Origin: an uncultured Fidelibacterota bacterium
GTDB taxonomy: Bacteria > Fidelibacterota > Marinisomatia > Marinisomatales > UBA1611
Reading direction: 5' to 3'
Length of the DNA: 64,000 nt
NCBI GenBank assembly: GCA_902611135.1
Contig: CACLYL010000002.1
Location: 167 to 64,166, forward strand
In this document: piece by piece, positions 1-64,000 of the stretch
Layout of the letters: each line of letters begins with the position of its first letter
Numbering within the stretch: position 1 is the stretch's first letter
Translations under genes and position numbers: made by a program
The notes under the pieces: model-generated
What the model saw: only the letters and a program-made list of their open reading frames with translations
Told to the model about the DNA's origin: nothing
Databases searched by the model: none

Positions 1-614
1 TCTTCAATTCTCAGAATGCATTTGCAAATGAATGCTTTATCGATGAAATAGCTTTTAAACTCAACGTAGATCCTGTTGAATTAAGATTAAAAAATCTGAA
101 AAAAGATTCAAGGTCTTACACGGTAATTAAAAAAACTGCCGAAGAATCCAACTGGGGAAAAGAATCAAAAAATAACATTTATAAAGGTTTTGCTTACCAT
201 TATAGTTTTGGTTCCCATGTTGCTCAAGTAGCAGAAATTTCTGTAAATGATAGTGACTATATAAAAGTTCACAATGTTCATTGTGTAGTTGATTGTGGAC
301 AAACAATAAATCCGTTAACAATTAGGGCCCAAATGCAAGGATCAATTATTTTTGGATTGGGCGCAACTTTGCACAGTGAAATGACCGTAAGAGATGGGAG
401 AGTAAATGAAAGTAATTATGATGATTATCCGGTTGTTCGATTTGATGAGACTCCAAAAATAAGTGTCTCGATTATCCCAAGTATAGAAGAACCCGGTGGT
501 GTTGGAGAGCCTGGATTACCTCCTATCGCGCCAGCTATCGCAAATGCGGTTTTTGCAGCAACGGGTAAAAGATTAAGAAAACTCCCTATATTGCCTCGCC
601 ATCTATCTGTTTAA
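1..614 (+). CDS. Molybdopterin-binding subunit of the aldehyde oxidase/xanthine dehydrogenase family (IorB-like), C-terminal fragment; the 5' end lies outside the window
   Basis: Frame +3 is open from base 3 to the TAA at 612-614. The translation (FANECFIDEIAFKLNVDPVELRLKN ... VHCVVDCGQTINP ... EEPGGVGEPGLPPIAPAIANAVFAATGKRLRKLP) matches the conserved C-terminus of this family. Confidence 0.8.
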   Translation, partial: FNSQNAFANECFIDEIAFKLNVDPVELRLKNLKKDSRSYTVIKKTAEESNWGKESKNNIYKGFAYHYSFGSHVAQVAEISVNDSDYIKVHNVHCVVDCGQTINPLTIRAQMQGSIIFGLGATLHSEMTVRDGRVNESNYDDYPVVRFDETPKISVSIIPSIEEPGGVGEPGLPPIAPAIANAVFAATGKRLRKLPILPRHLSV

Positions 615-644
615 TTCTTCAAACGTTGTAACTGATCCAAAATA

Positions 645-1982
645 ATGTCATATTCTAAAAGAACCAGAACTCTAAAAGATGGATCTTTTATTGGGAAGTC
701 TGTTTTGTATTGGATGGTTCGTGATAAAAGATTCAATGATAACTGGGCCTTATTTGCTGCTCAAAAAGCTGCTCTAAAAAATAAAGTCCCACTGCATGTA
801 TGTTTCCAATATGATCCCAAAGCAAAAACAGCAACTTTAAGGGAATATGATTTTTTATTTAAGGGGTTAAAAGAAACTGAGCTAAAACTTTTTAAGCATA
901 ATATCCAATTTCATTTATTAAAAGGTGATGTCTTAAATCAAATCCTAACACTTTGTAGTAAGATTAATGTGGGAACCCTTATTACAGATTTCTCGCCTTT
1001 AAAAATTTACAAAAAACGTCTTAACAGGGTATTAAAAAAAGTAGACTGCCCAGTTTATCAGACAGATGCACATAATATTATCCCTGTTTGGAAAGCATCA
1101 AATAAGAAAGAATTCGCAGCCCATACAATTAGAAAAAAAATTAATAATCTACTCACTGAATATCTAGATGAACCCTCTAATTGTACTTTTCATCCATATG
1201 GCCAAGCAAAGCCAGGTAAAATTAATTGGGAGGAGGTAATTGAAGTACTGCAAGTAGATAAAAGTGTTAAACCAGTCAGTTGGGTTACGGCAGGAGAGAA
1301 AGCCGCTTTTGAAACATTAGTTGCTTTTAAGACAAATCTTGATGGATATAATTTGAAAAGAAACGACCCAAATCTTAATAAATTAAGCAATTTGTCACCT
1401 CACTTTCATTTTGGTCACATTTCAACACAGCGAGTAGCCTATGAAATCAGAAAACTTGATCAATTTGAAGTTGATAAAGAGACTTTCTTAGAGGAAATGA
1501 TTGTTAGAAGGGAGTTGGCCGAAAACTTTTGTGAATATGAACAAAATTATGACTCTTTTGAAGGGTTTCATCCCTGGGCGCAAAGGACTTTAAATGAGCA
1601 TAAAGGTGATGAGAGAGAATATATATATTCAAGTGATGAGTTTGAAGAATCTAAAACACATGACCCTCTTTGGAATGCTGCTCAAAATCAAATGAAAAAC
1701 CATGGTAAGATGCATGGATTTATGCGCATGTATTGGGCAAAAAAAATTTTAGAATGGAGTGAGTCTCCTGAAAAAGCGCTACAAATTGCAATCAATTTAA
1801 ATGATAAATATGAGCTAGATGGAAGAGACCCTAATGGATACACTGGCATTGCATGGAGCATAGGAGGGATTCATGATAGAGCATGGTTTGAGAGACCTGT
1901 CTTTGGTAAAATACGATATATGAATTATAATGGATGTAAAAGAAAATTCAATGTTGAAAGTTATGTAGAACAATTTAGATAA
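645..1982 (+). CDS. phr: Deoxyribodipyrimidine photolyase, class II (CPD photolyase)
   Basis: 445-aa ORF with LSPHFHFGHIS, MHGFMRMYWAKKILEW and DPNGYTGIAWSIGGIHDRAW, which are typical class II photolyase FAD-binding-domain motifs. Confidence 0.85.
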   Translation: MSYSKRTRTLKDGSFIGKSVLYWMVRDKRFNDNWALFAAQKAALKNKVPLHVCFQYDPKAKTATLREYDFLFKGLKETELKLFKHNIQFHLLKGDVLNQILTLCSKINVGTLITDFSPLKIYKKRLNRVLKKVDCPVYQTDAHNIIPVWKASNKKEFAAHTIRKKINNLLTEYLDEPSNCTFHPYGQAKPGKINWEEVIEVLQVDKSVKPVSWVTAGEKAAFETLVAFKTNLDGYNLKRNDPNLNKLSNLSPHFHFGHISTQRVAYEIRKLDQFEVDKETFLEEMIVRRELAENFCEYEQNYDSFEGFHPWAQRTLNEHKGDEREYIYSSDEFEESKTHDPLWNAAQNQMKNHGKMHGFMRMYWAKKILEWSESPEKALQIAINLNDKYELDGRDPNGYTGIAWSIGGIHDRAWFERPVFGKIRYMNYNGCKRKFNVESYVEQFR

Positions 1983-1994
1983 AATTAAACTTTC

Positions 1995-2483
1995 TCATTT
2001 TCCTTTTAAAAAGTATTTTTTGTAATAACCTGTTCTGTAAAGAAATAAAACTAAAATTCCGGCAATATTTGGGAGCCACACTTTCGGTGATGTCCATGGT
2101 ATACCATCAAAGGAAAAGTCAGTAAAAGGATAAAAGATCTTTGTTGGAAAATATTCTTTAGAGTGAAATGGGAAGTCAAGTAAAATATGAAAAGGCCAAC
2201 CCAGCATTGCAAAAGCAATATGTCTGTTAAATTGATAAGCAATAAAGAGAAAGAAAAAAGCGGTTACATAACTGTGAGAAACATCATAATTAAAAAATAA
2301 CCAATCGGGGATAGTGTTTAATTTGGGAGCTCCTGGGATATATGTCCCATCTAAAATTTGAATAGTAAACAATAATCCAAAAGATATAAGATCTGGCATA
2401 GCTCCAAAAAAAATCGCTAGTTTACCGTACCCCCTATAACCAAATAAACCTTTACTCCATAATGCATGACTAAATGTATCCAC
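1995..2483 (-). CDS. Integral membrane protein, possibly a YdjM/DUF457-like metal-dependent hydrolase
   Basis: 162-aa hydrophobic ORF that starts MDTFSHALW (MDxxTH-type N-terminus) and contains several His residues in predicted helices. It is convergent with phr. The family assignment is from motif recall only. Confidence 0.4.
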   Translation of the reverse strand: MDTFSHALWSKGLFGYRGYGKLAIFFGAMPDLISFGLLFTIQILDGTYIPGAPKLNTIPDWLFFNYDVSHSYVTAFFFLFIAYQFNRHIAFAMLGWPFHILLDFPFHSKEYFPTKIFYPFTDFSFDGIPWTSPKVWLPNIAGILVLFLYRTGYYKKYFLKGK

Positions 2484-2512
2484 TTATACTTTTTACTTAA
2501 ATTTATTATAGT

Positions 2513-2524
2513 TGAATATTCAAT
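2513..2524. promoter_or_regulatory. 12-bp perfect palindrome TTGAATATTCAA in the divergent intergenic region; possible second MarR half-operator
   Basis: It is preceded by TATAG, so the string TATAGTTGAA[T/C]AT occurs both here (2508-2520) and at the larger operator-like palindrome (2645-2657). Confidence 0.3.
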
Positions 2525-2646
2525 TAAAAGTTAATCTAAAAACTATTAAAAATAAAGATTATAAAATTTTTTTATTATTGGTTGTTTAATAAATCGCTAA
2601 AAACGCTCATACTAAACTTATTTAGGGAGTAAATAATTATACTTTA

Positions 2647-2685
2647 TAGTTGAACATACAACCAAAATAGTTGTATGTTCAACTA
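2647..2685. promoter_or_regulatory. Perfect 16-bp inverted repeat that abuts the marR start codon; candidate MarR autoregulatory operator
   Basis: TAGTTGAACATACAAC (2647-2662), a 7-nt spacer, then GTTGTATGTTCAACTA (2670-2685) are exact reverse complements. The likely ATG of the MarR gene is at 2686. Confidence 0.5.
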
Positions 2686-3135
2686 ATGGAGAAAGTTAAA
2701 TCACTAAATTTTAATTTAAACATGGGAAAATTAATTAGCTCTGCCCATAATATGATGACAAAACGCTTTGTTCAAAATGCACATGAAGCTGGATTAGATA
2801 TTTCACTTGATCAATGGATGGTTTTAGGTCCGATAAGCTATCATAAAAACGCATCACAAAAAGTGTTAAGTGATTCCTGCTTAAAAGATAAAACAAGTAT
2901 TACAAAGATAGTAAATACCCTAGAAAAGAAGAATCTAGTTGTTAGAGTATCTGATCAATTAGATCAGAGAGTAAAGAGAATCATATTAACAACAGCTGGG
3001 AAACAGCTATTAAATGACGCAATTCCAATAATGAATAAAACTCGTGAAGAGGTCGCAAAAGGGATCTCTGAACCTGATATTGAAATATTCAAGAATGTTT
3101 TATCGAAAATTATATCCAACCTTGAGAATGAATAG
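2686..3135 (+). CDS. MarR-family transcriptional regulator
   Basis: About 150 aa with a winged-helix pattern (SLDQWMVLGPI ... QKVLSDSCLKDKTSITKIVNTLEKKNLVVRVSDQLDQRVKRIILTTAGK). The ORF track starts at TTG 2671 inside the palindrome, so ATG 2686 is preferred. Confidence 0.8.
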   Translation: MEKVKSLNFNLNMGKLISSAHNMMTKRFVQNAHEAGLDISLDQWMVLGPISYHKNASQKVLSDSCLKDKTSITKIVNTLEKKNLVVRVSDQLDQRVKRIILTTAGKQLLNDAIPIMNKTREEVAKGISEPDIEIFKNVLSKIISNLENE

Positions 3136-4552
3136 ATTAATAAAATTAAATATTTTGATACTACTGGTTGTGCTATCTACTGGCTGTGCTAATATTTCAA
3201 AGCTTTCTATTGATAGTATAGAATTGGATGTTCCAGAGATGTGGGATACGAAAATTCCTTACAATAGCTCTTTTACGGGTAAATGGTGGAAACAGTTTAA
3301 AGATGAAAACCTAGAAAAATTCATTATAGAATTTCAAAAAAATAGTCCAGATTTAAAGACAATAACAAAAAATAGATTAATAGCTTATCAAAGTTCAAGG
3401 ATAAACGGTGCAGGAATATTTCCTTCCTTTAATGCAAATATCAGAGCCGACACTAGTGTTCAAAATTTAACTGGATTTGGGGAAGCGGGTAATGCATTAT
3501 TCGGAGGTGAGGAGGGAGAGGTCGTTAGTTTTGAAAATAGAACAGCTGGACTTGGATTGAATCTTCAATGGGAATTGGATATTTGGGGTAGACTACTCAA
3601 CGGCAGGAAAGCAACTCAAAAAAATTATGAAGCTTCTAGCTATGATCTATCCTATTTAGGCTTTTCATCAATAATTAGAGCTACTCAATTATATTTTCGA
3701 GCTATTGAAGCATATGGTCAGTTGAAAATAAATGAGGAATCTTATCAAAGTCTGGTTGAAATCAGGGACCTTGTAAAAGACAGATATGAAAAAGGATTAA
3801 AATCTAGTTTAGACTACAGACTTGCTGAGACATCTGTTCTAACATCGAAAGTTTCTATAGAGACGAGAAAATTACAATTAAACAATTTAAATCGCCGTTT
3901 AGAAGTATTGGTTGGTAAATATCCAAAAGGAGAATATGAGATTAGCAAAACGCTACCACAAAATATACCCGATATCAATAGTTCCATCCCTGCTGATTTA
4001 ATCACCAGAAGGCCTGATATAAAAAGTTTACTTTTAAAAGTAGAATCGGAGGAGTTGTTGCTTGCTCAAGCTAAAAGAAATTTATTTCCTGGAATAATGC
4101 TTAATGGTACTGTAGGAACCTCTGCTCAAAAATTAGAAGATATTTTTAATGACGATTATGGAATATGGAACGTGGGTTTTTCACTAACCGCGCCGATTTT
4201 TAATGGAGGACGATTAAGGGCTGCTGCAAAACTCCAAGAATCGGCCAAAGATAAATCTAAGGATGATTTATTAAATGGTCTGTTAAATGCATTTTCTGAG
4301 GTTGAACGATTGCTTGAATCAGAACAATCCTTATTCAGACAGCAAATTTCAATTGATTCAGCAGTTAAACAGTCACTTGACGCCTATAATTTATCGAAAG
4401 AAAGATATGATAAAGGTGTTACTATTTTAGAATCAGTTCTAAACACTCAAAGACAATATAATAATATTAAATCTCAGTATTTATCACTAAGTAGACAAAG
4501 AATAGATAATCGTTTATCTTTAATCTTGGCACTTGGAGGTAATTCAAATTAA
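3128..4552 (+). CDS. RND efflux outer-membrane factor lipoprotein (TolC/NodT family)
   Basis: Internal ATG 3128 gives MNRLIKLNILILLVVLSTGC, a lipoprotein signal with Cys, and overlaps the marR stop by 8 nt. The body shows the duplicated OEP-type repeat pattern (ITRRPDIKSL ... LFPGIMLNG ... PIFNGGRLRA). Confidence 0.8.
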   Translation: MNRLIKLNILILLVVLSTGCANISKLSIDSIELDVPEMWDTKIPYNSSFTGKWWKQFKDENLEKFIIEFQKNSPDLKTITKNRLIAYQSSRINGAGIFPSFNANIRADTSVQNLTGFGEAGNALFGGEEGEVVSFENRTAGLGLNLQWELDIWGRLLNGRKATQKNYEASSYDLSYLGFSSIIRATQLYFRAIEAYGQLKINEESYQSLVEIRDLVKDRYEKGLKSSLDYRLAETSVLTSKVSIETRKLQLNNLNRRLEVLVGKYPKGEYEISKTLPQNIPDINSSIPADLITRRPDIKSLLLKVESEELLLAQAKRNLFPGIMLNGTVGTSAQKLEDIFNDDYGIWNVGFSLTAPIFNGGRLRAAAKLQESAKDKSKDDLLNGLLNAFSEVERLLESEQSLFRQQISIDSAVKQSLDAYNLSKERYDKGVTILESVLNTQRQYNNIKSQYLSLSRQRIDNRLSLILALGGNSN

Positions 4553-4568
4553 AAATCAAGAGTAATGT

Positions 4569-5693
4569 ATGAAAAAGTATATCGGATTAATTATTTTAAT
4601 TATTAGTATTTCAATCTCAGGTGTTTTGATTAAAAGTAGGTCCGTTGCAGTTCCTGAAGAAAAAACAATAGAGGTACCATATGTGAATACCATGATGATC
4701 ATACCTCAAACCGTAAAAGCATCTATCAGCTCTCAGGGTATCGTTCAACCTGAATCTGAACTGAATATAATATCAGAATTAAATTCTCGAGTGAAATGGC
4801 TTTCGAGTAAAATGGAAGCCGGGTCAAGCTTCGAAAAGGGCGATACCCTAATCATGCTTGATGAAAGAGATTATGAACTTGCCTTAGTTTCTGCAGAATC
4901 TCAAGTTTTAAATGCAAAAGTAAACCTTGAACGAGAGGAAGCTGAATCGGAGCTTGCGAGGAGAGAATGGACGAGGATGGGAGCTGGTTCGGGAAGTGAT
5001 CTCACGCTCAGAAAACCTCAAATGGCTCAAGCTAGAGCAACTTATGCTGCAGCAAAAGCATTACTTGAACAAGCTAAAAGAAATTTAGGGAGAACTGTTT
5101 TTCTAGCTCCATTTAATGGCAGAGTCCGAAATACTGAAATTGAGTTGGGATCCACCGTTTTTCCAGGAAACTTAATGGGGAATATTTATGCAACAAGTGC
5201 TTATGAGATTCGATTACCCATTGCGGACCAAGATGTTCAATTCACGGGTTTAGAATTTAATGGTTTAAAAATAGATGCTGATAAACAGTTGGATGTCACA
5301 GTAATGCAAGGTGAAAATCAATGGGCTGCTAAGGTAATCCGAACGGAGGCAGAAATAGATCCAGTAACCAAAATGATGGCTGTTGTAGCAAAGATAAACA
5401 AGCTCGATAAGCAAATGTATACAATTCCCCTAGCTGTTGGTCAATTTGTTCAAGCTAAGATTTCTGGAGTCGATTTAGAAGGTATTTCTGTTTTACCTAG
5501 GTCCTCTGTTCGAAACGAAAGTGTATGGGTTGTAGATAAACAAATGCTTATGCAAAGGCGCCTAGTTGAAGTAATTAGGAACGAATCAGAATTTGCTCTT
5601 ATCAAACAGGGTTTTGAAATAGGTGATAAACTACTAACTTCAAGAGTTTCATCATTAGTAAGTGGCTTAAAAGTTACATTAGAGTTGAGATAA
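4569..5693 (+). CDS. RND efflux periplasmic adaptor (membrane fusion protein, HlyD family)
   Basis: 374 aa with an N-terminal TM anchor, a coiled-coil segment (LALVSAESQVLNAKVNLEREEAESELARRE ... AQARATYAAAKALLEQAKRNL) and a beta-barrel C-terminus. It sits between the OMF and RND pump genes. Confidence 0.8.
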   Translation: MKKYIGLIILIISISISGVLIKSRSVAVPEEKTIEVPYVNTMMIIPQTVKASISSQGIVQPESELNIISELNSRVKWLSSKMEAGSSFEKGDTLIMLDERDYELALVSAESQVLNAKVNLEREEAESELARREWTRMGAGSGSDLTLRKPQMAQARATYAAAKALLEQAKRNLGRTVFLAPFNGRVRNTEIELGSTVFPGNLMGNIYATSAYEIRLPIADQDVQFTGLEFNGLKIDADKQLDVTVMQGENQWAAKVIRTEAEIDPVTKMMAVVAKINKLDKQMYTIPLAVGQFVQAKISGVDLEGISVLPRSSVRNESVWVVDKQMLMQRRLVEVIRNESEFALIKQGFEIGDKLLTSRVSSLVSGLKVTLELR

Positions 5694-5697
5694 TTTT

Positions 5698-8600
5698 ATG
5701 GAAAGGGTAATTAGATGGTTTGTGAATAACAGTGTAGCTTCAAACTTAATGATGTTTTTTATCATTTTGTCTGGTATCGCTACTATTCCTTTATTGAAAA
5801 TGGAAGTCTTCCCTGATATTGAAGTTGATATCATCAATGTGACAGCTGTTTATCCTGGGGCAACACCATCAGATGTTGAAAATGCAGTATGTATTCGTAT
5901 TGAAGAGAGGTTGCAAGGTTTAGATGGTGTAAAAAAAATTACCGCAACTGCATCAGAAAATGTAGGAAGTGTTAATGTCGAAGTTCTACCAGGCCAAGAT
6001 GTAACAGAGATGTTAGACCGTGTAAAGGCAGAAGTTGACGCCATAGATAATTTTCCTGAGGGGGTAGAAAGACCTACAGTTAAACAATTTATAGCTATCC
6101 AAGCAACTATAACGGTCGCTGTTGGAGGTGATATGGACGAGTCAACTTTGACAAATTTAACGGAAGAAATAAAAGATGAGATCGATGCATTACCTGAGGT
6201 AACCTACAGCTCTTTTGTTGCTAAAAAAGAAAAGGAAATTTCAATTGAAATTAGTGAAAATAATCTTAGGAAATATGATCTAACTTTAGGTCAAGTCTCT
6301 AGAGCGATCCAAAGCCTCTCAGTAGATATTCCCAGCGGAAGCATTGAAAACTCGAATGGAGAAATTCTTATTAGAGCACAAGGTCAAGGTTACACAACAG
6401 ACTTTTTCTCCTCCATTCCCATTATCTCAGATCCTAATGGAGCGATTGTCAGGTTAGGTGAAATCAGCACTATTAGAGATGATTTTTCTATTGATTACGA
6501 CCTAGAGTTTTTATTTAATAGTAAAAAATCTAATCTAATAACTGTCTATCGGGTTGGTCAACAAAATGCAATAACCATAGCAACTCAAGTTAAGGATTAT
6601 GTTAATGAAAAAAGGCTTAGTCTTCCAAAAGATGTGAGTCTAACAACTTTTGATGATGAGTCAAGGCTATTATTAGGAAGAATAGATACCATGACAAGGA
6701 ATGCGTTTCAAGGTTTATTATTAGTTGTTGTTGTATTAGCAATATTTTTAAAGCCAAAATTAGCATTCTGGGTTTCACTAGGGATTCCAATATCATTCAT
6801 GGGAGGATTTTGGTTGATGTCGCCTCTTGATCTTTCAATCAATATGTTGTCTTTATTTACATTTATCCTTGTTCTGGGCATTGTTGTTGATGATGCAGTT
6901 GTTGTAGGTGAAAATATCGCACTATTCAGAGAAAGAGGGATGGAACCTAAAGAGGCTGCTGTTAAGGCTGCAACTCAGGTTTCTACACCAGTTTTTTTTG
7001 CAGTTTTAACAACTATGGCTACTTTCTCTCCAATGCTTGCCGTTGAGGGCCAAATTGGGGCAATATGGAGAATCTTCCCCTTGATAACTATCTCTGTTTT
7101 AGTGTGGTCATTATTTGAAAGTTTAACTATCTTGCCAGCTCATTTGGCGCACAGTTCTGATAAGAAATCTAAATTTGCTATTATTAATTCTGTCTCTGGC
7201 TCATGGGATCAATTTCAGTCAAGGATTAAAGATGGTTTATTCTACTTTATTGATAATTTTTATAAACCTGTTTTACTAAAAGCAGTAACTAAGCCATTCA
7301 CTTTTCTTAGTATCGCAATTTCAGTTTTTATTTTAACGATTGGAATTATTGGAGGAGGAATTATTAAGTTTTCATTCTTCCCTCCGGTTGAAGCAGATTT
7401 GGCAATAGGAACTGTTGAATACCCATCAGGAACATCTATTGAAACCACGCGAGATGGATATTTAAAACTTGAGGAAGCAGCAAAAAAATTAGAGAGTGAT
7501 CTAAGCAAAGAGTTTCCCGGTGAACCCATTATAAAAAACAGACTCTCAACCATAGGATTTCAACCACAAAGAACTAAAACTTCCAGAGGTCCAGGCAATT
7601 TAGATGCATCATATGGAGGACCCCATTTAGCTGAGGTTGCATTGGAATTAATACCAGGTGAAAATAGATCAATAGGTGCTGAGGAGATAGTAAGAAGATG
7701 GAGGGAGTTAATGCCACCTGTTCCCGGAGTCAAAGAGGTCGGATTTTTTTCCAGTTTATTTTCAGCTGGAGAACCTGTTAATGTCCAGCTCACGAGCAAA
7801 TATATGGATGATTTGTTAGCAGCAAAGGAAGAGTTGAAAAAAGAACTAGTTCAATTTCCTGGGGTATTTGATGTGAAAGATAACTTTAATATAGGAAAAG
7901 AGGAAATCAGTATAAAGCTTCTTCCTTCCGCCGAAAACTATGGAGTGAGCACCATGATGTTAGGAAGTCAAGTCCAACAAGCATTTTATGGTTTGGAAGT
8001 TCAAAGCATTCAAAGAGGAAGGGATGAAGTAAAAGTGATGTTAAGATACCCAAAAGACGAAAGACGTTCAATTTCTAATTTAGAAAATATGATGGTAAGA
8101 ACACCAAATGGTTCTACAATTCCTGTTAGGCAAATCGCAAAATTAGAGATAGGGGAGGGCTTATCTTCAATACAGCGGAAAGATAGAAAGAGAGCAATAA
8201 ATGTTACCGCAGATGTGGATTTAACAGTAACTACCGGCAATGAAGTAATTGCAGCTGTAACCGCATCTATTCTTCCAAAACTTTTGAAAAAATATAGTTC
8301 AATTTCATACAGCTTAGAGGGTGAACAGCAAGAGCAGGGACAAAATCTGAAATCAATTGGTAAAAATTTTCTTTTAGCAATGGTAGTGGTTTACATGCTG
8401 CTGGCGATACCATTTAAATCATATTTTCAACCTTTAGTAGTTATGTCCTCAATTCCTTTCGGTTTAACTGGAGCTATGCTTGGTCACCTATTTATGGGCA
8501 TAAATTTTTCGGTATTATCACTAATGGGAGTAGTAGCTTTAACAGGAGTTGTAGTTAATGACAGCTTAGTTATGGTTGATTTTATAAACCGATATAGGAG

Positions 8601-8862
8601 AGAGGGAAACAGTATAACAAATGCCGTTCTGGAGGCAGGACCAAGAAGATTTAGGCCAATATTTTTAACATCTCTAACAACCTTTGTAGGTTTAATCCCA
8701 TTACTATTAGAAAAAAGTGCCCAAGCTAAATTTTTAATTCCAATGGCTGTTTCTTTAAGTTTTGGCGTAATTTTTGCCACTGCAATTACATTGTTTATAG
8801 TTCCTGTTGGATATCTTATTTTAGAAAAATATATTTTAAAAACTGAAAAGGTGAATTTATGA
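5698..8862 (+). CDS. RND multidrug efflux permease (AcrB/AcrD/AcrF family)
   Basis: 1054 aa with 12-TM architecture and two large periplasmic loops. Typical strings are VVDDAVVVGENI and VVNDSLVMVDFIN in TM4/TM10. Confidence 0.9.
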   Translation: MERVIRWFVNNSVASNLMMFFIILSGIATIPLLKMEVFPDIEVDIINVTAVYPGATPSDVENAVCIRIEERLQGLDGVKKITATASENVGSVNVEVLPGQDVTEMLDRVKAEVDAIDNFPEGVERPTVKQFIAIQATITVAVGGDMDESTLTNLTEEIKDEIDALPEVTYSSFVAKKEKEISIEISENNLRKYDLTLGQVSRAIQSLSVDIPSGSIENSNGEILIRAQGQGYTTDFFSSIPIISDPNGAIVRLGEISTIRDDFSIDYDLEFLFNSKKSNLITVYRVGQQNAITIATQVKDYVNEKRLSLPKDVSLTTFDDESRLLLGRIDTMTRNAFQGLLLVVVVLAIFLKPKLAFWVSLGIPISFMGGFWLMSPLDLSINMLSLFTFILVLGIVVDDAVVVGENIALFRERGMEPKEAAVKAATQVSTPVFFAVLTTMATFSPMLAVEGQIGAIWRIFPLITISVLVWSLFESLTILPAHLAHSSDKKSKFAIINSVSGSWDQFQSRIKDGLFYFIDNFYKPVLLKAVTKPFTFLSIAISVFILTIGIIGGGIIKFSFFPPVEADLAIGTVEYPSGTSIETTRDGYLKLEEAAKKLESDLSKEFPGEPIIKNRLSTIGFQPQRTKTSRGPGNLDASYGGPHLAEVALELIPGENRSIGAEEIVRRWRELMPPVPGVKEVGFFSSLFSAGEPVNVQLTSKYMDDLLAAKEELKKELVQFPGVFDVKDNFNIGKEEISIKLLPSAENYGVSTMMLGSQVQQAFYGLEVQSIQRGRDEVKVMLRYPKDERRSISNLENMMVRTPNGSTIPVRQIAKLEIGEGLSSIQRKDRKRAINVTADVDLTVTTGNEVIAAVTASILPKLLKKYSSISYSLEGEQQEQGQNLKSIGKNFLLAMVVVYMLLAIPFKSYFQPLVVMSSIPFGLTGAMLGHLFMGINFSVLSLMGVVALTGVVVNDSLVMVDFINRYRREGNSITNAVLEAGPRRFRPIFLTSLTTFVGLIPLLLEKSAQAKFLIPMAVSLSFGVIFATAITLFIVPVGYLILEKYILKTEKVNL

Positions 8863-9818
8863 AAGTTGCAATAGTAGGAGGGACCGGATACGTTGGTTCT
8901 TATGTTTGTGATGAATTGATTAAAGAGAATCACACGCCCAGAATATTGGTAAGAGAAGGCAGTGAATCAAAAGTAGTTGATTCTGAAAAATGTGAAGTAG
9001 TAAAGGGCGATGCCTTTGATGAACAATCATTAAAAACTTTACTTGAGGGTTCAGATGCTGCGATTTATCTAGTTGCTGTCATTAGAGAATTTCCGAAGGA
9101 GGGTATAACTAATGATAAATTGCAATTTAGAGGATCCGAACTCTTAGCTAAAATTTGCTCTGAAATGGGCATAAAAAGATTCTTGTTGATGAGTGCTCTA
9201 GGTGCCAATGCAAATCCTGATGCTTCAAATTATCAGAAAGCAAAGCATCTATCTGAACAATCATTAAAAAACACCAATTTGGATTGGACGGTTATTAGAC
9301 CATCTTCATTATTTGGAAATCCGAGAGGGCAAAATAGGCCTGAGTTTTGTAAGGCTTTGAAAGAAGACATGTTAGAACTTATTCCAGGATTTCCATCAGC
9401 ATTACCTTTTCCTGCTCCATCATTTCATGAAGGGCTAATCCCATTCGGATCAGGAGAATTTAGTTTTTCAATGATTCATGTAAAAAACGTGGCCGAGATT
9501 ATCTTAAAAATACTAGAAGATAAGGATTCAATTGGTCAAACAATAGAACTAGGTGGAAATAAAGATTTTACTTGGGATGAAATTATAAAAGCTATAGCCA
9601 AAGCAAGTAATAAGAAAGTAATTATGGTTCCTGCTCCAGTGTCAGTTGTATTAATTGCTGCTAAATTCCTAGATTGGTGGAAAAAATTTCCAGTAACAAG
9701 AGATCAACTTAAAGATTTAATAAAGGGAAGTGTTTGTAATTCAGAAAAAATAATTAAAAAGTATGATATAGATCTTATTCCATTTAATCCAGAAAATTTA
9801 TCTTATTTAGCGAGTTAG
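8859..9818 (+). CDS. NAD(P)H-binding atypical SDR (NmrA/NDUFA9-like) protein
   Basis: The N-terminal Rossmann motif is MKVAIVGGTGYVGSYV, and YQKAK provides a YxxxK-type motif. Its start overlaps the RND stop (ATGA), which suggests the same operon. Confidence 0.7.
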   Translation: MKVAIVGGTGYVGSYVCDELIKENHTPRILVREGSESKVVDSEKCEVVKGDAFDEQSLKTLLEGSDAAIYLVAVIREFPKEGITNDKLQFRGSELLAKICSEMGIKRFLLMSALGANANPDASNYQKAKHLSEQSLKNTNLDWTVIRPSSLFGNPRGQNRPEFCKALKEDMLELIPGFPSALPFPAPSFHEGLIPFGSGEFSFSMIHVKNVAEIILKILEDKDSIGQTIELGGNKDFTWDEIIKAIAKASNKKVIMVPAPVSVVLIAAKFLDWWKKFPVTRDQLKDLIKGSVCNSEKIIKKYDIDLIPFNPENLSYLAS

Positions 9819-9822
9819 CATA

Positions 9823-19039: not shown

Positions 19040-20155
19040 ATGAATAAAATTAGAATACTATTCGATAGTTATCATTTATACCATCTACCTCAATTTGACC
19101 CTTTAATTGATTTATTATCAGTAGATAATAGATTTCAACTATTTCATTCTACATGCTCAGAAAATAAAAAAGTGGAAATTGATTTATGTTTAAGGATTCT
19201 TAAATCGAGACCTGGTGACGTTATTTACTCTGACAATGAGATTGAAAGGGCAAAAAAAGTAAAAGAACTTAATCTCGATGTTTTTATTTGTGGATGGTCA
19301 AGGTACCCTATTCATCATTTTGTTAATGCCAAAACTATTGTTGGGATGATGTATCATGGCATAGGTGTAAAACCCTCATATTGGCTGGATAATTCAGATC
19401 GCCTGAATATACGTTTTGTAGAGGGAGAATATCGAGTTAATCAGCTTCGAGAGGAAGGAGTAAAAACGAAACTTGCTCTGACAGGTTTTACAAAGTTGGA
19501 TCCACTATTTAATAATGATAATAAAAAAGTAAATGCGATAAGAGACTCCTTGAATTTAGACTCAACAAAAAAAACTATTTTATTTGCACCTACCTTCTAT
19601 CCAAGTTCAATCGAAAAGTTTGGGATTCATTTTGGTGAATTAACAAAAAGTTTTAATGTGATTTTAAAGCCTCACATGTGGACATTTTTTCTAGATAATT
19701 TTTCAGAATACAATCTAAAACCACAAAGGGAATTAGTTTATAAATTAGCAGAAAAATTTGAGCATATAAAACTTTTAGAGCCTCAAGCTTACAACATTGT
19801 TCCATATTATCAAATATCAGATTTGTTACTAACGGAAGCGTCAAGTACAATTTATGAAATGATAGCTTTAAAAAAGCCGGTAGTTGTGAATCGATTTTTT
19901 AAGTTAAAGCTTTCTCATAAACTATTTAGATATCGTTTATTCAAAAAAAGGCTAAGCAAGGAGATGAGTAATGATATTTCAAATTTTTGTTTTGAAATGT
20001 ACAGACCAGATGAAATCAGAAAGACTATAAGATTTGCCCTAGAAAATAATGATAAAAAGATACATACTCTTAAAAAATATCAGAAACAAATGCTCTATAA
20101 GCTAGATGGTCAATGTGCTGCAAGAGTAAGAGATGAAATCTTAAATATGTTATAA
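19040..20155 (+). CDS. TagB/TagF-like CDP-alcohol glycerophosphotransferase family protein (paralog 1)
   Basis: 371 aa. MMYHGIGVK, ILFAPTFYPSS and LLTEASSTIYEMIALKKPVV resemble Glyphos_transf (PF04464) signatures. This call is from motif recall only. Confidence 0.6.
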   Translation: MNKIRILFDSYHLYHLPQFDPLIDLLSVDNRFQLFHSTCSENKKVEIDLCLRILKSRPGDVIYSDNEIERAKKVKELNLDVFICGWSRYPIHHFVNAKTIVGMMYHGIGVKPSYWLDNSDRLNIRFVEGEYRVNQLREEGVKTKLALTGFTKLDPLFNNDNKKVNAIRDSLNLDSTKKTILFAPTFYPSSIEKFGIHFGELTKSFNVILKPHMWTFFLDNFSEYNLKPQRELVYKLAEKFEHIKLLEPQAYNIVPYYQISDLLLTEASSTIYEMIALKKPVVVNRFFKLKLSHKLFRYRLFKKRLSKEMSNDISNFCFEMYRPDEIRKTIRFALENNDKKIHTLKKYQKQMLYKLDGQCAARVRDEILNML

Positions 20156-20158
20156 TTT

Positions 20159-21184
20159 ATGCGACTTTTATTTTTTATTACTAAACCATATTCAGTTCCT
20201 ATTTTAAATCCAATAAATGATTATTGTGTAGAATATAATGGAATAAATATTGCATGGTTCAAGGCTGGAGCCGCAAAAAATCTTAAGATTAAGGGATTGA
20301 CTCTAAAATCTGATGATGAGGTATTTAGCTACAATCCTGATGCAATTATTGTTCCAGGAAATGTTGTCCCTCATTATTGGCCGGGTGTAAAAGTTCAAAT
20401 TTTTCATGGACTTTGCGAGGAGAAAAAGGGGCATTATGATATAACAGGTTTTTTTGATTTATATTGTACACCAGGTCCCTTAATTACTGAGAAATTTCAA
20501 GTTTTGCAAAAAAAATATAAGTCATTTTTGGTCAAGGAAACAGGTTGGCCAAAATTGGATAATCTTTTTAAAAAGTTAAATTCTTCAAAGAAAATAAAAT
20601 CTGAAAAATCAAAAAAAGAAAAAAAAACTATATTATATGCGCCAACCTTTTCACGAAAATATAAATCATCAAGCTCTTTATTTAATGCAATAAAAAAAAC
20701 TCAAAAATATAAATTTAATTGGCTAGTAAAATTTCATAATTTAGAGAAAGAATCAGTTGTCAAAAAGTATGAAACATTATCCTCTGATTATTTTAAAATT
20801 ATTGAAGATGATAATATTTTAAATTTAATGGAATCAGCAGATATCTTGATAACAGATACCTCATCGGTTGCATATGAATACTTATTATTTAATCGACCAA
20901 TAATCACTTACAAAGCTGAAACCAGATTTGAAAAAGGGATAAATATTTTACAGTCTGATGACTTAATTGGTGCTATAGTGCGATCAATAGAGGATCCAGA
21001 TGAACTTAAACAATCAAGGGATGAAATATTAAATGACATTCACCCATATCAAGATGGTAAATCATCAAAGCGGCTAATAGAAACTATTTCTGATTTTATA
21101 AAAAATAAAGAATTTAAAAATTTGAAAAGAAAGTCTAGAAATTGGTATAGAAAAATGCAGATTAGGAGAATCGTCTCATCATGA
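20159..21184 (+). CDS. TagB/TagF-like CDP-alcohol glycerophosphotransferase family protein (paralog 2)
   Basis: 341 aa with IFHGL, ILYAPTFS and LITDTSSVAYEYLLFNRPIITY. It is the closest of the three paralogs to the canonical TagF C-terminal motif. Confidence 0.6.
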   Translation: MRLLFFITKPYSVPILNPINDYCVEYNGINIAWFKAGAAKNLKIKGLTLKSDDEVFSYNPDAIIVPGNVVPHYWPGVKVQIFHGLCEEKKGHYDITGFFDLYCTPGPLITEKFQVLQKKYKSFLVKETGWPKLDNLFKKLNSSKKIKSEKSKKEKKTILYAPTFSRKYKSSSSLFNAIKKTQKYKFNWLVKFHNLEKESVVKKYETLSSDYFKIIEDDNILNLMESADILITDTSSVAYEYLLFNRPIITYKAETRFEKGINILQSDDLIGAIVRSIEDPDELKQSRDEILNDIHPYQDGKSSKRLIETISDFIKNKEFKNLKRKSRNWYRKMQIRRIVSS

Positions 21185-22233
21185 GAATCCTATTCGAACT
21201 CCAACACCTATATTACCTTGCTCAGTTTGAATCTGTAATATGCAAGCTTAGAGATTATTATAACCATGATCTTTTTATTTCACTGAACCTGTCTGTTCCA
21301 AAGATTGAAAAAGACTTATTTTACAAAGAGGTTATGAGGTTAAAAATAGAATTAATTAAGGCCAATTTTGAACCTCAAAGAAAAAGAATTTTAAAAGAAA
21401 TGAAGTTTGATTTGATATTTGTTGGAAATAAATCTTCAATTTTAGACATAAAAGCAAAAAATTCTTTTGTTGTTATGATCTATCATGGCATTGGTGTCAA
21501 ATCTTCTTATTATAATGATTTGACGAAAAATATGGATTTGATTTGTGTTGAGTCAGTTGACAGAGAAACTATACTCAAAAAAATGAACTTTAATGCTGTT
21601 AATACGGGTTTTCCCAAGTTTGACTTACTTAGGAACAAAAAACCTAAAACAAAAAATGAATACTTACTATATGCACCTACATTTTTTCCATCATCATTAC
21701 AAAATACAATTCCTTATTTAAGAACAATAGATCATTTTAATGTCTTAATAAAATTACATCATTTTTTTTGGACGAAAAAAAAATATATTAGTCATAAAAG
21801 TGCTTTAGAAAATGAAATTAAAAAGCTTAAAAATATCAAAATTGTTCCTTTTGAGTGTCATAATATTCTTGACCTTTTTCATCAGTCTAGTGTTTTAATT
21901 ACTGATTTTTCATCGGCAATTTTTGAATATCTTGTCATGGATAATCCAATTGTCCAAACTAATTATTATTCTCTAAGACTGAAGTATAGGCTATTTCCTG
22001 CACTCTTTAAAAGAAGGATGGATCATGAACGGCAAAAACAAATTAATTTTTCTATTATTTGTAGAGAACCCCAAGAATTAAATGTCGTTATTAAGAAAGC
22101 ATTAGATAATACAAAAAAACTATCAAGAGAAAGAAAAAATGCTCAAAAAAAATTTCTTGGCAAAGTAGATTTTAAATGTGCTGATAGAATTTTAGAGGCT
22201 ATCACTAATTTTGGAATTTCAATTGGCGCTTAA
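21181..22233 (+). CDS. TagB/TagF-like CDP-alcohol glycerophosphotransferase family protein (paralog 3)
   Basis: 350 aa with MIYHGIGVKSSYY, LLYAPTFFPSS and LITDFSSAIFEYLVMDNPIV. Its N-terminus parallels paralog 1 (LYYLAQFESVI versus LYHLPQFDPLI). It overlaps the preceding gene by 4 nt. Confidence 0.6.
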   Translation: MRILFELQHLYYLAQFESVICKLRDYYNHDLFISLNLSVPKIEKDLFYKEVMRLKIELIKANFEPQRKRILKEMKFDLIFVGNKSSILDIKAKNSFVVMIYHGIGVKSSYYNDLTKNMDLICVESVDRETILKKMNFNAVNTGFPKFDLLRNKKPKTKNEYLLYAPTFFPSSLQNTIPYLRTIDHFNVLIKLHHFFWTKKKYISHKSALENEIKKLKNIKIVPFECHNILDLFHQSSVLITDFSSAIFEYLVMDNPIVQTNYYSLRLKYRLFPALFKRRMDHERQKQINFSIICREPQELNVVIKKALDNTKKLSRERKNAQKKFLGKVDFKCADRILEAITNFGISIGA

Positions 22234-22260
22234 TTTTGATTTGGGTAATTTAATCAATAC

Positions 22261-22974
22261 ATGAAAGCATTTATATTAGCAGCAGGTGTTTCTCGTCGTC
22301 TATATCCCCACACATATTCGACTCCAAAGTGTTTACTTGAAGTAGGCGGAAAGGCAATCATTGATTATCAATTAGAAGCTTTGGAACATCTAGGAGTAAA
22401 TCATGTAATCATGATAGTGGGTTATCATCGTGAGTTATTAATAGATTATGTTAAAAAAAAATTTTCGCAGATTAAATTTTCATTTGTTATAAATCATCAT
22501 TATTTTGAAACCAATACAGCATACTCTGTTTTTTTAGGCAGGAGACAACTTTTAAAAAGTGACTTTTTATTAATGAATGCAGACGTTGTTTACCCTAAAA
22601 AATTATTAATCAAAATTTTTAATTCCTCCTTTAAAACTGCTCTGGCAGTTGATCACAAAACTTGTGGTCGAGAAGAGGTTAAAGTGATAGATGGCGGGAA
22701 AAATAAAATTGTTGCAATAGGTAAAGATCTTATAGAAAATCAATGTCTCGGTGAGTTTATTGGAGTTGCGAAGTTATCTAAAGATTTTAATAAATTATTT
22801 GTAAATTCAATCGAAAATCTTATCGATGCAGGAGGGAAAAATGATTATTTTGAGGCGGCTATACAGCCTATATTAAATACCACTGATGTAAACCATGTCG
22901 ATATATCAAAGTACCCATGCCTTGAAATTGATTTTATCGATGATTTAATATGTGCTAGAAAATTATTTCATTGA
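22261..22974 (+). CDS. Nucleotidyltransferase (LicC/cytidylyltransferase-like, NTP_transferase fold)
   Basis: 237 aa. The N-terminal MKAFILAAGVSRRL ... PKCLLEVGGKAIIDYQLEAL is the GxGxR nucleotide-binding signature of sugar- or alcohol-phosphate nucleotidyltransferases. Confidence 0.65.
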   Translation: MKAFILAAGVSRRLYPHTYSTPKCLLEVGGKAIIDYQLEALEHLGVNHVIMIVGYHRELLIDYVKKKFSQIKFSFVINHHYFETNTAYSVFLGRRQLLKSDFLLMNADVVYPKKLLIKIFNSSFKTALAVDHKTCGREEVKVIDGGKNKIVAIGKDLIENQCLGEFIGVAKLSKDFNKLFVNSIENLIDAGGKNDYFEAAIQPILNTTDVNHVDISKYPCLEIDFIDDLICARKLFH

Positions 22975-23007
22975 TTAATATTATTAAAACAAGGGGAATT
23001 AAAATTT

Positions 23008-24279
23008 ATGAATTTATTAAAAAAAGAATTATCCGATCAGATTCCTATAGTCCAAAATGAAATTAAATCACTGATAGATCAAAAAGGCTCTGAAAAAATA
23101 AGTGAAGTAACAGTGGCTCAGGCTTATTCTGGCCTAAGGGGTATAAAGGCTTTTGTTTGTGATACATCCTCTGTATCAGCAGACCAAGGATTAATTATTC
23201 GAGGAATGCCTTTACTTGAAATAACTCATATTTCTCCAGAGGAGGTGTTTTTTTTACTTTTAACGAGCCGTCTGCCTGATGAAACTGAGATTAATGATTT
23301 AAAAAAAGAATTTTCAAAACATCTAAGTGTACCAGATTATGTCTGGAATGTTTTAAATGAAATGCCAAAAAACTCCCATCCAATGACAATGTTTAATACA
23401 GGTATTTTGGTAATGCAAGGTGAAAGTATTTTTAAAAAGAGATTCAACAAGGGAATGAAAAAATCTGAATATTGGGAAGCGGTGCTTGATGATGGTGTTC
23501 GACTACTTGCTAAATTACCTAGTTTAGGTGCTGGAATTTATAGGATGTGCTTTGAAAAAGGAGATCGTATTTCGCCAGATTCAAATCTTGATTGGTCTGG
23601 GAATTTTGTTAAAATGATAGGTTTGTCAGATGATAATGGTGACTTTCATAAATTAATGAAGTTATACTTAATGCTCCATTGCGATCATGAGGGTGGAAAT
23701 GTAAGTGCTTTTGCTTCTCATACTGTTGCATCTGCTCTATCTGATCCGTATTATGCGGTATCCGCAGGTTTGAATGGTTTAGCTGGGCCTCTCCACGGAC
23801 TTGCGAATCAAGAATGTCTTAAATTTGTATTAAGTATAAGAGATCACTTTAATGGTGTTCCTAATGCAGATGAGTTGAAAAAGTTTTGTTGGGATAGGTT
23901 AAATAGTGGAAGGGTAATTCCTGGATACGGGCATGCAGTTCTTCGGTGTCCTGATCCAAGGTTTACTGCGTTTGTTGAATTTGGACAGAAGCATATCAAA
24001 GAAGATAATGTTTTCGAAATTGTAGATAAATTATTTAAAATTGTCCCTGATGTTTTATTAGATCAAGGGAAAGCAAAAAATCCCTGGCCAAATGTTGATG
24101 CTGCTTCAGGGTCACTATTATATTATTATGGTTTAAAGGAATTTAACTTTTATACAGTTCTTTTTAGTATATCTAGAACAATGGGTATGATCTCTCAAAT
24201 GGTTTGGGAAAGGGCACTAGGTATTCCAATAACAAGACCAAAATCAGTAACAACTGACTGGATTAAATCAACGGTTTAG
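23008..24279 (+). CDS. gltA: Citrate synthase
   Basis: 423 aa with LHCDHEGGNVSA, PGYGHAVLRCPDPR and NVDAASG, the catalytic His/His/Asp context of citrate synthases. Confidence 0.9.
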   Translation: MNLLKKELSDQIPIVQNEIKSLIDQKGSEKISEVTVAQAYSGLRGIKAFVCDTSSVSADQGLIIRGMPLLEITHISPEEVFFLLLTSRLPDETEINDLKKEFSKHLSVPDYVWNVLNEMPKNSHPMTMFNTGILVMQGESIFKKRFNKGMKKSEYWEAVLDDGVRLLAKLPSLGAGIYRMCFEKGDRISPDSNLDWSGNFVKMIGLSDDNGDFHKLMKLYLMLHCDHEGGNVSAFASHTVASALSDPYYAVSAGLNGLAGPLHGLANQECLKFVLSIRDHFNGVPNADELKKFCWDRLNSGRVIPGYGHAVLRCPDPRFTAFVEFGQKHIKEDNVFEIVDKLFKIVPDVLLDQGKAKNPWPNVDAASGSLLYYYGLKEFNFYTVLFSISRTMGMISQMVWERALGIPITRPKSVTTDWIKSTV

Positions 24280-26526
24280 ATGTTACTAAAGTGGATAAAA
24301 TATTCGCTTTTGTTAGGATTGATAAATGGGGTTTTAAACTCAAGTGATATATTTCAGTCTGTTCGCGTTTTTAACCCCAACAATGAAGAAATTACTTTAA
24401 TTTCAAATATTGGGATACCACTTGATCACATTTCAGGCAAACCCGGAATATACCTTGATATAGTTGCTACAGAGGACCAAGTGATAGAATTAATTCACAA
24501 GGAAATTGATTTTGAGATTCTAGTACCAGATTTAACTAAATATTATCAAGAAAATAATAGACCGGAAACTAACCGAGATTTTCCGCTGGGTTCAATGCTA
24601 GGTAATTATACCTTGGATGAATTGAATGAAAGATTTGATATTTTGCTTGAACAATACCCAGAAATAATTTCAGAGAGATTTATTATTGGACAATCTCTTG
24701 AAGGAAATGATATTTGGGCATTTAAAGTTTCAGACAATCCTAATGAGAATGAAAACGAACCTGAACTACTTCTAACAGGCTTGATTCATGCACGTGAGCC
24801 TCTAAGCATGATGAATATCTTTTACTTTGTACAACTATTGGCAGAAAATTATGATTCAGATCCTGAATTAAATTATTTAGTTAATAATCGAGAAATGTGG
24901 TTTATACCAGTTTTGAATCCTGATGGATATATTTATAATGAATCAATAGAGCCAAGCGGTGGTGGAATGCATCGCAAGAATCGTAAGGACACGGGCTGTG
25001 GTAATGGCACTAGTAGAGGTGTTGACTTAAACCGTAATTTTGGTTTTGGTTGGGGCTCAGATGATATAGGTTCATCACCCGATCCATGTAGTGTCGTTTA
25101 CAGAGGAGAATCAGCTTTTTCAGAGCCTGAAACTCAAATTGTTCGAGATTTTATTTTGGAACACGATTTTAAAATTATTCTTCATTACCATTCTTATTCC
25201 AATATTTACATACATCCTTTCGGTGATGGCACCGTTCCTGATGAACCAATATTAACTACTTTTCGAGAGATTGGAAATGAGATGGCTGAATACAATGGAT
25301 ATGCAGTAGGTACTGGTTTAGCAACGATTGGATACACAGTAAATGGTGATGCAGTAGATTGGACCTTTGGAGATCAGAATATAATTACCTATGTTCCAGA
25401 GATTGGTACACAAGCACAAGGGTTCTGGCCACCAGAAAACCAGGTTATTGATCTTTGTGAGGATCAAGTCCATTCAAATAAAGTAGTTTCGTTTGTTGCA
25501 GGTTGTGATTTGATAATTTATGAACATCAAATTGATCAAGATATAATTAATGGAGGTGATGAATTTGATATTGAAATTACAATCCAAAATCGAGGACTAG
25601 CTAATTCAGGGAATGAAGTTTTAGTAACTATCCAACCTTTAGATAATATGACCTCAACAGATATTGAAACCTTTTTAATAAGTGAAATTGATTCTAGAGA
25701 TTCAGATAGCTTTTCTGTCACATGCAGTATTTCAAATAGTGCAATGGATGGTTTTTATTCGGGGCTAATTATTTCTATTGAAAATGAAAACTCATACAGT
25801 AGGAATGACACGATTAAATTTATCATAGGTACCCCAGAAATATTATTTTATGATGGATTCGAACAGGGGGACAACAATTGGAATTTAAATGGAGATTGGG
25901 GATTGACTGAAGATGCACAAACCGGTATTTATGCACTTACAGATAGTCCAGAGGGTGATTATCAAGAAGCTCAAACCACTATTGCAGAGATGACTTTTGA
26001 TTTAGATCTTTCCTTGATTGCAATACCTAAAATATCTTTTCAAGCAAAGTGGGATATCGAACCCAATTATGACTTTGTACGAATTCAAGTTAATACGATT
26101 GATGAGGGGTGGATAAGTTTGGTAGGTAATTACACAAGTCCAGGAACTGGTCAGACAGCACAACCTTTTGGAGAGCCTGGATATGACGGATTTCAGGAAT
26201 CCTGGGTAGAAGAAACTATTTTATTGGATCAAATTGGAAATGTTCAAATCACAAGTTTACGGTTCATTCAAACATCTGATAATTTTGTTGAGGGCGATGG
26301 TTTTGCATTTGATGATTTTACAATTACAGGGTTTCCAAATGGTATGATGGGTGATTTTAATTTAGATTCATCTGTGGACATTTTTGACCTACTCGGGATT
26401 GCAGATGTTTTAATTTTTGGGGAAGATCCATCTAATAGTCAACTTTTTTTATGCGATTTAGATGGAAGTGGAACATTAGATATCATGGATATGATATTAC
26501 TGTCTAATATGATAATGGGATTTTAA
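24280..26526 (+). CDS. Secreted M14-family zinc carboxypeptidase with a C-terminal dockerin-type module
   Basis: 748 aa with a signal peptide. GLIHAREPLS supplies the HxxE zinc ligands, and VDLNRNF and HYHSYS are also present. The last 58 aa carry two Ca-binding-loop repeats, GDFNLDSSVDIFDLLGIADVL and CDLDGSGTLDIMDMILLSNMI. Confidence 0.8.
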   Translation: MLLKWIKYSLLLGLINGVLNSSDIFQSVRVFNPNNEEITLISNIGIPLDHISGKPGIYLDIVATEDQVIELIHKEIDFEILVPDLTKYYQENNRPETNRDFPLGSMLGNYTLDELNERFDILLEQYPEIISERFIIGQSLEGNDIWAFKVSDNPNENENEPELLLTGLIHAREPLSMMNIFYFVQLLAENYDSDPELNYLVNNREMWFIPVLNPDGYIYNESIEPSGGGMHRKNRKDTGCGNGTSRGVDLNRNFGFGWGSDDIGSSPDPCSVVYRGESAFSEPETQIVRDFILEHDFKIILHYHSYSNIYIHPFGDGTVPDEPILTTFREIGNEMAEYNGYAVGTGLATIGYTVNGDAVDWTFGDQNIITYVPEIGTQAQGFWPPENQVIDLCEDQVHSNKVVSFVAGCDLIIYEHQIDQDIINGGDEFDIEITIQNRGLANSGNEVLVTIQPLDNMTSTDIETFLISEIDSRDSDSFSVTCSISNSAMDGFYSGLIISIENENSYSRNDTIKFIIGTPEILFYDGFEQGDNNWNLNGDWGLTEDAQTGIYALTDSPEGDYQEAQTTIAEMTFDLDLSLIAIPKISFQAKWDIEPNYDFVRIQVNTIDEGWISLVGNYTSPGTGQTAQPFGEPGYDGFQESWVEETILLDQIGNVQITSLRFIQTSDNFVEGDGFAFDDFTITGFPNGMMGDFNLDSSVDIFDLLGIADVLIFGEDPSNSQLFLCDLDGSGTLDIMDMILLSNMIMGF

Positions 26527-26528
26527 AT

Positions 26529-28184
26529 GTGAGAGTACCTCTTTTAATTTTTATCTTTTTAAATCTTTTATCTTCTCAAAAATATGACTCGCTTTTTATT
26601 GAAGCTGGTAATCGAGGGTATTATTATAAAGTATGGGTTTATTTTGATAAAAAAGTTGAAGAAAAATATATTTCGCTTTCAAGCAAAAATCTGAACCGAA
26701 GAGTTAAAAATAATTCAAATTTTAAAAATAATTGGTATGATCAAAAAATTTCAGAAAAGTATAAAAAGGAGCTTAGGAGATTAGGATTTCAAATTGAGAA
26801 TGAGAGTAGATGGTTAAATGCTGTAACTCTAAAGTGCTCTAAGTCAGATTTATCAAAAATATCAAACCTGTTCTTTGTGAAGAAAATTAAACCCGTAATA
26901 TTGAGAAAAAAGCAGCGTCTAAAATATGAACAAATTGCATCTTACAATAGCGAACGAGATATTAATTATGGCGGTTCTGAGGCACAAATGAATCAAATAA
27001 ATTGTATAGCTGCACATGAATCAGGATTTTATGGTCAAGGCGTTAGAGTGTTATATATCGATACAGGATATGATTTGACACACGAGGCGTTTGATTCATT
27101 AAATCTTGTATACCAATATGATTTTATAAATGATGATTTAAATACGACAAATGAAACAGATGAAGAAATAGCAAATAGTCAAGATAATCATGGTACATTG
27201 TGCTTAAGTGTTCTGGGTGGTTTTAAAGATGGATCTTTAATAGGTCCAGCCTATAAATCTGAGTTTTTATTAGCTAAAACAGAAATTGTAGCTGAGGAAA
27301 TCCAAGCTGAAGAAGATAATTTTGTAGCAGCTTTAGAATGGGGAGAGCAAAATGGAGCAGATATTGCAGTCTCATCTTTGGGCTATTCTGATTGGTATGA
27401 GTACGAAAATATGGATGGAAATACAGCTGTAACTACCATTGCTGTTGATATTGCCGCTAGCTTAGGTGTTTTGTGTGTTAATTCTGCGGGTAATAGTGGT
27501 AATTCTCAATGGAATTATATAACCGCTCCCGCTGATGCAGACTCAGTTATTTCAGTAGGAGCAGTTGATTTGGATGGGAATCTTGCATCATTTAGCTCTA
27601 AGGGCCCGACTTATGATGGAAGGTTAAAGCCTGAGGTTTGTGCTCTGGGAATTAATACATACTGCGTTAGATCCAATACTTTATCTGATTACAGAACGGC
27701 TAGTGGGACTTCTTTGTCTTCTCCATTAGTTGGTGGTGCAGCTGCAGTAATTCTATCTGCAAATTTCAATTTAACTGCCATGCAAATTAGAGAAATTTTG
27801 ATGAATACAGGTTCAAATTCAGCAGACCCAGATACAAGTTTGGGTTATGGGGTTATAAATGTGGTAGATGCTATAAATTATTCCTATGAAATGAAATTAG
27901 ATGAAAAAATAACGACTGTAGAGGATTTTACAATTTCAGGAATATACCCAAATCCCTTTAATCCTCACTTAAATATTCAATTAACAAATGTTAAAGGGAG
28001 AAATGTTAAAATTGTTGTTCACGATATAAATGGTCGTTTGATAGAAAATTTATATCAAGGCAAAGCTTTGTCCTTTAATCTCAATATTAAGTGGTCCCCA
28101 AAAGATATTCCATCAGGTTTATATCTAATAAGTGCTTCCTCTGGGAATCATAAAAAAGTACAAAAGGCTATGTATTTAAAATAA
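26529..28184 (+). CDS. Secreted S8-family (subtilisin-like) serine peptidase with a T9SS C-terminal sorting domain
   Basis: GTG start 2 nt after the M14 gene. The catalytic triad contexts are YIDTGYD, DNHGTLC and ASGTSLSSPLVGG. The C-terminus is GIYPNPFNPHLNIQL ... GLYLISASSG. Confidence 0.85.
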   Translation: MRVPLLIFIFLNLLSSQKYDSLFIEAGNRGYYYKVWVYFDKKVEEKYISLSSKNLNRRVKNNSNFKNNWYDQKISEKYKKELRRLGFQIENESRWLNAVTLKCSKSDLSKISNLFFVKKIKPVILRKKQRLKYEQIASYNSERDINYGGSEAQMNQINCIAAHESGFYGQGVRVLYIDTGYDLTHEAFDSLNLVYQYDFINDDLNTTNETDEEIANSQDNHGTLCLSVLGGFKDGSLIGPAYKSEFLLAKTEIVAEEIQAEEDNFVAALEWGEQNGADIAVSSLGYSDWYEYENMDGNTAVTTIAVDIAASLGVLCVNSAGNSGNSQWNYITAPADADSVISVGAVDLDGNLASFSSKGPTYDGRLKPEVCALGINTYCVRSNTLSDYRTASGTSLSSPLVGGAAAVILSANFNLTAMQIREILMNTGSNSADPDTSLGYGVINVVDAINYSYEMKLDEKITTVEDFTISGIYPNPFNPHLNIQLTNVKGRNVKIVVHDINGRLIENLYQGKALSFNLNIKWSPKDIPSGLYLISASSGNHKKVQKAMYLK

Positions 28185-28253
28185 TACTAGAGAAGTATTA
28201 CTTGCTTTGGGCATAATAAATGTTCAAATTAAATCTCGCCTAAAACAAATCAT

Positions 28254-30017
28254 ATGTTTAGAAATCAAAAAATTTTAGTTTTAGTTACTGTTTTATTATC
28301 CAGTTTCTTTTCCATAAATGCTTCTTTAATCGATAAAGATAGCATTTCTGTGGTTGATTTGAGCGTTTATGATGGACATGGGTCCATACTACTAACTTGG
28401 TCATTTCCTGATTCAATCACTTCTAATCATATATATGTCTTCTCAAAAGGTATAGATGATTTGGATTTTAAATTAATCTATGAATCAAATGTTGATGAAA
28501 AAAGATTTTTAGATATAAACTGTAATCCTGACTTATTATCCTTTTATAAAATTAACATTGAAGATATTTTTGGAAATGTTTTCACTAGTGATTTAGCTAC
28601 TCCTGCATTTGGTTCCTGTAAAAAGATAAAAGATAGTTTAAAAATTGACGAATTAGATATTAAACTATTTGCGTTGAATGAAATTTTAAATTTATCAGAT
28701 GAAAGTCATTTTGATGAAAAATTTACACAACTTATAGAGCTGTTAAGGCCTGATTATGTAAACATGAATATATGGTTAGAAAAATACCCATTAGATTTTC
28801 TTCAAAACTCAGATAGAGAGATTGAAATATTACATTCAGTAATCAATGAGGATTCTTGGATAGACATCCTGATTAATAAACAGCCTATCATAAGCAACTA
28901 TTTTAAATTGACTCCTGATGAGTGGGTTGAAGAGTGTTTATTAATTGTAAAAGAGATAAAGAATAATTGGAATATTTTATATTCAAAATATAGTGCAGCT
29001 GTAGACTTTTACCATTCTATTGATCCTGTTAAAATTGTAAGTATGAACGTTTCGAATGGAATGGACAAAGCATTGAACCTTTATGTGTTTGACAAGTCAA
29101 GATTTGAGATGAGTGACTTCTATATTTTGTCAGGAAATCAATTTATCAACCTTACAAGTTTTCAAATTTCTGATCAAAATACAATTTCAATTTCAATTCC
29201 CAATCATTGGGAGAAAGTAAGTCTAATGACGGATGATTCAATAGTTCAAGAATGCTTCACGTTCATTGATTTATCTTTATCCTATACTCTTAAAAATGAA
29301 ATAGTTTCCTTTGATTCAACAATATTATTTAATGTTTCTGCCAATAAATCATCTATAATGTTAAATGAAATTTTATGGAATAATGATTCCAGAAAATTAA
29401 TCTTAGAATTAGCAGGTAAAACTTCAATGGATACGCTTTATTCAATTTATATTAATAATGAGCCGATCTGGAAAGTTGATGGGTTCAATAACTACGATAT
29501 GCAATTTTTAGATTCCTCATTTATGATTGATGAAAGTTTGGTATTGCCACTTACTCTTTCATTGAACCGTTTTTCTTATCAAAAAAATGAAATAATGGAA
29601 TATATAATCCTTGATACTTCCGCAATTGTTAAAAGTCGAGAGAATGATTTTGGGATATGGTCTGATTCAAAGATATTATCATTTGGTACAAGTAATAAAG
29701 AAATTATAAGCTCAATTGATAAATCTGTCATACCTGAATATTTCATATTATATCAAAACTACCCAAACCCTTTCAATGGCGTAACCCAGATAACATTCGA
29801 TTTACTAGAAGATGCGAATGTATCCTTACATGTTACCGATGCTAAAGGTAGAGTTCATGAAAAGTTTTTAGAAAATAACTTTATTTATTCTGGTAATTAT
29901 AGTTTTATCTGGGATGGTGAAAAAAAGTCAACTGGGATTTACTTTTTTACTTTACATGTGATGGTTAATGGACAGCCTCCAGCGGTAATGAGTAGAAAAA
30001 TGATTTATCTAAAATAA
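28254..30017 (+). CDS. Hypothetical secreted protein with a T9SS C-terminal sorting domain
   Basis: 587 aa with a signal peptide and an FN3-like N-terminal segment (GSILLTWSFPDS ... YKINIEDIFGN). The C-terminus is YQNYPNPFNGVTQITFDL ... GIYFFTLHV. Confidence 0.6.
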   Translation: MFRNQKILVLVTVLLSSFFSINASLIDKDSISVVDLSVYDGHGSILLTWSFPDSITSNHIYVFSKGIDDLDFKLIYESNVDEKRFLDINCNPDLLSFYKINIEDIFGNVFTSDLATPAFGSCKKIKDSLKIDELDIKLFALNEILNLSDESHFDEKFTQLIELLRPDYVNMNIWLEKYPLDFLQNSDREIEILHSVINEDSWIDILINKQPIISNYFKLTPDEWVEECLLIVKEIKNNWNILYSKYSAAVDFYHSIDPVKIVSMNVSNGMDKALNLYVFDKSRFEMSDFYILSGNQFINLTSFQISDQNTISISIPNHWEKVSLMTDDSIVQECFTFIDLSLSYTLKNEIVSFDSTILFNVSANKSSIMLNEILWNNDSRKLILELAGKTSMDTLYSIYINNEPIWKVDGFNNYDMQFLDSSFMIDESLVLPLTLSLNRFSYQKNEIMEYIILDTSAIVKSRENDFGIWSDSKILSFGTSNKEIISSIDKSVIPEYFILYQNYPNPFNGVTQITFDLLEDANVSLHVTDAKGRVHEKFLENNFIYSGNYSFIWDGEKKSTGIYFFTLHVMVNGQPPAVMSRKMIYLK

Positions 30018-30068
30018 ATAATCCATTTTATTTTTTATGAACTATGTTTATCGTAGTTTTAGATAAAT

Positions 30069-30770
30069 ATGATCAATATCAAATTAATCGTTAGCTGTCT
30101 TTTTTTTAAAATATTTATGACTGGGTGTGCGTCTCATCCAGCTGTTCTACCTGAAACACCCAAAAAAGGGGAAATTAGTAGAGGATTTTCATTTGCAATT
30201 GAGAATATCGTTCCTACTATGTGGTGGCGATACGGTTTAGGTAAATATTCAGATGTGGGATTACGTTTGGGGATTCCAATTTCTGGTAGCGGAATAGATT
30301 TTAATCGAATATTATATAAAAAAGATCAAAAATGGGAAGTTATAAATCTCGCCTATAATTTTACTCAAAATAAGAGTTTTGATCTTACTTATTATAGATT
30401 TCGAGGTGTCAAAAGAGAAGAAATTTATAATCCTTTATTAATCAAATGGTCAGGGTACCGTTTAATGTATATACCAAAAGGTATAAGTGGAGGAACTAGT
30501 GTGAGGTTTGGATACTTATTAGGTCAAAGAATAAGCAGAAGATGGGGGTATGAACTTGGTTATTTTCATGATTTTAGATCCATGCCTTTATCTAAGGTTA
30601 TAGGAGGATCTGATACAAAAGGAGGCTGGGATCCTAAGGATGAATCAGTATTAGATGAGTATGGAGATGCCTATGTTAATTATCCTCATAAATATCAAGG
30701 ATTACCATCAGAATATTCTCGTGCAACGGGACTTTCCTTTCAAATTTTTATGTATTTAGGAAAGATTTAG
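30069..30770 (+). CDS. Hypothetical lipoprotein (possibly a small beta-barrel)
   Basis: 233 aa. The lipobox is FMTGCASHP, and the alternating aromatic/Gly-rich strands are typical of outer-membrane proteins. I recognised no family. Confidence 0.5.
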   Translation: MINIKLIVSCLFFKIFMTGCASHPAVLPETPKKGEISRGFSFAIENIVPTMWWRYGLGKYSDVGLRLGIPISGSGIDFNRILYKKDQKWEVINLAYNFTQNKSFDLTYYRFRGVKREEIYNPLLIKWSGYRLMYIPKGISGGTSVRFGYLLGQRISRRWGYELGYFHDFRSMPLSKVIGGSDTKGGWDPKDESVLDEYGDAYVNYPHKYQGLPSEYSRATGLSFQIFMYLGKI

Positions 30771-30789
30771 TTGTTAATTTTACTTAATT

Positions 30790-31761
30790 ATGCCTAAGTC
30801 TGAATTTTGGTTTAAGCTGATAGCTAACGATAAAATAAAATGTAAAAACTATATTAATGAAAATTTAAATACTAAAAACTTAGTTTCAATTTGTAATGAT
30901 TTAATCTGTTTTAGTGTTCTGACAAGAAAAAAATCTAATTCAGTTTATCATCCAGTTATAATTATAAATGTTATTAAGAACTTAATTGGAGATGATAGAG
31001 AACAACCATCCAAGATTTTGATTAATTTTTTTATAGATTTTATATTGAACTATAAAATTAGAGAAAGTGATGATTATCTTTTAAGTGAGGTTTTGAAGAG
31101 TGGTATCGGCGTTACTGCATTCGCAGGTGATTTAGAAGATATATACCAAAAAGGAGATTGGACTGAAGCTGAAAAAATAGCTGCAAAATTCTTCCTATTG
31201 TCTGATAAAACTAGAGCAACAATGGATATATTATGTGAAATGGCTCTGCAGGATATTCCAAAAAATGGCTTATTTGTTTTCCATCTTTTGAGAGCATATG
31301 AATTTCAGAAAATGGTAAAGAAAAATTGGGACTTTACACGATGTTTAATGTTAGAAATAAGTAAAAATAAATTACCCAAACCACATAAGTTTTCAGATAA
31401 AACTCCAAAAAATATTGGAGAAAAATCCTTTTTAAATATTGATTTAGCCTTATACAGCGCAATGACCCGAATTTGGAATGGGGATTATGTTAGATTAAAA
31501 GGCTATCAAAGAGAGATCAGCCACTGGATTAATAATCATGACCAAAACAATGTAATATCCAATAGACTAAAGCTGGCTGATTGGTTATTTAAAGTAGAGA
31601 GAGATAAATATATAAGATTTGCAGAAAAAATAATTCTTGATAAGAGCAAGCAAGAGATTGAAAAACTAAGACAATTAGTTCTCATTGACTCAGTTAGAGC
31701 AATTTTAAAATATAAAGATGCAAAAATAATAGAATTATTGAAAATGAGACTTTCTAAATGA
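30790..31761 (+). CDS. Hypothetical protein (helical, no recognised family)
   Basis: 323-aa uninterrupted ORF that overlaps the next gene by 4 nt (ATGA). Confidence 0.5.
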   Translation: MPKSEFWFKLIANDKIKCKNYINENLNTKNLVSICNDLICFSVLTRKKSNSVYHPVIIINVIKNLIGDDREQPSKILINFFIDFILNYKIRESDDYLLSEVLKSGIGVTAFAGDLEDIYQKGDWTEAEKIAAKFFLLSDKTRATMDILCEMALQDIPKNGLFVFHLLRAYEFQKMVKKNWDFTRCLMLEISKNKLPKPHKFSDKTPKNIGEKSFLNIDLALYSAMTRIWNGDYVRLKGYQREISHWINNHDQNNVISNRLKLADWLFKVERDKYIRFAEKIILDKSKQEIEKLRQLVLIDSVRAILKYKDAKIIELLKMRLSK

Positions 31762-32129
31762 GTAAAGAAGAAAAATTTAAAATTGAAGAGTTGTTTCATA
31801 AAGGGCTAAGGGAATATGAATTAATGGACTATTTTGAAGCCCATGAAATTTGGGAAGAGCTTTGGTCTGATTACTATTTAGAGGATAGGAAGTTTATACA
31901 GGCCTTAATTCAGTTATCTGTTAGTTTTGTTCACATTGGGAATGGTAATCTCATAGGGGCAAAAAATTTATTAAAGAAATCGAAAAATAAATTTTTAGAA
32001 TTTTCTGGAACTCACCGAGGCATTAATATTAAAAAATTAATAAAACAAATTGAAATGGTCGCTTTAGATTATGAGAATTTAGAAAATACTGATAATTTTG
32101 AGTGGGACTTGGTGCCCAAATTAGATTAA
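31758..32129 (+). CDS. DUF309 domain protein
   Basis: 123 aa. FHKGLREYELMDYFEAHEIWEELW ... FIQALIQLSVSFVH matches the DUF309 signature (YFEAHE..E..W). Confidence 0.55.
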   Translation: MSKEEKFKIEELFHKGLREYELMDYFEAHEIWEELWSDYYLEDRKFIQALIQLSVSFVHIGNGNLIGAKNLLKKSKNKFLEFSGTHRGINIKKLIKQIEMVALDYENLENTDNFEWDLVPKLD

Positions 32130-32131
32130 TT

Positions 32132-32473
32132 ATGGTTGAGATTTTACTATTTATAAAAGATTTTGAATTTGGATCAAAAGTATCCTCTAGCTGTGTGAAT
32201 CAGGATAAAAATGTGGAATTTAGCGATGAAAATTCAAAGCCAGATTCTTTTCCAAAATCGGTTAAAATGGCGATTGTTGATATGGATGAAGAAGTGTTTG
32301 CCTCCATTGGGCTAGTTGCAGAACTAAAAAGGCTAAACATAGCTGTGATTGGGACTAAAAAAAGAATCTCAAATAAGGAACAATCAAAAATAAAGTCGGT
32401 TGGTTGTGATATGCTATTGCCAAAATCAAGCTTGGTGAAAAACATACCTAGTTTGATAGATCAGCTATTATAG
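32132..32473 (+). CDS. Hypothetical protein, weakly CheY/receiver-like
   Basis: ATG 32132 lies 2 nt after the DUF309 stop. The pattern ILLFIKD ... MAIVDMD ... AVIGT ... LLPKS loosely follows the REC-fold beta-strand/acidic-pocket layout. Weak. Confidence 0.35.
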   Translation: MVEILLFIKDFEFGSKVSSSCVNQDKNVEFSDENSKPDSFPKSVKMAIVDMDEEVFASIGLVAELKRLNIAVIGTKKRISNKEQSKIKSVGCDMLLPKSSLVKNIPSLIDQLL

Positions 32474-32579
32474 AACATTAATTCTCTTATAAACAAAAAC
32501 CTTTTGGGCCCTATTCTTTTTGTTCATTTTCAATTTAGAGGCTAACTTTGCGTTTTACTAATTAAACATTTTAATATAT

Positions 32580-32993
32580 ATGAGTCATCCAGTTTTAACA
32601 AAAAAATACCACTTTTGCGCATCCCACAAGTATGGAAATTCCTTTTGGAGTGATGAGAAAAATTATCAAGTCTTTGGTAAGGACTATGATACTCATGGAC
32701 ACAATTATGTATTAGAAGTTTCGTTAACTGGAAAAGTAAATCCTGATACGGGATGGTTAACTGATCTTCAAAAATTAAATAAACTTGTAAAAGAAAAAGT
32801 GACTGGTGTTTTAGATCACTCTCAAATTGAATTGAAGGTTCCTTGGTTTAAAGACAAGCAACCTTCATCTGAAGAAATTGTTGTTTGGATATGGGGGCAA
32901 CTCGAACCGAATATTGCCGAAGGTAAACTTTATAAAATTAGATTAGTAGAAACTCATTCTATCTACACAGATTATTATGGTCCTGATCGATAA
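32580..32993 (+). CDS. queD: 6-carboxy-5,6,7,8-tetrahydropterin synthase
   Basis: 137 aa. FCASHKY ... HGHNY ... supplies the zinc-binding His and catalytic Cys of the PTPS/QueD family. Confidence 0.85.
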   Translation: MSHPVLTKKYHFCASHKYGNSFWSDEKNYQVFGKDYDTHGHNYVLEVSLTGKVNPDTGWLTDLQKLNKLVKEKVTGVLDHSQIELKVPWFKDKQPSSEEIVVWIWGQLEPNIAEGKLYKIRLVETHSIYTDYYGPDR

Positions 32994-32994
32994 A

Positions 32995-33645
32995 ATGAAA
33001 TTAAAGGATCAATTATATATTGTATTGGTTGGTATTTTCATTGCTTCCCTCATAACCTGTAATTTAATTGCGAACAAGTTTGTCACGGTTGATCTTGGTT
33101 TTAAAGTTTTCATCGTTTCAGCCGGCATATTACCATATCCTTTGACATTTTTGGTAACGGATTTGATTTCTGAAATATACGGCCAAAAAAGAGCAACCCT
33201 GGTCGTTTTTTCTGGTTTTATTGCTTCTATGTTTGTTTTACTATTTTTATGGTTAGGTGGTCAATTTAATGCTATTCCAAGTTCTATAGTTGGTGATGAA
33301 ACATATAATAGTGTTTTCCAAAATGCATGGAGAATTATAGCAGCATCTATGATCGCATATTTATTTGCCCAGTTTGTTGATGTAAGAATTTTTCATTTTT
33401 GGAAAAAGTTAACAAATGGAAAACATCTCTGGCTTAGAAATAATGGTTCCACGGTTGCATCACAGCTCATTGATACGACACTAGTGGTGTGTATTCTTTT
33501 TCTAGGAGTTTGGAATGGAGATCAAATTTTTCAAGCTATAATAGATGGTTGGCTTTTCAAAATGCTAATGGCGTTTGTTGATACTCCCATCATATATGGC
33601 ATAGTCTACCTTTTAAAGGGGAAAATTGATATTGCAAAGGTTTAA
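32995..33645 (+). CDS. yhhQ: Queuosine-precursor transporter (YhhQ/DUF165 family)
   Basis: ATG 32995 lies 2 nt after the queD stop. It is a multi-TM protein with ILPYPLTFLVTDLISEIYG and QLIDTTLV, typical of YhhQ. It sits between queD and folE. Confidence 0.7.
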   Translation: MKLKDQLYIVLVGIFIASLITCNLIANKFVTVDLGFKVFIVSAGILPYPLTFLVTDLISEIYGQKRATLVVFSGFIASMFVLLFLWLGGQFNAIPSSIVGDETYNSVFQNAWRIIAASMIAYLFAQFVDVRIFHFWKKLTNGKHLWLRNNGSTVASQLIDTTLVVCILFLGVWNGDQIFQAIIDGWLFKMLMAFVDTPIIYGIVYLLKGKIDIAKV

Positions 33646-33655
33646 AATTTAAAAT

Positions 33656-34219
33656 ATGGAAAATAAGTTAGAAGAAATTACAAAAGAGTTAATTACAGAA
33701 ATTGGTGAGGATCCCAATAGAGAAGGTTTACTTAAGACCCCTAAAAGGGTTGCAAAAGCATGGCAATTTTTCTCAAGAGGGTATAACCAAAAAATTGATG
33801 ATGTTATAAACGAGGCTATATTTAATGAGGATGCAGAAGATATGGTTATTGTCAGAGATATTGAATTTTTTTCTCTTTGTGAACATCATCTAATACCATT
33901 TTTTGGTAAAGCACATGTTGGCTATATACCTAATGGAAAAGTAATTGGACTTTCAAAAATTCCTCGGCTAATTGATATGTATGCTCGCAGGCTCCAAGTT
34001 CAGGAACGTTTAACACATCAAGTTGCTAATTCAATTAAATATGCATTAAATCCCAAAGGTGTGGCAGTTGTTATGGAAGGTCGACATATGTGCATGCAGA
34101 TGAGAGGAGTAGAAAAACAAAATAGTTTTACTTCAACTAGTGCAATGTTTGGACAATTTAAAAAATCTGCCGAAACACGCTCAGAATTTTTGGATATTAT
34201 CAGTAGAGGCAAAATTTAA
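33656..34219 (+). CDS. folE: GTP cyclohydrolase I (type 1)
   Basis: 187 aa with [22 protein letters not shown] and RLQVQERLT. Confidence 0.9.
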
Positions 34220-34221
34220 TA

Positions 34222-35607
34222 TTGAAGTTTGATCTTTCAATTATAGGAGGTGGCCCGGGAGGATATTACGCAGCAATTAGAGCTTCCCAATTCGGCAAAA
34301 AAGTATGTTTAATAGATAAAGACAATCTAGGAGGAATTTGTTTAAATTGGGGGTGCATACCAACTAAAACGTTGCTAAAAAATGCAGAAGTTTATAGTTA
34401 CATAAAAAATTCGAGAAAATATGGAATTAATGTTGAGAAAATCTCTTTAAACATTATAAAAAATATTAAGCGTAGTAGGGAAGTATCCAAAAGGCTTAGT
34501 AAGGGCATAGAGTATTTGATAAAAAAAAATAATATCTTTCATATGAAAGGAAATGCCAGTTTGAAAAATAAAAATGAAATTATGGTTAATTCAAACGATA
34601 ATTTGAATCTAATTGAGTCTGACTACATTATATTAGCAACTGGAGCAAGACCAAAAACGTTCCCAAGCTTTAATATGGACAATAAAAGGATAATAAGTTC
34701 AAAAGAAGCGATGTTGTTAGAGAAAATACCGAAAAAAATTGTAATAATTGGCTCTGGAGCAATAGGCTGTGAATTTTCTTATTATTTTAATGAATTCGGT
34801 GCAGAGGTTCATTTGATTGAATCGGAGGATAAAATTTTACCACTTGAAGATTTAGATGTTTCAAAAGAACTAGAAAAAAACTTTATAAAATCTGGCATTC
34901 AAATCCATAAAAGTAGCAAAGTATCAAAAATTAATAGTTCGAAGTCAGAGGTAAAGGTAACGTACTTAGAAGATTCAAATCAGAAAGTTCTAAAAGGTGA
35001 TTATGCTTTAGTGGCTGTTGGCGTAACGGGTAATGTTGAAAACATAGGTTTAGAGGAACTTGGGATAAAAGTTGCAAATGGAGCCGTAAAAGTAAATGAA
35101 TATAACCAAACAAATATTGAAAATATTTATGCTATTGGTGATGTAAGTGGTCCACCATGGTTAGCTCACGTTGCCTCAGCTCAAGGGAATTTAGCGGTAG
35201 AGCATGCTTTTGAAAAGGGCGCTAGACCAGTAGATTATTTAAATATTCCTGGATGTACATATTGCCAGCCTCAAGTAGCTTCAATTGGTCTAACAGAAAA
35301 AGAAGCATTAAGAATAGGACATGAGGTTAAAATTGGGAAATATTCATTTATGGCTAATGGAAAAGCATTAGCCGTTGGACATAATGAAGGGTTTGTTAAA
35401 CTTATATTTGATCAAAAATATGGAGAATTAATTGGTGCTCATATAATAGGCCAAAATGCAACAGAACTAATTGCTGAATTGAGTATAGCTAAATCATTAG
35501 AAACTACCTGGGAGCAGCTAGCCTTTGGTATACATCCTCACCCGACCTTTTCAGAGGGTATCATGGAAGCAGCTATGGATGCATATGGAATATGCATTCA
35601 TCAATAA
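34222..35607 (+). CDS. lpdA: Dihydrolipoyl dehydrogenase (E3)
   Basis: TTG start. It has the IIGGGPGGY FAD motif, the redox disulfide GGICLNWGCIPTK and the C-terminal HPHPTFSE. Confidence 0.9.
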   Translation: MKFDLSIIGGGPGGYYAAIRASQFGKKVCLIDKDNLGGICLNWGCIPTKTLLKNAEVYSYIKNSRKYGINVEKISLNIIKNIKRSREVSKRLSKGIEYLIKKNNIFHMKGNASLKNKNEIMVNSNDNLNLIESDYIILATGARPKTFPSFNMDNKRIISSKEAMLLEKIPKKIVIIGSGAIGCEFSYYFNEFGAEVHLIESEDKILPLEDLDVSKELEKNFIKSGIQIHKSSKVSKINSSKSEVKVTYLEDSNQKVLKGDYALVAVGVTGNVENIGLEELGIKVANGAVKVNEYNQTNIENIYAIGDVSGPPWLAHVASAQGNLAVEHAFEKGARPVDYLNIPGCTYCQPQVASIGLTEKEALRIGHEVKIGKYSFMANGKALAVGHNEGFVKLIFDQKYGELIGAHIIGQNATELIAELSIAKSLETTWEQLAFGIHPHPTFSEGIMEAAMDAYGICIHQ

Positions 35608-36257
35608 TGAACAATTTTAAAAATAATATTGAGGTGATGGATTTAGGGCAGAGCTCATATGAAAAAGTCTGGGATTTACAGAAAAAAATGCAAAGTCAAA
35701 GGATTAATTCTAGAATTGATGATACATTAATCTTCGTCGAACATGAGCCAGTGTATACTTTAGGAAAAAATGCAAATAAAAATCATGTTTTGCAAAATAT
35801 AGATCCAGATATAAAGATATATCAAATTGAACGTGGGGGTGATGTCACCTATCATGGCCCAGGTCAATTGGTCGTTTATCCGATAATTGATTTAAGTAAT
35901 TACAAAAAAAGTATAAGCTGGTATATGCGTGCTATAGAGCAAGTCAGTATAGATACATTGTCTGAATATGATATAAAAGCTGTGAGGAATCTTGATTTGA
36001 CAGGTGTTTGGGTTGAAGATGAAAAAATAGCAGCGCAAGGAGTAAAGATTAGTCGATGGGTTACAATGCATGGTTTTTCAATTAATGTTAATACAAATCT
36101 TGAGCACTATAATAGTATAATTCCTTGTGGGATTTTTGATAGAGGTGTGACATCGATGTCTAAATTATTAGGTAGAGATGTTAATATTGATAGATTGAAA
36201 ATGGTTGTTCAGAAACATTTTAATAGTAATTTAAACAAAAACGATTATCCTAATTAA
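35607..36257 (+). CDS. lipB: Octanoyltransferase (lipoyl(octanoyl) transferase)
   Basis: ATG 35607 overlaps the lpdA stop (TAATG). Motifs are RGGDVTYHGPGQLVVYP, the catalytic Lys context KISRWVTMHG, and PCG. Confidence 0.85.
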   Translation: MNNFKNNIEVMDLGQSSYEKVWDLQKKMQSQRINSRIDDTLIFVEHEPVYTLGKNANKNHVLQNIDPDIKIYQIERGGDVTYHGPGQLVVYPIIDLSNYKKSISWYMRAIEQVSIDTLSEYDIKAVRNLDLTGVWVEDEKIAAQGVKISRWVTMHGFSINVNTNLEHYNSIIPCGIFDRGVTSMSKLLGRDVNIDRLKMVVQKHFNSNLNKNDYPN

Positions 36258-38254
36258 TGCTTCAAGGATTTACAAAAAAAAACCTTATTGATGCCTTTTC
36301 TATAATGTATAGTTCAAGAAGATTAGATGAGAAAATGCTTAACTTACTAAAACAAGGAAGAAGCTTCTTTCACATGGGGGCATCTGGTCATGAAGCATCT
36401 CAAGTAGCAGCAGCATATGAAATGCAACCAAGTTATGATTGGTCTTATCCTTATTATAGAGACGCTGCTTTTTGTTTGAAATTAGGAATGACTGTTAGAG
36501 AGCAATTATTGAGTTATTTATCAAAAAGGGATAATGGAAATAATGGTAGGCAAATGCCCCATCATTATAATCATCGAGAGTTAAGAATTGTTAGCCAATC
36601 AAGCGCAACAGGGACACAATTCTTGCAAGCGGTAGGGTGTGCAATGTCTAGAAAATTAGAAAATAATGATGAGATTGTTTATGTTTCTGCTGGAGAGGGA
36701 ACTACTAGTCAAGGCGATTTTCATGAAGCATTAAATTGGGCAAGTAACTTGAGAGCGCCAGTTATTTTTCATATTCAAGATAATGAGTATGCCATATCTA
36801 CTCACAAATCAGTACAAAATGCTGATTCAGTTTATTCGATATCCTCTGGTTACAGAAACCTATCAAGGTACAACGTGGATGGTGTAGATTTTTTTGAAAC
36901 AAATTTAGCCTTTAGAGAGGCAATTAAAAGAGCGCGAAGAGGAAGAGGACCCTCATTAATTGTCTCTAATGTGGTAAGGTTACTGCCTCATTCTAGCTCA
37001 GATGATCAAAGGAAATATCGTACTGAAAGGGAGTTGTTAGAAGATCAGGAAAGAGATCCTTTGGTTGTCTTTAAAAGAGACGTAATTAAAAATAAAATAA
37101 TAAAAGAAAGTGAATTCAAAAAAATTGAAATGGAGATTAAAAAATCCATTGAAAAAGATGTGGAATGGTCTCTTTCTCAAGAGGATCCAAACCCAAATAA
37201 TGCTCACCGATATGTTTATTCTCCTACATCAATAGAAGTTGAGACTGCCAAAAATCCCATCTCACAAGATAAGGTAGTGATGGTAGATGCCATTAACCAT
37301 GCTCTCAATGAAGAGATGGACTTAAACTCAAAGATGATCATCTATGGCCAAGATATTGCTGATCCGAAAGGTGGCGTATTTACAGCGACTAAGGGACTAT
37401 CTTCAAAATACGGCAAAGATAGAGTTTTCAACTCTCCATTAGCAGAATCCTCCATTATAGGGACTGCTATAGGTCTTGCAGTTACAGGTTATAAACCAGT
37501 TGTTGAAATTCAGTTTGCAGATTACATATGGACTTCAATGATGCAAATAAGAAATGAAGTGGTTACTATGAGATATAGATCAAATAACTTATGGGAATGT
37601 CCACTAATCATAAGAGCACCTGTGGGAGGATATATAAATGGTGGTATTTACCATAGCCAATCTATTGATGGTTACTTTATGCATATGCCTGGAATTTTAA
37701 TTGCTTATCCATCAAATGCTTCAGATGCAAAGGGATTATTGAAGATGGCATGTAGGCTAAAAGATCCGGTCATTTTTATGGAGCATAAAGGACTTTATCG
37801 ACAAGGGTATGCCGCTTCATTAGAGCCCGATAGTGATTATCTTTTACCATTTGGGAAAGGGAATATAATTACAAGCGGAGATGAACTAACTATTGTTTCA
37901 TGGGGAGCGATGGTTCAAAAAACAATTGAAGCTATTAAATCATTAGGTTTAGATGAAGGACAAATTGAATTAGTAGACCCAAGGACTCTAAATCCACTTG
38001 ATCTAGATTTAATTAAAAGTTCAGTAAGAAAGACAGGCAAGGTTTTGATAATTCATGAGGATAATATTACTTGTGGACCTGGTGCTGAATTATCAGCCTT
38101 AATTACAGAGCAATGTTTTGAATTTTTAGATGCTCCGGTAAATCGTATTGGATCTAAAAATTCACCAGTCCCATTTCATAAAATATTAGAACAAGAAATA
38201 CTTCCTCAAATAGATACAATTTCATCAAAAATTAAAGAGTTAATGGAGTACTAA
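36257..38254 (+). CDS. 2-oxoacid (branched-chain type) dehydrogenase E1 component, fused alpha/beta subunits
   Basis: 665 aa. The N-terminal half has the TPP-binding alpha motif (SAGEGTTSQGDFHEALNWAS). The C-terminal half is the beta subunit (VFNSPLAESSIIGTAIGLA ... IQFADY). Confidence 0.85.
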   Translation: MLQGFTKKNLIDAFSIMYSSRRLDEKMLNLLKQGRSFFHMGASGHEASQVAAAYEMQPSYDWSYPYYRDAAFCLKLGMTVREQLLSYLSKRDNGNNGRQMPHHYNHRELRIVSQSSATGTQFLQAVGCAMSRKLENNDEIVYVSAGEGTTSQGDFHEALNWASNLRAPVIFHIQDNEYAISTHKSVQNADSVYSISSGYRNLSRYNVDGVDFFETNLAFREAIKRARRGRGPSLIVSNVVRLLPHSSSDDQRKYRTERELLEDQERDPLVVFKRDVIKNKIIKESEFKKIEMEIKKSIEKDVEWSLSQEDPNPNNAHRYVYSPTSIEVETAKNPISQDKVVMVDAINHALNEEMDLNSKMIIYGQDIADPKGGVFTATKGLSSKYGKDRVFNSPLAESSIIGTAIGLAVTGYKPVVEIQFADYIWTSMMQIRNEVVTMRYRSNNLWECPLIIRAPVGGYINGGIYHSQSIDGYFMHMPGILIAYPSNASDAKGLLKMACRLKDPVIFMEHKGLYRQGYAASLEPDSDYLLPFGKGNIITSGDELTIVSWGAMVQKTIEAIKSLGLDEGQIELVDPRTLNPLDLDLIKSSVRKTGKVLIIHEDNITCGPGAELSALITEQCFEFLDAPVNRIGSKNSPVPFHKILEQEILPQIDTISSKIKELMEY

Positions 38255-39568
38255 ATGATTACTGAAATTGTGATGCCAAAAATGGGTGAATCTTTAAATG
38301 AGGGGACTATTTTAGAGTGGAGAAAGAAAGTTGGAGATACTATTATACTTGATGAGATACTTCTAGAGATTGGCACAGATAAGGTTGATTCAGAAATACC
38401 ATCTCCATGCGAAGGTGTCATTGTAGAAATTCTAGCCAAGCCAAATGATGTAATTGAGGTAGGAAAGGTTATTGCAAAAATTGATTCTGAAAAGAAAGTA
38501 AATAACAAACAAGCAAAAGATAAAAAATTAATTGATACCTTAAAGTTAGATGATTTATCAAAAGATAAAAGAAATAGGTCAGATAAATCAAACGTAGTAT
38601 TGAATGAAAAAAATAAGTCTTATTCGCCAGTTGTAATGAAAATTTTATCTGAGAATAATATATCTTTAAATCAATTAGAGAATATTAATGGTACTGGCAG
38701 AGCAGGTAGGATAACTAAAAAGGATATGCTTCAGTTTATTGAGAATATGAATAATAAAAAAGTTAAAGAAAAAACTGTATCCTCAATAAAAATTAATAAA
38801 AGTGAAGGTACTCCTGAACATGATATTAAAAGTAAAACAGAGACAATCAGGACTGTTTCACCAGGCAAAGTCCAAGAGTTGAGCCATATGAGAAAGGCAA
38901 TTTCAAATCATATGATGAAAAGTATTAGCACCTCAGCTCACGTTTATTTAATGACAGAGATTGATGTTACAGGAATAGTTAATTTTGTAAAAGCTAATCA
39001 GAATTCTTTTTATGAAAAAGAAAACTTTACTCTAACTTATACCCCATTTATTCTGATGAGTACAATTAAAGCCCTTAAAATTCACCCCTTGGTTAATGCA
39101 TCTTTAATCAACGATTCTATACACTATCATAAGCAAATAAATATTGGGTTAGCAGTATCTATTGAGGATGGTCTAATGGTTCCAACAATTTTTAATTGTG
39201 AGGAAAAAAACTTCCTTGGTCTCTGTCGCTCAGTTAATGAGATAGCAAATAGAACTAGATTAAACGAGATAACTCCAGATGAATTGGGTGGATCAACTTT
39301 TAGCATTACTAATTTTGGAGTTTTTGGGATAATGGCTGGAACTCCAATTATTAACCAACCTAATGTTGGGATATTAGGAATTGGATCTATAAAAAAAGCA
39401 CCAGTAGTGATTGAATCCTCCAAAGGAGAGGATGCAATTGCCATTAGAAATATTTTGGTTGCATCTCTTGGTTTTGATCATAGATTAATTGATGGAGCTG
39501 GTGGATCTAATTTCCTCAAAGAAATAAAGAAAAATATAGAGAGCATGAATTTAAAGGATTTAGTATAA
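38255..39568 (+). CDS. Dihydrolipoamide acyltransferase (E2)
   Basis: It has the lipoyl-Lys motif LEIGTDKVDSEIPSP, the E3/E1-binding domain SPVVMKILSENNISLNQLENINGTGRAGRITKKD and the catalytic FDHRLIDGA. Confidence 0.85.
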   Translation: MITEIVMPKMGESLNEGTILEWRKKVGDTIILDEILLEIGTDKVDSEIPSPCEGVIVEILAKPNDVIEVGKVIAKIDSEKKVNNKQAKDKKLIDTLKLDDLSKDKRNRSDKSNVVLNEKNKSYSPVVMKILSENNISLNQLENINGTGRAGRITKKDMLQFIENMNNKKVKEKTVSSIKINKSEGTPEHDIKSKTETIRTVSPGKVQELSHMRKAISNHMMKSISTSAHVYLMTEIDVTGIVNFVKANQNSFYEKENFTLTYTPFILMSTIKALKIHPLVNASLINDSIHYHKQINIGLAVSIEDGLMVPTIFNCEEKNFLGLCRSVNEIANRTRLNEITPDELGGSTFSITNFGVFGIMAGTPIINQPNVGILGIGSIKKAPVVIESSKGEDAIAIRNILVASLGFDHRLIDGAGGSNFLKEIKKNIESMNLKDLV

Positions 39569-40395
39569 TGCCAGTAGATAATGTTTTAAAATTATATTCT
39601 AAAACTATAGAGTCTAAATTTTTACACTATGGTTTTTGGAATGATCCTCGGAAAATAAAATTAGAAGATTTTTCTTTGAATGAAATAAAAAATGCTCAGA
39701 AGAGATACATTCAAAATTTAACATCTTATATACCAAATGAAGTAAAACTAATATTAGATGTTGGATGTGGTATTGGAGGGAATGCTCTGTTTTTAATTAA
39801 CCAAGGGTACAATGTCGAAACATTATCTCCTGATGATTATCAAAAAATGGTAATTGAAGATACTTTTAATGGCTCCGTTCCTTTCTATCATACAAAGTTT
39901 GAGAGTTTTAATTCAAATAAACAATACGATCTTATTTTACAAAGTGAGAGTGCTTGCTACATTAAAATTAACAAAGGATTTAAAAAAGCTTTTGAAATTA
40001 TTAAACCTGGTGGCTATCTATTAGCATCTGACTATTTTGTATACAATGATGATAATTCCGAGAGCCCTCATTTAAAAGCATCTCATAAATTAGATAATTA
40101 TCTATCCAGTGCAGCAAAAAATGGATTTGAAGTTATTAGCAAATTTGATCAAACTGAACACACTATGCCGACCTTAGATTATGCGAAATATTTTCTGGAT
40201 CGATTTATAAATCCAATCTTAGAATATGGGAAATATTCTGCTAGCAAAAATTTCCCAAAACTATTTTATCTGGTTAATAAGAGCATAGCCAATAAAATTG
40301 AAGCCAAAAAAAGACAACTAGAGCTCATCGATAGTATTGAGTTTAAAAGGTACAGAAAGTATATGATATATTTATTCAAGAAAAAACATGTCTGA
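39568..40395 (+). CDS. Class I SAM-dependent methyltransferase
   Basis: 275 aa with motif I ILDVGCGIGGNALFL and motif post-II IKPGGYLLASDY. It is embedded between E2 and lipA with overlapping stop and start codons. Confidence 0.7.
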   Translation: MPVDNVLKLYSKTIESKFLHYGFWNDPRKIKLEDFSLNEIKNAQKRYIQNLTSYIPNEVKLILDVGCGIGGNALFLINQGYNVETLSPDDYQKMVIEDTFNGSVPFYHTKFESFNSNKQYDLILQSESACYIKINKGFKKAFEIIKPGGYLLASDYFVYNDDNSESPHLKASHKLDNYLSSAAKNGFEVISKFDQTEHTMPTLDYAKYFLDRFINPILEYGKYSASKNFPKLFYLVNKSIANKIEAKKRQLELIDSIEFKRYRKYMIYLFKKKHV

Positions 40396-41254
40396 ATCTC
40401 TCACTAAAATATATAAACCAAGGGTTCGTTTTGAATCTTCAAACAGATATAACTCCGTTAAAGGAATTGTTAAAAAAAATAACCTACACACCGTATGCGA
40501 GGAAGCAAGATGTCCAAATATCTTTGAATGTTGGGATAGGGGCACAGCTACGATAATGATTTTGGGAGATATTTGTACCCGAGCTTGCGGATTCTGCTCT
40601 GTTAAAACAGGTAAGCCAATATGGAACGATCCGATGGAACCTATTAGAGCAGCAGAAGCCGTAAAAAAAATGAATTTGAAACATGTGGTTGTGACATCGG
40701 TTGATAGAGATGATTTAAAAGGAGATTATGGTGCTAAAATTTGGGCAGAAACAATAGATCAGATTCATAAAAATGTACCTGATTGCACTGTTGAGGTATT
40801 AACTCCAGATTTTAAGGGTGATAAGAAAGCTTTAAATAAAGTATTTCAAGCAAAGCCAGAGATATTTAGCCACAATATTGAATGCGTAGAGAGAATTAGT
40901 AAACAAGTAAGAACCCAAGCTGTTTGGAAAAGAAGCTTGGAAGTTTTAAGATATTCTGTTGAAAGTAAGATGAGAACCAAAACTGGAATGATGTTGGGCT
41001 TAGGAGAGAAATTTGAAGAAGTAGTTGATACTATGAAAGAAATCGCAGATATTGGTGTTAAAATTTTTACAATTGGTCAATATTTACAACCCAGTAAACA
41101 AAATTTACCTGTTGATAGATATGTTGATAAAAATGAATTTATAAAACTAAAAAGTATTGGTCTTGAAATTGGATTTAGTGTTGTAGAATCTGGTTCTCTA
41201 GTCAGAAGCTCTTACCATGCTGATGAACAAGCGAGGATTGCATTAACGAAATAA
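40388..41254 (+). CDS. lipA: Lipoyl synthase
   Basis: It has CEEARCPNIFECW (auxiliary cluster), the radical-SAM CTRACGFCSV, and SSYHA at the C-terminus. Confidence 0.9.
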   Translation: MSESLTKIYKPRVRFESSNRYNSVKGIVKKNNLHTVCEEARCPNIFECWDRGTATIMILGDICTRACGFCSVKTGKPIWNDPMEPIRAAEAVKKMNLKHVVVTSVDRDDLKGDYGAKIWAETIDQIHKNVPDCTVEVLTPDFKGDKKALNKVFQAKPEIFSHNIECVERISKQVRTQAVWKRSLEVLRYSVESKMRTKTGMMLGLGEKFEEVVDTMKEIADIGVKIFTIGQYLQPSKQNLPVDRYVDKNEFIKLKSIGLEIGFSVVESGSLVRSSYHADEQARIALTK

Positions 41255-41898
41255 TGAATCCAAAGAAAACTCTATTAATATTTACAATTATAGTCTCAAT
41301 TTTATTTAGTCTATATATTCATAAAAATGAAATAAAATATGATCCAAAATTAACAGATGCTCATCATTCTTTTATTGATGATAGTGAACATGAAAATATA
41401 AAGGTTCTAAACCAAGGGAAAAAAAATACTCCTCTAAAAGCTGGGTTTGAAGAAATTGGCAGATTACAAGCTGAAAAAGTACACGATTGGTTAAGACAAA
41501 GCCCCTCCAGCTCAATGAGATTAGCACAATACGCTATAACTGCCTTTGGAGATTCTGGAGAATTAGTAGTATTTTCCGGGATAGGAGGAACTCCCCAAAG
41601 CAATATACAAAGATGGTCGAATCAGTTTAAAAATACGCCAGACCCAAACACCTCCTTAAATTGGGATTTAAAAAACAATGACCTTAATAAGAAATTTGTT
41701 TATTTAGAGGGTACTTTTATTAAATCTGACATGAGAAAGAATAGAGTTTTAGAAGAAATGGAAAATTACAGCTTGCTAGCAGCAATAGTGACAGGATCGC
41801 ATGAGCCATACTATTTTAAGATGACAGGTCCAACAGCACTGATTAAGTCCCAAAAAAATACGTTTGAATCATTCATTGAAAGTCTAATAGAAATTTAG
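41254..41898 (+). CDS. Hypothetical membrane-anchored protein
   Basis: 214-aa ORF with one N-terminal TM helix. Its start overlaps the lipA stop. I recognised no family. Confidence 0.5.
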   Translation: MNPKKTLLIFTIIVSILFSLYIHKNEIKYDPKLTDAHHSFIDDSEHENIKVLNQGKKNTPLKAGFEEIGRLQAEKVHDWLRQSPSSSMRLAQYAITAFGDSGELVVFSGIGGTPQSNIQRWSNQFKNTPDPNTSLNWDLKNNDLNKKFVYLEGTFIKSDMRKNRVLEEMENYSLLAAIVTGSHEPYYFKMTGPTALIKSQKNTFESFIESLIEI

Positions 41899-42001
41899 AA
41901 ACATGCCAAAAATTCAGATCAATAAGAATTTAAAAGCCAAACTAACATTAGTTTTATTCTGGTTCGATTATTGAGTTAAACTTTAAAAACAGGATTTTAA
42001 A

Positions 42002-44401
42002 ATGACAGATAAACTATCCGATAAAGAAATAGAGAATTTCAATATTAATCAAGATGATAAATATCCAGTGATGCCTCTTAGGAATACGGTATTATTCCCC
42101 CAACAAGTTATTCCGATTTATATAGGGCGCGAAAGGAGCCTGAAATTAATAAATGATTTAGGTCCAAAAGACAGATATATCGTTGTTGTAGCTCAGGAAG
42201 ATGGAACGATAGAGGATCCAAGGAAAGAAGATTTATACTCCTATGGAACATTGGCTCAAGTTTTGAAAGTATTTGATATGCCAGACAACAGTAAATCTGC
42301 AATTGTACAAGGAATTTCAAGGATAAAAATATTAGATTACACTGATAGAGATCCTTACTTTTCTGCTATTGTAGAATCATTGGAAGATGATGCTTTTGAT
42401 AGCAGTTTAAAATTAGACTCATTGGCAAGGAAGTTGAGAACAAGTTTCGAGGATTTGATGAAGGTTGCTCCAAATCTTACCGAAGAACATTCTGGAATGT
42501 TAAAAAACATACAAAAATTAAATCGGTTGGCTGATAGAGCAATTTCCGTCATAACCATACCAAATAAAGAGAAGCAAGAAATTTTAGAAGAATTAAATGT
42601 CGAGAAACGCGCTGAAAAAGCCATCAGTTTGATTGCTCGTGAAATTCAAAGAATAAAGCTTGGAGATGAAATTCAGTCAGAAGTGCATGATGAAATTACT
42701 AAAACTCAAAGGGAATATTATTTAAGAGAGCAAATGAAGGCTATTAAAAAGGAGCTTGGAGAGGATGAGGGTTCGGTTGATCACAAAGAACTAGAGGAAA
42801 AATTAGAGGCAGCAAAATTGCCAAAAGAAGCTAAAGTTGTGGCGATGAAAGAACTTGGTAGATTATCTAGGATTCCCACTCAATCGCCTGAATATAATGT
42901 TTCTAGAACATATATTGAATGGTTATCAGATCTACCATGGAGCAAATCCTCAAAGGATAGAATAGATCTAAAAAAAGCACTCGATATCCTTGATGAAGAT
43001 CATTACGGACTTGACAAGGTAAAGCAAAGAATAATTGAATATCTTGCAGTACGAAACCTAAAACAAAAAAAAGACCCAAATGGCACTGTTAGAGGTCCCA
43101 TTCTATGTTTTGGAGGCCCTCCTGGTGTAGGGAAAACATCCTTGGGTAAATCAATAGCTCGTGCAATGGGGAGAGAATTTGTAAGATTATCGCTAGGAGG
43201 AGTTCGTGATGAGGCTGAAATTAGAGGACATAGGAGAACTTATATTGGAGCTTTACCAGGAAGGGTAATACAAAGTATCAAAAAAGCAGGTAAAAATAAC
43301 CCGATTTTTATGCTTGATGAAATTGATAAGTTAGGGTCTGATTTTCGTGGTGACCCCTCCTCTGCATTGTTAGAGGTATTGGATCCTGAACAAAATCATT
43401 CATTTAGTGATCATTATCTTGAAGTTGATTTTGATTTGAGTAAAGTCATGTTTATTGCAACAGCAAATTATCAGGATGCTATACCACCTGCTCTGCTAGA
43501 TAGAATGGAAATAATCGACTTTTCAGGATATATTGTTGATGAAAAAGTTCAAATTGCCAAAAGACATTTACTACCAAAGCAAATAGAAGAAAATGGATTA
43601 ACAAGCGAGAATGTTAGTTTTGATGTATCTTCACTCAAAGAATTAATTAGTTCATATACTAGAGAGGCTGGGGTTAGAAACTTGGAGCGTGAAATAGCAA
43701 ACGTCCTCAGAAAGGCCGCTCGAGAGGTTGTTGAAGATTACACGAAAAAAATTAAAATAAATAAGAAGAAAGTTGGAGATTATCTTGGAGCAGCAAGATT
43801 TTACTCAGAGCTTGCAGAGCGAGCAACTAAGCCTGGAGTAGTTACTGGTTTGGCATGGACTGCAGCTGGAGGAGATATACTATTTGTAGAATCCACTAAA
43901 ATGAAAGGTAAAGGAAAGTTAATCCTAACTGGACAGCTTGGTGATGTCATGAAAGAATCTGTAACGGCTGCACAGACATATGTTAGGGAACATGCAGAGC
44001 AATATAATATTGATATAAGTTTTAATGAAAACTCAGATATTCATGTTCATGTACCTGCAGGTGCAATTCCTAAGGATGGCCCATCCGCTGGAGTAAGTAT
44101 GGTAACATCACTAGTTTCTCTCCTAACTGGAATTTCAGTTAAACCAAAAATAGCAATGACGGGAGAAATTACACTGCGAGGGAATGTCCTTCCCATTGGT
44201 GGTGTAAAGGAAAAAGTTACGGCTGCTCATAGGTCAGGCATAAAAGAAATTGTATTACCAGAGCATAATAGAAAAGACTTAGAAGATGTACCTAAGCATG
44301 TAGCAAAAGATTTAGTATTTCATTTTGCTAAAGAAATAAAAAATGTTTTAAAAGTTGCTATACCAGATCTTGCCTTAAAAAATAAAAAACTTAAAAATTA
44401 A
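42002..44401 (+). CDS. lon: ATP-dependent Lon protease (endopeptidase La)
   Basis: 799 aa with the LON N-domain (PVMPLRNTVLFP), Walker A GPPGVGKTS, Walker B FMLDEIDK, the catalytic Ser in PKDGPSAGV and GGVKEKV. Confidence 0.95.
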   Translation: MTDKLSDKEIENFNINQDDKYPVMPLRNTVLFPQQVIPIYIGRERSLKLINDLGPKDRYIVVVAQEDGTIEDPRKEDLYSYGTLAQVLKVFDMPDNSKSAIVQGISRIKILDYTDRDPYFSAIVESLEDDAFDSSLKLDSLARKLRTSFEDLMKVAPNLTEEHSGMLKNIQKLNRLADRAISVITIPNKEKQEILEELNVEKRAEKAISLIAREIQRIKLGDEIQSEVHDEITKTQREYYLREQMKAIKKELGEDEGSVDHKELEEKLEAAKLPKEAKVVAMKELGRLSRIPTQSPEYNVSRTYIEWLSDLPWSKSSKDRIDLKKALDILDEDHYGLDKVKQRIIEYLAVRNLKQKKDPNGTVRGPILCFGGPPGVGKTSLGKSIARAMGREFVRLSLGGVRDEAEIRGHRRTYIGALPGRVIQSIKKAGKNNPIFMLDEIDKLGSDFRGDPSSALLEVLDPEQNHSFSDHYLEVDFDLSKVMFIATANYQDAIPPALLDRMEIIDFSGYIVDEKVQIAKRHLLPKQIEENGLTSENVSFDVSSLKELISSYTREAGVRNLEREIANVLRKAAREVVEDYTKKIKINKKKVGDYLGAARFYSELAERATKPGVVTGLAWTAAGGDILFVESTKMKGKGKLILTGQLGDVMKESVTAAQTYVREHAEQYNIDISFNENSDIHVHVPAGAIPKDGPSAGVSMVTSLVSLLTGISVKPKIAMTGEITLRGNVLPIGGVKEKVTAAHRSGIKEIVLPEHNRKDLEDVPKHVAKDLVFHFAKEIKNVLKVAIPDLALKNKKLKN

Positions 44402-44435
44402 TTTAAAATTAATTAATATAATTAAGTTAAATAAA

Positions 44436-44509
44436 GGGCGATTAGCTCAGTTGGTTAGAGCACTGCGTTTACACCGCAGGTGTCGGGAGTTCGAATCTCT
44501 CATCGCCCA
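44436..44509 (+). tRNA. tRNA-Val(UAC): tRNA-Val (anticodon UAC)
   Basis: GGGCGATTAGCTCAGTTGGTTAGAGCACTGCGTTTACACCGCAGGTGTCGGGAGTTCGAATCTCTCATCGCCCA folds as a cloverleaf. It has acceptor GGGCGAT/ATCGCCC, anticodon stem CTGCG/CGCAG, loop TTTACAC (anticodon TAC) and a GTTCGAATC T-loop. CCA is not encoded. Confidence 0.9.
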
Positions 44510-44781
44510 CAAATAGCAACCTTAATTTCCTAGTTTAAACTACTAACGGTCTGCTAGCAGTATTTAATTATCAATAGGGTTGATTTAAATGATATTTTCT
44601 AGTTTGGACTTGATATGACCCTAATATATGAATAATTTAATCAGTTAGTATTCTAATAAGTTATGATAAAACGTTGGTTTAAACTTTAACATGATCCTAT
44701 AAATGGCTTCATTTGATTTATATTTCCATTGTAATAATCATTTTATTTAGTACTAATTTTTAGTAATTAATAAGGAAACAA

Positions 44782-44991
44782 ATGCCAGAAAGAAAGCAAG
44801 GAACCGTTAAATGGTTCAATAATTCGAAGGGCTACGGCTTTATAGAAAGTGATGGAGACAAAGATCATTTTGTTCATATGAATGAAATTTTAATGGATGG
44901 TTTTAAAACACTTTCTGAAAATCAAAAAGTTGAGTTTGAAGTTGGTGAAGGACCTAAAGGCCCTGTTGCTAAACAAGTGAAACCTTTATAG
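44782..44991 (+). CDS. cspA: Cold-shock protein (CspA family)
   Basis: 69 aa with [15 protein letters not shown] (RNP1) and DHFVHMNEI (RNP2). It is preceded by AAGGA 6 nt upstream and by a 272-nt untranslated leader. Confidence 0.9.
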
Positions 44992-45014
44992 TCTTTCCCT
45001 TGAATGAATAAAAA

Positions 45015-45039
45015 AGCCATCTATATAGATGGCTTTTTT
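45015..45039 (+). terminator. Rho-independent terminator after the cold-shock gene
   Basis: AGCCATCTA (45015-45023) and TAGATGGCT (45026-45034) are exact complements, and TTTTT follows (45035-45039). The structure overlaps the first codons of tracked ORF 45004, which argues for the later start at 45058. Confidence 0.7.
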
Positions 45040-45057
45040 ATTTTGATTTATGTTTTT

Positions 45058-46026
45058 ATGAGTTTCTTAGAAAAAGTCAAACACACCTCAGTTGCAATAA
45101 GCAAATATATAAAGAATACAGAATTATTTTATTCTCATAAATTTTCTAATATTTTAAGAAATCAAATCTGGTTTAAACAAGAGAATAAACAGCATACTGG
45201 TTCGTTCAAAATAAGAGGTGCTTTAAGTAAATTAATTTCATTATCTGAAGAAAAAGCAAAAAGAGGAGTTATTGCTGCATCAACAGGTAATCATGGTTTA
45301 GCGGTAGCATATGCTTCAAAAAAACTAGGTATTGAAAGTGAAGTTTATGTTCCAAACACAACACAAAAACATAAAGTTGAGAAAATAAAATCATTTGGTA
45401 CCAAAGTTATTTATCATGGGCAAGATTGTTTAGAGGCTGAAATTAAAGCAAGAAAAGTTTCCCAAGAAAGAAATTGTGAATATATTTCGCCCTATAATGA
45501 TTCTTATGTTATTGAAGGACAAGGAACTATAGCTGATGAAATTGCAAATCAAATAAAAAAGTTAGATATAGTAATAGTATCTGTTGGGGGTGGAGGTTTA
45601 ATTGCAGGAATCTCGCAATATTTAAAATTAAAATGGCCTGATATCCAAGTTGTAGGCTGTTCGCCTAAAAATTCTGCTGTTATGTTGCAATCAATCTTAT
45701 CAGAAGAAATTTTAGAAATAGAATCTAAATCTACTCTTTCTGATGGTACAGCTGGAGGCTTGGAAAAAAGATCAATTACGTTTCCTCTATGTAGAAGTTC
45801 TATTGATCAAAGCATTTTAGTTAGTGAAAAGGATATAAAAAAAGCCATGAAATTATACTTTAAATATGAAAATCAAATTATTGAAGGGGCAGCAGGAGTT
45901 GCCATTGCAGCACTTTTAAAATTAGATAAGGAAGTTGTTGATAAAAGAATTGGTGTTGTGATTTGTGGTGGAAATATTCAAAAAACTTTATTTAATTCTA
46001 TTGTCAATAATCAAGATAAATCTTGA
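45058..46026 (+). CDS. PLP-dependent threonine/serine dehydratase (PALP family)
   Basis: ATG 45058 lies after the terminator. Motifs are the PLP-Lys HTGSFKIRGA, ASTGNHG and the glycine loop SVGGGGLIAG. Confidence 0.8.
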   Translation: MSFLEKVKHTSVAISKYIKNTELFYSHKFSNILRNQIWFKQENKQHTGSFKIRGALSKLISLSEEKAKRGVIAASTGNHGLAVAYASKKLGIESEVYVPNTTQKHKVEKIKSFGTKVIYHGQDCLEAEIKARKVSQERNCEYISPYNDSYVIEGQGTIADEIANQIKKLDIVIVSVGGGGLIAGISQYLKLKWPDIQVVGCSPKNSAVMLQSILSEEILEIESKSTLSDGTAGGLEKRSITFPLCRSSIDQSILVSEKDIKKAMKLYFKYENQIIEGAAGVAIAALLKLDKEVVDKRIGVVICGGNIQKTLFNSIVNNQDKS

Positions 46027-49000
46027 AATATATTTTAATAGCTATATTTTCTTTTATTTTAGTAAAAAGTGAGGAAAAAAAAGACTTATATCATGATTAT
46101 TCTGATCCATTTAAGTATGTTTCATCATCAAAAATTGGTGATAATCCTTTTCCAACAAATCCTTTAAATGACCGAGCTATAGGCTATCTTTTGCAAGGTA
46201 AGGCTCAAAGTGCAATATCAAATTATGGAAATATTATCAATTGGGATGAACACCCAATGGGAATTTGGAATGGATATTCTTATTTACCTTCTGTGGCTTT
46301 TCTTGCTGGTGTTCCTGGACAAAAATATTCATCTAACTTTCAATGGGACAATGTTGAATATATCATAAACGAACAAGGAAACACATTATACGGGATTTGG
46401 GAATCAAGTGATGCTTATGATGATTGGTTTCAAAATGAGAAAAGTAATTATGTAGGAATTATATTTGAATCCAATAATGACTTTGGACTGTGGAATCCAG
46501 ATAGTATCTCAAAAATGGAAACGCTTGATCAAATCAATGATGCCTATCAATGGATAGTTGATAATAATAATAATAAAATTATATTATCATCCAGAGAGGA
46601 TCTTGATCCAAATAAATCATCTTCGAGGATTGGATTTATTTACCCTTGGGCTTTAAGACCATCCTTAATAAGCAGAGAGGAACAATTTGACTTTTATGAT
46701 TATGGGCCTGATCTTCAAGAATGGACTGATGACGATAATTATATGTATTACGGATTTAATGTATCTGAAAGTTGGCTTTCAAGAATACCGGGTTCCATAA
46801 ATGGAGAATGGCAAGCATCAACTATGGCAAGAGTAAATACTCACAACACAACAGTTAAGAATGGTGAGATTTTTGGAGATACGTATGTAACCGATGCAAG
46901 CGATACTTACCCGCTTTTAGCTCACAGTGCTTTTTCTGATACTTGGCCAATACATTTAAATGAAGAAAATGGGAACTATGAACCTCTTTGGCCTGGTTGG
47001 TGGGCTCAAGATTATAATATTAATCTTGCTGGATGTTCCCAATCTAGGAAAGATCCAGACTGCTGGGAAGATGTCCCTGGCAGATTTATCTCTGATATGG
47101 ATATTTACATGGAATTTGATGATAGATGGGCTCACAGAGGTAATATGGTAAATACAAATAATGAATACGAACAAACAGGCTACCCAATGGGCTTAAAGAT
47201 TATGGCTGAGGCCCACTCTTATGGTGTTTCATATGCAGAAGATATATTGTTCGTTACTGTTAAAGTTAGGAACGAAAGTGGAGATTGGTGCGCAGAGGAC
47301 GAAAACGGCCAACCAGTATTAGACCAATTTGGTGAGCAAAAGTGTGGCGAAGCTATGATTATGCCCGATGGCACAAAATTAAATAACGGCTTAGGATTTG
47401 ATTACCAAGGTACTAGCTTAGGATTTTATTTTGATGCCGATGTTTTGGTTGGGGATCAAAGTGGATATAATGCGTCATATCATACGAATGATGATGATTT
47501 TATGAAATATTATTGGGATATTTTCGAAGTAAATAATGAAAGAATGCTCATTTCAATGGCAATGGTAGGAGATTATGACGGTCAAAGTGGAGTTGGTGGG
47601 TATGCGATGAATGGACAGAGCAACGGTAGTTCAGATTTTGGAATTGTAGCCACTCAACTATTAGACTCTCCAAAAGCAACAGATCCTGTTGATTTAGACC
47701 AAGATGGAACAATTGATATTTTTCCTGGAGAACCACTTAAAATGACTGATTGGCATTGGTTTGATTGGTATAGCAGACCAGGAGTTCCACAAATGGAAAG
47801 CAATGCTAGCAGTTGTTATACTGGTGCAGAGGGATGCCCTCAAGCTAGAAACAAAGAAGAAATAATGTATAAAATTATGACAGGCGATACGGTTAACCTT
47901 AGTGAAAATGAAAAGCAATGGCATTTTCATACTTCGGATCCAGGCACAGATTTGAACTCAGAATTAAATCCGCATTTTGATTCCTTAGAAGGTTTACTTG
48001 AGGAACCAGCTTTTCTCAGAGATCCAGAAGGGCTAGATTGTTCAATTTTTCTGAGTTGTGGTCCATTTGATCTTCCTGTTGGTAGAGAGGTACCTTTTTC
48101 TTTTTGCATTATATTTGGCCAAAATGAAACAGATTTGATAAACAATGCAAGGTTTGCACAAGTAATGTATAATTCAAAATACCAAGGATTTACGCCTCCA
48201 TCTCGGCCAAATGTGTATGCTGAATCAGATACAGGATCCATAAAGTTATATTGGGATGATATTGCTGAAATATCTACGGATGTTCTAACTGGATATTCAG
48301 ATTTTGAAGGGTATAAGATATATAAAAGTATAGATGGTGGAGAAAATTGGGGAGAAGCGTCCAAAAGAATATATACTACGGAAGGTTTATTCGTTGGTTG
48401 GATCCCTTATAAACAATATGATTTGTCTGCAATTGAGGATTCTCTGCATTGTGTTTATTCAAATAATTATAATTGTCCAAAAACCCTAAGGCGTAATCAT
48501 TCCATAAAAGGACCTGATCCTTATTCCCCATGGTTTAATCTTGGTGATGATACTGGATTAGATATAATAAGATTAGAAGAGAAAGATTGGTTAGAAATAA
48601 ACAATACTGTTTATAAATATATGTATGAAGATAAAGATGTTGTTGATGGCATGGAATATACCTACTCAATTGTTGCCTACGATATGGGAGTCGAGCCGAC
48701 TTATCAAACAAATTATATTAAACTAGGTAATGATGAATTCCAATCAGTTATAGATACCAATTTTTCAAACCCAGACCAATGGGCAAATCCAGATGGCTAT
48801 GCTTCAATAGAAAATTCTAAAGGAACTACAATTTTAGATAGAAATTTTGTTCAAGTTTATCCCGGGATTAAACCTCAGGAAAATTTAAACAAAGTGAGGG
48901 TTGTTCCAAATCCATATCTTGCAAGGTCAAACTTTAAAGAATCTGAATTTTTGAGAAGGATCAGGTTTATTAACCTACCTTCAAAGTGTGTGATTAAAAT

Positions 49001-49196
49001 TTTCACTCTTTCAGGAGAGTTAGTAACTAAGATTGATCATAATAATGAAAATTCTGGTAATGAATGGTGGGACCTTCGTACAATAAACAATCAGGAGGCT
49101 GCACCTGGATTATACATTTATCATATCCAACAGATGGATCCTTATGATAATAGTCAAATGCAAGAATTAGTTGGTAAATTTGCCATAGTCCGTTGA
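46023..49196 (+). CDS. Large secreted protein of unknown function with a variant C-terminal sorting/Ig-like domain
   Basis: 1057 aa with a TTG start that overlaps the previous stop, and a signal peptide MKYILIAIFSFILV. The C-terminus (VVPNPYLARSNF ... IKIFTLSGELV ... APGLYIYHIQ ... GKFAIVR) resembles a T9SS CTD / FlgD-Ig-like module but not the YPNPFN type. Confidence 0.6.
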   Translation: MKYILIAIFSFILVKSEEKKDLYHDYSDPFKYVSSSKIGDNPFPTNPLNDRAIGYLLQGKAQSAISNYGNIINWDEHPMGIWNGYSYLPSVAFLAGVPGQKYSSNFQWDNVEYIINEQGNTLYGIWESSDAYDDWFQNEKSNYVGIIFESNNDFGLWNPDSISKMETLDQINDAYQWIVDNNNNKIILSSREDLDPNKSSSRIGFIYPWALRPSLISREEQFDFYDYGPDLQEWTDDDNYMYYGFNVSESWLSRIPGSINGEWQASTMARVNTHNTTVKNGEIFGDTYVTDASDTYPLLAHSAFSDTWPIHLNEENGNYEPLWPGWWAQDYNINLAGCSQSRKDPDCWEDVPGRFISDMDIYMEFDDRWAHRGNMVNTNNEYEQTGYPMGLKIMAEAHSYGVSYAEDILFVTVKVRNESGDWCAEDENGQPVLDQFGEQKCGEAMIMPDGTKLNNGLGFDYQGTSLGFYFDADVLVGDQSGYNASYHTNDDDFMKYYWDIFEVNNERMLISMAMVGDYDGQSGVGGYAMNGQSNGSSDFGIVATQLLDSPKATDPVDLDQDGTIDIFPGEPLKMTDWHWFDWYSRPGVPQMESNASSCYTGAEGCPQARNKEEIMYKIMTGDTVNLSENEKQWHFHTSDPGTDLNSELNPHFDSLEGLLEEPAFLRDPEGLDCSIFLSCGPFDLPVGREVPFSFCIIFGQNETDLINNARFAQVMYNSKYQGFTPPSRPNVYAESDTGSIKLYWDDIAEISTDVLTGYSDFEGYKIYKSIDGGENWGEASKRIYTTEGLFVGWIPYKQYDLSAIEDSLHCVYSNNYNCPKTLRRNHSIKGPDPYSPWFNLGDDTGLDIIRLEEKDWLEINNTVYKYMYEDKDVVDGMEYTYSIVAYDMGVEPTYQTNYIKLGNDEFQSVIDTNFSNPDQWANPDGYASIENSKGTTILDRNFVQVYPGIKPQENLNKVRVVPNPYLARSNFKESEFLRRIRFINLPSKCVIKIFTLSGELVTKIDHNNENSGNEWWDLRTINNQEAAPGLYIYHIQQMDPYDNSQMQELVGKFAIVR

Positions 49197-49212
49197 CTAA
49201 TATAATAAATTT

Positions 49213-49629
49213 ATGATACCTAGATTTCACTTAGCATTTCCTGTGCATAATTTGAAAATGGCTAAACAGTTTTACACTCAAGTTCTTGGCTGTAGTTTGG
49301 GTAGAGAATCTGACAAATGGGTAGATTTTAATTTATATGGGCATCAGATTGTAGCCCATCTCGCACCTAAGGATTGTAATCAACAACAAAAGAATAGAGT
49401 TGATGGTGATGAAATACCCTCAAGGCACTTTGGTGTTATTTTAGATTGGATGGAATGGGAAATCCTTTGTAAAAAAATAATGGATAAAGATGTCAAATTT
49501 TATGTAAAACCTAAAATAAGGTTTAAAAATAAAAAAGGAGAGCAAGGAACATTTTTCATTTTGGATCCAAGTAGTAATGTACTCGAGTTTAAAGCGTTTA
49601 AACATGATAAAATGGTTTTTGAAAAATAA
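49213..49629 (+). CDS. VOC-family (glyoxalase/bleomycin-resistance/dioxygenase fold) protein
   Basis: 138 aa. FHLAFPVHNLKMAKQFYTQVLGC ... HFGVIL ... FFILDPSSNVLEFK has the beta-alpha-beta-beta-beta module pattern with metal-ligand His/Glu. Confidence 0.65.
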   Translation: MIPRFHLAFPVHNLKMAKQFYTQVLGCSLGRESDKWVDFNLYGHQIVAHLAPKDCNQQQKNRVDGDEIPSRHFGVILDWMEWEILCKKIMDKDVKFYVKPKIRFKNKKGEQGTFFILDPSSNVLEFKAFKHDKMVFEK

Positions 49630-49631
49630 AA

Positions 49632-50150
49632 TTGATTAATAAAAATACTTTCAAAAGTCTACTTCCGTATCTCTTGTTTAATCTTTGTTTGCTCTTTTCT
49701 CAAACTAATTGGGAAAGAGGAAATCTTAAAAAGATTGATGAGTTAAACTTTAAATTAAACCTCAGGGGGACTGATGATGATGCATGGGGAAGGAAATTAA
49801 ACAATTACATAGAGCTTAGATTTTTGGAAAATAAAGTAGTTTTTAATAATTCTCAAATGCCAAAAATGGTTGTTGATGTAAATATTATTGATTCAAGAGT
49901 TGAAGAGGTATCCTCATTTTTAATTATCTTTTCAATTTACAACTATAGTATTCCAGAATATGAATATTACGAATCAATGTCAAAAAATAAGTTAACAAAA
50001 AAAATAATGACGAGTAAAATCTGGTCTAGAGAAATTATGGGTCAAACTTCATCAATTACATTATATAAAGATATTGAAAAGAACGTAAATAAACTCATTT
50101 CAGACTTTTTTTCTCAATGGTACACAGACAATCCCATGAAACAATTTTAA
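49632..50150 (+). CDS. Hypothetical secreted protein
   Basis: 172-aa ORF with a TTG start and a hydrophobic N-terminus. I recognised no family. Confidence 0.4.
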   Translation: MINKNTFKSLLPYLLFNLCLLFSQTNWERGNLKKIDELNFKLNLRGTDDDAWGRKLNNYIELRFLENKVVFNNSQMPKMVVDVNIIDSRVEEVSSFLIIFSIYNYSIPEYEYYESMSKNKLTKKIMTSKIWSREIMGQTSSITLYKDIEKNVNKLISDFFSQWYTDNPMKQF

Positions 50151-50239
50151 AAGTACCTCCAAAATAGTCTTTCTTTGACATTTACATAATAAATAGTAAT
50201 TTATGTTTAAAGGCGTTTAAAAAACTCTTAAAAATATAG

Positions 50240-51262
50240 ATGTACTTGCTCCGAGGATTTATCATATTTCATCTCTTTTACTTTTGCTGTTTTGCGGAAG
50301 TGACAAAATCTGTTTCTTTAAAAACAGGTAATAAAATGGCCGTTTTAAAATTCGAAGGTTGGTCAATTTCAAATCCGTTGGCTTCTTTTTTAACTGAGGA
50401 ACTCAGAAAAACCATTCGTGAGTTAGATGTTTTTCTAGTGCAAGATAGTGGAATTACAAATCAAGTAAATATTTTTCTACCCAGAAGTGAGGATTATTGG
50501 GCATGTTGGGACAAAAAATGTGCAATAGATCTTGGAAGACGTTTAAAAGTCAACTATGTGATTGCGGGAAATATTCAAAAAAAAGATGAGGATAACTTTT
50601 TAATTAGTGGGAGACTCTTTTCTGTTGATATGGAGATGTTAATGAATGAGTTTGTGGTAAATAGCAGCGGGATTACAGATAGTTTATTATTAGAAATGAA
50701 AAAGATGGCTTTTAATGTAAGTGGTCTTTCGATACCCGATTCAATTTATGCTGAGAGAAGTATAATTGAAACTGAAGTTGAAGAAAAACAAAAACGTCAG
50801 AGGATTTGGGGGTTGCAGTTTCCATCAATACCAAATAAAGTTAAAGCATTAATGATGTCAACAGTTTTACCTGGAAGTGGTCAAATCTGGGCAGAAAAAA
50901 AATATCCTGGGTATAGTTTTATGGGTATAGAGAGTGCGCTTGGAATAAGTGCATGGATAGCTTACAAGCAGTATTATTCATCGTGGGGAGATTTTGAATC
51001 AAATTATAATGCTTATCAAAGAGGTACTGATCCACGAGAATTATTGGATTTGAGACCAAAAGTTATTAAGTATGCTCAGGAGACAGCAAGATACAATGCC
51101 TTTATGAAAAACCTTAGAACAATTGGATTTTCGATCTGGGTTGTAAACATGATACATGCATATTTGGTTACTCCAGGAGATGATTTTTTTGATGGGGAAT
51201 ATTTTTTTGATGTAGAGTACAATAATGATGAAAATCAATTTCAATTAAACTTAAACTTTTAA
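50240..51262 (+). CDS. Hypothetical envelope protein
   Basis: 340 aa with a signal peptide. The N-terminal half resembles periplasmic LpoB/CsgG-type folds (MAVLKFEG ... YVIAGNIQK ... ISGRLFSVD). The C-terminal half has two TM-like segments with LPGSGQIW. Weak. Confidence 0.45.
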   Translation: MYLLRGFIIFHLFYFCCFAEVTKSVSLKTGNKMAVLKFEGWSISNPLASFLTEELRKTIRELDVFLVQDSGITNQVNIFLPRSEDYWACWDKKCAIDLGRRLKVNYVIAGNIQKKDEDNFLISGRLFSVDMEMLMNEFVVNSSGITDSLLLEMKKMAFNVSGLSIPDSIYAERSIIETEVEEKQKRQRIWGLQFPSIPNKVKALMMSTVLPGSGQIWAEKKYPGYSFMGIESALGISAWIAYKQYYSSWGDFESNYNAYQRGTDPRELLDLRPKVIKYAQETARYNAFMKNLRTIGFSIWVVNMIHAYLVTPGDDFFDGEYFFDVEYNNDENQFQLNLNF

Positions 51263-51265
51263 CTA

Positions 51266-51799
51266 ATGAAACTGTTAAGAATAATCCTTCTACTTTATTT
51301 ATTTATAATTAATGCCTGTGAGGAGGCTATATATAAATTTGATAATGTCAATGATCCATTTAATATGGATCTTGAGCCTCCAGCTTTATTTTTTCATCCT
51401 AGTGAGATAAAAACATTCGTAAATAGTAATGATTCACTAGAAGTTTACGGATATAAATTAGATTCCTCAGCTGCGGCTCATTTAGAGATCATTTATGATT
51501 ATGGAAGTATAATTGTGGATTCAGTATCTCCGGGGCCATTTTTTCAAAATTCAAATGATCCAATTGAGGTAGTTGTTGAAGATGGAAATAAAATTCATAT
51601 TTATTTATATTACCTTCCTGACCTAATGATGGATCAAAATACAGGAGGGACGTGGTCATTAGCAAAAATTTATTTTTCTACAACAAATGCTGCAGGCACA
51701 TATGGTCTTGAATTTGGTTCCAATACAAAATTAAGAAACGCAGAAAATGATTCAGTAAGAATAAATACTTTTGGTATAGGTTCAATCCATGTTCAATAA
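51266..51799 (+). CDS. Small lipoprotein with a cohesin-like beta-sandwich pattern
   Basis: 177 aa with lipobox LFIINAC. The strand pattern LEVYGYKLDSSAAAHLEIIYDYGSIIVDSVSPGPFF ... NKIHIYLYY ... GTWSLAKIYFSTTNAAGTYGLEFGS ... NAENDSVRINTFGIGSIHV parallels type I cohesins (..CDFVYSYDPNVLEIIEIEPGDII ... IVFLF ... GVFATIVAKV..APNG.SVIKF ... FFDGGVNV). This rests on recall, not an HMM hit. Confidence 0.45.
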   Translation: MKLLRIILLLYLFIINACEEAIYKFDNVNDPFNMDLEPPALFFHPSEIKTFVNSNDSLEVYGYKLDSSAAAHLEIIYDYGSIIVDSVSPGPFFQNSNDPIEVVVEDGNKIHIYLYYLPDLMMDQNTGGTWSLAKIYFSTTNAAGTYGLEFGSNTKLRNAENDSVRINTFGIGSIHVQ

Positions 51800-54700
51800 C
51801 ATATTTATTTTTAAATGTCTGTTACTTTTAATTCTTAATGCAGTCCAAGGTCAAGAGTGTTTTGATTTTGAATTAGCTGAATCTGATTTTCCATTTGATC
51901 ATCTAGCAGATTTTACTTCTGATGAAGATATTGGTCAAAATTGGGGATTAGGGACACTTGGTTCAGGGGAAATCGGTGCTTTAGGTGGGAACGATTTTGC
52001 ATATAAATTAACGTTGCTTAATCCTGCGTTAATCTATGTAACAACATGTGATGCGGAGACAGATGTTGATGTTGAAATTGCAATTTTCAATAGCTGTGAT
52101 TCAACGGACTGGTTATTGTATCAAGATGATTCTAACCTCCCTCTATATTATCCTGATGGAACTTCAGAGCAGTATGACTTTCAATGTATTTCTGGTTATG
52201 AGGAGAATCCCACCTATGCAAATATGCTACCTCGTTTAGAACTAGAAAGTGGTTCATATTATATTGTTGTAAGTGATCGGGGGTATTCAGGAACTGTAAA
52301 AACTTACATTGGTTATTCCTTATTGGTTGACTCTACAACCACAAATGAGGATTATACTGAAATTAATTACCATTTTAGCGAGGGTGTGTTTGGGGGAGAA
52401 TATCAGGATGTTTACAATGGCAATGGTATCCCATTGGAAATAAATGATTATAGTATATCAATTAATCCAAACGGTGGTGACGCCGATGAAGCATACATAA
52501 CCTCCCTAACCACAATGTCAGGAGATCTTCTATCGATTGGAGAATCAAGCATTAAAGTTAATATAAATTACCCAGATACTCCAACAGGGGTAGAGGAAGT
52601 AACAATTGGACCAGCGTCTGTATCATCAATTTTTAATAGTGTGGGAATTCCTTTATTAAATGTTGAGGGAATTACCATTGAACTAGTTGATGCTTTAAGT
52701 CCTAGAATAACAAATTCACAGCCTAGCAATAATGAAATTGGAATTCCAGTTGATGAAAATATAATTTTAACATTCTCAGAAAATGTTCAATATGATGATA
52801 GTGAAATAAATAATGTGAATGCACAAAATTGTTTCAGAATTGAAAGTGTAGAAACAAATGAAAATCTAGATTTTTCTATAACAAATCTAGATGATACAAT
52901 TTTTACATTAAATCCTATAAATAATTTTCCGGATTATACATATATAAGACTAATAATCCTTGAAACAATAACAGATACAAACGATAATCAATTTGCATCG
53001 GATACAATTATGTTCCGAACAGAAGACATCTCACCACCAATAATTAATCAAAGTTTACTTGCATCAACAAATGAATTTATAACGATTAGCTTTAATGAAG
53101 GTGTCTACTCCTCTGAGCAAGGATCAGGCGCAATAAATTCTTCTGATTTCAGCTTGATATTTGATCCAAATGGTGGGAATTGTACCAATGCAAACTTATC
53201 GGCAATAACTAAAATAGATGGAGAGGAGCTAGAGGGGGGTGAATCCTCTGCAAAATTCTTTTTACAGTTAGCTGGTTCGCCGAGTGGTGTAGAGACTTTT
53301 TCGTTAAGCCCAACAAATAGCTCTTCAATTTTTGATTTTGAAGGAAATGGGATGTTAAGTATTTCATCTACTGATAATTTAACTTTGTTTGCATCGGCTA
53401 TAATGGAAACGTTTTATTTAGCAGATAGTAATGATTATTTAGATTTAACCTTTTCAATAGGCGTTTATGGGGATGAAAATCAATTCCAACCTGTCTCATT
53501 GTCCGACCTTAATTTGACATTAAACTCAAATGGAAGTTCGGTATTAACAGGACAAATAGTAAGCTTAAGTAATATTAATAATAATCCGCTTCTGGGTGGT
53601 GAAGAGACTATACGATTATATTTAAATTTCAATGAACAACCATCGGGAGTTGAGTTTATAGAAATTTCTCCAACTAGTAATGGAAGTTTATTTAGTATTT
53701 CAGGAGTTCCATTGCCTGTAACTGAAAATTCTGGACCTATTAATTTAATAGATCAAAGGCCACCTCAGGTGGATACAAACATATCAGATGGTTCAGAAAA
53801 CATAATAGAAAGTGAGCCCCTAAGAATTACATTTAGTGAAAATATTTATGATCCTGAAACTGGAAACTTAATGACATCGGAGCAATTAGGGGCTTATATT
53901 ACATTAAGAGATGATGCCTCTGAGGCAGATATTCCTTTTTTAGTAGACTACTCTAATCCACCAGACCTTTACATTATTCCTGAGCAAGATTTTGATAGTG
54001 ATCAAATAGTATACTATGCTTTTAATGGGTTACTTCAAGATGAGGCGGGGAACCTAGCTGATTTTAACTTTAACGCAACTTTTATGGTTAGAGATTATTT
54101 GCCTCCTACAGTTGACTCTTCAATTCTTGCTTTAGATAATTCATATATCGATATAATTTTTGATGATGGTATTTATGGCGCAGTAGAGTTTGACGGGCAA
54201 AATTTTGTAGGGATTTCACCGGTTGATAGAAATGATTTTTCCGTTGAGTTTGAGCCAAATGGTAGTGAAATAAACATTGTTAATATTGCCAGCATTACAA
54301 GGACAGATAGTAACTTTTTGATTGGGGGAGAGAATGAGATTAGAGTTAATTTTGAATATAATGGGACTCCAAATGGGGACGAGACACTGCAACTAATTGT
54401 TCAGCCTGGGGTTACAATGTATGATGAAATTGGTAATCAGCTTACCGATACCGTAACCATCATGAATCCAGACACTCTGTATGATATTTTAGCACCCACT
54501 ATTGATATGGTTTCTTTGTCTGTAGATTCATTTATTACTTTAATGGAAGATAGGCCAATAATGTTCACTTTTAATGAAAAAATTGATTCGATTGAATTTA
54601 ATATAAGCTCAACGGTTTTAGATTCAATTAACTATGAATACGAGATGGCCAGCTCTGATTCATCAATAGAAATTACCTTAAAACCTCCCTTTGTCAGTTA

Positions 54701-55631
54701 TGATCATATAAGTATTAATTTTTCATATTTAGAGGATTTGGCTGGATTGTCAACTGTTGATATAACTTATACGTATAAAACTCCAATACTTGGGGATTAT
54801 GATTTTGATAATGCAATTAATTATCACGATCTATGGGATTTAGTTGAAAATTGGGAATTAAATAATATGGATTATGAGATCGGTCCAATTTCTGGTCAGG
54901 TACCTCATGTCATTCCTCAATTGGATAGTAAATTCGATATAGAAGATGGAATGGCTTTTGTTCAAATGTGGTCATGGTATCAGAAAGAATTTGGTGAAAT
55001 AATCGAGGATTCTACCCAAGTTGGGCGCATTTTAAATACAAAAACAAGCAAAAATAATTATATAGTATACATAGACAGTAATATTGTTGCTGGGCAATTG
55101 ACTTTCACCTATGACTCTGGAATAAAACCTTTACAATTTTTAAGCTATCCTCAAAAAAATGATAATTTATTTTTAGAATTTCATAAATCAATAGAAGGAT
55201 TTTCGAAAATAGAATTTGCTAGACATGATCATCAAAAAAAGGATTCTATATTATTTGATTTGAATCAGCACAGCTATGTAAAAATATTTTATAATTTAGA
55301 ATCTTCAACAAAATTAATCGAAAGAAAAGGAATGATTAATTACAAAAATAATCTAGTCCCTGAAAAAATCAAGTTATATCCAGCTTATCCAAACCCGTTT
55401 AATCCTTCGACTACTTTAAAGTTTGATATTCCTTTTAATTTGGATAATAATATTTTTTTAGAAGTATTCGATGTGCGTGGTAGTAGGGTAGATTATTTAG
55501 ATTTAGGTTTGATGAGCCCAGGTACTCATAAAGTAAAATGGGATGGACGACGACATTCCTCAGGCGTATATATTATTAAATTAATAATAGGGTTCTCAAG
55601 GCAGACACAAAAGTTACTATTGATAAAATAA
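51789..55631 (+). CDS. Giant secreted multi-Ig-domain (SbsA/Big_5-like) surface protein with a dockerin-like segment and a T9SS C-terminal sorting domain
   Basis: 1280 aa with a signal peptide.
- The N-terminal domain is PPC-like.
- There are at least five Big_5-type domain starts: SPRITNSQPSNNEIGIPVDENIILTFSENV, ISPPIINQS, RPPQVDTNISDGSE ... LRITFSENI, LPPTVDSS and LAPTIDMVS.
- There are four copies of an approximately 90-aa module.
- A dockerin-like segment reads GDYDFDNAINYHDLWDLV ... LDSKFDIEDGMAFVQMW.
- The C-terminus reads YPAYPNPFNPSTTLKFDI ... GVYIIKL. Confidence 0.7.
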   Translation: MFNNIFIFKCLLLLILNAVQGQECFDFELAESDFPFDHLADFTSDEDIGQNWGLGTLGSGEIGALGGNDFAYKLTLLNPALIYVTTCDAETDVDVEIAIFNSCDSTDWLLYQDDSNLPLYYPDGTSEQYDFQCISGYEENPTYANMLPRLELESGSYYIVVSDRGYSGTVKTYIGYSLLVDSTTTNEDYTEINYHFSEGVFGGEYQDVYNGNGIPLEINDYSISINPNGGDADEAYITSLTTMSGDLLSIGESSIKVNINYPDTPTGVEEVTIGPASVSSIFNSVGIPLLNVEGITIELVDALSPRITNSQPSNNEIGIPVDENIILTFSENVQYDDSEINNVNAQNCFRIESVETNENLDFSITNLDDTIFTLNPINNFPDYTYIRLIILETITDTNDNQFASDTIMFRTEDISPPIINQSLLASTNEFITISFNEGVYSSEQGSGAINSSDFSLIFDPNGGNCTNANLSAITKIDGEELEGGESSAKFFLQLAGSPSGVETFSLSPTNSSSIFDFEGNGMLSISSTDNLTLFASAIMETFYLADSNDYLDLTFSIGVYGDENQFQPVSLSDLNLTLNSNGSSVLTGQIVSLSNINNNPLLGGEETIRLYLNFNEQPSGVEFIEISPTSNGSLFSISGVPLPVTENSGPINLIDQRPPQVDTNISDGSENIIESEPLRITFSENIYDPETGNLMTSEQLGAYITLRDDASEADIPFLVDYSNPPDLYIIPEQDFDSDQIVYYAFNGLLQDEAGNLADFNFNATFMVRDYLPPTVDSSILALDNSYIDIIFDDGIYGAVEFDGQNFVGISPVDRNDFSVEFEPNGSEINIVNIASITRTDSNFLIGGENEIRVNFEYNGTPNGDETLQLIVQPGVTMYDEIGNQLTDTVTIMNPDTLYDILAPTIDMVSLSVDSFITLMEDRPIMFTFNEKIDSIEFNISSTVLDSINYEYEMASSDSSIEITLKPPFVSYDHISINFSYLEDLAGLSTVDITYTYKTPILGDYDFDNAINYHDLWDLVENWELNNMDYEIGPISGQVPHVIPQLDSKFDIEDGMAFVQMWSWYQKEFGEIIEDSTQVGRILNTKTSKNNYIVYIDSNIVAGQLTFTYDSGIKPLQFLSYPQKNDNLFLEFHKSIEGFSKIEFARHDHQKKDSILFDLNQHSYVKIFYNLESSTKLIERKGMINYKNNLVPEKIKLYPAYPNPFNPSTTLKFDIPFNLDNNIFLEVFDVRGSRVDYLDLGLMSPGTHKVKWDGRRHSSGVYIIKLIIGFSRQTQKLLLIK

Positions 55632-55681
55632 AGTTTTTAATATTTGTAGTGAAGAAATTGTTAGTATAAACATAAAAAATT

Positions 55682-56482
55682 ATGAAAAGTTATTTTAATT
55701 CAAAAAAAAATCGAGAAAAGCATAGACCGGATAAAGTGTTAAAAAAAATCAAAAATTCATATGAAAATAACAGTCACAAATTAATATTATCATTAACCAA
55801 AGAAAGTAGCCCATTATTAAACTATAATTACAATAGTCAATTATCATTTCTGGAAAAGAAAAAAGAAGATAATAATAAGTTGATTGAAGAATTAACCATA
55901 TCACTGCAGTATACTGTCTTCTTTATGGAGGTCTCCAAGAAGGAGAGGATTAAGATATCCAAAAACATGCGACTATATTTTAGATATTTTATTGAAAATC
56001 AACTTTCTAGAATTAAACTTTTTTTAGAGGACTTTGAGTTTGGGAATCTAAATATGACCAATAATGTAAACCAAAGCTTAAGTATTATTGATCCTGTTAT
56101 TTTAACTTTAATTTATCTAAGAAAATACTTTGAACTAGAATTAAGAAGAATAAAGAGTTTGCCTAGAGTTACATACCTAACAGGTTTTCAGGTATCTATG
56201 GGGCCTTTCCTTTTAAAATTAAAAGAGTTAGGTGTGAAACAAAAAGATCAGATAACTATTATTAAAAATCTTTTTGATGACTTTGAGGTTGATTGGGAAG
56301 TATTGGATCGTGAAAATATTAAATTATCTATACTAAAACCTGCATGGAACTATCTTCGACTTAATCAAAAATATGAAAGTAACATATTAGAACCAAAGTT
56401 AACACGGTTTTATTCAGACGATTTAATTTCTAATTTTATTGAACAAGCAAAAGTTTTAAAAGATGAATTCAAAAGATTCTAA
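55682..56482 (+). CDS. Hypothetical protein
   Basis: 266-aa uninterrupted ORF, Lys/Asn-rich and predicted helical. I recognised no family. Confidence 0.45.
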   Translation: MKSYFNSKKNREKHRPDKVLKKIKNSYENNSHKLILSLTKESSPLLNYNYNSQLSFLEKKKEDNNKLIEELTISLQYTVFFMEVSKKERIKISKNMRLYFRYFIENQLSRIKLFLEDFEFGNLNMTNNVNQSLSIIDPVILTLIYLRKYFELELRRIKSLPRVTYLTGFQVSMGPFLLKLKELGVKQKDQITIIKNLFDDFEVDWEVLDRENIKLSILKPAWNYLRLNQKYESNILEPKLTRFYSDDLISNFIEQAKVLKDEFKRF

Positions 56483-56488
56483 GTAAAA

Positions 56489-57181
56489 TTGAATTTAGCA
56501 GTTACAATAGCTCCTCTATCTTTCTTATGGTGGATGGGTATTATACTATCTATATTAATTGGTATTCTGATCATCCAGGTTGCAATTCGTATACCTCCTG
56601 ACAAAAGAACAATATTAAGAATATCAATAGGCATTTTAATGTTTTCTGAGGAACTATTTAATCAGTTTTATATGGTAAAACTAGGTGTCTGGCATTCTAG
56701 CTCATCATTGCCACTTCACCTATGTGGTATTACTGGTTTGTTATCTGCCATGATGATGATTAAAAACAAACAAATGGGATTTGAATTCATATTAATGCCT
56801 GGTTTTGCCGGAGCACTACATGCTCTTCTTACTCCCCAATTAAATCATGGTGGAGATGCAATACAAGTTATTAACTATTACATAGGGCATAGTGGAATCT
56901 TAATTGTTGCTTTTTACCTAGCAATTGTAGAAGGATATAGATTAAGAAAAAGCTCGTGGATAAAAAGTTTTTTATTAATACAAGTTCTATTAATCTTTTT
57001 AGGTTTTATGAATTGGGTACTCGATGCGAATTACATGTATTTATGCTCACCACCAATAGTTAATAACCTTTTAATCATTGGATCTTGGCCTTATTATCTT
57101 GCCTTTTTTGAAGTAATTGGTTTGCTTCATATTATTGTCCTTTATTTTACTTTTCGAAAAATGAGACCACTGCCTTATTAA
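56489..57181 (+). CDS. Integral membrane protein, TIGR02206/YwaF-like
   Basis: 230 aa with a TTG start and about 7 TM helices. The LPLHLCG motif is characteristic of the YwaF family. This call is from recall. Confidence 0.5.
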   Translation: MNLAVTIAPLSFLWWMGIILSILIGILIIQVAIRIPPDKRTILRISIGILMFSEELFNQFYMVKLGVWHSSSSLPLHLCGITGLLSAMMMIKNKQMGFEFILMPGFAGALHALLTPQLNHGGDAIQVINYYIGHSGILIVAFYLAIVEGYRLRKSSWIKSFLLIQVLLIFLGFMNWVLDANYMYLCSPPIVNNLLIIGSWPYYLAFFEVIGLLHIIVLYFTFRKMRPLPY

Positions 57182-57182
57182 T

Positions 57183-58316
57183 ATGAAAGAACACTTTTTA
57201 CTTGATGAGGATATTATATTTTTAAATCATGGTTCTTTTGGTGCTTGCCCTAAAGTAGTTTTTGAAAATTACCAATTTTGGCAAAGTGAATTAGAGAAAC
57301 AGCCTGTAAATTTTTTTACAAAGATACTCTATCCTGAATTAGAAAAATCTAGAAGAAGTGTTGCTAATTTTTTAGGCTGTGATCAAAATGAATTAATTTT
57401 TTTTCAGAATCCAACTACTGCTGTTTCGAATATTATATGCAACCTGAATCTTAAGCCCGGTGATGAAGTTTTAATGTCATCGCATGAATATGGTGCATTG
57501 ATTAGATCCTGGGATGAATGGGGAAATGCAAACAAGGTTAAAATTATAAAGCAAGATTTAAGTATGCCGTTAGTTAATGAAAACAATTTTTTTCAAGATT
57601 TTAAAAAGGGATTTACATCGAAAACAAAAGTTTTATTTTTATCTCATATAACAAGTGCAACGGGTTTGATTTTCCCAATTAATAGAGTACTCTCTTATGC
57701 TAAAAAAAACGGTATAATAACAATTATTGACGGGGCTCACGTTCCAGCTCACATTCCTCTTAATATTCATGACCTTGGTTGTGATTTTTATGTTGGAGCT
57801 TTGCATAAATGGCTATGTGGACCAAAGGGATCTTCTTTCTTGTTTGTAAAAAAAGATAATCAAAAGTGGATGAAACCATTGGTTTATAGTTGGGGGAAAT
57901 ATGGTGATGATCCAGGACCAAGTGAGTTTTTACAGGATTTTCAATGGCAGGGGACTAGAGATATGGCCGCTTTTTTAGCTATTCCGACCGCGATACAATT
58001 TTATGAAAACTATATATTAGATAACTCTAAGAATTGTAGGGAAAATATTAAATATGCATTTGAAAAATTAAAAATACTCTTTAAAATAGATCCAATCTCA
58101 ATTGGTGGAGATTGGATTGGTCAAATGGTCTCTTATCCCTTGCCTAAAAGTACGCCATTAAATTTAAAAGAAGAACTATGGAATAACTTCAAGATTGAAG
58201 TTCCTATCTTTGATTGGAATGGGCATCGATATATTAGAATTTCTATGCAAGTATATAATAAAAAATCAGATATTGATACGCTGCTTAATGCTCTAGATAA
58301 TTTCTTAAAAGTCTAG
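57183..58316 (+). CDS. Class V aminotransferase-fold PLP enzyme (isopenicillin-N-epimerase/cysteine-desulfurase-like)
   Basis: 377 aa with FLNHGSFGACP, DGAHVPAH and the PLP-Lys context GALHKWLCGPKG. Confidence 0.75.
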   Translation: MKEHFLLDEDIIFLNHGSFGACPKVVFENYQFWQSELEKQPVNFFTKILYPELEKSRRSVANFLGCDQNELIFFQNPTTAVSNIICNLNLKPGDEVLMSSHEYGALIRSWDEWGNANKVKIIKQDLSMPLVNENNFFQDFKKGFTSKTKVLFLSHITSATGLIFPINRVLSYAKKNGIITIIDGAHVPAHIPLNIHDLGCDFYVGALHKWLCGPKGSSFLFVKKDNQKWMKPLVYSWGKYGDDPGPSEFLQDFQWQGTRDMAAFLAIPTAIQFYENYILDNSKNCRENIKYAFEKLKILFKIDPISIGGDWIGQMVSYPLPKSTPLNLKEELWNNFKIEVPIFDWNGHRYIRISMQVYNKKSDIDTLLNALDNFLKV

Positions 58317-58328
58317 TATTTTAAACTT

Positions 58329-58970
58329 ATGTTAGATAAAACTAAATATTTAATTATCTTTTCTTTATTTAACGCTATCTTGTTTTCTCAGAGAATTCAG
58401 TTGTTTACGATGGCAGATGATATCTTTACATCTTCTAATCGTTTTACTGTCAAAAACACTAAAGTGATATTTTGGGAAGATAAAGTTGTTCTCATGACTG
58501 TACCAATTAAAAACCTTGTTGAAGTTAGGTATGCTGAAACTTCATACTCTTATATTGGGAAGCCATTTGTTTTCTCAGGTTCAGTTGTTCTGGGAATCTT
58601 GTCAGGTCTAGGCATTGCAGGGAATCTAAAAGTACTTGATTTTAATCAAGATGATGCGTACGATGATGAGTTTCTAAGTATTCTTGGTTTAGGTTTAGCC
58701 TCTTATTTTACAGGAAAATTTTTAAATCTTATTGGAGCTCGCTTTGGTCGAGATATTGTATACAAAGATTTTGATCACCTTGACGTTACTACTAAAAAAT
58801 TAATACTCGAATCAATTAGCTTGGATATGCAAAAAAAAGAAAAAGAGAGCCGGTTTGTTTATGGCCCTGAAGGAAAAAGAACGGAGCTTAAGTTTTCATG
58901 GGAAGGAAAAAGACCTTGGAAAAAAAAGTATAAACCAAAAAAGAAAATTATTCGGTTTTCTTTCTTTTGA
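58329..58970 (+). CDS. Hypothetical membrane protein
   Basis: 213 aa with a signal/anchor, two central TM segments and a Lys-rich tail. Confidence 0.45.
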   Translation: MLDKTKYLIIFSLFNAILFSQRIQLFTMADDIFTSSNRFTVKNTKVIFWEDKVVLMTVPIKNLVEVRYAETSYSYIGKPFVFSGSVVLGILSGLGIAGNLKVLDFNQDDAYDDEFLSILGLGLASYFTGKFLNLIGARFGRDIVYKDFDHLDVTTKKLILESISLDMQKKEKESRFVYGPEGKRTELKFSWEGKRPWKKKYKPKKKIIRFSFF

Positions 58971-58974
58971 CCAA

Positions 58975-59793
58975 ATGTTATGTATTCTTACTGCTTTAAA
59001 AGCAGAATCTGAACCATTAATCAACTTTTTTAAACTTAAGAAGGATAGCTCATTCGATTTTCCCGTTTTCAGTAATAATGATATAATACTTGTAGCAACA
59101 GGTGTTGGGGGCAAAAATATATCCAAAAGAATCACAACTGTTCACAATCAATTTAAACGTTTCAATTTAATATTTATAAATATAGGAATTGCTGGAGGAA
59201 ACTCGAAGAATTCTAAAATTAGTAAGTGTTATTCAATAAATAAGATAATGGATGAGAGGGAAAGAAAAACGTATTATCCTGAAATTTTTATTAAACATCC
59301 TTTCAATGAGAAAAAAATAAAAACATTTAAAAGTGTTGTAAAGAGTATTAATGAAGATTTCGATTTTTTAATTGACATGGAATCTTTCGATATCTTCAAA
59401 GTATGTTCGAAAATAGTTCCAATTCATCGAATAGTATTTTTAAAGGTAGTATCCGATTATGTAAATGAAAATTTTCAAAAATTGAACGCTACTTTTATAA
59501 GTGAATTAATTTCCAATAATCTGATTAAATTTAAAATCTACTTTGATAGCTTGATTCAATTTTCAAAATTAAGAAGCAATATTTTAAATAATGATGATGT
59601 TACATGGCTAAAAGAAATTAATAAAGTCCTTTCTTTAACTGAGTCTCAAAAAACAATTATTTTCAATAAGGTAAAAGGATTTAGGTTAAGAAAAAAAGAT
59701 GAAAAATTGCCCTCTTTTGCAATAAAACCCCCTAATTCAAAAAGTAATCAGAAAGAAACTTTAAAAGAAATAAATGATCAATTATCAATCTAA
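58975..59793 (+). CDS. Nucleoside phosphorylase/nucleosidase-fold (PNP_UDP_1, MTA/5'-deoxyadenosine nucleosidase-like) protein with an unknown C-terminal extension
   Basis: ATG 58975 lies 5 nt after the previous stop. ILTALKAESEPL ... ILVATGVGGKN ... INIGIAGG ... LIDMESFDIF follows the MtnN/Pfs-type strand-loop signature (A..E, GiGk, G.aG, DME). The last approximately 90 aa are unassigned. Confidence 0.5.
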   Translation: MLCILTALKAESEPLINFFKLKKDSSFDFPVFSNNDIILVATGVGGKNISKRITTVHNQFKRFNLIFINIGIAGGNSKNSKISKCYSINKIMDERERKTYYPEIFIKHPFNEKKIKTFKSVVKSINEDFDFLIDMESFDIFKVCSKIVPIHRIVFLKVVSDYVNENFQKLNATFISELISNNLIKFKIYFDSLIQFSKLRSNILNNDDVTWLKEINKVLSLTESQKTIIFNKVKGFRLRKKDEKLPSFAIKPPNSKSNQKETLKEINDQLSI

Positions 59794-60790
59794 GTTTTCT
59801 CATATTTATGTTGAGGATCAAGCAAGGGATCTTGCCCTATCGAAATTAGTTTTAAAAAAATTTAAAAATTCTGAAATAATTCAAATTCGTCATTATAAAG
59901 ATATCTTTAATCGTACAAATCAAGACTTCCAACTTCAAAAGCGAGCAATGAAATTAATTTTAGCAAAAAAGACTGGACCTCTTTTGTACCCAGCTACTGA
60001 TATGGTTCAGGATTATAAAAATAAGAATAGTTTTTACAATACTCCAGCTCTAAACTGTTTATATAATTGTGAATACTGTTTTTTGCAGGGGATGTATCCA
60101 TCAGGTCATCTGGTACTATTTGTTAATGAAAATGATTTTTTCATAGCAATCAATAAGCAATTATTAAAACTTGAAGATCCTACAAAACCGATGATTGTTT
60201 CAATATCTTATAACTCAGATTTAATGGCGATGGAAAATCTATTTCCGATAATTTCGAGATGGATCGAATTTGCGAAGTCCAAAGATAATCTCATTATTGA
60301 AATTAGAACTAAGAGTGCACTTTTTAACTCTTTAAAAAATATTTCTCCTCATAAAAATATAATATTGAGTTGGACTCTTTCACCTGAGGTTATTTGTAAG
60401 GAATTTGAAAAATTCACTCCTTCACTAGATATGAGATTGAAAGCTGTAAAAAGTGCACTGGATGCTGGTTGGGATGTTCGACTTTGCTTTGATCCGATTT
60501 TAATATTGGATGATTGGGAAAAAATTTATTGCCTTTTTATTGATCAAGTAATGAATAAAATTAATTATAATAAATTACGTGATCTAACTCTGGGAGTTTT
60601 TCGAATGAACAAAGACTACTTTAATAGAATTAAAAAAAGTGGATTAAAATCTAGATTATACTACGAGCACTATGTTAATAATTCAGGTACTATTACTCTT
60701 GAAGAAGATTTAAAAAAAGCTGTGATTAAAACAATGAAAAATAAAATAATTGAATATTTGCCTGCGGAAAAGGTAATGATTTGGGATTAA
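59774..60790 (+). CDS. SPL-family radical-SAM protein (spore-photoproduct-lyase-like DNA repair enzyme)
   Basis: 338 aa with the N-terminal FSHIYVED ... IIQIRHYKDIFNR ... KLILAKK and the radical-SAM triad CLYNCEYCFLQG. It overlaps the preceding gene by 20 nt. Confidence 0.75.
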   Translation: MINYQSKFSHIYVEDQARDLALSKLVLKKFKNSEIIQIRHYKDIFNRTNQDFQLQKRAMKLILAKKTGPLLYPATDMVQDYKNKNSFYNTPALNCLYNCEYCFLQGMYPSGHLVLFVNENDFFIAINKQLLKLEDPTKPMIVSISYNSDLMAMENLFPIISRWIEFAKSKDNLIIEIRTKSALFNSLKNISPHKNIILSWTLSPEVICKEFEKFTPSLDMRLKAVKSALDAGWDVRLCFDPILILDDWEKIYCLFIDQVMNKINYNKLRDLTLGVFRMNKDYFNRIKKSGLKSRLYYEHYVNNSGTITLEEDLKKAVIKTMKNKIIEYLPAEKVMIWD

Positions 60791-60882
60791 TTTGGATTTT
60801 ATTTGTAGCTTTTCGATTATATTAAATAGTTTATGATAATAGTTCTTAATATATATATTATAATTTATTAAAAGGTGTAAAA

Positions 60883-60984
60883 ATGTCGTTGAAGATGATT
60901 GTTTTTATAGTGGTAGTCGTTTTTATTGTAGGTTCATTATTTCTTGCGCTGTGGTATAGAATGAATGAAGATAAATTTGAATAG
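60883..60984 (+). CDS. Possible small single-TM peptide (33 aa)
   Basis: MSLKMIVFIVVVVFIVGSLFLALWYRMNEDKFE is preceded by AAAGGTG 4 nt upstream. It is too short to validate, and its 3' end overlaps the next gene's start. Confidence 0.25.
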   Translation: MSLKMIVFIVVVVFIVGSLFLALWYRMNEDKFE

Positions 60985-62502
60985 AGCTATACTCTGCTTA
61001 TTTCTTTTTGGAAAAATTATTGCAAAGGAAGATTTTAGTCTAAAAGATTTAAATCCAAGCTCAGAATATTTTAATGAATTTATTGGGCCAAGCTATTTCA
61101 GTAACAATATTGTCATTATCTACTTTGGGCATGAGTATTGAGGCGCGTGTCGGAGCAGGTTCGGCTTTTTAATTCTGTCCATATGGATTTACTATCTATG
61201 AATATTAATGATGTTAAAATCATTGGAGTTGGGAAAGATGAACATAGTGATCATTTAAGTGGAATGATAGAAGGAAAAATTTTACCTTGGGTTGCCGATT
61301 CATCTGATAATAGTTTTCCTGTTTGGGAAATCTTTGGTGCAACTCAAAGAAGTACTTACTTTTTAAATAGAGCAGGAGAATTACTTTATGAAACAAATAT
61401 TACATCTATTGATCCTGAAAACCCTACAGATTATGAAACATTTATTAACTTAATTCTAAATTTCAGATCCTCTGATGGACCCTCCGTTTTAAGAGTACCC
61501 GAAGATTTTAGTTTGATTCAGGTAGCAATAAATGAGGCTAATGAGGGAGATCTTATTTTAATTAGTCCTGGAGTTTATTTTGAAAATATTAGCTTACTTG
61601 ATAAAAATTTAACGATTGCATCACTGATTTATACTGGTTTTGATAGTGATCTAATAGGTGAAACTATTTTGGATGGAGAAGGAGACGGGTCTGTAATTAC
61701 TATTGATGGAGGGCAGGATCAATCCACTTTATTGGTAGGTTTAACTATTCAAAATGGTTCGTCAAATGAAGCGGGAGGTGATATTCTAATTGAAAATTCT
61801 AATCCGGTTATAAGCAGAAATACTATCCGAAATAACCATTCAGGTGATTGCGGGGGTAAAGGTGCAGGCATAGCAATTCTTGAAAATTCCTATCCGCATA
61901 TTTTTTCGAATACTATTCATAGCAATACGGTATCTGGGATTTGTGATTGTGAATGTTATTTTGGAGGAGGTATCTATGTTGATGAAAGTTCATGGCCAAT
62001 CATCGGCGGTTCCATTATTCTCAGTAATAAACTATATGACAATCATAGTGATATTGGATACCAGTTATACAGAGATCACAATGACATAGATACAACAAAT
62101 CGAGTGCCAATATATGCGCATTACAACTTTTTTGAAAATTGTCCACCTGATTTCCCAACAGATGTTTACCCAGTAAATGGATGGGACTTAGGAAACTGCC
62201 AGGCTTATTTATCTTTTCATGATGAAAATATTGAAATTACTCCCCGTATTGTTTTACCAAGTTATCCTAACCCATTTAACTCTAGTACAACTATAAAGAT
62301 CACGTCTAAAAAAGTAGGTACTTTTAATATAAAAATTTATAATTTATTAGGAGAAAATGTTGATAGTTATTCAAAAATCAAACTGAAAAAAGGTGTAAAT
62401 CAGTTTAATTGGAAGCCTGATCAGCAAGTTAGTAGAATTTATTTTTTTCAAATTGAGCTAAACAATGCTATTTATAAACAAAAGGTTCTTTTTATTAAAT
62501 AA
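60965..62502 (+). CDS. Secreted redoxin (thioredoxin-fold) / right-handed beta-helix / T9SS-CTD fusion protein, interrupted by an in-frame TGA (61139-61141) and a 1-nt frame change in a T5 run (61166-61170)
   Basis: ATG 60965 gives signal peptide MKINLNRAILCLFLFGKIIA, then FSLKDLNPSSEYF ... NIVIIYFGHEY-TGA-GACRSRFG. Homology continues in the frame of tracked ORF 61138 (LFNSVHMDLL ... VKIIGVGKDEH ... PWVADSS ... STYFLNRAGELL). PbH1 repeats follow (NPVISRNTIRNN ... HIFSNTIHSN), and then SYPNPFNSSTTIKI. Confidence 0.55.
61152..61168 (+). promoter_or_regulatory. Short hairpin 11 nt downstream of the in-frame TGA; SECIS-like candidate
   Basis: GGAGC (61152-61156) can pair with GCUUU (61164-61168) through 3 Watson-Crick and 2 G-U pairs, leaving loop AGGUUCG. 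It lies inside a 24-nt stretch of about 70% G+C in an AT-rich genome. The stem is weak and was drawn by eye only. Confidence 0.25.
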
Positions 62503-62503
62503 A

Positions 62504-63241
62504 ATGATCGGCCTTTTTCTGTCCTTGTCTATAGTCACAGGATCAAACTTGGAGAAGAATTTATCCTCCACAATTTTTCAATTTCTAAACACTAAATTTA
62601 AAACTGTTAAAAATGGTGAATCACCAAATCGATTTATTTGGTTGCATGGTGATGAAATGACTGCTAAAATGGCCTTAAATAGCCATATTCGTCAATTTCA
62701 AGGAATTGCTTTTTTTATTCAAAGCGAGAGTAGAGAAATACCTTTTAAATCTACAATGGTGGATCCAAACAGAATCTTTTCAAGAAAGGGGTCATATCAC
62801 GCATTAAGAAAGTTTCAACCAAAATGGAGATCTGATTCACTTGAAACAGCTCTCAACCAGATTGAAATTGAAAGGGAGAAGTTGCTAAAAAAAATTGAGC
62901 CTCCAAAAAATGGATTATTGATCTCTGTGCACAATAATTTTCGAGGCTATAACGTAAATTATGAGATCAAAAATAGTCAAAAAACAGCCATTAAACCAGA
63001 TCAAAACCCAAGAGATTTTATTTTATGTACTGATGAAGGTGATTTTAATAAGCTCAAAGTTGGGCCTTACAACGTTGTTCTCCAAAATAAAGAACCACCT
63101 GTAGACGATGGGAGTTTATCATGGGCCATGCTTAGGAAAAATATTCGTTATATTAATGTTGAAACAAGACTGGGATATCTTACAAAGCAAAAAAAAATAC
63201 TTAACTTTATTGAAACTAAGCTTAATGTAGTTAATGAATAG
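62504..63241 (+). CDS. Hypothetical secreted protein (possible zinc-hydrolase-like HGDE ... DPNR pattern)
   Basis: ATG 62504 lies 2 nt after the previous stop and gives a signal peptide MIGLFLSLSIVTG. WLHGDE and VDPNRIFS loosely recall the M14/AstE-type HxxE and D-x-NR-x-F motifs. Weak. Confidence 0.45.
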   Translation: MIGLFLSLSIVTGSNLEKNLSSTIFQFLNTKFKTVKNGESPNRFIWLHGDEMTAKMALNSHIRQFQGIAFFIQSESREIPFKSTMVDPNRIFSRKGSYHALRKFQPKWRSDSLETALNQIEIEREKLLKKIEPPKNGLLISVHNNFRGYNVNYEIKNSQKTAIKPDQNPRDFILCTDEGDFNKLKVGPYNVVLQNKEPPVDDGSLSWAMLRKNIRYINVETRLGYLTKQKKILNFIETKLNVVNE

Positions 63242-63491
63242 TTTATTTCAGAAAATATTTAAGTGGATGCCAGTAGTATTGTTCTTTTTACTGATTATGG
63301 TTGATAGGACTAATATATTTCATGTCGTGGGTTATATTTTACTCCTTCTTTCGTATACAGCAATACTCATTCTAAGGTTATTGTATGCTAAAAAAGATTG
63401 GCATAAAGAATATAATAAAGATGGGAATGTGCAAAATAATCAGACAATTAAAAAGTTGGATGATTTAAAAGATAATTTAAATGAGATATGA
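63234..63491 (+). CDS. Hypothetical small membrane protein
   Basis: 85 aa with two TM helices and a charged tail. It overlaps the previous stop by 8 nt. Confidence 0.4.
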   Translation: MNSLFQKIFKWMPVVLFFLLIMVDRTNIFHVVGYILLLLSYTAILILRLLYAKKDWHKEYNKDGNVQNNQTIKKLDDLKDNLNEI

Positions 63492-63540
63492 TATTGGTTT
63501 TAGTTTATAAAGTTTATTTTAAGGATGAGGAGAATTTTCT

Positions 63541-63882
63541 ATGAAAATCATTGATTTTAAGAGTTTTTTAATAGGCATATTGAGTGCATCACTTTTCTTT
63601 TTAATAGTTGGTGCGGATGATAAAAATCTACATGGAGATATTATTGTTAATTCTATTACCATAAATGATGATGGTCATGGTGGTTTTATAACTGCATATA
63701 ACAAAGATCAAAAAAGAACCTTATATTTAGGAACCGGATCAGAAGGGAATGGATATGTTCAAACTTATAACAAATACGAACAACCAACATCATACATAGG
63801 TTCCAATAGAGAAATGGATGGAGTGATTGTTTTAAATGATCGATATGGAGCACTGGGATACAGCCAATCAGGTAAGGAATGA
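63541..63882 (+). CDS. Hypothetical membrane-anchored protein
   Basis: 113 aa preceded by a strong purine-rich RBS (AAGGATGAGGAG). It has an N-terminal TM helix and a Gly/Tyr-rich beta-type C-terminus. Confidence 0.45.
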   Translation: MKIIDFKSFLIGILSASLFFLIVGADDKNLHGDIIVNSITINDDGHGGFITAYNKDQKRTLYLGTGSEGNGYVQTYNKYEQPTSYIGSNREMDGVIVLNDRYGALGYSQSGKE

Positions 63883-63974
63883 AGCTTGGAATAATAATGA
63901 TTTTGCTAGTTTTATTTGCATTTTATAAGGCCAGAGATAGGTTCGAAAAGTATAATGATGATGGATTAGATTAA
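63879..63974 (+). CDS. Possible small single-TM peptide (31 aa)
   Basis: MKLGIIMILLVLFAFYKARDRFEKYNDDGLD starts in an ATGA overlap with the preceding stop. It is too short to validate. Confidence 0.2.
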   Translation: MKLGIIMILLVLFAFYKARDRFEKYNDDGLD

Positions 63975-64000
63975 ATAAAAGGTGCAAATAATTCCTAATT

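Follow-up and report, generated by a model that had tools for sequence, protein, structure and literature searches.

Organization of the Locus

The window analysed here is a stretch of 64,000 nucleotides from a Marinimicrobia (SAR406) MAG, whose assembly is 58% complete. On its plus strand lies an ORF of 177 aa, with its ATG at 51266 and its stop at 51799, that encodes a small cohesin protein. The ORF starts after a gap of 3 nt from the stop of an upstream DUF5683-like gene, and its final 11 nt overlap the start of a downstream ORF for a giant protein of 1280 aa (ATG 51789). As the preliminary description of this DNA had it, the 177-aa ORF stands directly upstream of a giant protein with a dockerin-like module. 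This giant also carries a type IX secretion system (T9SS) C-terminal sorting domain (CTD). The features discussed below are as follows.

49632–50150, plus strand: hypothetical protein of 172 aa whose N-terminus is hydrophobic; its gene opens the conserved syntenic block
50240–51262, plus strand: DUF5683-like / LIC11435-like membrane protein of 340 aa (Pfam and NCBIfam)
51266–51799, plus strand: putative cohesin lipoprotein of 177 aa (ORF; Pfam, Foldseek and family profile)
51266–51319, plus strand: predicted signal peptide (residues 1–17) and lipidation Cys18 (sequence; AF2 helix)
51377–51796, plus strand: cohesin beta-sandwich domain, residues ~38–177 (AF2, TM-scores and Pfam)
51789–55631, plus strand: predicted giant surface protein of 1280 aa (Big_5, TIGR04183 and synteny)
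54774–55001, plus strand: divergent dockerin-like module of 76 aa, residues 996–1071 of the giant (conservation and hhalign)
55374–55628, plus strand: T9SS type A C-terminal sorting domain, residues 1196–1280 of the giant (TIGR04183; Por_Secre_tail)
26350–26526, plus strand: canonical C-terminal dockerin of an M14 carboxypeptidase, gene 24280–26526 (Pfam Dockerin_1)

The 172-aa protein has no match in Pfam or NCBIfam, and in 28/28 related loci its gene precedes that of the cohesin protein. The 340-aa protein matches Pfam DUF5683 (27.2 bits against a cut-off of 26.7) and the NCBIfam family LIC11435_fam (E 1e-5). Its gene likewise adjoins the cohesin gene in all 28 loci and recurs in a paralogous triple in genome G240; at the locus of G071 it is missing and the cohesin–giant pair is still there.

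A Small Lipoprotein with a Cohesin Fold

The cohesin protein begins with MKLLRIILLLYLFIINA followed by C, which reads as MKLLR, a 12-residue hydrophobic stretch and I-N-A-C18. The Cys18 codon is TGT at 51317–51319, the acidic residues E19 and E20 come next, and the AlphaFold2 (AF2) model places a helix at residues 2–16. The lipobox I-N-A-C departs from the textbook L-[AS]-[GA]-C, with an atypical Asn at position -2. Cys18 is invariant in all 17 aligned homologues, residue -1 is always S or A, and a lipobox Cys is also present in paralogues (LSNC in G240, LLGC in G071). The lipobox proposed earlier is thus upheld by an invariant cysteine behind a hydrophobic helix, and the ORF has, as judged from its sequence, a lipoprotein-type N-terminus, that of a predicted signal peptidase II substrate. 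The mature N-terminus would be C-E-E-A in the window copy and C-E-D-A, C-Q-D-A or C-D-E-A in homologues. In Bacteroidetes, surface lipoproteins carry the export signal C-X-K-(D/E)2, or alternatively Q-A-(D/E)2 or S-D-D-D-D (PMC5080379). The residues after Cys18 are acidic, yet they do not match C-X-K-(D/E)2, a signal that was defined in Bacteroidetes and may not be that of Marinimicrobia. Between the lipid-bearing Cys and the sandwich lies a conserved segment, DNxNDPxNMDLEPPALFFHP, which has no counterpart in known cohesins.

Pfam Cohesin (PF00963) is the sole Pfam match of the window protein (E 0.0088, 16.7 bits; 16.8 bits in the genome scan), spanning residues 69–164 and model positions 31–128 of 139. 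The gathering threshold of the model is 24.1 bits, and the window copy falls below it. Five direct orthologues from sister genera, which are also found by the cohesin-family profile, stand above this threshold (G047:C13, 25.9; G267:C249, 25.5; G177:C10, 24.7; G218:C39, 24.6; G183:C32, 34.7), and paralogues reach up to 42.3 bits. All 17 homologues match Cohesin, the one family they have in common (best E 8.8e-5), and no NCBIfam family covers the ORF. The Pfam architecture of the window protein comprises one cohesin and no carbohydrate-binding module (CBM). A family profile of the 17 homologues, run against 1.84 billion proteins, retrieves P0118, with nine Pfam cohesins (E 8.9e-9), and P0147, with eight cohesins, a CBM3 and a dockerin (E 1.4e-6), as well as P0078 and P0109, each with a cohesin above threshold. 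Profile searches of the sequences of solved structures with the cohesin family and with the giant C-terminus gave matches at chance level only, for example to a decapping enzyme and a pyrophosphatase.

The AF2 model of the cohesin protein (pLDDT 78.4, pTM 0.70) contains 11 strands between residues 40 and 176 and can be superposed on solved cohesins, which are nine-stranded flattened beta-sandwiches of the jelly-roll type. In a Foldseek search of the PDB, the top 50 matches are all cohesins of type I, II or III or of the non-cellulosomal kind (E 7.8e-10 to 3e-5; target-normalised TM 0.6–0.73), with no CBM or generic Ig domain among them. The best structural match is a cohesin of Archaeoglobus fulgidus (PDB 2xdh, E 7.8e-10), and clostridial anchoring scaffoldins take ranks 2, 4 and 6, with sequence identities of 11–16%. 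The ORF at 51266–51799 therefore has a genuine cohesin domain, and its likeness to known cohesins is beyond chance. The cohesin likeness read from the letters alone is borne out by the orthologue scores and by the exclusively cohesin structural matches. Of the checks proposed with it, the PF00963 search gave Cohesin as the sole match, below threshold in the window copy and above it in orthologues, and the structural search showed that the fold is not a generic Ig/FN3 one.

The Giant Protein and Its Dockerin-like Module

The giant protein has a signal peptide, Big_5/Ig repeats (Big_5, E 8.6e-14 in Pfam), the dockerin-like module, an Ig-like domain and a T9SS type A CTD. The CTD is matched by TIGR04183 at 26.1 bits against a cut-off of 23. 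The Pfam model Por_Secre_tail (PF18962) scores 26.2 bits against 27 in the window copy and matches 16/16 orthologues (best E 7.5e-10). The same assembly encodes 48 CTD-bearing ORFs. In 4/4 near-complete genomes from the same family, a match to the sortase PorU exceeds the cut-off; none was found in the window's own assembly, which is 58% complete. In G071, the one streamlined genome of ~1 Mb examined for this, only three CTD proteins and no full-length PorU were found. Searches for PorU and PorV-like proteins gave matches, and the Pfam models SprA_N and GldM_1st had none in this bacterial family, in a comparison where no control genome contains a T9SS. The host was earlier described as a non-cellulolytic marine bacterium of the FCB group that uses T9SS, and this description fits a member of Marinimicrobia with so many T9SS-type cargo proteins.

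The module was compared with the dockerin pattern D-x-[DN]-x-D-G-x-[IV]-[DN]-x-x-D plus a helix, in two tandem loop–helix repeats. Loop 1 is GDYDFDNAINYHD (D-Y-D-F-D-N-A-I-N-Y-H-D) followed by a helix, and is canonical with all ligand positions present. A linker, ..EIGPxSGxxPH.., leads to loop 2, which is truncated (D-S-K-F-D-I-E-D, with the helix GMAFVQMWSW) and keeps only positions 5, 9 and 12, ligand positions 1 and 3 being lost; its lineage consensus is P-D-G-x-[FY]-D-x-x-D. The spacer is ~12 residues longer than in the dockerins of the lineage. The module falls in the most conserved stretch of the giant, with identities of 0.57–0.70 across residues 961–1080 against a mean of 0.485.

Pfam Dockerin_1 (PF00404) gives no match at E up to 10 in the window module and two divergent paralogues, and none in 16 orthologous giant C-termini. 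An hhalign comparison of 28 diverse modules with 33 dockerins of the same family nevertheless aligns both repeats over 59 columns, with a probability of 78% and E 1.8e-5, against at most 2.9% in 60 column-shuffled controls. A narrower profile of 16 module sequences aligned loop 1 only (63%), and the broader profile of 28 was needed for both repeats. In the AF2 model, the module shows two helices at a pLDDT below 50, and Foldseek finds only generic tandem Ig/FN3 matches for the last 300 aa of the giant, so that this model neither supports nor refutes a dockerin fold. For the domain after the module, Foldseek and Pfam searches of the giant C-terminus gave no evidence of a cohesin. The two-loop segment noticed earlier is therefore present, with a canonical first loop, and its second loop is truncated and goes unrecognised by Pfam. 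We describe the module as dockerin-like in character, a designation drawn from its motif and profile alignment.

Conservation of the Gene Pair

The order DUF5683-like gene, cohesin gene, giant gene is kept in 28/28 loci of different Marinimicrobia species, and wherever a locus extends far enough, the cohesin gene is followed by an orthologue of the giant. The start of the giant overlaps or abuts the stop of the cohesin gene, including in loci whose giant has acquired an additional LamG domain. In many loci a 0.8-kb "gap" between the cohesin and giant matches suggested a further gene; it proved to be this LamG-type addition at the N-terminus of the giant ORF. Two NAT52 loci were considered as paralogues; since their flanking genes are identical in kind at both, they more likely represent two populations in one bin. 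True paralogous cohesin/module pairs do occur within one genome (G240), and the pair is kept in the complete 0.97-Mb genome G071, where the lipoprotein has a PKD-PKD-cohesin architecture. The preliminary description had a single locus to go by; the 28 loci and the paralogous pairs across the order make the pairing with the giant gene considerably stronger.

At the level of the order, the module is present in 116/161 genomes, usually 2–6 kb downstream of a cohesin-family gene. Among the matches listed, 46 of 118 cohesin-family matches have a same-strand module 1.9–12 kb downstream (median 3.9 kb), and 5/5 apparently unpaired cohesin matches in contiguous genomes proved to be paired when searched directly. 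Family f3 has the cohesin family in 19/30 genomes, the module in 25/29 and a Pfam dockerin in 0/30, the cohesin and dockerin counts being given also for genus g15. In family f13 the corresponding counts are 0/5, 1/10 and 5/5. Genomes of families f17, f19 and f20 each show between 7 and 20 or more dockerin matches, and this cohesin family is absent from them. The pair is also present in ~1-Mb genomes without any Pfam dockerin. Across genomes, the cohesin family tracks the divergent module of the giant, not Pfam dockerins. The relation is not one to one throughout, since some genomes have more module-bearing giants than genes of the cohesin family.

Canonical Dockerins and Other Cohesin Proteins

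The M14 carboxypeptidase of the window (Peptidase_M14, E 2.1e-60) has no T9SS CTD and ends in a true dockerin, as had been claimed. Dockerin_1 matches residues 691–745 with 23.1 bits when the protein is searched and 27.8 bits in the genome scan, above the cut-off of 22.9, and the two canonical loops are GDFNLDSSVDIFD and CDLDGSGTLDIMD. The genome scan found five dockerin-bearing ORFs in the window's own assembly, three of them above the Pfam cut-off. Their products are two peptidases (M14 and C25), a redoxin, a LamG protein and an esterase-like/PKD protein; none of the five is a glycoside hydrolase. One cohesin, no CBM and no dockerin-tagged glycoside hydrolase do not amount to a cellulosome. 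Most dockerins of the lineage are located at the extreme C-terminus of proteins without a T9SS CTD, and such proteins consequently need some receptor. Relatives encode T9SS proteins of ~1125 aa with several "GGFQFD" cohesin modules, as well as Doc-Coh-CTD proteins. No orthologue of the multi-cohesin protein was found in the window's own assembly, which may only reflect its completeness of 58%. These multi-cohesin and Doc-Coh-CTD proteins are better candidate receptors for the canonical dockerins than the cohesin studied here, and the M14 dockerin is a possible but less likely ligand for it.

Proposed Mechanism

The lineage-wide adjacency of the cohesin gene to that of a module-bearing giant most likely points to a plug-and-socket surface anchor. 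We give somewhat better than an even chance to the best reading of the data, that the protein is a cargo-specific cohesin/dockerin-like anchor for the neighbouring giant and not a general enzyme scaffold. On this reading, the ORF at 51266–51799 would encode a small membrane-anchored lipoprotein whose entire mature part is one cohesin, and it would form the receptor half of a two-gene pair. The pair would be co-transcribed, and probably translationally coupled, together with the DUF5683-like membrane protein. The giant Ig-repeat surface protein encoded by the overlapping downstream gene would be exported via the type IX pathway, its 76-aa module being followed directly by a membrane-proximal Ig-like domain and then by the presumably cleavable C-terminal sorting domain. 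The cohesin would bind this module, probably in a calcium-dependent manner through the intact loop 1, and so would tether the giant to the outer membrane after removal of the sorting domain. Gene adjacency is evidence of functional linkage, not of binding; what we infer is the binding itself, its dependence on calcium, exposure of the lipoprotein on the outer leaflet and its role as an anchor.

A broader role was proposed at the outset, in which the lipoprotein is a general single-cohesin anchor that displays enzymes through canonical C-terminal dockerins. It could coexist with binding of the giant, and its candidate ligands here would be the M14 carboxypeptidase, the C25 gingipain-like peptidase and the redoxin/TSP3 protein. 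The cohesin ORF is the only Pfam-cohesin match in an assembly with five dockerin ORFs, the cohesin family and 5–17 dockerins occur together in 25/25 genomes of the same bacterial family, and CTD-less proteins with C-terminal dockerins do need a receptor. The suggested genome-wide census of dockerins thus succeeded in finding these ORFs, but their distribution over the lineage is decoupled from the cohesin family (g15, f13, f17, f19 and f20). The cohesin follows the module instead, as the counts for f3 and f13 indicate, and the multi-cohesin T9SS and Doc-Coh-CTD proteins of relatives are more obvious receptors. The proposal of a general scaffold for dockerin-tagged enzymes such as the M14 protein was not sustained by these data, and we regard it as unlikely.

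Two further explanations give the lipoprotein another role. T9SS cargo folds in the periplasm, and a periplasm-facing lipoprotein might act as a cargo adaptor or chaperone, keeping hold of the giant's folded C-terminal region ahead of type IX export or in the course of it. Such an adaptor would suit the tight, probably translationally coupled pairing with one cargo gene and the position of the putative binding module right beside the sorting domain. To our knowledge, however, all characterised cohesins act outside the cell. The residues after Cys18 are ambiguous here, as they differ from the known surface-export signal but, being acidic, loosely resemble the Bacteroidetes surface signals SDDDD and SDDFE (PMC5080379). 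We consider a periplasmic role quite improbable. Alternatively, the cohesin-fold lipoprotein might bind something other than a dockerin, such as a glycan, the DUF5683-like protein or another part of the giant, the motif then being a calcium-binding structural element. The module does fail Pfam Dockerin_1 and is poorly modelled, the conserved segment between the lipid-bearing Cys and the sandwich may be a separate interaction site, and the DUF5683-like gene co-occurs in most loci. Nevertheless, cohesins alone match the fold, with no CBM or generic Ig domain among the matches; conservation in the giant peaks at the module, both repeats of which align with dockerins of the lineage; and in G071 the pair persists without the DUF5683-like gene. 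A non-dockerin ligand is accordingly, in our estimation, very improbable.

Comparison with Known Systems

Non-cellulosomal cohesins have been surveyed by Peer et al. 2009, FEMS Microbiol Lett 291:1 (as cited in PMC8542988). Like them, the present protein has one lone cohesin beta-sandwich and comes from an organism without cellulose degradation, and their dockerin-bearing partners are likewise non-cellulolytic. It differs in that the cohesin appears to constitute the whole mature lipoprotein, in a fixed overlapping pair with a giant T9SS-type cargo, and in that the dockerin-like module of the partner is too divergent for Pfam. The anchors OlpA and OlpC of Clostridia (PDB 3ul4 and 4dh2) offer a parallel in which one envelope-fixed cohesin docks a dockerin-bearing protein, as this cohesin would do. 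OlpA and OlpC attach to a Gram-positive wall through SLH domains, whereas this cohesin would be held in a diderm envelope by its N-terminal lipid. They dock enzymes or scaffoldins that belong to a polysaccharide-degrading complex; this cohesin probably docks a single adhesin-like giant encoded next to it.

In Flavobacterium, cargo with a type B CTD, such as SprB, is partnered by PorP/SprF-like proteins, beta-barrels of the outer membrane by which type B CTDs are recognised. The lipoprotein would resemble them as a cargo-specific envelope protein encoded beside a giant T9SS adhesin to hold it on the cell. There is no homology between the two, and in contrast to PorP/SprF the cohesin lipoprotein would recognise a separate dockerin-like module, on a cargo whose CTD is of type A (TIGR04183).

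A cellulosome-like cohesin–dockerin system has already been inferred in the non-cellulolytic FCB phylum Cloacimonadota, in "Ca. Stygibacter" (Williams et al. 2021, PMC8542988). In this FCB-group organism, peptidases (S8 and C25) bear dockerin tags and there is a cohesin protein with a link to the type IX CTD (PMC8542988), and the relatives of the present MAG similarly have multi-cohesin CTD proteins. The scaffoldin of "Ca. Stygibacter", however, is a protein of 3,755 aa with tandem cohesins and CBMs (PMC8542988), whereas the pair described here would comprise a single-cohesin lipoprotein and one cargo. In the literature searched, no report of a cohesin–dockerin system in Marinimicrobia was found.

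Implications for Marinimicrobia

In the dark and low-oxygen ocean, Marinimicrobia (SAR406) rank among the uncultured bacteria of greatest abundance. It is possible, if somewhat doubtful, that across the SAR406 order to which this genome belongs dedicated cohesin lipoproteins fix giant type IX cargo through a divergent dockerin module beside the sorting domain. The retention of the pair in ~1-Mb genomes, including G071 with its few CTD proteins and lack of a full-length PorU, fits this reading, under which such lipoproteins may provide a cargo-specific, protein–protein alternative to sortase-mediated attachment to lipopolysaccharide. If the reading is true, the cohesin–dockerin principle, known from enzyme complexes in Gram-positive bacteria that degrade cellulose, would extend to diderm bacteria, where it would anchor giant adhesin-like proteins, and it would be linked to type IX secretion. 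The module would then represent a new, Pfam-invisible dockerin subtype with members in those 116 of the 161 searched genomes of the order, and the pair would offer a new orthogonal cohesin/dockerin couple for protein engineering.

A single-cohesin lipoprotein and its giant neighbour

The protein encoded at 51266-51799 is a cohesin, and the overlapping downstream gene carries a dockerin-like module. The features are:

51266-51799, + strand: cohesin lipoprotein ORF, 177 aa
51789-55631, + strand: giant surface protein, 1280 aa, with signal peptide, Big_5/Ig repeats and type A sorting domain
54774-55001, + strand: dockerin-like module (residues 996-1071 of the giant), sequence YKTPILGDYDFDNAINYHDLWDLVENW...EIGPISGQVPHVIPQLDSKFDIEDGMAFVQMWSWYQ

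The cohesin ORF is confirmed as real; a DUF5683-like gene (340 aa) stops 3 nt before its start, and its 3' end overlaps the ATG of the giant by 11 nt. Its N-terminus, MKLLRIILLLYLFIINA-C18-EE, reads like that of a protein processed by signal peptidase II. Across 17 aligned homologues (45-93% identity) Cys18 never varies, the -1 residue is Ser or Ala throughout and acidic residues predominate at the two positions that follow Cys18. The lipobox claimed in the preliminary description is borne out, with an atypical Asn at -2, and judged from sequence the N-terminus is of the lipoprotein type. These acidic residues do not correspond to the surface-export signal published for Bacteroidetes (PMC5080379). 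The segment that links the lipid Cys to the beta-sandwich (residues 19-45, window 51320-51400), Y-x-F-D-N-x-N-D-P-x-N-M-D-L-E-P-P-A-L-F-F-H-P, is nearly invariant family-wide, partially conserved in paralogues and without counterpart in known cohesins. AlphaFold2 confidence is low over its first ~14 residues (19-32), and the segment may be a second interaction site.

Four independent lines agree on the cohesin identity suggested by the preliminary description. The window protein has a single Pfam match, Cohesin (PF00963; E 0.0088, 16.7 bits vs a gathering score of 24.1), and no other family is shared by all 17 homologues, where it reaches E 8.8e-5 at best. The window copy is below threshold, but direct orthologues from 26 scanned genomes of its bacterial family are above it at 24.6-34.7 bits, and paralogues score as high as 42 bits. 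When a profile built from the 17 homologues was run against 1.84 billion representative proteins, only 190 were retrieved at E <= 1e-3, including a canonical scaffoldin with nine Pfam cohesins (E 8.9e-9) and another with eight cohesins, a CBM3 and a dockerin (E 1.4e-6). The 50 best PDB matches of the AlphaFold2 model (pLDDT 78, pTM 0.70) are all cohesins, led by a non-cellulosomal Archaeoglobus fulgidus cohesin (2xdh, E 7.8e-10), with the OlpC/OlpA single-cohesin anchors and CipA cohesins next; the generic Ig/FN3 fold that the preliminary description gave as a refutation was not seen.

The sorting domain of the giant scores 26.1 bits against TIGR04183 (cut-off 23). In the two-loop dockerin-like segment described earlier, loop 1 is complete, with all ligand positions of the dockerin calcium loop filled, and resembles the first loops of dockerins in the same genome (GDLNYDEKVDIYD, GDFNLDSSVDIFD). 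Loop 2 is reduced to positions 5, 9 and 12, and reads P-D-G-x-[FY]-D-x-x-D in more distant members. Pfam matches to the module were absent from the window copy, 16 orthologues and divergent paralogues, and AlphaFold2 gives two helices with pLDDT below 50. A profile of 28 diverse modules aligns with a profile of 33 genuine same-family dockerins at 78% probability (E 1.8e-5); the alignment covers 59 columns and keeps both repeats in register, and none of sixty column-shuffled controls exceeds 2.9%. The module is therefore termed divergent dockerin-like, and homology to dockerins is probable. Residues 961-1080, which contain it, are the conservation peak of the giant (identity 0.57-0.70 vs a mean of 0.485), and conservation is lowest in the Ig-like domain behind them (0.32-0.38).

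A conserved gene pair

The conserved pairing of these genes is the strongest result. The order orf172 (a 172-aa gene, 49632..50150), DUF5683-like gene, cohesin is kept in 28/28 related loci, drawn from Candidatus Neomarinimicrobiota/Marinimicrobia MAGs and one single-cell genome. The giant orthologue comes next in every locus of sufficient length, starting at or within the cohesin ORF end even where an N-terminal LamG domain has been added. Every one of the 25 sampled genomes of the same bacterial family encodes a member of the cohesin family, which is also widespread in the order but rare in the rest of the phylum (89 of 301 genomes overall). The module is found in 116 of 161 genomes searched in the order, each time within an ORF of roughly 900-6000 aa. 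Among the matches listed, 46 of 118 cohesin-family matches are followed on the same strand by a module at a distance of 1.9-12 kb (median 3.9 kb); many of the others lie at contig ends or in places outside the matches listed, and all five apparently unpaired cases in contiguous genomes proved paired on direct search.

One genome (G240) holds two diverged triples of DUF5683-like gene, lipoprotein and giant. In the complete, streamlined 0.97-Mb genome G071 (genus g15; locus L065:3619-9763), a lipoprotein whose cohesin is preceded by a Gly-rich linker and two PKD domains overlaps a 1717-aa module-bearing giant, which is among only three CTD (type IX C-terminal sorting domain) proteins detected there; full-length PorU was not found in this genome.

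The NAT52 MAG contains two full versions of the locus (L009, L025) with the same flanking genes and cohesins 69% and 45% identical to that of the window, more likely two populations binned together than a duplication. The syntenic block is headed by a 1057-aa secreted protein (46023-49196; TIGR04183 weak, 16.5 bits vs a cut-off of 23), whose 68-83% identity across related loci is far above the conservation of the giant.

Canonical dockerins and type IX secretion

The host assembly is a MAG of 1.36 Mb in 89 contigs (32% GC, 58% complete). The C-terminal dockerin noted earlier in the M14 carboxypeptidase (24280-26526) is Pfam-significant. Further dockerin-bearing ORFs of this genome, none of those found being a glycoside hydrolase, are:

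C22:2072-5674: 1200-aa C25 (gingipain/PorU-family) peptidase with propeptide and NIDO-like domain
LamG-dockerin-CTD protein
esterase-like/PKD-dockerin-CTD protein
redoxin/TSP3 protein

The C25 peptidase terminates in its dockerin, with no sorting domain at that position. A dockerin-like match at C4:12398-12511 (20.6 bits), its frame broken by two TAG stops, may represent a decayed gene or have arisen by chance.

At least 48 ORFs of the assembly end in a type IX sorting domain, an unusually heavy secreted and surface protein load. PorU sortase is above its curated cut-off in 4/4 near-complete relatives from the same family, whereas a search of the incomplete host assembly did not find it. PorV-like proteins are numerous and PorU is present in a family where Pfam GldM_1st and SprA_N gave no match (11 genomes of family f1 plus the host genome, searched without a positive-control genome); either the core parts have diverged beyond the reach of such models, or the secretion apparatus itself is different.

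Candidate ligands of the lipoprotein cohesin

The comparative distribution separates the two candidate ligands, module and Pfam dockerin; it is read as a pattern and not a statistic because kin are not independent.

Table. Genomes with a match / genomes searched, by bacterial family; module counts cover f3 and f13.
Family; cohesin family; 76-aa module; Pfam dockerin
f3 (genus g15); 19/30; 25/29; 0/30
f13; 0/5; 1/10; 5/5
f17; 0/14; –; 14/14
f19; 0/8; –; 8/8
f20; 0/3; –; 3/3

The sister families f17, f19 and f20, of the same class and with ~1.4-4.0-Mb genomes, show a very large dockerin expansion, with 7 to 20 or more scored matches per genome and up to 277 first-look candidates; the phylum survey detected no member of the lipoprotein cohesin family in them.

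The preliminary description had proposed a display scaffold for dockerin-tagged enzymes and adhesins. A general scaffold role of this kind could coexist with anchoring of the giant and is unlikely, as the cohesin family tracks the module and not Pfam dockerins, and relatives encode separate candidate receptors with cohesins. Same-family relatives have scaffoldin-like CTD proteins of ~1125 aa that contain several cohesin modules of the 'GGFQFD' type and are the likely receptor for the canonical dockerins of the lineage; a search of the 58% complete host assembly gave no orthologue. One example (L073:2444-5797, G267 contig C13) has about five 'VGGFQFDV / IVGGLQFDI' cohesin-like modules, two of which pass the Pfam threshold, and similar ORFs of ~1110-1160 aa occur in 12 or more genomes of this family. 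In another recurrent architecture a single polypeptide carries a dockerin, then a cohesin or cohesin-like sandwich, then a sorting domain (C4:17136-18584 and C5:35929-38145 in the host genome; L067:706-1965). The cohesin part passes Pfam in relatives (43.6 bits in G217:C77), and these proteins could chain to one another. Both architectures are more natural candidate receptors for canonical C-terminal dockerins. A periplasmic secretion adaptor is a slightly less probable role for the lipoprotein than the general scaffold, and a cohesin fold with a non-dockerin ligand is more doubtful again.

From the established domain identities, lipoprotein-type N-terminus, overlapping conserved gene pair and co-distribution, it appears on balance likely, if only slightly so, that the lipoprotein is a cargo-specific anchor for the giant. 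Its cohesin would bind the module, which directly precedes the presumed membrane-proximal Ig-like domain and the sorting domain, probably in a calcium-dependent manner. With the lipoprotein presumably in the outer leaflet, this grip would keep the giant attached to the outer membrane once it has been exported by the type IX pathway and has lost its sorting domain.

Cohesins and dockerins outside cellulosomes are well documented (Peer et al. 2009, as cited in PMC8542988; PDB 2xdh), and in Cloacimonadota dockerin-tagged peptidases have been inferred alongside a cohesin scaffoldin that bears a type IX sorting domain (PMC8542988). Our literature search found no paper joining dockerins with Marinimicrobia, SAR406 or Marinisomatota. 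What appears to be new is the single-cohesin lipoprotein, its fixed pairing, with probable translational coupling, to one giant cargo of type IX secretion, and a Pfam-invisible dockerin subtype across a Marinimicrobia order.

Follow-up and report, generated by a model that had tools for sequence, protein, structure and literature searches.

A 64-kb stretch of DNA from an uncultured Fidelibacterota bacterium (hereafter the window) contains a reading frame that starts at ATG 60965 and runs for 58 codons into TGA 61139-61141, which is followed by GGC GCG TGT. This locus raises the question of whether the TGA is recoded as selenocysteine (Sec) or marks a gene in decay. An earlier reading, made from the letters of the window alone (the sequence-only reading), described this frame correctly and offered two answers, namely a selenoprotein of the UxxC type whose TGA is followed by a SECIS-like hairpin, or simple decay by a TGT/TGC-to-TGA change plus a frameshift. 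The explanation favoured here, to which a probability of roughly 0.5 is given as a whole, is that the gene belongs to the selenoprotein family NF053656, that a bacterial SECIS drives Sec insertion at the TGA, and that a single-base deletion in this copy is real. The features of the locus are as follows.

60965..61138, + strand: 5' part of the gene, codons 1-58 (ORF from ATG 60965; frame kept in 37 species)
60965-61027, + strand: predicted signal peptide, approximately residues 1-21 (recognised by inspection only, from MKINLNR, a hydrophobic core and IIA/KE)
61139..61141, + strand: putative Sec-UGA, codon 59, first position of the U-G-A-C redox motif (TGA in frame in 39/39 sequences)
61142..61150, + strand: GGC GCG TGT, encoding Gly60, Ala61 and Cys62 (first two bases of TGY invariant; U-x-x-C-[RQ] motif)
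61151..61169, + strand: predicted bacterial SECIS hairpin within the coding sequence, codons Arg63-Leu69 (covariation and RNAalifold)
61166..61171, + strand: frame break, a T5 run followed directly by A (alignments with relatives)
61171..61461, + strand: remaining part of the TUGYCR redoxin (thioredoxin-fold) domain, in frame -1 if the ATG sets the reference frame (NF053656 match to residue 166)
61516..62031, + strand: right-handed beta-helix region, residues ~185-356 (PF13229 and TIGR04247 matches; conserved in about 20 species)
62263..62502, + strand: T9SS type A C-terminal sorting domain, residues 434-509, then the end of the protein (TIGR04183, PF18962)

Gene layout and family membership

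The 5' part of the gene contains the first strand region of a thioredoxin-fold domain and ends in ...IVIIYFGHEY. As the sequence-only reading had stated, the homology is carried on in the neighbouring frame, by a -1 frame ORF at 61138..62502 whose stop codon is TAA 62500-62502. It had also proposed that one extra T would fuse the frames into a protein of about 512 aa. One base inserted at the T5/A junction does yield a 512-aa protein with a thioredoxin fold, a beta-helix and a T9SS C-terminal domain, but comparison with relatives identifies the lost base as the G of a TTG codon and not a sixth T. The repaired gene is otherwise free of stops and frameshifts across 1.5 kb. The sequence as written would encode only a 77-residue peptide, with a stop after 18 codons past codon 59. 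Peptides encoded 3' of the UGA include ILPWVADSSDNSFPVWEIFGATQR and STYFLNR, and the Sec peptide reads GHEY-U-GACR.

The NCBIfam model NF053656 (redoxin_TUGYCR, "TUGYCR motif thioredoxin fold (seleno)protein"; 146 positions, curated cut-off 100 bits) gives the T-repaired protein 121.5 bits and the domain after G repair 127.9 bits, and its match starts at residue 22 and spans both the TGA and the frame break. All homologues tested (23/23) match the same model. The gene is a member of this selenoprotein family of TUGYCR-motif thioredoxin-fold redoxins. It shares the full domain, with U-G-x-C-R in the same place, where Sec is usual in the family; it differs in reading Y-U-G-A-C-R instead of T-U-G-Y-C-R, in its fused beta-helix and T9SS domain, and in the frameshift of this copy. 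Across 37 species the motif is U-[GNSA]-x-C-[RQ], preceded by Y, S or G, not T.

A family profile matched approximately 125 residues of ResA chains (E = 2e-4 to 6e-4) with the active sites in register: the U falls on the leading Cys of CEPC in ResA. The redox pair thus lies at the N-terminus of helix 1, by a ResA/TlpA-type profile match, as is expected of a thioredoxin fold; the match to Pfam Thioredoxin_8 was below threshold. Thioredoxin fold, extracytoplasmic site and helix-1 redox pair are shared with the ResA/TlpA-type thiol-disulfide oxidoreductases (PDB 1st9, 3c73), although the likeness is remote (profile E = 2e-4). ResA has WCxxC and no beta-helix or T9SS domain, whereas the family of the window gene has (H/D)(E/Q/A)(Y/S/G)-U-G-x-C-R, in which Sec stands for the attacking Cys. 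Cys62 is the resolving cysteine of UxxC. A structure prediction of one homologue (P0002; AlphaFold with a 14-sequence alignment) reached a pLDDT of 39 and was left out of the fold search.

The layout could alternatively be read as two genes, with a secreted 58-aa peptide ending at a true TGA stop and an independent protein starting from TTG 61138, ATG 61183 or ATG 61198. Public gene calls for relatives do begin at an internal Met (MNINDV..., e.g., P0001), but these are truncation artefacts of standard gene finders, and several database entries translate through the TGA as W. Furthermore, one protein-family model spans the TGA, and a product of the downstream part only would lack both the redox motif and the signal peptide that a T9SS cargo needs. 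This arrangement is thus regarded as extremely improbable.

Conservation of the TGA and the downstream hairpin

Homologous loci were found by a scan in which the Sec column was left out of the search patterns. The comparison covered 39 sequences: that of the window, that of a single close relative, and those of 37 genomes at species level, almost all from Marinimicrobia (SAR406). TGA stands in frame at the codon-59 column in 39/39 of them (34-98% identity), and in the species-level genomes covering the site (37/37; 34-64% identity) it lies within a single uninterrupted frame. The TG of the Cys62 codon (TGY) is likewise invariant in the alignment. The sole true Cys homologue seen is the distant P0081 (CGIC on UGAC, 39% identity, E = 3e-32). 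By this comparison, TGA 61139-61141 is almost certainly the ancestral selenocysteine codon and not a mutated Cys codon. TGA is also the ordinary stop of 7/37 long ORFs of the window, and therefore the genetic code has not changed.

The 24 nt that follow the TGA (61142-61165), described in the sequence-only reading as a G+C-rich island of about 70%, were measured at 18/24 = 75% G+C. This is the only 24-mer reaching 18/24 among 63,977 in the window, where mean G+C is 32%. The island uses GCG, CGG and GGC, which had been called rare, and genome codon counts agree: CGG makes up 2% of Arg codons (0.76 per 1000), GCG 7% of Ala codons and GGC 10% of Gly codons. In the hairpin region the homologues have nonetheless settled on rare codons, CGG in 27/34 and TTC in 30/34, where the genome as a whole mostly uses AGA and TTT.

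The core stem pairs 61152-61156 with 61164-61168, starts 10-11 nt past the TGA and carries an apical GGUU at 61158-61161. The segment 61142..61150 doubles as the 5' part of the spacer between UGA and hairpin, and nt 61151 is the last of the 10-nt spacer before the core stem. The RNAalifold consensus of 34 homologues is this same stem with the loop AGGUUCG, identical to the hairpin drawn in the sequence-only reading. Pairing is found in 87.9% of alignment cells vs 32-61% with the partners slid, and the covariation score is 0.422 vs 0.265 +/- 0.019 in shuffles, with 0/500 shuffles as high. Three hairpin pairs show double-sided changes, and some of the compensatory changes replace residues of the protein: in L033, S-to-A together with G-to-E, and in L036, S-to-H together with F-to-V. 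The hairpin of the window is the weakest of the 39 (-2.8 kcal/mol, 22-nt element) and has A61157 at a position where C is usual, so that its two uppermost pairs are open.

The checks suggested in the sequence-only reading included an alignment of homologues and a folding of the region. The homologue alignment gave the TGA column and the covariation described above. Folding of 61139-61200 as a single sequence was no better than shuffles (z = +0.68), and the evidence for the hairpin is thus comparative only. Searches of Rfam at gathering and permissive thresholds returned nothing relevant, the 64-kb window held no further element of this kind when searched with a covariance model built from the UGA and the hairpin, and a scan of the window for TGA-split ORF pairs gave no other selenoprotein candidate.

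On covariation and conservation, the stem-loop directly 3' of the UGA is identified as a predicted bacterial SECIS. The minimal fdhF element is 17 nt long and lies 11 nt from the UGA; the hairpin described here is similar to it in geometry. Features shared with bacterial SECIS elements of the E. coli fdhF type include the position within the coding sequence immediately after the UGA, a small apical loop with G then G/U, an upper stem of 5-8 bp and a loop 15-17 nt past the UGA. The bSECIS consensus model specifies a loop of 3-9 nt, a stem of 4-16 bp, a G in the first two loop positions, a spacing of 16-37 nt and an MFE <= -7.5 kcal/mol (PMC13188914). The hairpin agrees with this model in loop, stem and G; its UGA-to-loop spacing is borderline, at 15 nt in the window and 17 nt in the consensus. 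An MFE <= -7.5 kcal/mol occurs in 15/39 sequences, calculated for a 22-nt segment that is maybe shorter than that of the model's authors. The hairpin of this family differs from the known elements in being very short, at the lower edge of the spacing range and often weaker than -7.5 kcal/mol, and the near-invariant SGGUUYG is specific to the family.

Loss of an ancestral Cys codon (TGT/TGC) to TGA, followed by a frameshift, would turn the TGA into a plain stop and leave the downstream part untranslated. In keeping with such decay, the window holds at least one clearly fragmented gene, a hemW-like gene broken into pieces. The Sec machinery also went unseen: ARAGORN (tRNA-Sec) and tblastn with E. 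coli SelA, SelB and SelD were run on the window and 40 loci, and no selA, selB, selD or tRNA-Sec was found in the 64 kb or in 46 fetched loci, which represent a small fraction of any one genome. The sole literature hint for the phylum is a report of three SAR406 single-cell genomes with an "orphan SelD" (PMC5029168). However, the frame is kept on both sides of a TGA present in all the sequences compared, the hairpin covaries, the only Cys form occurs in a distant homologue, and the 3' 450 codons evolve at a pN/pS of 0.27-0.35, not ~1. A Cys-to-TGA change is rejected because the TGA is ancestral across the family, and old decay as a whole has next to no probability. Of the decay proposed in the sequence-only reading only the frameshift survives, as a private 1-nt deletion that may be either a real, very recent inactivation or an error; the UxxC selenoprotein proposed there is upheld by the family membership, the TGA column and the hairpin.

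UxxC Trx-like and Prx-like selenoprotein families have been reported from marine metagenomes (Zhang and Gladyshev, 2008; PMC2398784). The window gene resembles them in its general traits, being marine bacterial, with a thioredoxin fold, UxxC and a SECIS that follows closely. Cys homologues are numerous in most of those families, whereas Cys forms are very rare in the present family.

In the favoured explanation, UGA 61139 would be recoded as selenocysteine under the direction of the hairpin at 61151-61169, which lies 10-11 nt downstream within the frame. The GGUU apical loop would be presented to SelB bearing Sec-tRNA(Sec), and decoding would be SelB-dependent. In the CxxC centre, here U-G-A-C, Sec59 would take the role of the attacking cysteine. 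The intended product would be a pre-protein of approximately 512 aa, composed of a signal peptide and an extracytoplasmic TlpA/ResA-like domain with probable thiol-disulfide oxidoreductase activity, then a domain folded as a right-handed beta-helix and, last, a type IX C-terminal sorting domain. In this copy the G of Leu69 would have been lost just 3' of the hairpin, giving a recent inactivating allele.

The frame break at Leu69

Relatives read TTTTT-G-AATTC, and the window lacks the G of TTG (Leu69) between 61170 and 61171. At 61166-61171 the form of the intact gene is TTTTTGAATTC and the deletion form is TTTTTAATTC. This is the only indel relative to three short-read contigs, and the site is intact in 5/7 close relatives and 37/37 other species. 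The frame break is private to the window sequence.

Relative to close relatives, the gene has a pN/pS of 0.07-0.35, and neighbouring genes range from 0.04 to 0.42. Relaxed selection on the window lineage was sought in its private changes and not found: 13 are synonymous and 13 non-synonymous, as in other lineages. Fisher p was 0.06 and 0.40. Selection on the gene is still purifying, and the gene was functional until recently. As the deletion is private and purifying selection has been kept, the deletion is either very recent or a consensus error.

If the missing G were a consensus or assembly error, the selenoprotein gene and its mechanism would be the same, the gene of the organism would be intact and the 512-aa selenoprotein would be expressed. 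Several observations make this a realistic possibility. The lesion is the single one in a 1.5-kb gene that is otherwise intact and under purifying selection, it lies at the end of the T5 run, where 2/4 long-read assemblies of relatives have length errors (T4 in L045, T6 in L002), and the three short-read contigs, which are of the same species cluster, are all in frame, as are the 37 other species. However, the lesion is a lost G, with the length of the T run unchanged, and no other indel error attributable to the window appeared in approximately 17 kb compared (12.8 kb of L045 and 4.6 kb of four short-read contigs). The other indels in this comparison are attributable to the relative, with one hemW-like exception, so the window is an accurate sequence. 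Three further observations were counted toward a real deletion: the split of the hemW-like gene into several pieces, the weakest of the 39 hairpins, and an independent GAA-to-TAA nonsense codon at 61501 in the same gene of the short-read relative L043. On balance, a real and very recent loss-of-function allele is judged slightly likelier than a consensus error, and a biological origin of the deletion is adopted on that footing.

An A8 run at 58920 was also considered as a second frameshift, given that L045 has one 487-aa ORF there, and was rejected. Ten other species (short-read or unspecified MAGs plus one single-cell genome) have two ORFs like the window, which is therefore correct at this site, and the inference of homopolymer error in the window was dropped.

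A real deletion might also be offset by -1 slippage on C-UUU-UUA (61165-61171), with some full-length selenoprotein made by dual recoding. Heptamers of the U-UUU-UUA type are known slippery sites, a -1 slip at UUA would re-read the A and give the ancestral ...G-F-L-N-S-V..., and 10 nt further on, at 61182-61200, there is a weak AU-rich hairpin. The heptamer is nevertheless non-canonical with respect to X XXY YYZ because its first base is C, and that hairpin (-3.7 kcal/mol, centroid) is present also in relatives that need no shift. The arrangement occurs in no other family member, relatives having TTTTTG, and there is no sign of a programmed event. Dual recoding is thus considered highly unlikely, and a non-functional recent allele of a selenoprotein gene is retained as the preferred explanation.

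A redoxin of Marinimicrobia with predicted export

The domains that follow the redoxin domain bear on where the enzyme would act. The beta-helix region matches PF13229 at 25.6 bits (cut-off 25.9) and TIGR04247 weakly; PF13229 is recorded for the homologue P0008 and for the L002 and L045 products, and the region is 53-63% identical across approximately 20 species. The sorting domain exceeds the cut-offs of TIGR04183 (31.7 bits vs 23) and PF18962 (28.6 bits vs 27), so that the protein shares with T9SS type A cargo both a predicted signal peptide and a C-terminal sorting domain. With these two signals, the enzyme would leave the cell, to be displayed on its surface or released into the medium. 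A second T9SS type A cargo is encoded in the same window at 51789-55631.

The gene adds a further member to a family of thioredoxin-like proteins of Marinimicrobia that is already catalogued and is predicted to be exported. The literature searched held no description of the NF053656 family and no selenocysteine-containing T9SS cargo. Standard gene finders cut the family at the UGA or read the codon as Trp, and most database entries are N-terminally truncated or have W at the Sec position. As a result, a selenoenzyme with predicted export, found in conserved form and in synteny across approximately 20 SAR406 species, would go largely unseen in annotations. The TGA at this locus should be annotated as Sec, and a pseudogene call based on the frame break would be premature without reads. 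Furthermore, the predicted SECIS of the family is packed into the coding sequence so tightly that amino-acid choice is dictated (CRSRFGFLN).

Tentatively, the intact gene may encode a T9SS-delivered surface or extracellular selenoenzyme that is core and syntenic in many SAR406/Marinimicrobia species and essentially always uses Sec, with knock-out alleles segregating. If this is true, it would be the first described T9SS cargo with selenocysteine and would tie the supply of selenium in the ocean directly to redox chemistry outside the cells of an abundant deep-ocean lineage; the allele of the window and the L043 nonsense allele would be natural knock-outs segregating within one species. The family itself suggests an extracytoplasmic use of selenium, perhaps at the cell surface, in an abundant marine lineage.

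Layout and family of the candidate selenoprotein gene

The predicted selenoprotein gene is read in two pieces:

60965 to 61141, plus strand: 5' frame, 58 codons from ATG 60965 to TGA 61139-61141 by ORF reading; peptide MKINLNRAILCLFLFGKIIAKEDFSLKDLNPSSEYFNEFIGPSYFSNNIVIIYFGHEY
61138 to 62502, plus strand: 3' ORF of 454 codons, in the -1 frame relative to the 5' frame

Insertion of one base between the T5 run (61166-61170) and A61171 yields a single 512-aa protein. The TGA is followed by the codons GGC GCG TGT, and the 24 nt 3' of it have 75% G+C (window mean, 32%); among the 63,977 24-mers of the whole window, this one alone reaches 18/24 G+C. Several of its codons are rare by window usage (CGG, 2% of Arg codons; GCG, 7% of Ala; GGC, 10% of Gly). 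Recomputed frames, G+C and codon usage agree with the sequence-only reading, which described the frame, the TGA, the GC-rich 24 nt and the rare codons accurately. Given that TGA terminates 7 of the 37 long ORFs in the window, the genetic code is the standard one.

The repaired protein matches the NCBIfam model NF053656 ("TUGYCR motif thioredoxin fold (seleno)protein") over residues 22-166 with 121.5 bits (curated cut-off, 100 bits), or 127.9 bits when the base present in relatives is restored, and the matched region spans the TGA and the frame break alike. The C-terminus carries a T9SS type A sorting domain scoring above both curated cut-offs, and the middle region forms a right-handed beta-helix, for which the window protein scores at the borderline and homologues have recorded hits. 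A PDB search with a profile from 23 family members retrieved extracytoplasmic thiol-disulfide oxidoreductases of the ResA/TlpA type (E = 2e-4), the U-x-x-C of the family (U, selenocysteine, Sec) aligning with the C-E-P-C of ResA. These domain matches suggest that the product would be redox-active and exported by the T9SS.

A second predicted T9SS cargo of 1280 aa lies at 51789-55631 (plus strand), and for its counterpart in relatives L001 and L045, Big_5 and Por_Secre_tail domains are recorded; other T9SS substrates would therefore be encoded near this locus. A 33-aa hydrophobic ORF (MSLKMIVFIVVVVFIVGSLFLALWYRMNEDKFE; 60883-60984, plus strand) shares 20 nt with the beginning of the selenoprotein gene, start codon included, and occupies the same position in 9 loci of other species (67-94% identity); it may encode a small membrane protein and be translationally coupled to the gene that it overlaps. 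Among public representatives, P0054, P0075 and P0091 (612-1796 aa) contain 4-7 tandem redoxin-domain copies. In P0054, the sole sequence read of the three, the Sec/Cys position is Asp (GRAT-D-T/P-A-C-R); a branch of the family made up of repeat proteins has thus exchanged the first redox residue for another.

Conservation of the TGA and its hairpin

Homologues were sought in one genome per GTDB species using two peptide patterns well downstream of the TGA, which yielded 38 loci, nearly all from Candidatus Neomarinimicrobiota/Marinimicrobia. In all 37 loci covering the site (34-64% identity), the domain lies in one unbroken frame with a single internal stop, a second stop in L038 being set aside as the gene's own terminator. 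The codon is TGA in 39/39 sequences (37 loci, the window and relative L001). This column, together with the covarying hairpin described below, argues that the TGA is ancestral and read through, and contradicts the earlier alternative of decay by a TGT/TGC-to-TGA change. The same 507-531-aa architecture occurs in ~20 species, with the domain elsewhere alone or joined to other partners. Gene order is also kept in ~20 species: aminotransferase, two small genes, SPL-like radical SAM, 33-aa ORF, selenoprotein gene, and genes of 258, 85 and 113 aa.

Searched exhaustively with HMMER, 1.84 billion protein representatives contained the family in 77 clusters only, most of which start just 3' of the TGA or have W at the Sec position, as expected of gene-finder output from a Sec codon. 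One true Cys form was present (P0081, CGIC on UGAC, 39% identity). The Sec-TGA is rendered as Trp (e.g., HEYWGACR) in P0002, P0005, P0067, P0083, P0087, P0102, P0104 and P0105, presumably because the gene finder applied genetic code 4 to short contigs; the majority of the remaining public entries are cut back to the first Met beyond the TGA.

Immediately 3' of U-x-x-C, the DNA follows the pattern N5-[C/A]GGUU[C/U]G-N5'. Across 34 distinct sequences, an 8-pair helix (61151-61158 / 61162-61169) has 87.9% of cells paired, compared with 32-61% when partners are slid 1-3 columns, and it scores 0.422 for covariation, where shuffles give 0.265 +/- 0.019 (0/500 attain the observed value). Double-sided changes occur at three pairs (AU/CG/GC, GC/AU/CG and CG/UA). 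RNAalifold independently returned a 5-pair core (61152-61156 / 61164-61168), identical to the hairpin proposed in the sequence-only reading. Some compensatory changes alter the peptide: in L033, AGC...GGC becomes GCU...GAG (Ser to Ala, Gly to Glu), and L036 has CAC...GUG (Ser to His, adjoining Phe codon to Val). Contrary to genome preference, CGG and TTC, both rare codons, are close to fixation in the hairpin.

The hairpin agrees with a published bacterial SECIS model in loop size, stem length and loop G, and its loop begins 15-17 nt past the UGA, around the lower limit of the model range of 16-37 nt (PMC13188914). The energy criterion of the model is satisfied by 15/39 sequences, the window not among them; at -2.8 kcal/mol its hairpin is the weakest of the 39, a synonymous C-to-A at 61157 having opened two upper pairs. 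This A is tolerated, as seven other species have it. The conserved UGA and covarying hairpin point to Sec decoding. No selA, selB, selD or tRNA-Sec was found within the 64-kb window or the fetched loci; three SAR406 single-cell genomes are listed with an "orphan" SelD (PMC5029168).

Origin of the frame break

Close relatives (94-98% nucleotide identity) were compared at the frame break, where the window reads TTTTTAATTC. An in-frame TTTTTGAATTC is present in L043, L044 and L047 (two contigs assembled with MEGAHIT and a scaffold, all belonging to other metagenome assemblies), and four Pilon-polished contigs read T5G (two), T4G (one) and T6G (one). From the relatives' reading, the lost base is the G of TTG (Leu69) and not the T proposed earlier; besides the window, base loss at the site is limited to the one-base-shorter T-run (T4G) of L045. 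The Pilon-polished contigs (L001, L002, L045 and L046; ENA, same species cluster), with their many homopolymer indels, are taken to be long-read assemblies. They differ from the window by 3 to 47 indels per 11-13 kb, mostly in homopolymer runs, and since these split many genes, such contigs are unfit as sole judge of gene intactness.

The window is apparently not error-prone. Against L045 (12.8 kb), it is intact or cross-species-supported at 3/3 further indels, and against four short-read contigs (4.6 kb total) the indels are the frame break and one in a fragmented hemW-like gene. The gene decay suggested earlier is not detectable: apart from the frame break the selenoprotein gene has no lesion, pN/pS against L045 and L001 is 0.07-0.35, within the range of neighbouring genes, and window-private substitutions (13 synonymous, 13 non-synonymous) resemble those of other lineages.

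A real deletion in the organism is given a probability of roughly 0.5, in view of the accuracy of the window elsewhere, a lesion that is not a homopolymer-length change, the weakest hairpin of the set, an independent nonsense codon in L043 and the hemW-like gene that is also in several pieces. An assembly artefact, somewhat short of an even chance, is favoured by the lesion being single and at a run where other assemblies err, and by the site being intact in nearly all other sequences (T-run length differs in L045 and L002).

In L043, a contig assembled from short reads by MEGAHIT and sharing 97% identity with the window, the selenoprotein gene has GAA to TAA (Glu180 to stop) at 1424-1426, equivalent to window 61501-61503; its TGA, hairpin and frame show no other damage. 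Either the species cluster contains another knock-out allele, independent of the first, or the G-to-T change is a sequencing error. The hemW-like radical SAM gene (heme chaperone / coproporphyrinogen oxidase family; 15689-16700, minus strand) is in at least 4 pieces in different frames, of which a 77-aa and a 99-aa piece match TIGR00539 positions 16-91 and 204-296; the breaks include one that interrupts the CxxxCxxC motif and another at an A10 run (15787). Its relatives (75-90% identity) are likewise represented in the database by fragments alone, and it may therefore be an old pseudogene common to the clade. Two plus-strand genes at 58329-58970 (213 aa, function unassigned) and 58861-59793 (~310 aa, with weak similarity to nucleosidases) share ~110 nt, read in different frames, across a Lys-rich, A-run-rich stretch, as in L003. 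A one-base-shorter A run in L045 merges their counterparts into a 487-aa ORF, and ten other species retain two separate ORFs.

Significance for the family

The NF053656 family is already catalogued by NCBI, and the window locus is a new but damaged member of it; the literature searched makes no mention of the model, its motif or a Sec-containing T9SS cargo. The family is systematically mis-annotated in public records. Its interest lies in traits of the family, none particular to the window: Sec is used almost exclusively, the peptide CRSRFGFLN is constrained by a minimal SECIS, and the predicted location is extracytoplasmic or at the surface.
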